In this document: positions 1 to 32,000 of the stretch, one piece after another | How the letters are laid out: every line of letters begins with the position of its first letter | Position numbering within the stretch: the first letter of the stretch is position 1 | Assembly: GCA_000830275.1 (NCBI GenBank) | Contig: CP010424.1 | Location: 720,001 to 752,000, forward strand | Reading direction: 5' to 3' | DNA length: 32,000 bases | Source: an archaeon GW2011_AR10 | Lineage (GTDB): Archaea; Iainarchaeota; Iainarchaeia; Iainarchaeales; GW2011-AR10 | Program-made: the position numbers and the translations under genes | Notes under the pieces: generated by a model | Told to the model about the DNA's origin: nothing | The model's database searches: none | The model's input: only the letters and a program-made list of their open reading frames with translations

Positions 1-2
1 AA

Positions 3-260
3 GAGAAAACGCAGAAATTGCGGGAATGGAGGGCAAGCAAAAGAGAAAAAGCAGCCCTTAGAAAAAAACTTAAAATACAATTAGACAGAATCAATAAAAA
101 CATATCAGTCCTTGAAGGCCGGGTATATGATCAAGAACATCATCCGGCTTATACCGGGTCTGTCCATGTTGAAGAAGCAAAGGACACCATAAGACAACTT
201 AAGAAACAAAAAGGGTTTTTAGAAAAGCAGATAAAGCAGTTAAAACAATCAAAAAAATAA
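3..260 (+). CDS. Hypothetical Lys/Glu-rich coiled-coil protein, 5'-truncated by the window edge
   Basis: The reading frame is open from the first bases of the window (..EKTQKLREWRASKREK..) to TAA at 258-260. The sequence is heptad-like and charged. No recognisable motif. Confidence 0.4.
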   Translation, partial: EKTQKLREWRASKREKAALRKKLKIQLDRINKNISVLEGRVYDQEHHPAYTGSVHVEEAKDTIRQLKKQKGFLEKQIKQLKQSKK

Positions 261-388
261 AGACTAAAGGAACCCTTAAACGCATTCCAATTGGTTCTTT
301 TGGCCAGAGGAATAAAAACTTTTAATTTAAGGCAGATTTAGGCCGTAGTTTTAAAAACGTTATTTAATTCATTAAGGTAGGTGCCCCA

Positions 389-829
389 ATGGCGGAAGAG
401 AAGTACATCCAATTCGTGGCAAACTACGATGACTGGGTTGCGATTAAAAAACTCAAGGTTGAGCAGGCAACCGACCCAAAAACTGTTATGGAGTTTTTGG
501 CTGGGCTCACTATTTCGATTGACGACAAGGTTGAAGCAAACCTCGGGAAAGCTGTTGACCTGAAAAAGCTTGACTCTGCATTAAACGAATTGAGTTTGGG
601 TAAAGGCGATACTTCAAAAGCGCTGGCGGAAGTCAACGGCAGAAAAATTAATTCCATTATTGATGAAATAACTTCCAAGCCTGAGTTCCAGAAAAACGAG
701 CAGAAAGAGCTTAAGGGATTCTGCAAGGCCTACGCAATGAAAAAGGCTTTGAAGGCATGCGGGCTGAACGTTGATTACTCTGGCGTTGAAATTCCAGGCA
801 TGAAACGCCTCAAAAAAATAAAGGTTTAA
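389..829 (+). CDS. Hypothetical protein (146 aa)
   Basis: ATG ORF preceded by a GGTAGGTG Shine-Dalgarno-like element and an A/T box (ttttaaaaacgttatttaa). No family motif recognised. Confidence 0.55.
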   Translation: MAEEKYIQFVANYDDWVAIKKLKVEQATDPKTVMEFLAGLTISIDDKVEANLGKAVDLKKLDSALNELSLGKGDTSKALAEVNGRKINSIIDEITSKPEFQKNEQKELKGFCKAYAMKKALKACGLNVDYSGVEIPGMKRLKKIKV

Positions 830-925
830 ATACCTCTTTTGCGTTACTTTAACTGATTTTAACGTGCTTGCTATCTAAAATCGAAGTGGAATCCTAAATA
901 TAAAAAGAGTGTTTTTGTTTTGGCA

Positions 926-2083
926 ATGAAAAAATTTTATTTTTTAGTTCTGCTTGTTTTTCTCTTTAATGGATGTAGCCAGCCGAGTGATTCAGCTTAC
1001 TCTGAAAATGTTGAATTAAGCTTGGACCAAATAAAGGAATTAACCGAGGAAAGCCCTGACACAAATGTTTCGGTTACTTTTTTCGGCGAGAACTCAATTC
1101 AGCGGAACATAGAAAAAATAAAAACCTCCTGCAAAAAAGATTTTCCAATTCAGCCTTACTATTTGATTGAAATACAAAAGACTGCTGGAAACATTGTTCT
1201 CTGGCTTAGCGTGGACTCACAACAAGTCGTTTGCTCAGTAAGAAAAGGAATCAAAGTTGATTCGTGCTTTAGCGAGCTTGACTGCGATGATGGTTTGGTC
1301 TCAACAATTGATAAGTGCGAAGGCACTCCAAGAACTTGCTCGCATGGAAGAATAACTGAATGCAGGGGCGGAGACAATTTTTGCCCCAGCAACTGTACAG
1401 CAGATTTGGATGGGGACTGTGTAAGGCAATGCACTTCTAACGATGATTGCAGTGACGAAAACATTTTAACGGAGGACATTTGTTATGGGTTAATAAAGGT
1501 CTGCACTTTCAAGCCTCTTGACAAAAAAGAGGCTGGAATTTGTGAAGAATTAGCAGACTGCGAAGATGACAACCCATGCACAATTGATTCCTGCACTGAC
1601 TCAAAATGCTCCCATGACCCCCTAATCAATGGCACTTTTTGTGATGATAGAAAAGAATGCTTCGATGGAGCCTGTGTCTCGGTTACAGAAAATGAAATGG
1701 TTGTAAAAAATATTGAGGCAGAACAATCTGGAGAGCGTGAAGTCAAAATTACTTGGACAACAAACAAGCAAGGAGACTCTACTGTTAAGTACGGTGTTTG
1801 GCCCAATGCCTCTTACGACAATATTGAGGAAATTAAAGAATATGTGGTAGACCATGAAGTTTTGTTGCAAAACATTTCAGTGGGAAAAAAGTATGTTTTT
1901 AAGGTTCGTTCCGCGGATAGGTTTGGCCAAACAGCTTCTGAGGTTGGCGGTGATAGGGAAACCTTTACTCTTTGCTTGGAAGAGTGCGATGACGGAAACA
2001 GTTGCACAATTGACTCCTGCAATATAAGCTTAGGTGCCTGCGAAAGCAAAACAGACACGTCAATTGAGGGCTGCACACAGTAA
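926..2083 (+). CDS. Secreted Cys-rich lipoprotein with CxDxNxCTxDxC modules and an FN3-like domain
   Basis: The ATG at 926 gives MKKFYFLVLLVFLFNGC, a signal peptide plus an LFNGC lipobox. Modules such as CEDDNPCTIDSCTDSKC and CDDGNSCTIDSCNISLGAC repeat and resemble the Dictyostelium CTDC-type repeat. The central VKITWTTNKQGDSTVKYG...YVFKVRSADRFGQ block resembles an FN3 / purple-acid-phosphatase N-terminal domain. A TATA-like box (taaatataaaaag) lies about 25 nt upstream. Confidence 0.75.
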   Translation: MKKFYFLVLLVFLFNGCSQPSDSAYSENVELSLDQIKELTEESPDTNVSVTFFGENSIQRNIEKIKTSCKKDFPIQPYYLIEIQKTAGNIVLWLSVDSQQVVCSVRKGIKVDSCFSELDCDDGLVSTIDKCEGTPRTCSHGRITECRGGDNFCPSNCTADLDGDCVRQCTSNDDCSDENILTEDICYGLIKVCTFKPLDKKEAGICEELADCEDDNPCTIDSCTDSKCSHDPLINGTFCDDRKECFDGACVSVTENEMVVKNIEAEQSGEREVKITWTTNKQGDSTVKYGVWPNASYDNIEEIKEYVVDHEVLLQNISVGKKYVFKVRSADRFGQTASEVGGDRETFTLCLEECDDGNSCTIDSCNISLGACESKTDTSIEGCTQ

Positions 2084-2183
2084 AAAGGCTTAATCATGTT
2101 TTAGGGTTAAAATCTGCCTTTTACCGAAATTTTAGCCGAAAACATTAAATAGAAGTAAGAAAGTATTAGAATATTGGAATTAG

Positions 2184-5100
2184 GTGTCATCCAACAAAAT
2201 ATTTTTGGTTTTTTTGCTAATTTTGATTGTTGCTCCAGCCGCTAATGCCGGAGTCATAGATGATATGATTTCTGGTTTTTTTAACCTGTTTCTCCAGTCG
2301 TGTTCTTCTTCCCAGCAATGGTATTGTTACACTGAAACAGAATGCACAGGCGCAGGAGGCTACTGGTGCAATAGTTACTGTCAATCATCACCTTGCAGCA
2401 GTTCCGGTGGCAGTGGCTCTTATGGATATTGCGGCAATGGAACATGTGAAAGCGGAGAAACAACCGGAAGCTGCCCATCAGATTGTGGAAGCTATACTGG
2501 AGGAGGCTCCTCTAGTTACTGCGGAAATGGAACCTGCGAAAGCAGCGAAACATACTCCTCCTGCCCATATGACTGCGGAAGCGGAGCGCCAAGCAGTAGC
2601 GGAACCACGGTTTGCGGGAACGGAACCTGCGAATCAGGAGAAAGCACTGGAAGTTGTCCTGCTGACTGTGGAAGTTACACAGGCGGAGGCGGAGCAGGTT
2701 CTTCTTGCACAGCTGACCAGCCGTGGAATTGCTATAGCGAATCAGAATGTGTAACCGCAAGCGGAAAATGGTGTGGAAAATATTGTTCCAGTTCTTGTCC
2801 AACATGCGAAACAGGAAAAGTTTGGAACTGCTATACGCAAACTGAATGCACTTCCGCTGGCGGAAAATGGTGCAATGAATATTGTTCTGAATACGAGTGC
2901 CCGACATGCTCAGCTGCTCAGCCCTGGAATTGCAATACAGAGTCAACCTGCACTGGAGCAGGAGCAAACTGGTGCAACAACTACTGTCAGTCAGGCTCCT
3001 GCCCAACCTGTGAAACAGGAAACGTATGGAACTGCTACACTGAAAGCGCCTGCACTGGAGTAGGCGGCCAGTGGTGCGGCAACTGGTGCAGTGATAAAGC
3101 CTGCCCATCATGCTCCAAAGAACAACCATGGAATTGCTATAATGAATCCAACTGCACTACAGCAGGGGGAAACTGGTGCAACAACTATTGCTCGAATTAT
3201 GAGTGCCCAAAGTGTGATTCCAGCCAGCCCTGGAACTGCAGCAATGAGACTGACTGTGCGGCAGCCGGCGGCTACTATTGTTCTTCATCAGGAGGTGCTT
3301 CATGGTGTTCCAACTCAAAGTGCCCGGTTTGCGAAGCCGCCCAGCCATGGAATTGCTATACTCAAGGAGAATGCTCCAATGCTGGTAGCCAGTGGTGTGA
3401 GTCTGAAGGAGGCAAAGGGTATTGCTCACAGGAGTGCCCGATTTGTTCCAAGGAAAAGCCGTGGAATTGCTATAATGAAACCCAAGCCAACAATGTTGGG
3501 CTCCAATGGTGTGGCACTTTTGCTGCTGAAACCTGCCCAAAGTGCGAACCAAACAATTACTGGAATTGCTTTGACCAAACAAGTTGCACTGGTGTAGGCG
3601 GAAATTGGTGCACTTCTGACTATGGCTCTAGTTGGTGTTCCAGCAGCTGCCCAACATGCTCAGCTGAACAACCATGGAATTGCTATAATGAATCCAACTG
3701 CACTACAGCAGGAGGAAACTGGTGTGGAAGCTGGTGTAATTCCGGAGAATGCCCAACGTGTTCTCCTGAACAGCCCTGGAATTGTTCAACTGAAGAAAGT
3801 TGTAATGCAGCAGGAAAGAAATGGTGCACTTCTTCGGGCGACGCTGGTTTTGCTTCAACGCCAAGTGGCGGTTGGTGTACTGATAGCTGCCCTACTTGTA
3901 GTGAAGACCAGCCGTGGAATTGTTATTCTGAGACAACTTGTGTTTCATCTGGAGGGGAATGGTGCAATGGGTGGTGCAGTAATTCTTGCCCTGTGTGCTC
4001 TAAGACTGAACCATGGAACTGTACAACCCAATCAGAATGCGTAGCTGCAAGCGGAGAGTGGTGCGGAAACTGGTGCTCTGACAACTGCCCAACGTGTTCA
4101 GCTGAACAACCATGGAATTGTTATGATGAAGCCTCCTGTGCTAAAGCAGAAGCAAAATGGTGCTCAGACAAATTTGCTTCTTGGTGCTCTGACAACTGCC
4201 CAACGTGTTCTACAGATCAGCCTTGGAGTTGTTACAGTGAGGCAGACTGCACTGAAGTTGGAGCAAACTGGTGTGAAAGCTGGTGCAGTGTAAAGGAATG
4301 CCCAACCTGTGATAATGCCCAACCGTGGAATTGCCAAACAGAAACTGCCTGTGAAGAAGTAAATGGAAACTGGTGTATTCCGGTTGGTGGAGGGTATGGC
4401 TACTGCTCAGATGCAGAATGTGCGTCATGCAAGGAGACAAGCCCCTGGAATTGTTATAATGAAGCAGATTGTAAGGGAGTTGAAGCAGAGTGGTGCGACA
4501 CATATTGCTCTGACCAAAAATGCCCAACCTGTTCCGCTGAACAACCATGGAATTGCTATAGCCAAACAGGATGCAGTTCCGCTGAAGGAAACTGGTGTGT
4601 GTCTCCAAGTGGCGGTGCAGGATGGTGCTCCGAATATGAATGTCCAAGCTGCTCCAAAGACCAACCATGGAACTGCTATAAAAAAGAAAATTGTATTGCT
4701 GCAGAAGGGGAGTGGTGTGATTCAGGGTATGGCGCTTATTGCACCAATAAATGCCAGACTTGCTCCGAGGACGAGCCTTGGAATTGCTTTGACAAGGATA
4801 AGTGTTTGGCAACAGGCGGAGAGTGGTGCGGAACCTATTGCTCTGATTCCTGCCCTATATGTTCACCTGAGAGGCCCTGGGACTGCTATACTCAAGCAGG
4901 GTGCGAGGAAGCCAGCGGAAACTGGTGCAATGGCTACTGTTCTAATTACGAGTGCCCAAAGTGTGATTCTAGCCAGCCCTGGAACTGCAGCAATGAAACC
5001 TCTTGCAAGGATTCTGGCGGCCAGTGGTGCGGTGAAAAGGGACAAGGTGGTGCAGTATATGCTTCCTATGGCTGGTGCAGCAATGATTGCCCAACGTGTT

Positions 5101-6674
5101 CTTCTAAGACGCCTTGGAATTGTTATTCACAGAATGACTGCCAGAAGGTAGGGTCTAACTGGTGTGGAACCTATTGCTCTGACCAGAAATGCCCAACGTG
5201 TTCTCCTGAACAGCCATGGAATTGCTCCAGCAAAGCAGAATGCACTGAAGCAGCAGGAAACTGGTGTGAGCCAACATGGAAAGGCGGATATGGCTGGTGC
5301 TCTGATTACAGCTGCCCAGTGTATAATGCAGGTTACTGTGGGGATTCAGTCTGTGACTTTGCTGTGGGAGAGGACTCGTTTTCCTGTTTCGAGGATTGTG
5401 GGGAGGGACAACTTAGAGATTATGGTTGTAGAGAAATTGTAGATCCTGTTACCGGTTTCACTGAATTTGAGTGTGAAACAGAAACCTATGAGTGTTTTGG
5501 GGAACCACCAGAAGTGAAGGAAACGTGCTTGGCTTATGGCGGAACGCCAGTTTCTGAAAAGGATCCGTTCGGTTGTGACATTACTTTCTGTAAGTTTGAT
5601 GGTGTAGCTGACAAGGATCAGGTGTTTTTTGGAGGGGAATGTCTGCCAGGAGAAAAAGCAAAGGAGGTACTAAGGGCCTGTGAGAAAAATGGTTTGACGG
5701 GCATATTGGATGTTGGACTTAATGGCTGTTTTTTCCCAAGATGTGAGGGCAAACAGAATAATTACGAGGATGTTTGCGAAACTTATTCAACAGACGAGAT
5801 AAGCGAATTGGAAAATGCTTGTAAGGCACAGGGCGGAACCCTTGTTCCAAAATTTGATGATAATGGTTGTAAAACTCCAAGTTGTGAATCCGGAGATGTT
5901 TGCATTGAAATAGAAAATAATGCTGTGGAAAAATGTGCTGCATTTGGGGGTTCAATGGTTGTTGAGAAGGATGATGCAGGCTGCGTTGTTTATGCTAACT
6001 GCATTAAGAGAGGTGAAACGTCAATAGAATCAGAAGAAGTAAACGAAGTCCCTGAGCAAGAGAAATTAATTGAATTATCTGATAGATTGGATGAATTAAG
6101 CTTGGATATTGGTAATTTAGTTACAAGGAGCGAAGAATTGGCTGCCTTTTATGAAGAGAAAAATGATGAAGCCAGCCAAACAAAGTTTGAAACCCTGGTT
6201 GCAATGCTTGAGGCCGCTAATACAAAGATTGGCATGATACAGAAAGAATTAGAAGAAAATATCTATTCTATTACAACAGACGACTTGGAGAACTTAAAAA
6301 TAGAGGTCAAATACGTTAGAGATGTATTGCTTCAGGATGCAATGTTTTTGCTTTTTAGTGAACCACTTGGAGATGAAGTGGTTGATTGCGGAACGAATGA
6401 CTCTTGCTTTATGCAGGCATTCAGAATTTGCCAAAAAGCCACTATAAGCCATGTTGAAGCCGGCACAACTTTTGAAGGGGAGATTTTGGGCCTACAAAAT
6501 GAGAGGTGTGTTTTTGAAATTAGAATAGAACTGGAAGGCCAGCAGTTGGAAATGACCTGCAGGGATCCAAACTATGCGCTTGGAGACCTTGGTGATGGCG
6601 AGTTTTTGAACTATTGTGAGGGCTCACTTCTTGAAAGAATTTCAGAGTTTACTTCTCCGGAGGAAGTTGAATGA
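2184..6674 (+). CDS. Giant (1,496 aa) secreted cysteine/tryptophan-rich tandem-repeat protein, unrecognised family
   Basis: A GTG start directly follows an in-frame TAG. The signal peptide is MSSNKIFLVFLLILIVAPAANA|GV. Domain order: 3 CGNGTCESGE..CPxDCGS modules, about 24 six-Cys modules, 4 C-x15-C-x4/5-C modules, a coiled coil (EKLIELSDRLDELSLDIGNL...), then a Cys-containing C-terminal domain. The 4.5-kb frame is uninterrupted. Confidence 0.85.
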   Translation: MSSNKIFLVFLLILIVAPAANAGVIDDMISGFFNLFLQSCSSSQQWYCYTETECTGAGGYWCNSYCQSSPCSSSGGSGSYGYCGNGTCESGETTGSCPSDCGSYTGGGSSSYCGNGTCESSETYSSCPYDCGSGAPSSSGTTVCGNGTCESGESTGSCPADCGSYTGGGGAGSSCTADQPWNCYSESECVTASGKWCGKYCSSSCPTCETGKVWNCYTQTECTSAGGKWCNEYCSEYECPTCSAAQPWNCNTESTCTGAGANWCNNYCQSGSCPTCETGNVWNCYTESACTGVGGQWCGNWCSDKACPSCSKEQPWNCYNESNCTTAGGNWCNNYCSNYECPKCDSSQPWNCSNETDCAAAGGYYCSSSGGASWCSNSKCPVCEAAQPWNCYTQGECSNAGSQWCESEGGKGYCSQECPICSKEKPWNCYNETQANNVGLQWCGTFAAETCPKCEPNNYWNCFDQTSCTGVGGNWCTSDYGSSWCSSSCPTCSAEQPWNCYNESNCTTAGGNWCGSWCNSGECPTCSPEQPWNCSTEESCNAAGKKWCTSSGDAGFASTPSGGWCTDSCPTCSEDQPWNCYSETTCVSSGGEWCNGWCSNSCPVCSKTEPWNCTTQSECVAASGEWCGNWCSDNCPTCSAEQPWNCYDEASCAKAEAKWCSDKFASWCSDNCPTCSTDQPWSCYSEADCTEVGANWCESWCSVKECPTCDNAQPWNCQTETACEEVNGNWCIPVGGGYGYCSDAECASCKETSPWNCYNEADCKGVEAEWCDTYCSDQKCPTCSAEQPWNCYSQTGCSSAEGNWCVSPSGGAGWCSEYECPSCSKDQPWNCYKKENCIAAEGEWCDSGYGAYCTNKCQTCSEDEPWNCFDKDKCLATGGEWCGTYCSDSCPICSPERPWDCYTQAGCEEASGNWCNGYCSNYECPKCDSSQPWNCSNETSCKDSGGQWCGEKGQGGAVYASYGWCSNDCPTCSSKTPWNCYSQNDCQKVGSNWCGTYCSDQKCPTCSPEQPWNCSSKAECTEAAGNWCEPTWKGGYGWCSDYSCPVYNAGYCGDSVCDFAVGEDSFSCFEDCGEGQLRDYGCREIVDPVTGFTEFECETETYECFGEPPEVKETCLAYGGTPVSEKDPFGCDITFCKFDGVADKDQVFFGGECLPGEKAKEVLRACEKNGLTGILDVGLNGCFFPRCEGKQNNYEDVCETYSTDEISELENACKAQGGTLVPKFDDNGCKTPSCESGDVCIEIENNAVEKCAAFGGSMVVEKDDAGCVVYANCIKRGETSIESEEVNEVPEQEKLIELSDRLDELSLDIGNLVTRSEELAAFYEEKNDEASQTKFETLVAMLEAANTKIGMIQKELEENIYSITTDDLENLKIEVKYVRDVLLQDAMFLLFSEPLGDEVVDCGTNDSCFMQAFRICQKATISHVEAGTTFEGEILGLQNERCVFEIRIELEGQQLEMTCRDPNYALGDLGDGEFLNYCEGSLLERISEFTSPEEVE
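2427..2675 (+). repeat. Three tandem coding modules YCGNGTCESGE(T/S)xxSCPxDCGS
   Basis: Read from the translation: YCGNGTCESGETTGSCPSDCGS, YCGNGTCESSETYSSCPYDCGS, VCGNGTCESGESTGSCPADCGS. Gly/Ser linkers separate the modules. Confidence 0.85.
2706..5312 (+). repeat. About 24 tandem coding repeats (31-45 aa each): C-P-x-C-x3-(P/V/Y)-W-N-C-x5-C-x3-G-G-x-W-C-x(2-15)-(W/Y)-C
   Basis: I counted 24 consecutive units by hand, e.g. CPTCSAEQPWNCYNESNCTTAGGNWCGSWCNSGE. A degenerate zeroth unit lies at about 2301-2396. Each unit has six Cys at conserved spacing. Length variation is confined to the loop before the last Cys. Confidence 0.9.
5526..6002 (+). repeat. Four coding modules with C-x15-C-x4/5-C spacing
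   Basis: CLAYGGTPVSEKDPFGCDITFC, CEKNGLTGILDVGLNGCFFPRC, CKAQGGTLVPKFDDNGCKTPSC, CAAFGGSMVVEKDDAGCVVYANC. The Cys spacing is identical in the first three, and a GG...D..GC core is shared. Confidence 0.8.
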
Positions 6675-6967
6675 ACTTAAAAAAAATTAATTTTAAATTG
6701 GACAAGAACAATAAAGCAATCTGGGTTGCCCTGACATTAGTCGCGGTAATTGGCATTGGAATCCTAATCCTTCAAGGGTATGAGCCCGAGTACAAGCCCT
6801 TAAAACCGGACCTAGATTTTTCTGATGACCTTTTGTCAATTATTGAGAGCGAATTAGGTGTCAAAAGTACAGGTGCTCAAGGTGAAAGCGTAGTTTCAAT
6901 GGGAAGTGAAATTGAGGGAGTGGTTGGAGCTTTGAGCGATGTTGACAGGGATTTAAGCGGCGGTTAG
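6671..6967 (+). CDS. Small single-pass membrane protein (98 aa), translationally coupled to the giant repeat protein
   Basis: Its ATG overlaps the upstream TGA (ATGA at 6671-6674). The TM segment is AIWVALTLVAVIGIGILILQG, and the C-terminal tail is acidic. Confidence 0.6.
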   Translation: MNLKKINFKLDKNNKAIWVALTLVAVIGIGILILQGYEPEYKPLKPDLDFSDDLLSIIESELGVKSTGAQGESVVSMGSEIEGVVGALSDVDRDLSGG

Positions 6968-7012
6968 GTAGCAGTTTAAATAGCTCCCTTGCATTAATTT
7001 CACTGATTGAGC

Positions 7013-7903
7013 ATGGAATTGCAGGAACTGAATGAAGCAGGACTGCATTTAGCGCAGAGTTTTTCATCCCCGGCACTTGACTTGGTTTTCTCTGCATTAA
7101 CTGTTTTAGGTAACCCGGTTTTCTGGGTTTTTGTTGCAGCGCTGGTGTTCTGGAAAGGAGAGGAAAAAGAGTCCTTTTTCCTCATGAACATGGTTGTTTT
7201 TGCAACAGCGCTTGTAGGGGTGCTTAAGAGTTTTTTTGCTGTTCCTAGGCCGTCTCCAGAAAATTTCAGAGTGGTTGAAAACCTAGTTACAGTTAGCTAT
7301 GGCGGAAACAATTACCCTGACTTCGCTTTTCCAAGCGGCCACACTACAACTGTAACCGCGGCAGCTGTTTACCTCCAAAAATTCGAGAAAAAGTGGCTGA
7401 AAGAAATTTTTCTGGCAATAGTGGTTGCAGTGGCTTTTTCAAGGATGTACTTGGGCCAGCACTTTCCGCTGGATGTTGCAGGAGGCCTTGTTTTGGGGGT
7501 TCTCGTGGGCAACAGCAATCTACTCATACAAAAAAGGTTCGAAAAATCGCGTTTCAGGCTAACAAAATTAAGGGAGGAACTGGCATTGTTTGGAATAATA
7601 GTGGCTTCTGTTGCTGCAATTGCCTTGTTTGAGGCCCCAATAGTAAGTTTGCTGGTTTTGGGTTACTATGCAGGGTTTTTGGCCTTCAAAATCCTTGGAT
7701 TTGACTCAACAAGGCTTCAAGGCAGCGAACTGCTCAAAAAAGAGGCTCTTGGAAGCGCTGGGTTTTTGCTTCTGGTCGGGCCTGCACTCATTTTGGGGGA
7801 AGCCTTAACCCAGCTCTTGCTGTTCCTTTTCGCTGGCCTCTGGATAAGCCTTATTTTCCCGGCAGTTTACGAGAAGGTTTTAAAGAAAACGCCTTCAAAG
7901 TAG
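7013..7903 (+). CDS. PAP2-family (type 2 phosphatidic acid / polyprenyl-diphosphate) phosphatase with extra C-terminal TM helices
   Basis: All three PAP2 motifs are present: KSFFAVPRP (KxxxxxxRP), FPSGHTTT (PSGH) and SRMYLGQHFPLDV (SRxxxxxHxxxD). I prefer the ATG at 7013 over the TTG at 7007. A TATA-like box (gtttaaatag) lies about 30 nt upstream. Confidence 0.85.
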   Translation: MELQELNEAGLHLAQSFSSPALDLVFSALTVLGNPVFWVFVAALVFWKGEEKESFFLMNMVVFATALVGVLKSFFAVPRPSPENFRVVENLVTVSYGGNNYPDFAFPSGHTTTVTAAAVYLQKFEKKWLKEIFLAIVVAVAFSRMYLGQHFPLDVAGGLVLGVLVGNSNLLIQKRFEKSRFRLTKLREELALFGIIVASVAAIALFEAPIVSLLVLGYYAGFLAFKILGFDSTRLQGSELLKKEALGSAGFLLLVGPALILGEALTQLLLFLFAGLWISLIFPAVYEKVLKKTPSK

Positions 7904-7909
7904 TTATAG

Positions 7910-8121
7910 CCCTCCTTAGCTTAGTAGCAAAAGCGCTCGGCTGTAGACGCTGGATTTTCGCCCTAAAAAGCGGATCCGGGTGCTGGCACAAAAGGAGCAA
8001 TTGCATTAAGCGAAAGTTCTGTGCAAATTTAAACAGAGCATAGCACGCCCTGCAAACTCCGCCAGTTTGCGACCAGCAAGCAGTTACCGAGAGATCCCCG
8101 GTGCAACTCCGGGAGGGGGGA
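7910..8121 (+). tRNA. tRNA-Tyr (anticodon GUA) with a 139-nt intron (7947-8085) at position 37/38
   Basis: Hand-folded cloverleaf.
- Acceptor: CCCUCCU (7910-7916) pairs with AGGGGGG (8114-8120), giving C1:G72 and A73, the archaeal/eukaryal Tyr identity set. U8 and A9 are present.
- D stem: GCUU/AAGC.
- Anticodon stem: CUCGG (7936-7940) pairs with CCGAG (8087-8091).
- Anticodon loop: CUGUAG|A.
- T arm: CCCGG-UGCAACU-CCGGG.
- Bulge-helix-bulge: 3-nt bulges AGA (7945-7947) and UUA (8084-8086) flank the 4-bp helix CUGU (7941-7944) / GCAG (8080-8083). An intron helix GCUGG/CCAGC follows.
- No CCA is encoded.
- A TATA-like box (ttttaaag, about 7878) lies inside the end of the PAP2 CDS. Confidence 0.85.
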
Positions 8122-8200
8122 TTACTACATAATAGAAAAAGCAGCAAGCTTTTTAATAACCTCAAACAAGTAAATACTTACCTCAAACAGGTAAGTGAAT

Positions 8201-8413
8201 ATGAAAGATTTTAAACCAAAACTTGGAAGCCAAAGGACAAAACAAATAGAAGAGGACAGAAAAGAAGCCGTTAAAGCCATTATTGCAAATAGGGGAATTT
8301 TGAAAGGAAAAGGCAAGGCTAAAACGGAAGAAGAGTTCAAACAGCTCCAAGAAGAAGCAAACAAGCAAATTACAGCACATTACGAAAAAAAATTTGGCAT
8401 CAGTCTAAGGTAA
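8201..8413 (+). CDS. Small Lys-rich hypothetical protein (about 70 aa)
   Basis: ATG at 8201, with an alternative GTG at 8195. The protein is highly charged (MKDFKPKLGSQRTKQIEEDRKE...). Its 3' end overlaps the convergent PIN gene by 14 nt. No family motif. Confidence 0.4.
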   Translation: MKDFKPKLGSQRTKQIEEDRKEAVKAIIANRGILKGKGKAKTEEEFKQLQEEANKQITAHYEKKFGISLR

Positions 8414-8828
8414 CATCTTCGGGCTTTAAGACCTCAACTATTTCTGAAAGCTCATCCAAAAGATGCCTGTCCCTTGAAATCAAAACAGCATTATGGTGTT
8501 TGGCAACAACGACATGAATCACGTCTTTTAAAGGAAGTTCCCTGTTACGCTTTATCCATTCAGTTTTTGCCTCAGAGATTTGCTCCTGCGTGGCAACAAC
8601 ATTTTGAATTGAACTTTCAAAAGAAGAAAAAATTTGTTTGACTTTTTCCTCAGGAAAATAGACCTTTAGCTCCATGACAACAGTGTCAGAAACAAGCAAA
8701 ACATGACCTTTTTCAGCACACCATTTTAGAAACCTGAAAGCAAACTCTCCAAGCGGCCTGATTCCATCCCTTCGATCTTCATAATAGTCACGCCAAACCA
8801 GCGTGTCTGGGTAAAATTTTTTCTGCAT
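8400..8828 (-). CDS. PIN-domain (VapC-like) nuclease with no cognate antitoxin ORF upstream
   Basis: The N-terminal acidic motif is FYPDTLVW. The C-terminal LKDVIHVVVAKHHNAVLISRDRH is typical of the PIN D..hhA....h.LlT.D core. A TATA-like box (ttttaaataa) lies about 30 nt upstream on the minus strand. Confidence 0.65.
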   Translation of the reverse strand: MQKKFYPDTLVWRDYYEDRRDGIRPLGEFAFRFLKWCAEKGHVLLVSDTVVMELKVYFPEEKVKQIFSSFESSIQNVVATQEQISEAKTEWIKRNRELPLKDVIHVVVAKHHNAVLISRDRHLLDELSEIVEVLKPEDVTLD

Positions 8829-8906
8829 AGTAAGGGGGTGTGATTAATGTTATTTAAAAGTAATTAACCAAAAACAGGTAAGCAATCGCCAAAACCATCG
8901 GGATGC

Positions 8907-8943
8907 GCACTTTCTCTCCACTGGTGGGAGGGGGGACTATTAG
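8907..8943 (+). repeat. Copy 1 of a 37-nt intergenic element (GCACTTTCTCTCCACTG + tRNA-Tyr 3'-end-like GGGAGGGGGGACTA)
   Basis: Its 17-nt block is identical to 12261-12277, and about 29 of 37 positions match overall. The 3' part matches tRNA-Tyr 8111-8124 at 13 of 14 positions. It can fold as CUCUCC/GGAGGG with a 7-nt loop. Confidence 0.7.
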
Positions 8944-9046
8944 AACAAAATTGAATATGTTTGAGCGTATTACTTTTATATGCCTGAACTCTATGCCTGC
9001 CTTGTATTAATTTTGTATTAAAAAGAAGAAGAAAAATATGCGTGGT

Positions 9047-10330
9047 TTACCTGAAATTCAAAAATAATCTGAAAAAGAAAAACCAAACATGGTCAATTAA
9101 ATTATTTGGAAAGTACTGTATTCCATCATTCTTTAGCTGGTTCACTGCTTCCTTTGCTGGGTCGGAAGAATTCTTAATTGTGTCTAAAACTGTTGCACTT
9201 GTTCTAAAAGTTCCTTTTGCAGAAGGGCCCAACACTCCCTCCTTATAATTTGTAATTTGTCCATTTTGGAGATCAAAAGTGTAAACAGTTGTGCTGCCAT
9301 TATAGTTTTGAATTTCTGCGTTGTATGTTCCATCGCCGAAGCCAAAAAACACAAAATTGCCGAACGGGTTTTGGCCGGTTCCGCATTCAACATACATTTC
9401 CCTGAAAAGGTTTCCAATTGGGGTGCTACAATCCATGTTCACATTGCATGCAGGGCAAATCTGGCAATTATTAAAAGAGGTTCCGCACGCAAGGCCGGTT
9501 TGTGGCGGGCCATTGCAGTAAAACCCTGCTTTGCTGCCGTTAACAGTCGTTGTTACTGTTGCATCAGGGTGAAAGTATTTGCATATGTCAGTAGCATACC
9601 CAGTGTAACCAACACATTTTTTTCCAACGCTTGCGCAGACTTCATTCCCAGTGTCGAGAGATGAATCCGTTGAAGTGACAACATAATATGTTTTGCCATT
9701 GTAAGGGTAAGAGCCCTTGCCGCCAGCATTGTTAACTGGCTGTGCAGGCTGGCCGCCAGCAGGAGGCGAACCAGAAACAACAAAATAGACTCCATTTCTT
9801 GACTCGATTTGGTTTGAATTCAGCCCGGCACACACTGCAAGTTCTGCCGGAGTACTGCTTCTGCACGGGGCATTTGCAACACAATTTGTTGCCTGCCACT
9901 TGTTGCAGCGCGGATCGGATGAATCAACAACACATTTTTGGTAAGCAAAAGCGCTTGCACAGCTTATCTGGTTCAGTTCACAGTCATTGTAAGGGCAACC
10001 ACCGCTTACCGCTCCACCAACTGCGTCTGGACCGCGAACATAAGAAGGAGTGTTACTGCATCGAATTGAATTTGCTGGGCCGTTGTAATTTTTTAGCGTG
10101 CAAATTACTTTTCCAGGAGTTGCAGGCGTATTAGTTATGCAGGTAGTTGGAACCGCCGGGTTGTTTGCAACTGGCCCAGGGCCTGCAAGCTGGCAAAAAG
10201 TTTCTGCCGCCCCCACTGCTGAACAGTTTACGTTTGCCCGGTAATCAAATTCGCACTCGTAATCTGTGGCAAAAACAAGCCCCGCAGCTAAAACAACAAA
10301 AAGAAAAAACACAAAAAATTTTGCAGACAT
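9047..10330 (-). CDS. Secreted Cys-rich protein (427 aa, 24 Cys), unknown family
   Basis: I prefer the internal ATG at 10330, which gives the signal peptide MSAKFFVFFLFVVLAAGLVFA|TDYEC. A TATA-like box (cttttaaatc) lies about 25-30 nt upstream. A Pro/Gly/Gln linker (SGSPPAGGQPAQPVNNAGG) separates two Cys-rich halves, and the C-terminal roughly 110 aa are Cys-free. Confidence 0.7.
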   Translation of the reverse strand: MSAKFFVFFLFVVLAAGLVFATDYECEFDYRANVNCSAVGAAETFCQLAGPGPVANNPAVPTTCITNTPATPGKVICTLKNYNGPANSIRCSNTPSYVRGPDAVGGAVSGGCPYNDCELNQISCASAFAYQKCVVDSSDPRCNKWQATNCVANAPCRSSTPAELAVCAGLNSNQIESRNGVYFVVSGSPPAGGQPAQPVNNAGGKGSYPYNGKTYYVVTSTDSSLDTGNEVCASVGKKCVGYTGYATDICKYFHPDATVTTTVNGSKAGFYCNGPPQTGLACGTSFNNCQICPACNVNMDCSTPIGNLFREMYVECGTGQNPFGNFVFFGFGDGTYNAEIQNYNGSTTVYTFDLQNGQITNYKEGVLGPSAKGTFRTSATVLDTIKNSSDPAKEAVNQLKNDGIQYFPNNLIDHVWFFFFRLFLNFR

Positions 10331-10499
10331 CAGATAATTAATCAAAGAAAATGATTTAAAAGAGTTGCGGAAAAAGAAAAGACCGGTAGGAGAAGCCCTA
10401 TTTGCCGCACGAGGAATATTCAAAGGACCTGCACCGGAAACCTACTCTGCATCTCTTTTGTTTTAAAAAGCACTGCTTCTTTTTATTTTGGTGAAAAGA

Positions 10500-10943
10500 A
10501 TGACCCAATTTTCTTCAGTTGTGAAAAAAAGCAAACACCGGGTGTTTTATTTTGACATTCCGAGCCAGATTATGAATTCAATGGAATTAAAGCCATTCGT
10601 GGCCTGTAAAATGAAGGCAGAAAAAAAGCAAATAACTCTTTTTGACTTTCAAAAAACCTTTAAAATAAAACTTGATTTGGACAGGAAAACAATTAATATT
10701 GCAAAAATAATCATGAAAGAAGAAGGTTACGGGTCACTGGATGAAACAATTTCAAACGTTATAAAATGGTATTTTGCAAAATTGAAAGGAAAAAAAATTG
10801 ATTACCACACAGTTTATATTTACCCGGAAGGATTTTTGGATTCAAAATATATTTTGATAGACGATTATGAAAAAGGAATGGACAAGGTGAAAAAATCAAG
10901 AGAAAAAAACAAAAAATCCAGTGCACCAAGTGCAAAGAAATAA
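10500..10943 (+). CDS. Hypothetical protein (147 aa); zero-frame product of a candidate frameshift pair
   Basis: The ATG at 10500 has GGTGA 5 nt upstream and a TATA-like box (gttttaaaaagc) about 30 nt upstream. The N-terminus (HRVFYFDIPSQIMNSMELKP) loosely resembles an AbrB/SpoVT-type fold. The gene is very A/T-rich. Confidence 0.55.
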   Translation: MTQFSSVVKKSKHRVFYFDIPSQIMNSMELKPFVACKMKAEKKQITLFDFQKTFKIKLDLDRKTINIAKIIMKEEGYGSLDETISNVIKWYFAKLKGKKIDYHTVYIYPEGFLDSKYILIDDYEKGMDKVKKSREKNKKSSAPSAKK

Positions 10944-11059
10944 TTGAAGGCGACCTTAAAGGCACATTCATTTCATGCAAATGTGGAAAGATTGCTGTTG
11001 ACCAAACACAGCACTATACAAGAATTATTGGCAATAAAGAAGACTGGAAGGCGATTTGA
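10871..11059 (+). CDS. Start-less ORF in the -1 frame encoding a CxxC...CxC zinc-ribbon-like segment
   Basis: The translation ..KIQCTKCKEIIEGDLKGTFISCKCGKIAVDQTQHYTRIIGNKEDWKAI* has no ATG, GTG or TTG in frame. It overlaps the 3' end of the 10500-10943 ORF, where the zero frame reads A_AAA_AAC (10904-10910). Confidence 0.35.
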   Translation, partial: KRNGQGEKIKRKKQKIQCTKCKEIIEGDLKGTFISCKCGKIAVDQTQHYTRIIGNKEDWKAI

Positions 11060-11166
11060 TGGCTAAATTTGTTTTTGAGTTAAAAAAATTCATTATAAAA
11101 AATTACGGCAAAAAATGCCCAGACTACGATCCTTTCTGTGCAGCATGCATAATGTGGTCCTCTTAG
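11059..11166 (+). CDS. Possible 35-aa Cys-containing small ORF
   Basis: Its ATG overlaps the upstream TGA (TGATG). The translation is MAKFVFELKKFIIKNYGKKCPDYDPFCAACIMWSS*. It is below the ORF-track length cutoff, so support is only coupling and Cys spacing. Confidence 0.3.
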   Translation: MAKFVFELKKFIIKNYGKKCPDYDPFCAACIMWSS

Positions 11167-11320
11167 GAGACTATTAAAGAAGGAGTGGAATTAGGAGAAG
11201 TGCCAAAAAAGAAGAGCAAATAAGAGCCCTATTTGCTTTCCAGCATCAAATGAACGGATTTGTTCCTCAACTATGTGTGTTACTCATGCCTTTTTAAATA
11301 TTTCTGAGTAACATATATTT

Positions 11321-12253
11321 ATGGCTTATTTGGTAAAAAGAAAAAGAGGCGACAAAGTTTACTTTTACTTGGCAGAAAACATAGCTGTGGCAAGGGGCCA
11401 AAGAAAGCAAATAAGAAAATATTTGGGAACAAAAAAGCCTTCTGAAACAAAACTGCAGTTTTTGATGTCAGATTTTGAAAAAGAGGTTGAAAAAGAACAA
11501 GTAAAATTGCACGGCAGACATTATCTTACAGAGGATGAAATAAAAGAAATAAATAGAATTAATGAAGATTTTTGGAAACGATACAACAAACAAAACAACA
11601 CAGTGCAGGAACAATTTGACCAGAATTTTGTAATGGCGTTTGTCTACAATACCAATTCGATTGAAGGCTCGACTTTGAGCCCAAAAGAAGTTGAACTTCT
11701 TTTAAGCGAAAACATTTCTCCAAACAAGCCACTTGATGATGTGCTGGAAGCAAAGGCAGCGCAAAAAACGCTAAATTTTGTAAAAGGATTTAAAGAAGAA
11801 TTCAGTGAAGAATTAGTGAAAAAAATCCACAAAATGTATTTTCAAGACACAAAACCAAAAATTGCAGGATATTATAAAACATATCAAAACAGGGTGACTG
11901 GCTCAAACTTTGAACCAACACCACCACATTTTGTTTTAACTGACATGAAAAATTATTTTGCAGAAAATAACAAACTCAAAAAAGAACTTCACCCATTGGA
12001 ACTTGCGACTTGGGCGCACTGGAAACTTGTGCGAATACACCCGTTTCAGGACGGAAATGGCAGAACGGCACGCATAATAATGAATTTTATTTTACATAAA
12101 AATGGTTATGCAATGATTGACATAAAAACAAAAGAAAAACAGCAATATTTCAACGCACTGGAAAAATGCCATTACAACAATAATGCAAGGGCACTGGCAA
12201 TAAGACTTGTTAGACGGTTCAAAAAGCAATACCAAAATGCGTTAAAGGAATAA
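11321..12253 (+). CDS. Fic-domain protein (AMPylase-type), class II with an internal inhibitory motif
   Basis: The Fic active-site motif HPFQDGNGRTAR (HxFx[D/E]GNGRxxR) lies at 12038-12073. The upstream TNSIEG at 11651-11668 fits the (S/T)xxxE(G/N) auto-inhibitory helix motif. Confidence 0.9.
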   Translation: MAYLVKRKRGDKVYFYLAENIAVARGQRKQIRKYLGTKKPSETKLQFLMSDFEKEVEKEQVKLHGRHYLTEDEIKEINRINEDFWKRYNKQNNTVQEQFDQNFVMAFVYNTNSIEGSTLSPKEVELLLSENISPNKPLDDVLEAKAAQKTLNFVKGFKEEFSEELVKKIHKMYFQDTKPKIAGYYKTYQNRVTGSNFEPTPPHFVLTDMKNYFAENNKLKKELHPLELATWAHWKLVRIHPFQDGNGRTARIIMNFILHKNGYAMIDIKTKEKQQYFNALEKCHYNNNARALAIRLVRRFKKQYQNALKE

Positions 12254-12260
12254 ATGAACT

Positions 12261-12297
12261 GCACTTTCTCTCCACTGTCGGGAGTCGGGATTAATCT
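12261..12297 (+). repeat. Copy 2 of the 37-nt intergenic element
   Basis: GCACTTTCTCTCCACTG tc GGGAGTCGGGATTA atc. This is a direct repeat of 8907-8943, 3,354 nt away. It lies in the convergent gap between Fic and the TerC-like gene. Confidence 0.7.
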
Positions 12298-12387
12298 TTT
12301 AGGGCAACTCGCCTTTTTGTTGTGCAGGCATTGATTTTATTTTGCGGGATAATTCTTGTTAGTCAATTCGCTTGCTTTTCCAGGGCA

Positions 12388-13308
12388 TTAATTAGTGAGT
12401 TCTTTTCTTGATTTCCAGAAGAAGTACCCTATTACAGCAAAGGTTATTGCTGGTGAAATCCACTGTGGGATCCCCATTCCAAAGCTTTCCAAAAGCATTA
12501 CTGTTCCAAGAAAAAATATTGAATACATTGCACCGTTTTTCAGGTACTTGTATTTTTTTACCCTTTCAATGTTGTGTACTGTGAATTCTCTCACCACAAA
12601 TGCACCCAAGCCGTTTCCAATAATTATTAGGGGTATCGAAAGCGTGAATGCAAAAGCGCCGATTACACCGTCAATGGAAAAGGTGGTGTCTATTACTTCA
12701 AGGTAAAGTATTTTGCTCAAGTCGCTTAGGTTTGAGGCCTTGTCCAAAAGCTTTCTTTCCTGTGCCTCTGCATTTTCCTTAAAGCCGTGCGTGATAAAGA
12801 ATGCAGTTGATCCTACCACTGCACTGAAAGCCATCAGGGGGTTAACTCGTATTGCAAACCAAACAATCACTGCAAGCAGGATTGAAACCACGGCAAAAAA
12901 CCAGATGCTAAAATCGTGGATTATTTTTTCTCCGAAAAGCCCGTAGTTTTTTGGCTCAATGAAAAGCCAGTGGAAAAAGAGGAAAACCAGGAAAACCCCG
13001 CCGCCAATCAGCAAAATCGGCTTGGATTGTTCAATTGACTTTATGACTAATGGGTCAGAACTGAACGTGGCTGTCAGGGCTTCAATAGGGGAAAGCGAGG
13101 GGTTCGCTATCCACACTATAAGCCAAGGCAAAAGCCCTCTTACAATGAAAACTGCAAACAATAAGCCCCATAATAAAAACCATTTCCTTGCCTTTTGCGA
13201 CATTGTTGAGAGGACATCTGCGTTTATAACAGCATTATCTATTGAGGAAATGGTTTCAAAAAGCAGTAGCCCAAGAATTGTCAGGGAAACAAGGAAAAGG
13301 TCAAACAT
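12388..13308 (-). CDS. TerC-family / DUF475-like integral membrane protein
   Basis: Multi-TM protein with ETISSIDNAVINA and EVIDTTFSIDGVIGAFAF, the paired (E..S.DN / S.DG) motifs typical of the TerC/DUF475 superfamily. Confidence 0.75.
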   Translation of the reverse strand: MFDLFLVSLTILGLLLFETISSIDNAVINADVLSTMSQKARKWFLLWGLLFAVFIVRGLLPWLIVWIANPSLSPIEALTATFSSDPLVIKSIEQSKPILLIGGGVFLVFLFFHWLFIEPKNYGLFGEKIIHDFSIWFFAVVSILLAVIVWFAIRVNPLMAFSAVVGSTAFFITHGFKENAEAQERKLLDKASNLSDLSKILYLEVIDTTFSIDGVIGAFAFTLSIPLIIIGNGLGAFVVREFTVHNIERVKKYKYLKNGAMYSIFFLGTVMLLESFGMGIPQWISPAITFAVIGYFFWKSRKELTN

Positions 13309-13442
13309 AACATTAAGAAAAATACGAAAAAAACTTAAATGCCAAAACAGCGCTCTTTTTTTGTTTTTGGAACTGAATAGCCTTTAAAACGGCTTTTTAT
13401 AGGAAAAATTTTAATTCGGCAACGCATTATTATTTAGGTTAC

Positions 13443-14939
13443 ATGGTTGAAACAGCTGGGCTTCTTCCCTTGCCGCTTACGGGCATAGTCATTCTTATAG
13501 CAATTTTTTTGTCCATAATAGCAAAAAAATTGGGGCACAATGTGGCAATAGGATTCATTTTCACCGGGTTTTTGCTTGGACCTTTTGGCCTCAACCTGCT
13601 TCATCCCCAAGACCCGCTGGTTATTGCATTCAGCGAGCTTGGCCTCTTCATACTGCTTTTCTATTTGGGCCTTGAACTATCCTGGAAACAGTTTTTAGAA
13701 GCAGGAAGCTCTGGCTTTGGGCTTGCATTGCTTGACATGGCTGCCTCAACGCTTGCAGGCTTTCTCATTTCAATTATCTTTGGCTTCTCCCTGCTTTTTT
13801 CAATCCTTGTTGGGTTCATGCTTTTTTCAACAAGCACTGCGATAGTTGCAAAGTTTGCAATTGATAAGGGGATATTCCAGCTTTCCTCAACAAAGCTTGC
13901 TGTTTCAATCCTAATACTCCAAGACTTTCTTGGAATACTATTGGTTGTTCTCATAACGAGCATTTCAAAAAGCGGCTCTGCCCTGAGCCTTGCACTGACC
14001 GCACTGATTTTTGCAATCGGGGTTTTCGTGACAGTATACCAGCTCTCAAGGTTTGTAGAGCAATGGATGCTCTCAAACAACTTCGGCCACACAGAAGTAA
14101 CACTCTATGCTCTTGGCGTTGGTCTCATAGTATCAACAATAGCTTCAATACTTGGGCTTTCAACCTCAATTGGCGCTTACTTTGCTGGCTTTGCACTTGC
14201 AGAAACGCAGGCAGGGGAAAGAATCAAAAAAGATGTTAGCTTCATGAGGGACTTTTTTCTTGTGTTCTTTTTCGTGGGCTTTGGAACAACAATATTTTTT
14301 AACCCGGCAGCAACAGTGCAGGCACTGCCAGCGCTTGAAACCTTTGCTCCAATCGCACTCATTGCAGTTGCACTGGCAGCAAGCGCAGTGGTTGCACACT
14401 TTACAATATTTTCAGTCTTTGGCGCCTACTTTGGTTTAAGCAAAGAGGACTCGGTTACTTCTGCAATCCTGCTTGCTCCACTTGGAGAATTTGTGGTAAT
14501 AATCGCAGCTGCAGCAGTGCTCGTGGTAACTGCAAGCGAAAAAGCAGTAATTCCAGTGCTCGCATTTCTGCTAATACTAATAACTGTGTTTGCGTTCCAG
14601 CCATTATACAATTTCCGGGGAATTCTTGAAAGGCTCAGCTCCGCTCTCCCTTCTTTCTCTAGGCCTGTGAGAACCTCAAAGGTTGAAACACACACTCCTT
14701 ACTCGTACAGGCAGTTAAAGGACTTTGCATGGAACCTTTTTGTGGTATTATGCCTTGCGTGGCTGACCGTGACACTTTACTATAAACTTCCGGCGTTTGG
14801 CATTCCAATTCCTTATGTAAGGCAGTTCAGTTCCGCGCTCCTGTTCATGTTCTTTGCAATAGCACCGCTGTTAAAGTCAATGATAGCCCTGCGAAACATC
14901 CTAAAATCAGTGCAGAAAAAAAGCCATTCAACAGCTTAG
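13443..14939 (+). CDS. Cation:proton antiporter (CPA2 / Kef-type Na+/H+ exchanger membrane domain)
   Basis: About 12 TM segments. It has family-typical stretches AIGFIFTGFLLGPFGLNLL and ELGLFILLFYLGLELSWKQF. There is no C-terminal TrkA/RCK domain. Confidence 0.8.
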   Translation: MVETAGLLPLPLTGIVILIAIFLSIIAKKLGHNVAIGFIFTGFLLGPFGLNLLHPQDPLVIAFSELGLFILLFYLGLELSWKQFLEAGSSGFGLALLDMAASTLAGFLISIIFGFSLLFSILVGFMLFSTSTAIVAKFAIDKGIFQLSSTKLAVSILILQDFLGILLVVLITSISKSGSALSLALTALIFAIGVFVTVYQLSRFVEQWMLSNNFGHTEVTLYALGVGLIVSTIASILGLSTSIGAYFAGFALAETQAGERIKKDVSFMRDFFLVFFFVGFGTTIFFNPAATVQALPALETFAPIALIAVALAASAVVAHFTIFSVFGAYFGLSKEDSVTSAILLAPLGEFVVIIAAAAVLVVTASEKAVIPVLAFLLILITVFAFQPLYNFRGILERLSSALPSFSRPVRTSKVETHTPYSYRQLKDFAWNLFVVLCLAWLTVTLYYKLPAFGIPIPYVRQFSSALLFMFFAIAPLLKSMIALRNILKSVQKKSHSTA

Positions 14940-14947
14940 GCCGCGCT

Positions 14948-15328
14948 TTACCAGTGCCCCAAAAAACCAAGAGCTTTTTGGATTCCTTCCCTTTTTTGAG
15001 GGTTCCTTTCTTTAGAAAGCTGTTTTTTAAGCTGGGCCTCAGCTTCCCGTGCAATTCTTGAGAGCTCTTGCTTTGCAAGGGATTCAGGCTTTCCAACTCG
15101 GTGAAGAGCAGAAGAAAACGTTCTCCTAAAGCCCTTAGGAAAAATAGCATCACGCGGGATAACAAATCTGGCTACTGGAGCTCCTGTTGCAACCGCAAGC
15201 GCCCTGCTGAACCCTGCCACAAAAGATGGCCTTCCAGCAGAAGGCATTGCCGCCCTTTCCTTTTTAGGTTTCCCAGCAACAGAAACTGCAGGCTTTTTGC
15301 CACGCCTCAAAACAGAACTCGCAGCCAT
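14948..15328 (-). CDS. Hypothetical basic Ala/Pro/Lys-rich protein (126 aa)
   Basis: This is the most protein-like of three overlapping ORFs here. It lies directly downstream of the HTH_10 gene on the same strand. I prefer the ATG at 15328 (MAASSVLRRGKKP...). No motif. Confidence 0.4.
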   Translation of the reverse strand: MAASSVLRRGKKPAVSVAGKPKKERAAMPSAGRPSFVAGFSRALAVATGAPVARFVIPRDAIFPKGFRRTFSSALHRVGKPESLAKQELSRIAREAEAQLKKQLSKERNPQKREGIQKALGFLGHW

Positions 15329-15436
15329 AATAAACTTCCTAAAAGAATAAAGGCTAACCATAATTTAATTGTTTTTGTGGCGTTCTAAGAAAGGGGTTTC
15401 TAAAATTAGGCCGGAATTTCATTTTCTCAGAATCGG

Positions 15437-16105
15437 TTATGCCCCTACTTCTTTGTTCAAAAGCTTTGGCAGCACTTTTGCCTCAGCTTTCCTCAAATTT
15501 TCCTGGAAAGCCCGCCTAGTGAAGCCAGAGCTTGCCGCAAGCTCTTCTAAAGTGGCTTTTCTCGGCCAAGAGTAGTAGCCGTTCTGCCTTGCAACTCTTA
15601 AAGCAAGGAACTGCTTTTCAGTTAAATTGAAGGGATTCTCTTCCTCAGTTGGTTTTGCAATCTTTAACACTTTAACTTCTCCAAGAATCTCGAGTTCGTT
15701 TAAAAGCTTTTTAATTGAATTTGGATTCTTTGTTAGAACTTGGTGCTTTTCGTATGCGTTCTCTTGAACTACTGGCCCAACGTAAAGTGAATTGCTGTTA
15801 ATAACAGCATCATAACTTGAGCCGTTGCTTTCAAACAAGGAAGCAGCAAAAGCAGTTGTATTTGTTCTGCTAAAAACACGGTACTTTTTCATTGTTGGAT
15901 GGTTTTTTACAAAAGAAAAATAATCATCCAATGTTTTTTTGTCTGGAGCCTTAATATTCCATGCGCTGAAAACTCTTGCAATGCCATTCTCTTTTTTCCA
16001 GACAGTAATAGGGCCGATGACAGTTGCTAATACTTCCGGAAAAGCCTTTGCCGAAGCGCTCCCCCAGCAACCGTGATGGAATACTCCAACTGTGAGTTCC
16101 TTCAT
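15437..16105 (-). CDS. HTH_10 (bacterio-opsin activator-type HTH) transcriptional regulator
   Basis: The C-terminal LTEKQFLALRVARQNGYYSWPRKATLEELAASSGFTRRAFQENLRKAEAKVL matches the HTH_10 signature (LT.rQ...L..A...GYf..PR...l.eLA..lg.s.....e.LR.Ae.k). Start assigned to MKELTVGV. Confidence 0.75.
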   Translation of the reverse strand: MKELTVGVFHHGCWGSASAKAFPEVLATVIGPITVWKKENGIARVFSAWNIKAPDKKTLDDYFSFVKNHPTMKKYRVFSRTNTTAFAASLFESNGSSYDAVINSNSLYVGPVVQENAYEKHQVLTKNPNSIKKLLNELEILGEVKVLKIAKPTEEENPFNLTEKQFLALRVARQNGYYSWPRKATLEELAASSGFTRRAFQENLRKAEAKVLPKLLNKEVGA

Positions 16106-16230
16106 AATATTATTGCAGCAGACCACATATATAAATGTTAACTTTACTCGGTTAATTCGTTAATAAACGAATTTACTGCATTGACATATGTCACTAAACC
16201 GCCTAAAAGCACCTGAAACAAGTTCTTTGT

Positions 16231-16407
16231 ATGGGCACAATAAGAAACTCTGTTCACGCGGTTTTGATTGTTGCTGGAATGCTCGCAATGGCAGTGTTCT
16301 TCAAGTCCATTGGAATTGAGATGTTTCTTGACAGCACTTTCTCAAGAATCGGCATAGTGGTTTCATTGATTCTTGCTTTCTTCGAGGTAACTTACAGCAG
16401 GATGTAG
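16231..16407 (+). CDS. Possible 58-aa two-TM membrane peptide
   Basis: ATG ORF below the track cutoff: MGTIRNSVHAVLIVAGMLAMAVFFKSIGIEMFLDSTFSRIGIVVSLILAFFEVTYSRM*. It ends 4 nt before the next membrane gene. Confidence 0.35.
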   Translation: MGTIRNSVHAVLIVAGMLAMAVFFKSIGIEMFLDSTFSRIGIVVSLILAFFEVTYSRM

Positions 16408-16411
16408 AAAA

Positions 16412-16774
16412 ATGAGCGCATTCTTCGCTTTTTTGGGGCAGCTGGCATCACTTAACTTTTCCTGGATAATTTCATTCATTTTGGGAAACCTTTTCTGGGT
16501 AATGATTTTTTCATGCGCTGTTTACTTTCTTTTCGGGGAAAGACTGTTCCTAATCGCATTTCCTGTTTTTGTTTTCGCAATGTGGTTGTGGTCAGACTTT
16601 GAGGTTCTGACAGGAGTCGGGTTGTTTGGGGCGCAGGTTCTGCTCATCTATTACATTTCAAAGATAGCACTGCTCGCATTAACCGAGAACATCCCGCAGC
16701 TCAAGCCCCATTTTATTGTGGTCAGCAGCATAACAGGAGTAATAGCAATCATCGCCGCAAATCTTATGGCCTAA
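16412..16774 (+). CDS. Small integral membrane protein (120 aa, about 4 TM)
   Basis: Hydrophobic ORF packed tightly within a co-directional cluster. No family motif. Confidence 0.6.
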   Translation: MSAFFAFLGQLASLNFSWIISFILGNLFWVMIFSCAVYFLFGERLFLIAFPVFVFAMWLWSDFEVLTGVGLFGAQVLLIYYISKIALLALTENIPQLKPHFIVVSSITGVIAIIAANLMA

Positions 16775-16877
16775 CTGCGTGTTTGACTGGAAACAGAACC
16801 GTTTTCCAGCACTCTCAGCTCTCCAGCACCCCCAAAAAGCTTTTATTCTAAAAATGCATTTTCTTAATGGTTTTTGT

Positions 16878-17354
16878 ATGGCCAACCCTTTGATTGGACT
16901 GCACGCTTTTCTTGGGGAGTTTGGGGTAATTGCTTTCCTTTGGGTTTTCGTAGAGCTTCTTTCCCCGACAGAAGCCAGGTTGAAGAGAGCAAAAATTGCT
17001 TCAATGATTGGGGTTTTCCTGCTTTTTGCGAGCTGGCTTGTTGGCGGCTACTATTACGTGAATGTTTACGGGAGCGAGGTTAAACCATTAATCAAGGCCG
17101 GCCCTGAGCCATGGGCGCACGCAATTTTCACTGAAACCAAAGAGCACGTGTTCATGTTTTTGCCGTTTCTTGGAGTGCTAATTCTGGGGCTGGTTTCGGT
17201 TTACGGTAACAGGTTGCTGCAGGACACAAAAGCAAGAAATGCTGTACTGCTACTGGCAATTGTTGTTGTGGTCATAGGGTTCTCGATGGCTGGCATGGGT
17301 TACCTCATTTCAAGCGGTGCAAGAGCGGCTCTTGAAGCGGGGGCCACACCATGA
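16878..17354 (+). CDS. Integral membrane protein (about 158 aa; start uncertain, alternatives at 16779 GTG and 16854 ATG)
   Basis: About 4 TM segments and a loop KAGPEPWAHAIFTETKEHVF. The TATA-like cttttattctaaaa at about 16838-16851 favours a near-leaderless ATG at 16878. Confidence 0.6.
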   Translation: MANPLIGLHAFLGEFGVIAFLWVFVELLSPTEARLKRAKIASMIGVFLLFASWLVGGYYYVNVYGSEVKPLIKAGPEPWAHAIFTETKEHVFMFLPFLGVLILGLVSVYGNRLLQDTKARNAVLLLAIVVVVIGFSMAGMGYLISSGARAALEAGATP

Positions 17355-17668
17355 TTGAAAAAACGGATTTGAAAGCGCTTTCAGTTTCAACTATTGCAGC
17401 GATTATTTCAATAACTTTGATGACTATTGGCGGGGAACTCTCAGAGAGCTTCAAGTCATTCCTTGTTTCAATTGCAGGCCACCACTGGATAGCAAAGGGC
17501 ATTATTGCTATTGCATTATTCGCTGTTACATACCTCGCGTTAAGCAAGCTGAAAACAAGGGCAAAAAAAGGGTTTGAAGCCCAGAAATGGGGGTTTAGGG
17601 TTGCTGTAACTGCGCTTGCCTCCGGAGCGCTGATTTTTCTTTTCTATGCTTGGGAGTTTCTCTATTGA
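17351..17668 (+). CDS. Small integral membrane protein (105 aa, about 3 TM)
   Basis: Its ATG overlaps the upstream stop (ATGA at 17351-17354). The sequence is hydrophobic and contains an AGHHWIAKG loop. Confidence 0.6.
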   Translation: MIEKTDLKALSVSTIAAIISITLMTIGGELSESFKSFLVSIAGHHWIAKGIIAIALFAVTYLALSKLKTRAKKGFEAQKWGFRVAVTALASGALIFLFYAWEFLY

Positions 17669-17834
17669 AAAAGTTTAGGGCAGGAGAGCAGTTAACCTTG
17701 CGGACAAAAGGACTATTCCCCCATGCCTAAAATAAAACGCCCATTTTATGGCTCAATTTGCAAATTAATGCTTGGCAGCCAAGACCGGGAAGGAAAAGAA
17801 AAATTTATATATAACTTTTAATTAAGTTATATTA

Positions 17835-18230
17835 ATGCCTTTAGAGTTTATTGTTTCATCCGCCAAAAAAAACCCGCTGCCCAGAGTGCAGGATTTTCGT
17901 TTCAAGAATGCTCCTTCATACCCTGGAAAAATTGGGGCTTCTCAGCCACAGCAGATACAGGAAGAAGAGGAAGTTTCTAAAGACACAAATGTTTACGTTA
18001 ACGGTGAAGATGTTTCTTCAGCACAGAGGAAGCTGAGGGGGCGAAGCACTTCAATCAACTCAATTGCAACTGAGATTGAATCTGTTGCCCAAGTTAAAAA
18101 CGTGCCATTCAGAGATATTTCATGGGAAAAGTGCAAGTGCCTGAAGCAGGAAGGGAACAGGCTTTTCTGCACCAAGTTCACGTGCCTGTGCGTTAAAAAC
18201 AAGTGCCCGAAAAACATCATCGAGTGCTGA
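17835..18230 (+). CDS. Hypothetical protein with a C-terminal Cys cluster
   Basis: A TATA-like box (aaaaatttatatataac) lies about 25-30 nt upstream. The C-terminus is CKCLKQEGNRLFCTKFTCLCVKNKCPKNIIEC (8 Cys in 32 aa). No family recognised. Confidence 0.5.
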   Translation: MPLEFIVSSAKKNPLPRVQDFRFKNAPSYPGKIGASQPQQIQEEEEVSKDTNVYVNGEDVSSAQRKLRGRSTSINSIATEIESVAQVKNVPFRDISWEKCKCLKQEGNRLFCTKFTCLCVKNKCPKNIIEC

Positions 18231-18288
18231 AACAGACGCCCTAGCTAATTCTTTAAAAAACTTTACAAGCAAAGGTTCCTAGGAGTTT

Positions 18289-18352
18289 GCCCTGGTAGTC
18301 TAATAGCCTTTTAGAAAAAGGCTAGCGAAAAAATAGAAAAGTAGACTACCGG
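18289..18352 (+). repeat. Duplicate of the first 14 nt of tRNA-Asp, folded back on its own complement
   Basis: GCCCTGGTAGTCTA at 18289-18302 is identical to tRNA-Asp 18363-18376. TAGACTACCGG at 18342-18352 is its inverted complement, giving 11 bp with one bulge. An inner perfect hairpin TAGCCTTTT-aga-AAAAGGCTA lies at 18304-18324. Confidence 0.7.
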
Positions 18353-18362
18353 CAAAAATGAT

Positions 18363-18497
18363 GCCCTGGTAGTCTAGCGGTTAGGATTCACCCCTGTCAT
18401 GGCCCTGTTCTTCTCGAAAGAAAGGCCTTGGGAAAAATAAGCCTGAGGAAAGGGCTACTGAACGGGTGAGACTCGGGTTCGAGTCCCGGCCAGGGCG
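18363..18497 (+). tRNA. tRNA-Asp (anticodon GUC) with a 63-nt intron (18400-18462) at position 37/38
   Basis: - Acceptor: GCCCUGG/CCAGGGC, with discriminator G.
- D loop: AGCGGUUA.
- Anticodon stem: CACCC (18389-18393) pairs with GGGUG (18464-18468).
- Anticodon loop: CUGUCA|C.
- T arm: UCGGG-UUCGAGU-CCCGG.
- The intron forms helix GGCCCU/AGGGCU next to a relaxed bulge-helix-bulge whose central helix has one U-U mismatch.
- No CCA is encoded. Confidence 0.9.
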
Positions 18498-18645
18498 CTA
18501 GCTTAAACTGTCTTTAATTTGCCTTTTATAAAAAAAGGCGCGTTTAACTGTTTTCTCCTGTTGCAGGGCTCTGTTGAAAAAGTAGTTTCATAAGCCACCT
18601 CGACAGGAAAAGCTTTTTTATAAGAATCAATATTTTTATAGTGGC

Positions 18646-18990
18646 ATGCCTGCATCAGGAAAAGGAATTCATCACTTTCACATCAGGAAAAGAGTGCATG
18701 AGAATCTGGAGCCATACCCTCATCCTGAAAAATGGAAGAGGCGAATGGACAAAGCAATTTATGCTGTGGGAATTGCTGGGCCGCTGCTGGCAATACCGCA
18801 GGCGTTAGAGGTTTGGGTTGAAAAAAACGTTGCAGGCATTTCCCTAATCACTTGGGTTGGGTGGCTGTTTCTCGCATTTTTCTGGATCTCTTACGGAGTA
18901 ATGCATAAGGAGAAACCGATAATCATTACCTATTCTGCTTGGGTGCTGATTAACTTGTTTATAATTGCCGGCGTGATTGTTTACTCTTAG
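18646..18990 (+). CDS. SemiSWEET / PQ-loop family small transporter-like protein
   Basis: The roughly 80-aa C-terminal portion has three TM helices, with the PQ motif in TM1 (LLAIPQALEVW) and ISLITWVGWLF..ISYG afterwards. A roughly 35-aa basic, His-rich N-terminal extension precedes it. Confidence 0.6.
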   Translation: MPASGKGIHHFHIRKRVHENLEPYPHPEKWKRRMDKAIYAVGIAGPLLAIPQALEVWVEKNVAGISLITWVGWLFLAFFWISYGVMHKEKPIIITYSAWVLINLFIIAGVIVYS

Positions 18991-19127
18991 GCCACACTAA
19001 AAACTTAATTAATTGTTTTGAGTTTATTAAGAGTGTTGAATACTTATTAACTTAATTAGTGCCTCAACAGGGGTTAGATAAAGGCATTCAACAACTTGCA
19101 TTCAACAGACGTATTAGGTGAGAGAAC

Positions 19128-20639
19128 ATGAAAAAAGACTTAGAGTTTGTTTTGCAGCAGCAGAAGGAAATAATGCTTCTTGCCGGCACCGGAGCACTGC
19201 TTGAATGGGATAGGGAAACCTACATGCCAAAGCAGGGCATAATGAACAGGGCGGAACAGGCTGCGATTGTTTCAAGGCTGGTGCACGAAAAGGTTGTTTC
19301 AGAAAAGTTTTATGGAGCGCTCAAGAGGCTGGTGAAGCCAAGAACGTTAAGGAAACTCAGCGCAATGCACCAGTTCATTGTAAAGCGCGCGTTCAAGGAT
19401 GTCAGGAAAGCAAGGAAGCTTCCGCCAGAGTTTGTTGCAGAAATGGCGAGAACAACTGCTTTAGCCAACCACGCATGGGTTGAAGCAAAGCAGAAAAACA
19501 GGTTCAGGCTGTTTGCACCTCACCTAAAAAAAATAGTGGAATTGAAGAGAAGGCAGGCCAAGCTAATTGGGCTGGAGGGGCACCCTTACAACAGTTTGCT
19601 TGACGGCTTTGAAGAGGGAATGACAGTAGAAAAGCTGCGGAAAACATTCAGTTACCTCAAAGCAGAGCTTCTGAAGCTGCTGGAAGAAATCAAGCAGTCA
19701 AAGAAGTTCAGGGAGCAGGGAAAAAAACTTTTCAGGAAAAAGTTTCCGGTTGAAAAGCAGAAAAAATTGTGCAGACTTGCTTACGGCTTAATTCTTCCTG
19801 CTGCGGAGTCAAGGCTGGATGTTTCAGCGCATCCTTTCACCACAACAATTGGCAGACATGATGTAAGGATTACCACGCGCTACCACGAGGAAAACCCTTT
19901 CTTTTCGCTTTCCGCAACAGTGCACGAATCAGGGCACGCATTATACGAGCTGCAGCTGCCAAAGCAGTTCGAGCACACATTCATATTCGATGCGCCGTCA
20001 CTAGGCGTTCACGAGAGCCAGTCATTGTTCTGGGAGAACATGGTGTTAATGAATGAGGGTTTCTGGGATTACTTTTACCAAAGATTCTGCAAAGAAGTTA
20101 GGGAAGAGCTTAAAGGTTTAAGCAGGAAAGAGGTGCTGGAAAAACTGAACGAGGTGAAGCCTTCCTTCATCAGGGTTGATGCGGATGAAGTAACTTATCC
20201 TCTTCACGTCATTCTGCGCTTTGAGTTGGAGCTAGGGTTAATTGAAGGAAAAATCAAGGTGAACGATTTGCCGAAATTATGGAACAGGAAAATGAAGCAG
20301 TATCTGGGCATCACTCCGGGAAAGGATTCTGAGGGAGTGCTGCAGGACACCCACTGGAGTATTGGCCACATAGGCTATTTTCCGACTTACGCGCTTGGGG
20401 CAATTTATGCTGTGCAACTCTACAAGCGCCTGCTGAAGGAAATGCCTTCCGCGAGAAAGCAGATAGCAAACGGGAACTTTGAACCGGTTAAGGGGTGGCT
20501 CCACAAGAAAGTTCACTGCCATGGCAGGAAGTTCACGGCAGAAGAAATAATATGGAAAGCCACTGGCAAGAACCTTGACTCTGAAGGATTTGTTTCTTAC
20601 CTGCGGGAAAAGTACTCAAAAATTTACGGGTTAAAATGA
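19128..20639 (+). CDS. M32 carboxypeptidase (carboxypeptidase Taq family)
   Basis: The HESGHALYE zinc motif (HExxH) is present, together with HPFTTTIGRHDVRITTRY, GVHESQS and IRVDADEVTYPLHVILRFELE. These are the characteristic M32 blocks. Confidence 0.92.
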   Translation: MKKDLEFVLQQQKEIMLLAGTGALLEWDRETYMPKQGIMNRAEQAAIVSRLVHEKVVSEKFYGALKRLVKPRTLRKLSAMHQFIVKRAFKDVRKARKLPPEFVAEMARTTALANHAWVEAKQKNRFRLFAPHLKKIVELKRRQAKLIGLEGHPYNSLLDGFEEGMTVEKLRKTFSYLKAELLKLLEEIKQSKKFREQGKKLFRKKFPVEKQKKLCRLAYGLILPAAESRLDVSAHPFTTTIGRHDVRITTRYHEENPFFSLSATVHESGHALYELQLPKQFEHTFIFDAPSLGVHESQSLFWENMVLMNEGFWDYFYQRFCKEVREELKGLSRKEVLEKLNEVKPSFIRVDADEVTYPLHVILRFELELGLIEGKIKVNDLPKLWNRKMKQYLGITPGKDSEGVLQDTHWSIGHIGYFPTYALGAIYAVQLYKRLLKEMPSARKQIANGNFEPVKGWLHKKVHCHGRKFTAEEIIWKATGKNLDSEGFVSYLREKYSKIYGLK

Positions 20640-20799
20640 CGTCCTCCCATGCCTAAAGGCGCAGCCTCTTTTTCGCAAACCTCCTTGTAAAACCTTTGGT
20701 TTTGCGAGGCCCGCAAAATCTATGATTTTGCTTGGGTTTTCTAAAAGGCTTAAGGCAGGGTTATCCCAACATTTAATGGACGTCATGAACCCGTCAACG

Positions 20800-20854
20800 C
20801 AACACTTTGTCAAAAAGAAAACAGGTGTTTTTATTTCACTTTGACAAAGTGTTG
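20800..20854. promoter_or_regulatory. Perfect 15-bp inverted repeat (CAACACTTTGTCAAA ... TTTGACAAAGTGTTG) with a 25-nt spacer, upstream of the iron permease gene
   Basis: The arms at 20800-20814 and 20840-20854 are exact reverse complements. An 8-bp hairpin plus T4 follows at 20877-20904. It lies 160-210 nt upstream of the FTR1 start. Confidence 0.4.
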
Positions 20855-21011
20855 AAAAGATACCGGGGCATACAAACCTCGGCTTAAAAGCTGAGGTATC
20901 TTTTGGGTTGAATAAAGTTTTACGGTTTTAGTTGAACAGAAAAGAAGCGCGTTTTTAAGATTAACTGCACACAACTATTGCGTGAAAACAATTTCACATA
21001 TGGTGCATTGA

Positions 21012-21866
21012 ATGGCTGCTGAGCTTTCAGGGTTCCTTCCAAGTTTTATAATCACTTTCCGTGAAACGCTTGAAGCAGCGCTGGTAATAGGAGTAGTACT
21101 CGCTTTTCTTTTCAAGACAAGGCAGGCCTCATACAGCAAATTTGTTTACTGGGGTGCAGGCTTTGGAATAATTGGGAGCATTGCAGCAGCATTTCTTTTC
21201 AATGCATTGGTTGGAGGCTTTGAGGGAACCGCAGAGGAACTGTTTGAAGGAACACTGATGCTTGTTGGGGCAGCACTTGTAAGCTGGATGATTCTGTGGA
21301 TGATGCAGCAGCGCAACATTGCCAAAAAAATTGAGGAACAAGTGGAGCACAACATAATGCAGCACAACGCACTTGCAATCACGCTTCTTGTTTTTGTTTC
21401 AGTGCTAAGAGAGGGAGTTGAAACTGTTATCTTTCTTGGGGCGCTTGGATTGCGGGAAGGAGCTAGTGTTTCAACTGCGGGAGCAGCAATAGGCATAATT
21501 GTTGCTTTGCTGTTTGGCTATGCTTTGTTCAGGCACTTCATTTCAATAAGATTGAAAACCGTTTTCACTTACACGAGCATTCTGCTTATTTTGTTTGCTG
21601 CAGGCCTCGTTGCACACGGCATTCACGAGCTGGAGGAAGCCGGGGTTGTGCCTGTATTGGTTGAGCACGTGTGGGATATTAACCCGGAAGTGAACCCTGA
21701 TGGAAGCTATCCTCTGCTGCACGAAAACGGCTTGATTGGGAGCATTGCAAAAGGCCTGTTTGGCTACAATGGAAACCCAAGCCTTTTGGAAGTGATTGGA
21801 TACATGGCATACCTTGTGCTAATGTATTTCTTGTGGAAAAAGTATTCAGCAAACAGTAACAAGTGA
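21012..21866 (+). CDS. FTR1/EfeU-family high-affinity iron permease
   Basis: Two REXXE motifs sit in TM helices: FRETLEAALV and LREGVETVIFL. About 7 TM segments. GGTG lies 8 nt upstream of the ATG. Confidence 0.88.
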   Translation: MAAELSGFLPSFIITFRETLEAALVIGVVLAFLFKTRQASYSKFVYWGAGFGIIGSIAAAFLFNALVGGFEGTAEELFEGTLMLVGAALVSWMILWMMQQRNIAKKIEEQVEHNIMQHNALAITLLVFVSVLREGVETVIFLGALGLREGASVSTAGAAIGIIVALLFGYALFRHFISIRLKTVFTYTSILLILFAAGLVAHGIHELEEAGVVPVLVEHVWDINPEVNPDGSYPLLHENGLIGSIAKGLFGYNGNPSLLEVIGYMAYLVLMYFLWKKYSANSNK

Positions 21867-21928
21867 GCTGTTTACCCTGACTTGCAGGGACTGCAATCTA
21901 ATTGCTTCGTGATTTGAAAACCCGGCGC

Positions 21929-22183
21929 TTATGCAGACAGCTTGAATACTTCGGAGTTTTCTTTGACTGGCTGCTTTACTTTGAGGCCTATTGCTTGGCC
22001 TTTCTTTGCTGTTTTGATTTTTTCGTGCTCTATCTGCATACTGGAAATGGTCTGCTCAAAGCCTTCCTCACCTTTCTCAATCCGGATTTCGTCTCCTTCC
22101 TTGAGGGCTGCCGAGAGCTCCAAAACCGCAACTCCTGCTTTGTCGTAGTAGTGAGTTATTTTGCCAACACGTGTTTTTTTCAT
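21929..22183 (-). CDS. Small EF-Tu domain-2-like beta-barrel protein ('translation elongation factor-like protein')
   Basis: KITHYYDKAGVAVLEL...EGDEIRI......FEQTISSMQIEHEKIKTAKKGQAIGLKV matches the pattern of stand-alone GTP_EFTU_D2-like proteins. Confidence 0.65.
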   Translation of the reverse strand: MKKTRVGKITHYYDKAGVAVLELSAALKEGDEIRIEKGEEGFEQTISSMQIEHEKIKTAKKGQAIGLKVKQPVKENSEVFKLSA

Positions 22184-22274
22184 TAAACCACCGAAAAATA
22201 TGAGGAGAAAGTTAATTTATTTTTAACCCAAACCAAGTGCAAGAATTAAATAGGCTTAAAGCAATTAATAGTTT

Positions 22275-22754
22275 ATGCCCAAGCAGAGGGGAATTCGTCC
22301 TGTAAGGCGCCCGCTTGACCTATTCACAAAAAACCGGCTTAACAACTCAATTCAAAGGAGCGCTGAAAGGCAGCTTAAAGTTGCTTTAATGGTGGATGAA
22401 CTGAGAGAGCTTACGAGAAAACTGAAAAAGAAGCCAAAGCGCTGGATGCCCACAGAAAGGTTCAGGGAATTTGGCAGGGCAGAGAAAAGGGTTTCTGCAA
22501 TAAGGAAAGAGTTCATGGAAAGATGGTTTAATAAAGCTGAAATTGAAAGGGCGCTAAATTCAAAAACTTCTGCCAAGGAACGGTTTTTTGGCCAGCTAAA
22601 ATCGGATCTCGAATCTATTGCAGCTTCTTCTCCGGCATGGCAAACCGAAATAGATAGAATAAAGAATGAAGTCATGCAATGGAACTTTGTCAAAACAAAG
22701 GAAGACGTTTTGTTTCACACCGTGATTGAAGTCAGGAAAAAGTTGGGAAAATAA
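22275..22754 (+). CDS. Hypothetical basic protein (159 aa)
   Basis: ATG ORF divergent from the previous gene, with an A/T box (attaaatagg) upstream. No motif. Confidence 0.5.
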   Translation: MPKQRGIRPVRRPLDLFTKNRLNNSIQRSAERQLKVALMVDELRELTRKLKKKPKRWMPTERFREFGRAEKRVSAIRKEFMERWFNKAEIERALNSKTSAKERFFGQLKSDLESIAASSPAWQTEIDRIKNEVMQWNFVKTKEDVLFHTVIEVRKKLGK

Positions 22755-22808
22755 TTATAAAGGAATTAAAACACTTGATTGTTTGGTAAACCCTGTTTTG
22801 GTGCTGCA

Positions 22809-23924
22809 ATGGATGAAACAACAAGGAAAATTTTGCTTGCAGTAGTGGTTGTTGCAGTTATTGGAGCAATTGTTTTTCTGGAAAACCCTTTTCAGCAGAA
22901 TGAAACTGTGCTGCCTGAAGTGGAAGATGGCTCAGAAAATGCAGCGGAAGAAAGCAGCTACCCTGTCGCACCGGAAATAATCGGAATCCACAGCTGGATT
23001 AATTCCCAAGAACTTAAGCTTGCTGACTTGCGTGGAAAAGTTGTGTTGGTTGATTTCTGGACTTACTCCTGCGTTAACTGCCTTAGGACATTGCCGCACC
23101 TCAGGGAATGGAATGAAAAGTACTCTGGCCTAGGTTTTGTGTTAATCGGGGTGCACAGCCCTGAATTCAATTTTGAGAAGGAGCTGGCAAATGTACAGCA
23201 GGCAGTGAATGATAACGGCATAGAGTACGCTGTTGCATTGGATAATGACATGAAAACATGGCGCAATTACAAGAATAGGTTCTGGCCCGCAAAGTATTTG
23301 ATTGATGCAAACGGAAGAATTCGTTACACTCATTTCGGAGAGGGTGCCTACGCTGAAACAGAAAAGCAGATTCAGCTGCTGCTTGAGGAAGCTCGCGCCG
23401 AGGAAATTGACATTGAAATTGTGGAAGAGGAAGAAAGTGGCGGTGGAGCAGGAATTTTCAGGACACCGGAGCTTTACGCAGGATATGCCTTCGGCTCTTA
23501 CCTTGGAAACAGTGAAGGATACGCGCAGGATGCCGCAAAGAGTTTCACTGCACCTGCGGAACTTGCAGACGGAAAAATTTACCTTAACGGCGAATGGTTC
23601 AATTCATCAGAGCATGTGAGGCATGCAAGGAAAACACAAAACCTTGAGGACTTCATTGCAATAAAGTATCTTGCATCAGAAGTTAATGCAGTGCTGCAGG
23701 CAGGCCCTGAACCCTACAAGGTTTATGTAATGCTTGACGGAAAAGACCTGAAGGAAAGGTATGCTGGAAGCGACATAATGTGGGATGATGATGGAAATGC
23801 ATTTGTTGTGGTTGACAAGGACAGGCTCTATAACATAATCGACGGGCCTCTTGGAATCAGGGAGTTAAGGCTGAGCTCTGACTCTGATGAGTTCACTTTG
23901 TACACTTTCACTTTCGGCGGCTGA
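22809..23924 (+). CDS. Membrane-anchored thioredoxin-fold protein (redoxin, DipZ C-terminal-like) with an extra C-terminal beta-rich domain
   Basis: The ATG at 22809 gives the signal anchor ILLAVVVVAVIGAIVFL. DFWTYSCVNCLRTLPHL contains the CxxC active site. GVHSPEFNFEK...FWPAKYLIDANGRIRYTHFGEGAYAETE follows the DipZ C-terminal/redoxin pattern. Confidence 0.8.
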   Translation: MDETTRKILLAVVVVAVIGAIVFLENPFQQNETVLPEVEDGSENAAEESSYPVAPEIIGIHSWINSQELKLADLRGKVVLVDFWTYSCVNCLRTLPHLREWNEKYSGLGFVLIGVHSPEFNFEKELANVQQAVNDNGIEYAVALDNDMKTWRNYKNRFWPAKYLIDANGRIRYTHFGEGAYAETEKQIQLLLEEARAEEIDIEIVEEEESGGGAGIFRTPELYAGYAFGSYLGNSEGYAQDAAKSFTAPAELADGKIYLNGEWFNSSEHVRHARKTQNLEDFIAIKYLASEVNAVLQAGPEPYKVYVMLDGKDLKERYAGSDIMWDDDGNAFVVVDKDRLYNIIDGPLGIRELRLSSDSDEFTLYTFTFGG

Positions 23925-23943
23925 ATAGCCTCAGCGCAGCATA

Positions 23944-23965
23944 GTTAGACGTTTGTCTAATTTTT
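23944..23965 (+). terminator. Hairpin plus T6 after the thioredoxin-like gene
   Basis: TTAGAC-gttt-GTCTAA followed by TTTTTT, 20 nt after the stop codon. Confidence 0.45.
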
Positions 23966-24140
23966 TCTTCTTCAATTATGTTTTTACGCTTTTTGGGTTT
24001 TAGTAATTGCGAATCGTAAAAGAGAACCGTAAGGGCTCACAGTAACACTGCACAGTAACCTGCAGAAGAATTGAATAAATTGGCGGGGGTTAGGTTAAGT
24101 GCTTTTTTGTGAAAGGAGGCAGTGGTGTTATTGGGCGGGC

Positions 24141-24172
24141 TAATTGTGTTCGGCAACACAATTATTTTTTTT
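24141..24172 (+). terminator. Perfect 10-bp hairpin plus T8 with no annotated gene upstream ('orphan' terminator-like element)
   Basis: TAATTGTGTT-cggc-AACACAATTA followed by TTTTTTTT. It lies about 90 nt upstream of lipA and about 215 nt downstream of the previous gene's stop. Confidence 0.5.
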
Positions 24173-24264
24173 GGGTGGGCAATGCCGCAAAAATTTCTTG
24201 TTCCGGATTCTTGGCTGCAACACTATCATTAAAAACAACTTTTTCCTAATAATATGGATTTCTC

Positions 24265-25161
24265 ATGCTTCAAAAACCGCTGTGGTTTAAGATAAGGCCG
24301 CCACATGGAAAAGAAATAGAAAAATATGCAGGAGTGAGGGAGCAGCTTGAAAGCTTGAACCTTCACACTGTCTGCGAGGAAGCAAAGTGCCCGAACATCA
24401 ATGAATGCTGGGGCACTGGCACTGCAACATTCATGGTTTTAGGAAACACCTGCACGCGGGGCTGCAGGTTCTGCGCGGTTAAGACAGCTGCAAAGGGCCT
24501 TAACGTTGACCCGTTCGAGCCGGTGAAACTTGCAAGGGCAATTGCCGCATTTAGCCTCAGCTATGTTGTTATAACCTCAGTCGACAGGGATGACTTGCAG
24601 GACCAGGGAGCAGGACACTTCGTGAAATGCGTTAGGGAAGTGAAAAGACAGCACCCGCAGCTCATTGTTGAACTGCTTATCCCTGATTTCAGGGGCAGCA
24701 CTGAATGCATTGACACAGTGCTTGGAGGAATGGCAGAAGTTGTGGGGCACAACATTGAAACAGTTGAAAGGCTGCAGGGAACTGTGCGCGACAGGCGCGC
24801 TGGCTATGATCAAAGCCTTGGAGTTCTAGAATACATTAAGCAGAGTTCGCCTGAAACTTTCACCAAGTCATCAATCATGCTTGGATTGGGCGAAAAAGAG
24901 GAGGAAGTGCTTGAAGCAATGGATGATTTAAGGGGGGTTGGCGTTGACTTTTTTACTTTAGGCCAGTACCTGAGGCCAAGCAAGAAGCACATAGAAGTAA
25001 AGGAATTTGTCAGGCCGGAAAAGTTTGAGTGGTTCGCAAAGGAAGGAGAGAAAAAGGGTTTCAAGTATGTTGCTGCTGGGCCGATGGTGAGGAGCAGTTA
25101 CCGCGCTGGAGAGTTTTTCGTTGAAAGCATTGTAAGGAAGCGGGGCACTGAAAATGCCTGA
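24265..25161 (+). CDS. lipA: Lipoyl synthase
   Basis: Both cluster motifs are present: CEEAKCPNINEC (auxiliary cluster Cx4Cx5C) and CTRGCRFC (radical-SAM Cx3Cx2C). The length and remaining sequence are typical of LipA. Confidence 0.95.
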   Translation: MLQKPLWFKIRPPHGKEIEKYAGVREQLESLNLHTVCEEAKCPNINECWGTGTATFMVLGNTCTRGCRFCAVKTAAKGLNVDPFEPVKLARAIAAFSLSYVVITSVDRDDLQDQGAGHFVKCVREVKRQHPQLIVELLIPDFRGSTECIDTVLGGMAEVVGHNIETVERLQGTVRDRRAGYDQSLGVLEYIKQSSPETFTKSSIMLGLGEKEEEVLEAMDDLRGVGVDFFTLGQYLRPSKKHIEVKEFVRPEKFEWFAKEGEKKGFKYVAAGPMVRSSYRAGEFFVESIVRKRGTENA

Positions 25162-26248
25162 AAAAACTATTGCAGAGTTTTCTGTAAAATACGTTCAGGT
25201 CATGGATGAGAAAGGCATAGCTGATGCAAAGCTAATGCCAAGGCTTTCAGACAAACAAATAATTGAAATGTACCGCCTCATGGTTTTAGCCAAGGCATTT
25301 GATGACAAGGCATTAAAGCTTCAGAGGCAGGGAAAGATTGGCACTTACGCTAGTCACCGAGGCCAGGAAGCCTGCCAGATTGGGGGCGTTTATGCTTTGG
25401 GAAAAAATGACTGGCTTTTCCCGGCGTTCCGGGAAAACGCTGCATTCATTGCTTTGGGTTTTCCAATGCACTTGCTTTATGCTTACTGGGGCGGTGATGA
25501 GCGTGGAGCAAAAATCCCGAAAGAGTTCAATGCTTTGCCTACAAGCATTCCGGTTGGAACCCAGCTATTGCATGCTGTTGGAACAGCGTGGGCAATGAAG
25601 CTGAAGAAAAAGAAAAGTGCAACCATCGTGTTTTTTGGTGACGGCGCGACAAGCGAAGGAGACTTCCATGAGGCAATGAATTTTGCAGGGGTTTTTAAAA
25701 CACCAACTGTTTTTCTCTGCCAAAACAACCAGTACGCTATTTCAGTGCCGAGGTCACAGCAGACCGCGGCTGAAACAATTGCACAGAAAGCAATTGCTTA
25801 CGGCTTTGAGGGAATTCAAGTGGATGGAAACGACGTGTTTTCTGTGTACCGCGCGGCAAGCGAGGCGCTTAAAAAGGCTTCAATGGGAAATGGTCCAACA
25901 CTGATTGAGTGTTTTACTTACAGGCTTTCCGATCATACAACTGCTGATGATGCAAAACGCTACAGAACTGAAAAAGAGGTTTTGGAGTGGAAGAAAAAGG
26001 ACCCAATTGAAAGGTTGAGAAAGCATTTGGAGGGAAAAAAAATTTGGAGCAGCAGGAAAGAGAAGGAGCTCATTGACTGGGCCAATGAGAAAGTGGAGAA
26101 AGCAGTGAAGGAATTTGAGGCAATGCCTGCTCCGGTGCCAGATGACATGTTCCAGTACTTGTTTGCAGCAATGCCGAGAAGGCTCAGGGAGCAGAGGGAC
26201 TACTTGGAGAAATATGTAAACGAGTTGAGGCGGGAGAAAAATGGCTGA
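25154..26248 (+). CDS. 2-oxoacid (pyruvate/branched-chain) dehydrogenase E1 component, alpha subunit (TPP-binding)
   Basis: The TPP motif is GDGATSEGDFHEAMNFA...NNQYAIS, and YRLSDHTTADD is typical of heterotetrameric E1alpha. Its start overlaps the lipA stop by 8 nt. Confidence 0.92.
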   Translation: MPEKTIAEFSVKYVQVMDEKGIADAKLMPRLSDKQIIEMYRLMVLAKAFDDKALKLQRQGKIGTYASHRGQEACQIGGVYALGKNDWLFPAFRENAAFIALGFPMHLLYAYWGGDERGAKIPKEFNALPTSIPVGTQLLHAVGTAWAMKLKKKKSATIVFFGDGATSEGDFHEAMNFAGVFKTPTVFLCQNNQYAISVPRSQQTAAETIAQKAIAYGFEGIQVDGNDVFSVYRAASEALKKASMGNGPTLIECFTYRLSDHTTADDAKRYRTEKEVLEWKKKDPIERLRKHLEGKKIWSSRKEKELIDWANEKVEKAVKEFEAMPAPVPDDMFQYLFAAMPRRLREQRDYLEKYVNELRREKNG

Positions 26249-27221
26249 ACTGAACATTGTTGAGGCAGTGAATTCAGCTTTTTTCAGCGAAATGAAGAGG
26301 GACGAAGACGTAATTTTGGTAGGAGAGGATGTCGGAAAAGATGGCGGGGTGTTTAGGGCAACGCAGGGCTTGCTTAAAAAGTTCGGCCCCAAAAGGGTTA
26401 TTGACACTCCTTTGAGCGAATCAGGAATTGTTGGAACTGCTTTTGGAATGGCATTGTATGGGTTGAAGCCTGTTGCTGAAATCCAGTTCTCCGGCTTTAT
26501 TTACCCTGCTTTTGACCAGATAATTTCGCATATTGCAAGGATTCGCAATAGGAGCAGGGGCAGGTTTCACGCGCAGATGGTCATTAGGGCGCCTTACTCT
26601 GGCGGAATTCATGCGCCGGAACACCACTCTGAGAGCATGGAAGCAATCTATGTTCACACTCCTGGAGTAAAAGTGATTATTCCGTCCACGCCTTATGACG
26701 CTAAGGGCCTGCTTATCTCTGCAATAAGGGATCCTGACCCAGTTATTTTTTTGGAGCCTAAAAAAATTTACCGTGCGTTCAAACAGGAGGTTCCAGAGAA
26801 CGCGTACGAGATTCCGCTGGAGAAAGCAAGGGTTGCAAGGGAAGGAGATGACGTAACTGTTGTAAGTTGGGGCTCAATGATGGTGCCGTGCCTTGAGGCA
26901 GCACAGCAACTGGAAGGAAAAGGGAAAAGCGTTGAAGTAATTGATTTAAGGAGTTTGTCTCCATTGGATGAGGAAACGCTTGTTGGAAGCGTCGAGAAAA
27001 CCGGGAGGCTTGTTGTAGTGCAGGAAGCACCGCGCACTCTTGGCTTGGCTTCTGAAATAATCGCGATTGTAAATGATCATGCAATGCTTTCACTGGAGGC
27101 GCCAGTTGAAAGGGTCACAGGCTTTGATGTTGTGTTCCCTCTGTACAGGCTTGAAGGTTTTTATTTGCCGAACGCAAGGAGGATTGTAACTGCAATTGAA
27201 AAAGTTTTAAGTTACAGGTGA
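26241..27221 (+). CDS. 2-oxoacid dehydrogenase E1 component, beta subunit
   Basis: VILVGEDVGKDGGVFRAT.GL...FG..RVIDTPLSESGIVG and the C-terminal transketolase-like domain follow the E1beta pattern. It overlaps E1alpha by 8 nt. Confidence 0.92.
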   Translation: MAELNIVEAVNSAFFSEMKRDEDVILVGEDVGKDGGVFRATQGLLKKFGPKRVIDTPLSESGIVGTAFGMALYGLKPVAEIQFSGFIYPAFDQIISHIARIRNRSRGRFHAQMVIRAPYSGGIHAPEHHSESMEAIYVHTPGVKVIIPSTPYDAKGLLISAIRDPDPVIFLEPKKIYRAFKQEVPENAYEIPLEKARVAREGDDVTVVSWGSMMVPCLEAAQQLEGKGKSVEVIDLRSLSPLDEETLVGSVEKTGRLVVVQEAPRTLGLASEIIAIVNDHAMLSLEAPVERVTGFDVVFPLYRLEGFYLPNARRIVTAIEKVLSYR

Positions 27222-27376
27222 ATATATGGAGAATTTAAATATTAATAAGGGATTGAGCAAAGCGAAATCCCTTGATGTATTGCGGTGCAAAACTTTGGCG
27301 AAAGAAACAATGGAAAAATATTTCAACTGTCAAGGTTTTGGCCAACTGACGCATCAATTGATTTGAAGGTGTTGGA

Positions 27377-28684
27377 ATGGTTTTTGAGTTCAGGTTTCCG
27401 GATGTTGGAGAGGGCATTACTGAGGGAGAAATTGTTGAATGGAAAGTTAAGGTTGGGGAAGAGGTAAAGCAGGACCAGGTGCTTGTGCTGGTGGAAACAG
27501 ACAAAGCGGTTGTTGAGATACCGAGTCCTAGGGAGGGAACCGTTGCTGTAATCTACAAAAGAGAGGGCGAAACAATCAAGGTTGGGGAAAAGCTTGTTTC
27601 AATCGCTGAAAAAGGAGAGAAAGTTTTTGTGAAAAAAACTGAAGCAGGGGCTGCAGCCAAAAAAAAGAATGGAAGAAAAGATGCAGGCGGGGTTGTTGGG
27701 GAGATAAAGGAGGGAACGCGGGTTTTGCCGCCTAGCACTGAAGCCAATAAGCTTAGGAGAGAGGAGAACGGGAAGAAGGTTCTTGCAATGCTTAAGGTAA
27801 GGAGTCTTGCAAAAGAGCTTGGAGTCGATTTGGAAAAAATTCAGGGGTCTGGGCCTGAAGGCGCAATAACGGAGGAGGACATTAGGCTGCAGTCAGAGCA
27901 CAAAACCGAGAAGGCCCCAGTTGAAAAATCCCCTAAAATTTCTTTTGACAGTCAGGGCAGAGTTCTTGTAATCCCTTTAAGCGCAACAAGGAAAAAGATT
28001 GCTGAAAAAATGCATGAATCTGTTACTTCTATTCCGCACGCGGTTGAAATGGTTGAGGCGGATGTTACGGAGCTAGCAAAAATCAGGGAGGAAAAAAAAG
28101 CTGTTGCCGAAAACAAGGGTTTCAAGCTGACGTTTTTACCGTTCATTGTTAGGGCGGTTGTCGTTGCATTAAAGAAGAACCCTTACCTTAACTCTTACTT
28201 TGACTCTGAGAACGAACAGATAATTGCAAAGCAGTACTATAATATTGGAATTGCTGTTGACACCGCATATGGGCTGATGGTGCCAGTAATAAAAAGCGCG
28301 GACTCGAAGAGCATTATGGAGATTGCTTCCGACATTTCAAAGCTGGCGGAGCAGGCCAGGACAAGAACCATTAAGCTTGAGGACCTTAAAGGCGGAACTT
28401 TCACGATAACAAATTATGGGAGCATTGGTGGAACCTTTGGCGTTGCCATAATTAATCCAGGAGAAGCTGCAATACTTGGCGTTGGCAGGGTAAGCGACAA
28501 GCCTGTTGCGGCAAAGCAAGCAGGCATGTTCCGTGATGCAAACCAAGTAGTGGTTAGGAAAATGATGCCGTTGTCGCTTTCATTTGACCACCGAATAGTG
28601 GATGGAGCCCAGACAGCGAATTTCATGGTGGACTTGGTAAAGCACTTGGAGGACCCTAACCTGTTGCTTGTTGACCTTGACTAA
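27377..28684 (+). CDS. Dihydrolipoamide acyltransferase (E2) with one lipoyl domain
   Basis: The lipoyl-lysine motif is VETDKAVVEIPSP. The peripheral subunit-binding domain is VRSLAKELGVDLEKIQGSGPEGAITEEDI. The catalytic motif is SFDHRIVDGA. Confidence 0.95.
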   Translation: MVFEFRFPDVGEGITEGEIVEWKVKVGEEVKQDQVLVLVETDKAVVEIPSPREGTVAVIYKREGETIKVGEKLVSIAEKGEKVFVKKTEAGAAAKKKNGRKDAGGVVGEIKEGTRVLPPSTEANKLRREENGKKVLAMLKVRSLAKELGVDLEKIQGSGPEGAITEEDIRLQSEHKTEKAPVEKSPKISFDSQGRVLVIPLSATRKKIAEKMHESVTSIPHAVEMVEADVTELAKIREEKKAVAENKGFKLTFLPFIVRAVVVALKKNPYLNSYFDSENEQIIAKQYYNIGIAVDTAYGLMVPVIKSADSKSIMEIASDISKLAEQARTRTIKLEDLKGGTFTITNYGSIGGTFGVAIINPGEAAILGVGRVSDKPVAAKQAGMFRDANQVVVRKMMPLSLSFDHRIVDGAQTANFMVDLVKHLEDPNLLLVDLD

Positions 28685-28712
28685 TTTTTTAATCGTTTGC
28701 CCAGCTAATTTA

Positions 28713-29723
28713 ATGGGAGCAAAAATGTTGATTGGCTTGACAGGCAGGAATGCTGCAGGGAAAGGAACTGTGGCAGAATACCTTAAGGAAAGGAGCTTTT
28801 ACTACGCATCGCTTTCCGATGCAATAAGGGATGAAGCGAAAATGTGTGGTAGGGAACTGACAAGGGAAAACCTGATAAGCATTGGCAACGAGCTGAGGCA
28901 AAAATTAGGAGCAGGGGTTTTGGCTGAGCGCATTCTGGGAAAGCTGGAGCAAGACAAAAACTATGTAATTGACTCAATCAGGAACCCGGAGGAAGCACTG
29001 GCACTGAAAAAGCGAGGGAACTTTTTTCTTGTGTGTGTTGAGGCTTCCGCGAAGAAAAGATTCGAGCGCATTAAGAAGAGGGGCCGAGAGAAGGACCCAA
29101 AAACAGTTGGTGAGTTCAGTAAGCTCGAAAAAATGGAGGCTAAGAGCAGCGATCCTGCCTCGCAGCAGCTTGAGGCAACAATTGCTTTGGCTGACAAGAG
29201 GGTTGTGAATGATGGAACGATTGAGCAGTTGCATAGAAGGGTTGAGTCAATGCTGAGAGAGTTGCCGCAGAACTTTGAGAGGCCGGGATGGGATGAGTAC
29301 TTCATTAATGTTGCAAAAACAATTGCAACTAGGAGCAACTGCGTGAAAAGAAAAGTAGCTGCATTGATAGTGAAGGACAAGAGGATTATTTCAACCGGAT
29401 ACAATGGAACACCGCGCGGTGTAGCCAACTGCAATGAAGGCGGCTGCCCGCGCTGCAACAGCTTTGCAAAAAGCGGCACCGCGCTTGAGGAATGCATTTG
29501 CTCTCACGCGGAGGAAAATGCCATAGTGCAGGCAGCATATCATGGCGTTAATCTCAAAGGAGGAATACTCTATTGCACTTTCTCTCCTTGCCTTAACTGC
29601 TCAAAAATGATAATCAATGCAGGAATTGAAAGAGTTGTTTTTAATGCGGATTATCCTTTAAGCGATACTGCAAAAAGAATCCTGAAAGAAGCAGGGATAG
29701 AACTGGAAAAGCACAAAATGTAG
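28713..29723 (+). CDS. Fusion protein: N-terminal P-loop nucleotide kinase-like domain plus C-terminal dCMP (deoxycytidylate) deaminase domain
   Basis: The Walker A motif is GLTGRNAAGKGT and a DSIRNPEE block follows in the first roughly 190 aa. After that come WDEYF..VA...A.RSNC, CSHAEENAI (HAE zinc/catalytic motif) and PCLNCSKMIINAGI (PCxxC), as in ComEB-type dCMP deaminases. The start is ATG 28713 or 28725. Confidence 0.85.
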   Translation: MGAKMLIGLTGRNAAGKGTVAEYLKERSFYYASLSDAIRDEAKMCGRELTRENLISIGNELRQKLGAGVLAERILGKLEQDKNYVIDSIRNPEEALALKKRGNFFLVCVEASAKKRFERIKKRGREKDPKTVGEFSKLEKMEAKSSDPASQQLEATIALADKRVVNDGTIEQLHRRVESMLRELPQNFERPGWDEYFINVAKTIATRSNCVKRKVAALIVKDKRIISTGYNGTPRGVANCNEGGCPRCNSFAKSGTALEECICSHAEENAIVQAAYHGVNLKGGILYCTFSPCLNCSKMIINAGIERVVFNADYPLSDTAKRILKEAGIELEKHKM

Positions 29724-29791
29724 ATTGCCGGAAGTTCAGCCCCAGTTTGCACCAATATATTTATATATAGCACCCGTGAATTATATTTCAT

Positions 29792-30118
29792 ATGAAGACA
29801 TTGCAATACCATAAGTGTTTTGAGACTCTTGCAAACGAGCTCAGGCTGCAGATTATTGATAACTTGGCCAAAAAACCAATGTCGGTTGAGGAACTCTCAA
29901 AAAAACTTAACGCTGAACGAAGCAGGGTTTCGCATTCGCTCCAAGTGCTTAAGACATGCAGTTACGTTGAAACGGAAAAGCAGGGCAAGCAGAGAATTTA
30001 CTCTCTAAAGAAAGATGTTCTTGAGGGAATGAAGAGAGAAAACCCTTCAAACCTGTTTGGTTTTGTTGACCAGCATTTTGAATCATACTGCAATTGCGAG
30101 TGCAGGAAAACACTTTAA
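29792..30118 (+). CDS. ArsR/SmtB-family winged-helix regulator
   Basis: FETLANELRLQIIDNLAKKPMSVEELSKKLNAERSRVSHSLQVLKTCSYV matches the ArsR HTH pattern. A C-terminal CNCEC is present. A TATA-like box (atatatttatatatag) lies about 25 nt upstream. The gene sits directly upstream of sufCB. Confidence 0.8.
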   Translation: MKTLQYHKCFETLANELRLQIIDNLAKKPMSVEELSKKLNAERSRVSHSLQVLKTCSYVETEKQGKQRIYSLKKDVLEGMKRENPSNLFGFVDQHFESYCNCECRKTL

Positions 30119-30130
30119 GGGGGCTTTAAG

Positions 30131-30913
30131 TTGAGCGAAAGCGTTCTAGAGATAAAAAACCTACACGCAGGAATTGAAGGAAAGGAAATAATCAATGGGT
30201 TAAGCCTTTCGATTCACAGGGGAGAGGTGCATGCGGTGATGGGGCCTAATGGTGCGGGAAAAAGCACTCTCTCAAATGTTCTGATGGGCCACCCAAAGTA
30301 TGAGGTTTTCAAGGGAAAGGTAATGTTTTTAGGAAAAAACCTGCTTGAATTGGAGCCTGATGAGAGGGCAAAAGCAGGGCTGTTTCTTTCATTCCAGTAC
30401 CCTTTTGAAGTGCAGGGCCTTGCCTTCACAAAGTTCTTGCACGCTGCTTTCAAGGCAACCCATCCAAAAGAGAGCATTTCAATTCTGCAGTTCAGGAAAG
30501 AGCTGCTGAAAAAGCTTGAAGAACTGCGCATGAAGGAAGAGTTTGCAAACAGGGAACTTAACGTTGGTTTTTCCGGTGGCGAGAAAAAAAGGGCAGAAAT
30601 ACTGCAGCTCATGATGCTTAAGCCCAAGCTTGCAATACTTGATGAAACAGATTCAGGCCTTGACATTGATTCCTTAAAGCTTGTTTCTGAAGCAATAAAC
30701 AAATTGCGCGGAAACGAGTTCAGCGCCATGGTCATAACTCACTACAACCGAATCCTAAAATATTTGAAGCCTGATTTCGTTCACGTGCTGGTTGAAGGAA
30801 AAATAGTTGCTTCAGGAAAACAGGAGCTCGCAGACAGGCTTGATGAAAAAGGCTACAGGGAGCTTTTGAAGGAACTTGGAGTTGAGGAAAAAGTTGTGGT
30901 GGTGGAAGGCTGA
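30131..30913 (+). CDS. sufC: Fe-S cluster assembly ATPase SufC
   Basis: The TTG start has AAGGGGG upstream. Walker A is GPNGAGKST, the ABC signature is FSGGEKKR and Walker B is [12 protein letters not shown]. The HPKYEV context is SufC-typical. Confidence 0.95.
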
Positions 30914-32000
30914 TGAGCAGGAACGAATCTGTGAGAAGAGATAGAACAAAAGAAAAGCAGTTGACTGCAAGGGATTACTCAAAGTACAATTTCAGGAGCG
31001 AAACATCTGCTTACAAGGAGATTTTTGAGAAAGGAATAAATGAGGAAATAGTGAGGAAAATTTCAGCGAAGAAGAACGAGCCTGAGTGGATGCTTAAGCA
31101 GAGGCTGCTTGGATTAGAGGCATTCCAGCAAAGGCCTTTGCCGGAGTGGGGTGCTGACTTGCGCGGAATTGACTTTGATGATATCACTTATTACATGAAG
31201 CCAACCGAAAAAGCTGCTGAGTCATGGGATGATGTGCCAAAGTACATCAAAGACACGTTTGAAAGGATTGGAATCCCGGAAGCTGAAAGAAAGTATCTGG
31301 CGGGAGTTTCAACTCAGTACGAGAGCGAAGTGGTTTACCACAGTATCCGCGATGACCTTGAAAAGCAGGGAGTTGTTTTTCTCGGAATGGATGATGGCTT
31401 AAAAGAGCATCCGGAACTTGTGGAGAAACACTTTGGAACTGTTATCCCTTTCAACGACAACAAGTTTGCTGCATTGAACACTGCTGCTTGGAGCGGCGGC
31501 AGCTTCGTTTACGTGCCGAAAAATACTTCGGTCGATATTCCGCTTCAGGCTTATTTCAGGATTAACGCAGAGAGAATGGGGCAGTTTGAGAGAACACTTA
31601 TTATTGCTGACGAGGGAAGCAAGATACACTACGTGGAAGGCTGCACCGCGCCTCAATACAGCTCAAATTCTTTGCATGCAGCAGTGGTTGAGTTAATTGC
31701 TTTGCCGGAATCACACTTAACTTACACCACTATTCAGAACTGGTCCAACAACATCTATAATCTTGTAACCAAAAGAGCCGTTGCTTACAGGAATGCAGAA
31801 GTGCATTGGATTGACGGGAATTTAGGCAGCAAGGTGACTATGAAATATCCCTCAATTCATTTGAAAGGTGAGGGGGCAAAAGGAGAGGTGCTTAGCGTTG
31901 CAATGGCTGGAAAGGGCCAGCACCAAGATGCTGGAGCGAAAATCATTCACTTTGCGCCTAACACCACAAGCAAGATTACTAGCAAGAGCATCAGTAAGGA
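30913..32000 (+). CDS. sufB: Fe-S cluster assembly scaffold SufB, 3'-truncated by the window edge
   Basis: Its ATG overlaps the sufC TGA by 1 nt. The translation contains SufB-typical blocks: [55 protein letters not shown] and YNLVTKRA. The frame is open to position 32000. Confidence 0.93.

Follow-up and report, generated by a model that had tools for sequence, protein, structure and literature searches.

The window analysed here, 32,000 nt of DNA from the archaeon GW2011_AR10 (Diapherotrites, groundwater), contains a 1,496-codon open reading frame that reads as a secreted chain of cysteine-rich repeats, at a place where GenBank has the gene broken into short wrong-frame (+1) ORFs plus a 451-aa fragment. 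The locus raises the question of whether this large protein exists, what its repeats are, and what such a protein might do for the cell that makes it.

A real gene in a frame rejected by gene finders

Our analysis confirmed that the ORF is a real, intact gene and neither an assembly artefact nor a wrong frame. The gene and its 5' features are:

2144..2151, + strand: AT-rich ATTAAATA element, 33-40 nt 5' of the GTG and read off the sequence, a possible archaeal TATA box
2184..6674, + strand: complete gene for the secreted Cys-repeat protein, 1,496 aa, GTG start and TGA stop (ORF list, same frame in assembly L011, codon-position-3 variability, full-length DPANN homologues)
2184..2249, + strand: Sec-type signal peptide, aa 1-22, MSSNKIFLVFLLILIVAPAANA, predicted cleavage after ANA (sequence features)

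Read from its sequence, the N-terminus (MSSNKIFLVFLLILIVAPAANA followed by G) has the n/h/c layout of Sec signal peptides. The protein contains 188 Cys (12.6%), 62 Trp and a single His, and has no membrane anchor of its own, its acidic C-terminal tail being without a TM segment.

The rival reading, that there is no such protein and that either the frame is a repeat-assembly artefact or the deposited +1-frame ORFs plus the 451-aa protein are right, can point to the splitting of the region in both GenBank and metagenome gene calls, and to two assemblies that end inside the repeat array. We find it scarcely credible. The independent assembly L011 has the same open frame of 1,496 codons (1492/1496 identical), and all variants between assemblies stay in frame, without stops. 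Variability among the units is maximal at codon position 3 of the Cys frame (1.30 bits, versus 0.85 and 0.73 at the other two), homologues of full length in other DPANN archaea share the Cys/Trp skeleton, and an AlphaFold model of three units reaches a pLDDT of 95. At the DNA level the units share a median identity of about 59% and the longest exact repeat within the gene is 47 nt; owing to this divergence, Tandem Repeats Finder detects almost no repeats. Lastly, T occupies codon position 2 of the Cys frame at only 3%, so that gene finders reject the frame, which accounts for the split calls.

With the gene split in this way, an exact look-up in a protein collection does not return the full 1,496-aa protein, nor is it among the products found in GenBank for the region. 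The annotation of a complete, published genome is blind at this point, with wrong-frame ORFs in place of the gene; such calls make the array invisible to protein searches and to proteomics run on them, and similar genes elsewhere may be hidden by the same gene-calling failure.

Order of modules along the protein

Beyond the signal peptide, the following modules and segments could be delimited:

2301..2396, + strand: six-Cys unit 1, aa 40-71, apart from the main array (unit HMM match, re-phased parse)
2430..2672, + strand: three four-Cys repeats of the form CGNGxCExxExxxxCPxDCG, aa 83-102, 113-132 and 144-163 (regular expression; a 4th copy lies here in sister assemblies)
2706..5315, + strand: 24 contiguous six-Cys units, aa 175-1044, with two-residue P-x linkers (HMM, parse, AlphaFold, Cys co-loss)
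3120..3665, + strand: five-unit segment, aa 313-494, missing from assembly L012 and flanked by the only 47-nt exact repeat (strain comparison)
3444..3536, + strand: degenerate unit, aa 421-451, lacking exactly C3 and C5 (re-phased parse)
4071..4181, + strand: one-unit segment, 37 aa, missing from assembly L014 and flanked by a 29-nt repeat (strain comparison)
5337..5402, + strand: fourth CGNG-type repeat, aa 1052-1073, just past the array (regular expression)
5493..6002, + strand: four four-Cys helix-plus-hairpin modules of about 35-45 aa, aa 1104-1273 (alignment with invariant Cys; AlphaFold pLDDT about 70-84)
6057..6356, + strand: three long helices, aa 1292-1391, a predicted helical bundle (AlphaFold pLDDT about 86-95)
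6378..6650, + strand: C-terminal Cys-containing alpha/beta domain, aa 1399-1489 (conserved Cys/Gly columns; AlphaFold pLDDT about 84-93)

A first-pass annotation, made from the sequence alone, had described a 24-unit array directly after the signal peptide. The 24 contiguous units are there, but they are preceded by unit 1 and three CGNG repeats. The same annotation saw two further Cys module types and a coiled coil flanking the array, and these correspond to the CGNG repeats, the four-Cys modules and the three helices. The four C-terminal modules share the motif C-x10-14-C-x3-GG-x10-GC-x4-C, the CGNG repeat recurs in homologues and in more distant matches, and the three-helix region, like a sequence profile of the whole C-terminal region, finds only generic coiled coils in the PDB.

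The six-Cys unit and its cysteine pairing

The natural unit runs from the second Cys of one CPxC to the first Cys of the next and has the form C-x7-C-x5-C-x7-C-x(3-15)-C-x(3-4)-C. Parsed in this phase, the protein yields 25 six-Cys units with linkers of exactly two residues, all of them complete except aa 421-451, where two Cys are missing; a unit-derived HMM likewise finds 25 copies, at a mean of 46 bits each. The C-[PAQ]-x-C...W-[NSD]-C motif occurs 23 times (aa 205-1003), and two more units are without its first Cys. The earlier skeleton, which began each unit at CPxC, was therefore right as to six Cys and a Trp and out of phase by one Cys, CPxC being a junction between units and not a motif; its spacing also needed amending, with x4-P-W-N-C where x3 had been given after CPxC, and with a second length-variable stretch, the C5-C6 spacer (3-4 residues), beside the loop that had been thought the only one. 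CPxC was also considered as a thioredoxin-like or zinc-knuckle motif and rejected in both cases, given that its two Cys are lost independently.

Comparison of 609 tandem units from 142 proteins shows which Cys are lost together. C4 and C6 are either both present (225+19 units) or both absent (233+69), and almost never occur singly. The first Cys of CPxC disappears together with the C4 of its own unit while the second stays, and the unit at aa 421-451 lacks C3 and C5 together, from which we take a C3-C5 pair. This paired loss in the sequences implies disulfides C1-C2, C3-C5 and C4-C6.

AlphaFold models three consecutive units (aa 242-341) with a pLDDT of 95.3 and a pTM of 0.62, so that the individual beads are predicted with confidence and their mutual orientation less so; in each predicted bead a short helix packs against a beta-hairpin. 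The proposal that every unit is an independent disulfide minidomain gains from this model and from the pairwise loss of Cys within a unit, both of which suggest autonomous folding. The Trp before C4 is the only one conserved across the wider family (94% of six-Cys units; 75%). The PWN Trp is present in 49% of six-Cys and 18% of four-Cys units, and in the latter Leu is the commonest residue at the two positions flanking its site (48% and 33%), a pattern that, judged from the alignments, looks like a packing role.

The array has 142 Cys in 870 residues, is acidic, contains no His and very few aliphatic residues; N-glycosylation sequons in the protein are not enriched (12 observed, 13 expected). 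So many Cys, and 23 CPxC spacings among them, could also mean that most are free thiolates that act outside the cell in metal binding (Zn, Fe, Cu) or in buffering sulfide or redox stress, a role debated for the CxxC-rich surface proteins of Giardia. The habitat is anoxic, AR10 coming from an aquifer whose community the literature describes as anaerobic, and the window shows no dedicated disulfide oxidase of the DsbA, DsbB or VKOR type and only one exported thioredoxin-like protein. We nevertheless consider free thiolates improbable, because the two Cys within CPxC vary independently of each other, losses come in pairs and not in fours, His and other ligands are missing from the array, the spacing is unlike that of zinc knuckles, and a compact fold is confidently predicted without metal. 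The pattern likewise speaks against a zinc ribbon or metallothionein, with pairwise Cys loss, no His and an exported protein.

A domain family outside the databases

The unit is a domain family not contained in Pfam, NCBIfam or the PDB, in agreement with the first reading, which could place it in no named family. Pfam-A (hmmscan) and NCBIfam gave no match for the whole protein at E<=1, and scans of close homologues and distant matches with the same two collections matched neither the repeat nor the C-terminal region. In the PDB, single-unit and three-unit sequence profiles found no match at E<=10. Foldseek returned nothing significant for the unit and C-terminal models against the PDB, or for the unit model against BFVD, the sole match of the unit being the non-significant MET Sema-PSI chain 4k3j_B (E=7.9, TM-score 0.20). 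A literature search found no description of this family.

The unit is rare, occurring in 134 of 1.84 billion representative proteins. At the same time it is not peculiar to the AR10 protein: DPANN homologues carry 2-19 six-Cys copies (2 to 25 if the AR10 protein is counted), and a four-Cys form occurs outside the DPANN family too, in one case in a protein whose gene context is of bacterial type. Relatives bear the names Woesearchaeota, Diapherotrites, Aenigmarchaeota and Nanoarchaeota, and archaeal marker genes, for example those for TFIIB, RNA polymerase subunit N, GGR and PcrB, are found at the homologue loci. A search for related loci with a single protein found only a Woesearchaeota contig, and none was found among viral contigs.

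About 410 aa at the C-terminus are conserved in 27 proteins (phmmer E 1e-25 to 1e-67 against 17 homologues), and 23 of the 28 invariant columns in their alignment are Cys. This region tracks the six-Cys form, being present in 24 of 62 proteins that have it versus 1 of 81 four-Cys-only proteins. The AR10 protein belongs with this unnamed DPANN Cys-repeat family by its C-terminal region, a TM-protein gene downstream and an archaeal genome. What stands N-terminal to the conserved region in homologues varies between Kazal, Ig-like, CGNG and other Cys modules. The newly defined domain family, with its confidently predicted fold and testable disulfide map, comes together with another unassigned module and the conserved C-terminal region.

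Kazal domains precede the same C-terminal region in some family members and are separate domains in the relatives P0017, P0018, P0037 and P0042; tandem small disulfide-rich domains are, moreover, a common inhibitor design. The array might on these grounds be a multi-headed protease inhibitor, or a toxin-like effector against enzymes of a host or competitor. This seems to us very improbable: neither Kazal nor any other inhibitor family is detected in the AR10 protein, variability peaks in one length-variable loop and not in a canonical reactive-site loop, and 25 near-equivalent heads would be unusual.

Length variants and a small membrane-protein neighbour

Assemblies otherwise more than 99% identical differ by in-frame indels of whole units (+31, -37 and -182 aa). 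The insertion, at aa 82 in L012, L013 and L014, is the fourth CGNG copy, and in two further assemblies the break falls precisely on a junction between units. The variants separate near-identical strains and suggest that this probable surface protein is still diversifying; in part they could be products of assembly.

Directly downstream lies a second gene:

6671..6967, + strand: small membrane protein of 98 aa, AJF60280.1 (N-terminal TM helix, conserved C-terminal amphipathic segment)

The stop codon of the large gene and the ATG of the small one overlap in the sequence ATGA, and GGAGG lies 7 nt upstream of this ATG. An equivalent gene for a small TM protein follows directly 3' on the same strand at 7/7 loci (the window and six others). 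These proteins, 65-103 aa long with an N-terminal anchor, have a common architecture and a weak C-terminal motif at only 13-28% identity to the copy in the window.

A proposed role on the cell surface

We lean towards reading the protein as a length-variable, disulfide-stapled surface rod that is docked through its C-terminus and acts mainly as a spacer. According to this proposal, GW2011_AR10 would secrete the protein and place it on the cell surface, where 24 contiguous beads (25 in all), each autonomous and probably held by three disulfides, would be strung head-to-tail through Pro-x linkers. With the Cys oxidised, as we assume, the chain should form a protease-resistant, semi-rigid rod, by our estimate some tens of nanometres long, whose length could be adjusted by gain or loss of whole units through recombination between them. 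The C-terminal region of about 410 aa (four Cys modules, three-helix bundle, alpha/beta domain) would be the constant working end, perhaps docking the whole molecule to the cell by way of the small downstream membrane protein, while the variable N-terminal part would point outwards. A spacer role fits P0045, where a separate galactose-binding domain sits beside the units. The surfaces of the unit copies are highly conserved, something that a pure spacer role leaves unexplained.

In line with the first-pass annotation, the units could themselves be lectin-like modules, making the array a multivalent adhesin that grips glycans of a host archaeon or of particles. Aromatics beside Cys (W ahead of C4 in 94% of six-Cys units, and W/Y ahead of C5), the GG turn, secretion and copy-number variation typical of adhesins would all suit such a function, and large surface proteins in other DPANN have been proposed as mediators of host contact. 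Against it stand the lack of a match to hevein/CBM18 or any carbohydrate-binding family, the scarcity of the PWN Trp in four-Cys relatives (18%, with Leu at the flanking positions), suggesting core packing, the supply of binding in P0045 by its separate domain, and the unenriched N-glycosylation sequons. AR10 has also been described among the metabolically more complete DPANN, so that obligate host attachment is not a given. On balance we regard an adhesin as unlikely, though the least so of the alternatives to the stapled rod.

A bolder extension of the rod, which we put forward tentatively and consider rather doubtful, is that this protein and the 98-aa one encoded next to it make up a hitherto unrecognised, DPANN-specific two-component surface apparatus, with a membrane-anchored adaptor, a rod tuned by unit recombination within populations and an outer end exchanged between lineages, that serves as the main structure for keeping a set distance from, or gripping, partner cells or minerals. 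If so, protein databases would systematically lack the system, because its unusual codon composition is rejected by gene finders, and it would be much commoner than the 134 matches suggest. For the question of how tiny DPANN archaea build their envelopes and make cell contact, a conserved two-gene cassette in several lineages offers a concrete candidate surface structure.

Comparison with known systems

Giardia VSPs and ciliate immobilisation antigens are surface proteins with about 11-13% Cys and many CxxC, occur in organisms of low-oxygen habitats, differ from lineage to lineage and probably make up a tough coat. In the AR10 protein, by comparison, CPxC is an inter-domain junction; there is no Pfam match to VSPs, no C-terminal TM anchor and no sign that the gene belongs to a switching family. 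PSI domains are likewise small and Cys-rich with a Trp beside Cys, but have eight Cys in a different pattern, and the AR10 protein has no Pfam PSI match; the one link is the non-significant Foldseek match to MET mentioned above. Membership in Kazal_1 or Kazal_2 was rejected, neither profile matching the AR10 protein. The AGGxWC..YCS segment had been called only loosely hevein/CBM18-like, a likeness that did not hold: hevein domains have eight Cys with a CCS...GxCG...YC core, whereas the units have six Cys without a CC pair, another spacing and apparently another pairing, and no Pfam match to that family.

In the Sulfolobales, SlaA/SlaB pair a large secreted protein with a smaller membrane-anchored partner encoded beside it. 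The AR10 locus resembles this in that the large gene adjoins one for a small membrane protein, although the small proteins of this family measure only 65-103 aa and carry their anchor at the N-terminus; no similarity of the AR10 protein in sequence or fold to any named protein was detected. The giant SPEARE-type surface proteins of DPANN, proposed as mediators of cell contact, combine Ig-like domains with an ATPase domain.

EGF-like arrays, as in fibrillin and Notch, are also tandem six-Cys minidomains with very short linkers that form stiff stalks and vary in copy number between paralogues. EGF domains pair their Cys 1-3, 2-4 and 5-6, while the co-loss of C4 with C6 (more than 300 units) and of C3 with C5 (aa 421-451) implies a different pairing in the AR10 units, which have no Pfam EGF match (E<=1) and in which no calcium-binding motif was noted by eye. 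A further parallel is with TNFR CRDs and with furin-like and laminin-type repeats, likewise six-Cys units of about 30-40 aa arranged head-to-tail in an extracellular rod. The TNFR CRD (A1+B2 modules) has the connectivity 1-2, 3-5, 4-6, the same as that proposed here. At the same time, there is no Pfam match to TNFR_c6 or its kin, no PDB sequence match and no TNFR chain among Foldseek results, Cys spacing and the helix-plus-hairpin layout differ, and the AR10 unit is archaeal. The likeness to TNFR-type rods is one of convergent design and not of membership.

Reading frame and length variants of the large gene

The large gene encodes a protein rich in Cys (188 residues, 12.6%) and Trp (62) with a single His, and its N-terminus, MSSNKIFLVFLLILIVAPAANA/G, resembles a Sec signal peptide in its layout. 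The Cys modules and helical part that had been proposed to flank the repeat array were found, and the C-terminal end domain contains Cys as well:

2184..6674 (+), large gene, uninterrupted, GTG start, 1,496 aa
aa 40-71, isolated first six-Cys unit
aa 83-163, three copies of a CGNGxCExxExxxxCPxDCG repeat
aa 1006-1044, last six-Cys unit
aa 1052-1073, fourth CGNG-type repeat
aa 1104-1273 (window 5493-6002), four 4-Cys modules
aa 1292-1391, helical region

An imperfect short direct repeat, two copies of TTTTACCGAAA (window 2119-2141), lies in the 100-nt intergenic region 5' of the gene, immediately before an AT-rich element.

In two other, independent MAG assemblies of AR10 the sequence is identical but the contigs stop within the array, exactly at a TGCCCAACGTG (Cys-Pro-Thr-Cys) junction: position 1 of L009 corresponds to window 5188, and position 1 of L010 to window 5088. 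The array is therefore a real assembler hazard, and these ends show short-read assemblies breaking up at the conserved junction k-mer. No exact internal repeat exceeds 47 nt, and units share about 59% identity at the DNA level. Five further assemblies cover most or all of the gene:

L011, same 1,496-codon frame, 1492/1496 identical to the window
L012, one additional 31-aa CGNG repeat; lacks 182 aa (five units), flanked by 47-nt repeats
L013, one additional 31-aa CGNG repeat
L014, additional 31-aa CGNG repeat; lacks exactly one unit (37 aa), flanked by 29-nt repeats
L015, register identical to the window

An assembly artefact, or a frameshift or stop in the real sequence, had been raised as a concern in the first-pass annotation; L011 reproduces the full frame, and all five assemblies keep the frame without stops, so that, despite the contig ends inside the array, an artefactual large protein is scarcely credible.

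Public gene calls (GenBank AR10 and several metagenome sets) have short +1-frame ORFs in place of the array. They split the gene, which is why the protein collection lacks the full-length product:

2773-5151 (e.g. 3622-4044), short 'hypothetical proteins', +1 relative to the large gene
AJF60277.1, 140 aa, wrong frame across the array (GenBank)
AJF60279.1, 451 aa, C-terminal fragment of the large protein, start Val1046 (GenBank)
AJF60280.1, small downstream membrane protein (GenBank)

Variability among units is highest at the third codon position of the Cys frame (1.30 bits vs 0.85 and 0.73), and this is thus the true frame; the +1-frame entries appear to be artefacts. T occupies codon position 2 in only 3% of Cys-frame codons (housekeeping genes in the same window: 30%), a rarity that probably misleads gene finders.

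Re-phasing of the six-Cys unit

The motif as originally drawn occurs 23 times (aa 205-1003), with two additional copies that lack the first Cys, while an HMM trained on these copies detects 25 (mean 46 bits). The tandem six-Cys repeat thus stands, with its boundaries shifted: when the unit is read from the second Cys of "CPxC" to the first Cys of the next, 25/25 copies are complete six-Cys units, so "CPxC" is not a motif but the point at which two units join. The pattern becomes C-x7-C-x5-C-x7-C-x(3-15)-C-x(3-4)-C with linkers of exactly two residues, mostly Pro-x, and this parse also fits the isolated first unit and the last one.

Among 609 tandem units parsed from 142 proteins, 225 (and 19 more with a longer linker) carry the full set of six Cys, 233 (and 69 more) lack both C4 and C6, and almost none lose one of these without the other. 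Both C3 and C5 are lost from the only degenerate unit of the large protein (aa 421-451). This pattern of Cys loss supports the re-phased unit and points to C4-C6 and C3-C5 disulfides, with C1-C2 predicted by elimination. The array Cys are presumably oxidised; a metal or thiol function for them, for which their sheer number might speak, seems improbable beside their loss in pairs.

AlphaFold2 modelling of three units (aa 242-341; alignment of 58 three-unit segments) gave a mean pLDDT of 95.3 and a pTM of 0.62, so that the individual beads are modelled with confidence and their mutual orientation less so. In each predicted unit a helix of one turn falls at PWN, C3 sits on a short helix, and xWC and [YW]C close the strands of a hairpin. 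The suggestion that the unit fits no named repeat has held: Pfam-A and NCBIfam scans (E<=1) gave no match, PDB sequence profiles (one or three units) gave none at E<=10, Foldseek of the unit model against BFVD gave nothing, and against the PDB gave a single non-significant match (MET Sema-PSI, E=7.9, TM 0.20). On the strength of these searches we do not assign the unit to the EGF, hevein, Kazal, TNFR, PSI or VSP families.

Distribution and the four-Cys form

A HMMER scan of the full set of 1.84 billion representative proteins with a three-unit profile matched 134 proteins at E<=1e-3, 49 at E<=1e-10 and 14 at E<=1e-30. Strong matches are long proteins without annotation, and their named sources are DPANN archaea (Diapherotrites, Aenigmarchaeota, Woesearchaeota, Nanoarchaeota). 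With 25 units the large protein has the largest array found, the next having 19 (HMM count) or 16 (strict six-Cys regex).

Weaker matches have a simpler four-Cys form, without C4 and C6, which also occurs outside the large-protein family: arrays of C-x7-C-x5-C-..GGYWY..-C, often with 'NLxLC', are found in P0041, P0044, P0100, P0102, P0119 and P0122. P0041 (locus L004) lies in a bacterial-type context (FtsX, FtsE, D-Ala-D-Ala carboxypeptidase), and Pfam scans of P0041 and P0044 gave no family. Conservation across the two forms is limited to the GG turn and the Trp that precedes C4. The "PWN" Trp is present in 49% of six-Cys vs 18% of four-Cys units, in which Leu is the commonest residue at the two positions flanking it; this substitution pattern suggests packing rather than ligand binding. 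A multivalent lectin-like adhesin, to which the repeated aromatics might be suited, is accordingly an unlikely alternative.

The C-terminal region and its putative small partner

Conservation covers the last ~410 residues: 17 homologues from a first search share them (25-32% identity, 23 invariant Cys), and 27 proteins do so overall. The region is present in 24/62 proteins with the six-Cys form vs 1/81 four-Cys-only proteins. In the AlphaFold prediction (pLDDT 76.7), four Cys modules of the helix-plus-hairpin type are followed by three long helices and then an alpha/beta end domain; Foldseek and PDB profiles returned generic helical matches at most. N-terminal to this constant region, homologues combine six-Cys units (an HMM counts 2-19 of them) in varying mixes with CGNG and GCxCGG...YSGYCC repeats and with Kazal and Ig-like domains. 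Kazal domains in these mixes might recall a protease-inhibitor array, a role that we regard as highly improbable for units with no Kazal match of their own.

The helix-plus-hairpin module (window 5493-6002), a second repeat without an assigned family, spans ~35-45 aa, C-x10-14-C-x3-GG-x10-GC-x4-C, in four copies; extra copies adjoin Kazal domains in relatives P0037, P0042 and P0043. Three other relatives (P0007, P0010, P0013; loci L007, L008) continue past the conserved end: a short Cys pair is followed by a tail of ~10-12 hydrophobic residues closing with basic residues (…PISGLFGLIASWGK, …PLSGLVSFFNLFGRK), which might act as a sorting or anchoring signal at the C-terminus and which the large protein lacks.

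At 7/7 loci examined, an ORF of 65-103 aa lies directly 3' of the large gene on the same strand. Each product combines an N-terminal TM helix with an amphipathic segment at the C-terminus that is weakly conserved. The window copy starts at an ATG that overlaps the large-gene stop codon, with GGAGG 7 nt upstream of it.

Gene neighbourhood

Around the large gene, secreted Cys-rich proteins seem to be over-represented; the genes noted in the window are:

920-2083 (+), 387-aa exported Cys-rich protein upstream of the large gene, lipoprotein-like N-terminus (…LFNGC)
6671-6967 (+), small partner, 98 aa
7007-7903 (+), PAP2-family membrane phosphatase after the two-gene cassette
9047-10423 (-), 458 aa, third of the exported Cys-rich proteins, hydrophobic segment at the N-terminus, no match to a Pfam family
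22779-23924 (+), membrane-anchored thioredoxin-fold protein (AhpC/TSA-Redoxin and Thioredoxin_10, WTYSCVNC motif)

The 387-aa protein has a borderline Dictyostelium-type Cys repeat match and sub-threshold fn3 and purple-acid-phosphatase-N matches, and is not conserved beside large-gene homologues elsewhere; nor is the PAP2-family gene found beside them in other lineages. The thioredoxin-fold protein is a candidate extracytoplasmic thiol-disulfide oxidoreductase that might act on exported proteins rich in disulfides. Homologue P0010 (L007) has a Redoxin gene nearby, and P0045 (L005) has a DsbD_2 gene next to it.

A probable secreted spacer of familiar design

The best-supported reading is that the large protein is a secreted surface protein whose array serves as a semi-rigid spacer, stapled by disulfides and adjustable in length. 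The array would form a rod of, by our own estimate, some tens of nanometres. The conserved C-terminal region would be the constant end, which the co-encoded small partner may hold at the membrane, and the variable N-terminal part would face outwards; both this docking and contacts at the outer end are presumed.

The E1-beta gene of the window matches that of archaeon GW2011_AR10, carried on a 1.24-Mb contig, at 100% identity. AR10 is described in the literature as having a complete Diapherotrites genome with a comparatively full metabolism. In the literature and resources searched we found no description of the six-Cys module and its fold, the C-terminal region or the partner gene, nor of strain-level unit indels or mis-annotation in this published complete genome. 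The function of the large protein is one we infer, and its general design is familiar: rods of tandem Cys-rich minidomains are known, as are large surface proteins in DPANN archaea, and the likeness of the six-Cys array to TNFR-type and EGF-type rods is one of design only.

Follow-up and report, generated by a model that had tools for sequence, protein, structure and literature searches.

Introduction

The hallmark of the SSV-type ("suicidal") integrases is an att site located inside the integrase ORF, and integration divides the gene into an int(N) and an int(C) part. In archaea, att sites with identity blocks of 8-13 bp are documented; a review that distinguishes 17 integrase families gives 8, 11, and 13 bp for Thaumarchaeota elements, Msmi-Pro1, and SNJ2 (PMC8371274). 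Tandem islands with a conserved motif beside the repeat, together with integrase-less members, have also been documented (PMC3146451, PMC5704250).

This study analyzed a 32,000-nucleotide stretch of archaeal DNA (the window) that carries an array of repeats and accessory genes 3' of a tRNA-Tyr gene. The array very probably comprises two small integrase-less islets and the stub of a third element, which were stacked at the tRNA-Tyr 3' end by serial integration and then decayed. The features are as follows.

7910..8121, + strand: tRNA-Tyr(GTA), intact (ARAGORN with introns allowed; MFE cloverleaf)
8111..8124, + strand: att core copy 1, GGGAGGGGGGATTA, made up of the final 11 nt of the tRNA and 3 nt of trailer, at the tRNA/islet 1 junction (14-mer search)
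8125..8906, no strand assigned: islet 1, ~0.8 kb, with a 70-aa ORF and a PIN-domain gene
8898..8939, + strand: junction motif copy 2, TCGGGATGC plus the 17-mer GCACTTTCTCTCCACTG, GT, and core GGGAGGGGGGACTA, at the islet 1/islet 2 junction
8940..10430, - strand: Cys-rich segment of islet 2, with the secreted Cys-rich protein gene 9047-10333 (-)
10431..12260, + strand: Fic module of islet 2 (Pfam Fic 1.8e-23; homology to contigs L014 and L032)
12260..12293, + strand: junction motif copy 3, T plus the 17-mer, TC, and core GGGAGTCGGGATTA (14-mer and 17-mer matches; multi-contig alignment)
12291..12350, + strand: stub of a third element (homology to the arm on the integrase side, with the promoter region, in integrase-bearing elements)
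12388-13308, - strand: TerC/DUF475 gene (Pfam)

The tRNA-Tyr gene and its repeated 3' end

By using ARAGORN with introns allowed, we identified a 139-nt intron at position 37/38 of the tRNA-Tyr(GTA) gene, between exons 7910-7946 and 8086-8121, and the full cloverleaf was recovered in the MFE fold. Because the intron is long, the gene was missed by default ARAGORN and by Rfam, and standard pipelines would therefore not recognize the island. Homologues of this tRNA lie 3' of PAP2 in the related contigs L022, L023, L026, L028, and L032. The intact gene stands at one boundary of the array and is the integration target, forming the attB side of attL.

The initial annotation had claimed that the 3' end of this tRNA is repeated downstream. 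The search results revealed that GGGAGGGGGGATTA occurs exactly at 8111-8124 and recurs with 13 of 14 positions identical at 8926-8939 and 12 of 14 at 12280-12293. Approximately 0.10 matches to the 14-mer were expected by chance, and none of 100 shuffled sequences contained at least three. The 17-mer that both distal copies had been said to share was likewise recovered at exactly two sites (8907-8923 and 12261-12277), directly 5' of each distal core, and no further site was found in the window even when three mismatches were allowed. A repeat search of the window returned a 33-nt pair with 85% identity. The two distal cores are imperfect, and the identity block is short.

A block of ~38 nt comprising the 17-mer and the core is conserved in seven other archaeal contigs, every time at synteny breaks; because of this conservation, the repeat is not a chance feature of the window. 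The motif alignment comprised nine copies from seven contigs. From genome to genome, the core varies together with the resident tRNA-Tyr acceptor (GGCGGG or GGGGGG), and GGGAGTCGGGATTA of copy 3 is one mismatch away from the GGCGGG-type core in relatives. In integrase-bearing relatives, the 17-mer is located on the element side of the junctions, in agreement with the earlier proposal that it is a common element end, and junction motif copy 2 is the element-side arm plus core. The 17-mer is absent from the distal junction of the L026 element, and the arm is therefore specific to a sub-lineage. We regard the 17-mer as a putative integrase-binding arm, and strand exchange probably occurs within the 11-14-nt core.

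Structure and composition of the islets

Islet 1 carries two convergent genes, namely the 70-aa ORF (8201-8413, +) and the PIN-domain gene (8400-8828, -; Pfam). It has att junctions on both sides (the core at 8111-8124 and the arm plus core at 8898-8939) and no integrase; its left end is (A)TTACTACATAA and its right end is the 17-mer arm. The islet is 84% identical to positions 94-919 of L012, which are equivalent to positions 8111-8936 of the window and are enclosed there by two motif copies. The left-end sequence also opens different islets in L032 and L016.

Islet 2, which is also integrase-less and lies between the att junctions at 8926-8939 and 12260-12293, is a composite of a host-like Cys-rich segment and the Fic module. 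The secreted Cys-rich protein had no Pfam match, and its segment is missing from the homologous arrays in L014 and L032. In the Fic module, an ORF of 147-151 aa (10488-10943) is followed by a zinc-ribbon ORF that lies in the -1 frame and extends to 11059, then by a Cys mini-ORF of 36 aa (11056-11166) and by Fic itself (11321-12253); the module is 84.5% identical to L014 2308-4129 and 79% identical to L032 12382-13134. The homology begins at one same base in three different contexts, so the left boundary at 10431 (GCACCGG) is sharp. Since the Cys-rich segment has no motif on its right side and GCACCGG is not an att core, some array rearrangements took another route. The accessory gene content suggested by the initial annotation was borne out, with PIN, Fic, and TerC/DUF475 assigned by Pfam and the zinc-ribbon mini-ORFs recognizable in translation.

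The GC content was 0.337 in the Fic module, 0.375 in islet 1, and 0.430 in the Cys-rich segment, compared with a host mean of 0.445. The Fic module and islet 1 each fell below the lowest value obtained for any window of their size outside the region (0.392 and 0.377, respectively). In composition, islet 1 and the Fic module depart from the rest of the window, whereas the Cys-rich segment is host-like; the description of composition given originally is borne out only in part.

The array had been described as two islets ending at the third motif copy. The two islets stand, but the array continues beyond them: the 60-nt stretch that follows motif copy 3 is homologous to the integrase-proximal arm and is therefore the stub of a third element, which breaks off ahead of any integrase coding sequence and passes into the TerC 3' end. 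In the stub, the 11-mer TTTAGGGCAAC is as far from the core as it is in L033. When global alignments of the stub were compared with shuffles, the counts were 0 of 2000 for L033, 1 of 2000 for L022, and 12 of 2000 for L007, and the alignment with the empty-site trailer of L028 was not significant.

Integrase-bearing relatives and related arrays

No integrase or integrase fragment was found in the window by tblastn with the L007 integrase, and Pfam revealed no recombinase among the islet ORFs. The link to an integrase therefore rests on other genomes, and the islets of the window are integrase-less derivatives rather than autonomous elements. Judged from their sequence, these att-flanked, integrase-less units appear best described as CIME-like.

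An integrase is present in the related loci L007, L022, L023, L026, and L033, and it directly follows tRNA-Tyr in L022, L023/L024, and L033. In L007 (reverse complement), the tRNA-Tyr 3' end GGGAGGCGGGATT is followed by a 408-aa integrase, 7.1 kb, and then TGCACTTTCTCTCCACTGTT GGGAGGCGGGATT; the two repeats agree at all 13 nt and carry the tRNA variant of that genome. In L026, a 10.1-kb integrase element 3' of PAP2 and the tRNA is flanked by perfect copies of GGGAGGGGGGATTA, the same 14-mer as core copy 1. The L007 enzyme is an intact tyrosine integrase (Pfam Phage_integrase 7.2e-22) with a zinc ribbon, is as long as its homologs, and begins 57 nt past the core. Integrases of archaeal pleomorphic viruses share 35% identity with it, and the family numbers 2141 homologs at E<=1e-10. 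The initial annotation had mentioned that SSV-type integrases are split by integration; an SSV-type element was rejected, given that the att site is not within the integrase ORF and that the integrase gene stays intact.

L028/L029 represent an empty site, in which PAP2-tRNA-Tyr carries neither repeat nor island. A locus in which tRNA-Tyr abuts TerC and the 4.2 kb is absent, as envisaged originally, was not found; L028 was the sole empty site seen, and it belongs to a distant genome with another downstream gene. The order in L032 is tRNA, 1.1-kb islet, motif, and Fic module. The order in L014 and L016, which were joined through a 57-nt overlap of 98% identity within one assembly, is motif, islet-1-like unit plus Fic module, decayed core, another islet, motif, antiporter, and TerC. 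Array contents vary among L012, L014/L016, L032, and L026, with breakpoints at the repeats. The proposal of serial, integrase-less islets at the tRNA-Tyr 3' end is upheld by the integrase-bearing relatives at the PAP2-tRNA-Tyr locus with perfect 13-14-nt core repeats, by the empty site, and by the fact that islet 1 and the Fic module each recur as a separate unit elsewhere in the arrays. Because intact elements with an integrase occupy this position in related genomes, the locus is an ordinary but well-resolved integration hotspot.

We propose the following course of events. The tRNA-Tyr 3' end very probably serves as the attachment site for a family of archaeal integrative elements, whose tyrosine integrase (~400 aa) is of the classical, non-split kind and has a zinc ribbon at its C-terminus. 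The element site, presumably the 17-mer arm plus core GGGAGGSGGGAT(TA) plus a right arm, would recombine with the tRNA at each integration, so that the proximal junction keeps an intact tRNA and the distal one is marked by arm plus core. Repeated integration at one locus would produce tandem elements, from which later deletions probably took the integrases away. The probable outcome is the present array of tRNA, islet 1 (small ORF and PIN), arm plus core, islet 2 (Cys-rich gene and Fic module), arm plus core, ~60-nt stub, and TerC, and the order of events within it is likewise a reconstruction.

Alternative explanations

The 35-nt repeat could instead be a minus-strand RNA element (a 3' hairpin or terminator of upstream membrane or secreted protein genes, the first of which had been considered in the initial annotation, or a small RNA) whose likeness to the tRNA is coincidental. 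Both window copies lie ~95-108 nt downstream of a minus-strand stop codon, and a 9-bp hairpin can be drawn. However, none of the nine predicted pairs covaried in RNAalifold with nine copies, the stem depends on G-U pairs, and Rfam returned no match even at E<=10. No minus-strand gene ends near the other copies, the motif in L012 (right copy) and L021 is succeeded by genes on the plus strand, the core matches the tRNA-Tyr acceptor variant of the respective genome, and the copies lie at synteny breakpoints. A structured small RNA or terminator was rejected because of the missing covariation and the inconsistent gene contexts, and we consider this reading very unlikely. The suggestion that small peptides share a conserved N-terminus (M..CTFSPLxGxG) encoded by the copies is hardly credible: an ATG precedes both window copies in frame, but it is missing at that position in L014/L007, L016, L017, L021, and L032, the variation falls at codon positions 1 and 2 whereas the third positions of the 17-mer are all invariant, and the downstream frames are short and unrelated. 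An array of small, often toxin-antitoxin (TA)-type cassettes with a conserved site between them also recalls a classical integron with attC repeats and islets as its cassettes. This identity is highly improbable, given that the site mimics a tRNA 3' end rather than an imperfect-palindrome attC, with no Rfam match at E<=10, and that genes occur in both orientations. The closest solved structures to the associated integrase are those of XerA (E 7.8e-13), with a weak and partial IntI4 match (8.6e-06), and the integrase, where present, lies inside a 7-10-kb repeat-bounded element rather than being a fixed platform gene.

A less remote alternative, although still a doubtful one, is that the mini-islets are not decay products but a non-autonomous cassette family with conserved ends and interchangeable, mostly TA-like cargo, inserted and excised in trans by integrases of co-resident elements. 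The left end would be TTACTACATAA... and the right end the 17-mer plus core, in what might be an integron-like platform anchored on tRNA-Tyr. The islets of L032 and L016 are alike only in ~60 nt on the left and ~50 nt on the right and carry unrelated genes, and islet 1 opens with the same left end in the window and in L012. That islet type and the Fic module stand in opposite relative order in L032 and in L014/L016. TA pairs adjoin the motif (HicAB, motif, MazE-PIN in L021; PIN islet, motif, Doc/Fic in L012), and many contigs end 0-47 nt from a core, which suggests population heterogeneity. By contrast, neither a circular nor an excised junction was seen, the loci at hand are few, integration at internal junctions could reorder units without cassette autonomy, and most patterns are explained by serial integration of larger elements, decay, and retention of addictive TA genes. 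We offer as a tentative idea that a lineage of groundwater DPANN-like archaea possesses a tRNA-Tyr-anchored platform of 0.8-1.1-kb mini-cassettes with TA, Fic, or PIN cargo and a right end formed by the ~38-nt tRNA-end-mimicking site, which zinc-ribbon tyrosine integrases of larger co-resident elements would insert, reorder, and excise in trans. If such mobilization in trans occurs, the mini-islets would be an archaeal counterpart of cis-mobilizable elements or cassette platforms. Serial integration followed by decay is the reading that we retain.

Significance and comparison with known systems

The mobile elements of DPANN-type archaea have been little explored, and the present locus provides a concrete attachment site (an 11-14-nt core with a conserved 17-nt element-side arm), a matching integrase family, and a series of comparable arrays, from an empty site up to a stack of four units. 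The locus shows a route by which small genomes gain PIN, Fic, and toxin-antitoxin genes and how islands decay to stubs. It also offers an annotation lesson in that a long-intron tRNA-Tyr escapes default tRNA finders.

SSV-type integrases likewise target tRNA genes in archaea, but their hallmark is absent here, the core lying 57 nt upstream of an intact integrase gene. Chromosomal integron arrays share small cassettes, often toxin-antitoxin pairs, with a conserved recombination site between them; the likeness is functional only, since the site here is not attC-like, the cassettes are not unidirectional, and no fixed intI/attI platform exists. The classical (class II, pNOB8/XerA-related) archaeal integrases (PMC8371274) resemble the present system in the tRNA target, the integrase gene that remains intact after integration and adjoins attL, and the short att identity block, whereas the C-terminal zinc-ribbon extension and the lack of an integrase in the window itself set this system apart.

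CIMEs arising by site-specific accretion (ICESt1-type; defined in PMC5704250) are similar in that they are devoid of integration genes but retain an att junction on each side, sit in a tandem row with relatives at a target gene's 3' end, and might be mobilized by a related integrase; unlike them, these arrays belong to an archaeal system and contain no conjugation module anywhere. In the tandem ssrA-specific islands of Dehalococcoides (PMC3146451), as here, several islands lie 3' of one small RNA gene, each with a short direct repeat of its 3' end, and an element-side motif (15 bp there, 17 bp here) that cannot be aligned to the RNA gene lies directly upstream of each distal repeat. Some of those islands carry an integration module beside attL, as here, and others lack it and have been proposed to be cis-mobilizable. 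The systems differ in target (tmRNA versus tRNA-Tyr), in host (here a DPANN-like archaeon), in recombinase (serine versus zinc-ribbon tyrosine integrase), and in size, the islets here being much smaller (0.8-3.3 kb) with PIN, Fic, and TA-type genes. The locus belongs to a known class, namely tandem tRNA/tmRNA islands with CIME-like integrase-less members.

Repeats and gene content at the tRNA-Tyr locus

Intron-aware ARAGORN located a tRNA-Tyr(GTA) gene at 7910-8121, interrupted at the canonical position 37/38 by a 139-nt intron; in the minimum-free-energy fold of 7905-8128, this intron is surrounded by acceptor, D, anticodon, and T arms. Default ARAGORN and Rfam (at the gathering threshold, and at E<=10 on 7700-12700) missed the gene, and the same Rfam searches returned no RNA family at the repeats. 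Default ARAGORN also misses the second tRNA gene of the window (18363-18498), the only one that Rfam recovers; its intron is likewise long (~63-65 nt), and the ARAGORN call of Ser(TGA) with an intron at 33/34 may be wrong. Relatives have tRNA-Tyr introns of 38 to 236 nt.

The 14-mer GGGAGGGGGGATTA (8111-8124; core 1), made up of the 3'-terminal 11 nt of tRNA-Tyr and 3 trailer nt, has two further direct copies, at 8926-8939 with one mismatch (core 2) and at 12280-12293 with two (core 3). None of 100 dinucleotide-preserving shuffles contained three such matches, and the partial 3'-end copies reported in the initial annotation are therefore real. Its observation of an identical 17-mer (the arm) 5' of both distal copies was also confirmed: GCACTTTCTCTCCACTG has exact copies at 8907-8923 and 12261-12277, and the window holds no further copy with up to 3 mismatches. 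The array runs from tRNA-Tyr with core 1 through islet 1, arm and core 2, islet 2, arm and core 3, and a stub to TerC.

Features of the array and its flanks
Upstream of the tRNA: PAP2 gene (Pfam)
8125-8906: islet 1; GC 0.375, under the minimum (0.377) of same-size windows elsewhere
8400-8828, minus strand: PIN gene (Pfam)
8898-8939: arm and core 2
8940-10430: Cys-rich segment of islet 2; GC 0.430
10431-12260: Fic module of islet 2; GC 0.337, under the minimum (0.392) of same-size windows elsewhere
11321-12253: Fic gene (Pfam)
12260-12293: arm and core 3
12291-12350: stub; aligns with the integrase-proximal arm of integrase-bearing elements
12388-13308, minus strand: TerC/DUF475 gene (Pfam)

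The Pfam matches bear out the accessory genes PIN and Fic within the array and TerC beside it. The A/T-richness initially noted for 10.4-12.25 kb holds for the Fic module, and islet 1 also deviates in composition; the Cys-rich segment is host-like.

In global alignments of the stub, the score was matched by 0 of 2000 shuffles for L033, 1 of 2000 for L022, and 12 of 2000 for L007 (these and similar handles denote loci or contigs from other archaeal genomes or metagenomes), and its 11-mer TTTAGGGCAAC stands at the distance from the core seen in L033. This match to the integrase-proximal arm implies that a third, integrase-bearing element once stood in the array and was nearly all deleted. Core 3 (GGGAGTCGGGA) differs at a single position from the GGCGGG-type core of relatives, in keeping with an element-side origin.

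The 16-mer ACCTCAAACAGGTAAG occurs in two tandem copies just before the 70-aa ORF of islet 1 (8159-8195) and once upstream of the PIN gene (8867-8882), so that both ends of the islet carry it. L012 conserves the 16-mer, which possibly serves the convergent genes as an operator or promoter element. The window also encodes two Cys-rich secreted proteins: one of 1496 aa (2184-6674) with ~30 copies of a ~34-aa repeat (C..C...PWNCY...C...WC), and one in islet 2 (minus strand, 9047-10333) that matches no Pfam family.

Integrase-bearing relatives and an empty site

The contig L007, read as its reverse complement, starts within tRNA-Tyr (...CCGGGAGGCGGGATTATACC) and carries, 57 nt later, a 408-aa ORF with a Pfam Phage_integrase match (7.2e-22) and a C-terminal zinc ribbon. 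The contig end, 7.1 kb further, reads TGCACTTTCTCTCCACTGTTGGGAGGCGGGATTT. Both ends share the perfect 13-nt repeat GGGAGGCGGGATT, which has this genome's own acceptor-stem variant, G4-C69; the pair is U4-G69 in the window tRNA and C4-G69 in L023 and L026. A search at E<=1e-10 gave 2141 homologs of the integrase, many of which carry the annotation "XerD/ribosomal protein L40E" on account of the zinc ribbon. Among solved structures, archaeal XerA comes closest, and the integrase shares ~35% identity over 93% of its length with integrases of archaeal pleomorphic viruses.

Homologs of 50-88% identity immediately follow tRNA-Tyr; in L023, L024, and L026 the integrase homolog comes directly after the same PAP2 gene. 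In L026, from a 985-kb contig, a 10.1-kb element lies between perfect copies of the window's own 14-mer. The tblastn search with the L007 integrase found no homologue in the window or in the early loci compared with it, in agreement with the claim that the islets are integrase-less. The suggestion of an SSV-type integrase split by integration was not upheld, since the relatives encode an uninterrupted integrase, with the core outside its ORF.

An empty site was found in L028 and L029 (PAP2 46% identical), in which an unrelated helicase gene directly follows tRNA-Tyr and no core repeat is present after the tRNA. The L028 trailer showed no similarity to the stub in shuffle-controlled global alignment. 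PAP2 homologs are few (8 at E<=1e-20), and the only empty site found is therefore in a distant genome without TerC synteny.

In the integrase-bearing element of L022, no distal motif was recognisable at the position homologous to L017 and L007, which may reflect a deletion. In L034 (9900-11236), Prim-Pol, TIR, and Mrr genes neighbour an integrase accompanied by a core and an arm-like sequence (TGCACT, again at offset -20). No tRNA is present there, and the arrangement may represent an episomal attP configuration of a related, plasmid-like element.

A conserved block at the junctions of other arrays

We scanned species-representative genomes, metagenome contigs, and viral contigs with the pattern CTTTCTCTCCACTGNNGGGAG. 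The motif, arm plus core, was found in two archaeal MAG contigs among the genomes (L007 and L009) and in five metagenome contigs (L012, L014, L016, L017, and L021), and the viral contigs gave no match. Eight of the 15 matches from the genome and metagenome scans (L008, L010, L011, L013, L015, L018, L019, and L020) lacked the flanking conserved bases and were treated as chance. An alignment of nine copies revealed a conserved ~38-nt block, (TC)GGGRNNTGCACTTTCTCTCCACTG-NN-GGGAGGCGGGAT (also written TGCACTTTCTCTCCACTGNNGGGAG), within unrelated flanking sequence.

BLAST of the motif contigs against the window revealed that homology starts or stops at the block. Positions 94-919 of L012 are 84% identical to window 8111-8936, exactly islet 1, with a motif copy on each side and a Doc/Fic-type gene after the right copy. 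In L014, the motif is followed by an islet-1-like RHH and PIN pair and then directly by a homologue of window 10431-12251 (84.5%); the Cys-rich gene is absent from this contig. L032 has tRNA-Tyr, a 1.1-kb islet of unrelated small ORFs, a motif with 2 mismatches within the 17-mer, and a homologue of window 10430-11183 with a Fic gene. The L021 motif is flanked by HicA/HicB on one side and by a MazE-type antitoxin and PIN on the other. Contigs with an identical TerC protein all have the same layout and are thus uninformative for comparison.

The last 57 nt of L014 overlap the first 57 nt of L016 from the same assembly (98% identity), and a 1562-nt stretch is 100% identical between L007 and L014. 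Judged from these overlaps, the joined array of a related genome would read tRNA, a 7.1-kb integrase element, motif, RHH and PIN with the Fic module, a decayed core lacking the 17-mer, a 0.9-kb islet, motif, antiporter, and TerC. Contigs of several assemblies end 0-47 nt from an att core (L007 at both ends, L009, L017, L025, L027, L030, and L031), which suggests assembly-graph branching, that is, junction occupancy varying within populations, with ascertainment bias possible.

The Fic module

The left end of the Fic module, GCACCGG (GCACCGGAAACC...), is identical and sharp at window 10431, L014 2308, and L032 12382. In the window it follows the Cys-rich gene, in L014 the region upstream of PIN, and in L032 the motif; it is not an att core. 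The same start base in three contexts indicates that some rearrangement of the array was not core-mediated. The Cys-rich segment has no motif on its right side, and no convincing degenerate motif was found between its gene and the module (10340-10430).

Within the module, the ORF 10488-10943 holds an in-frame A_AAA_AAC slippery site (10904-10910), and a well-conserved zinc-ribbon ORF (KIQCTKCKEIIEGDLKGTFISCKCGK..., to 11059) lies in the -1 frame without its own start codon. The arrangement recurs in L014 (about 2717-3055) and L032 (about 12790-13150), there with A_AAA_AAA and a zero-frame stop close by. The region 10488-11059 is a candidate for a conserved -1 frameshift, which could reflect ribosomal frameshifting or transcriptional slippage, both of which are rare in archaea.

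Origin of the array

The repeats, their conservation, the coincidence of homology breaks with the motif, the integrase-bearing relatives with perfect repeats, the empty site, and the deviant composition are best explained by serial site-specific integration at the 3' end of tRNA-Tyr and subsequent decay. The initial reading of serial, integrase-less islets is thus supported, with the corrections given here. Strand exchange would have occurred inside the 11-14-nt identity block, with the overlap region expected within GGGAGGSGGGATT; the 17-mer is probably the element-side integrase-binding arm; and the unit nearest the tRNA would be the newest.

The units could instead belong to a family of trans-mobilised mini-cassettes using a common platform, which we consider rather unlikely. 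The islets of L032 and L016 share only a ~60-nt left end (CTACATAACAAAAAGTATTTAA...) and a ~50-nt right end around unrelated genes, islet 1 begins with the same left end in the window and L012, and L032 and L014/L016 carry this islet type and the Fic module in opposite orders. The mainly TA-like cargo and the many contig ends near cores also agree with such a platform. However, no excised junction and no circular islet junction (expected as ...CTCCACTGGTGGGAGGGGGGA joined to TTACTACATAATAG) turned up, and retention of addictive genes during decay offers the simpler account. Other readings of the block itself fared worse. A minus-strand hairpin, initially raised as an alternative, or a small RNA is contradicted by a 9-bp RNAalifold stem without covariation, no Rfam match, and gene contexts that vary by copy. 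An in-frame mini-ORF is also at odds with the alignment: the ATG is missing in most copies, and substitutions fall at codon positions 1 and 2, leaving every third position of the 17-mer unchanged. A tRNA half or T-arm mimic and a minus-strand D-arm were dropped because the variable dinucleotide covaries with no partner. In a classical integron, neither the site (no Rfam match, no hairpin covariation) nor the XerA-closest integrase fits.

Comparison with known systems

Serial integration and decay at this locus have documented counterparts. Archaeal att sites with short identity blocks of 8, 11, or 13 bp have been described, as has tandem integration (PMC8371274). The locus is a clear example for comparison from an archaeal group that has received little study. 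By sequence, the window islets fit the definition of CIMEs, att-flanked, integrase-less, cis-mobilisable elements (PMC5704250). The array is closely paralleled in layout by the tandem ssrA islands of Dehalococcoides, in which a 15-bp motif lies beside each 20-bp repeat and 15 islands without integration modules have been proposed to be cis-mobilisable (PMC3146451).
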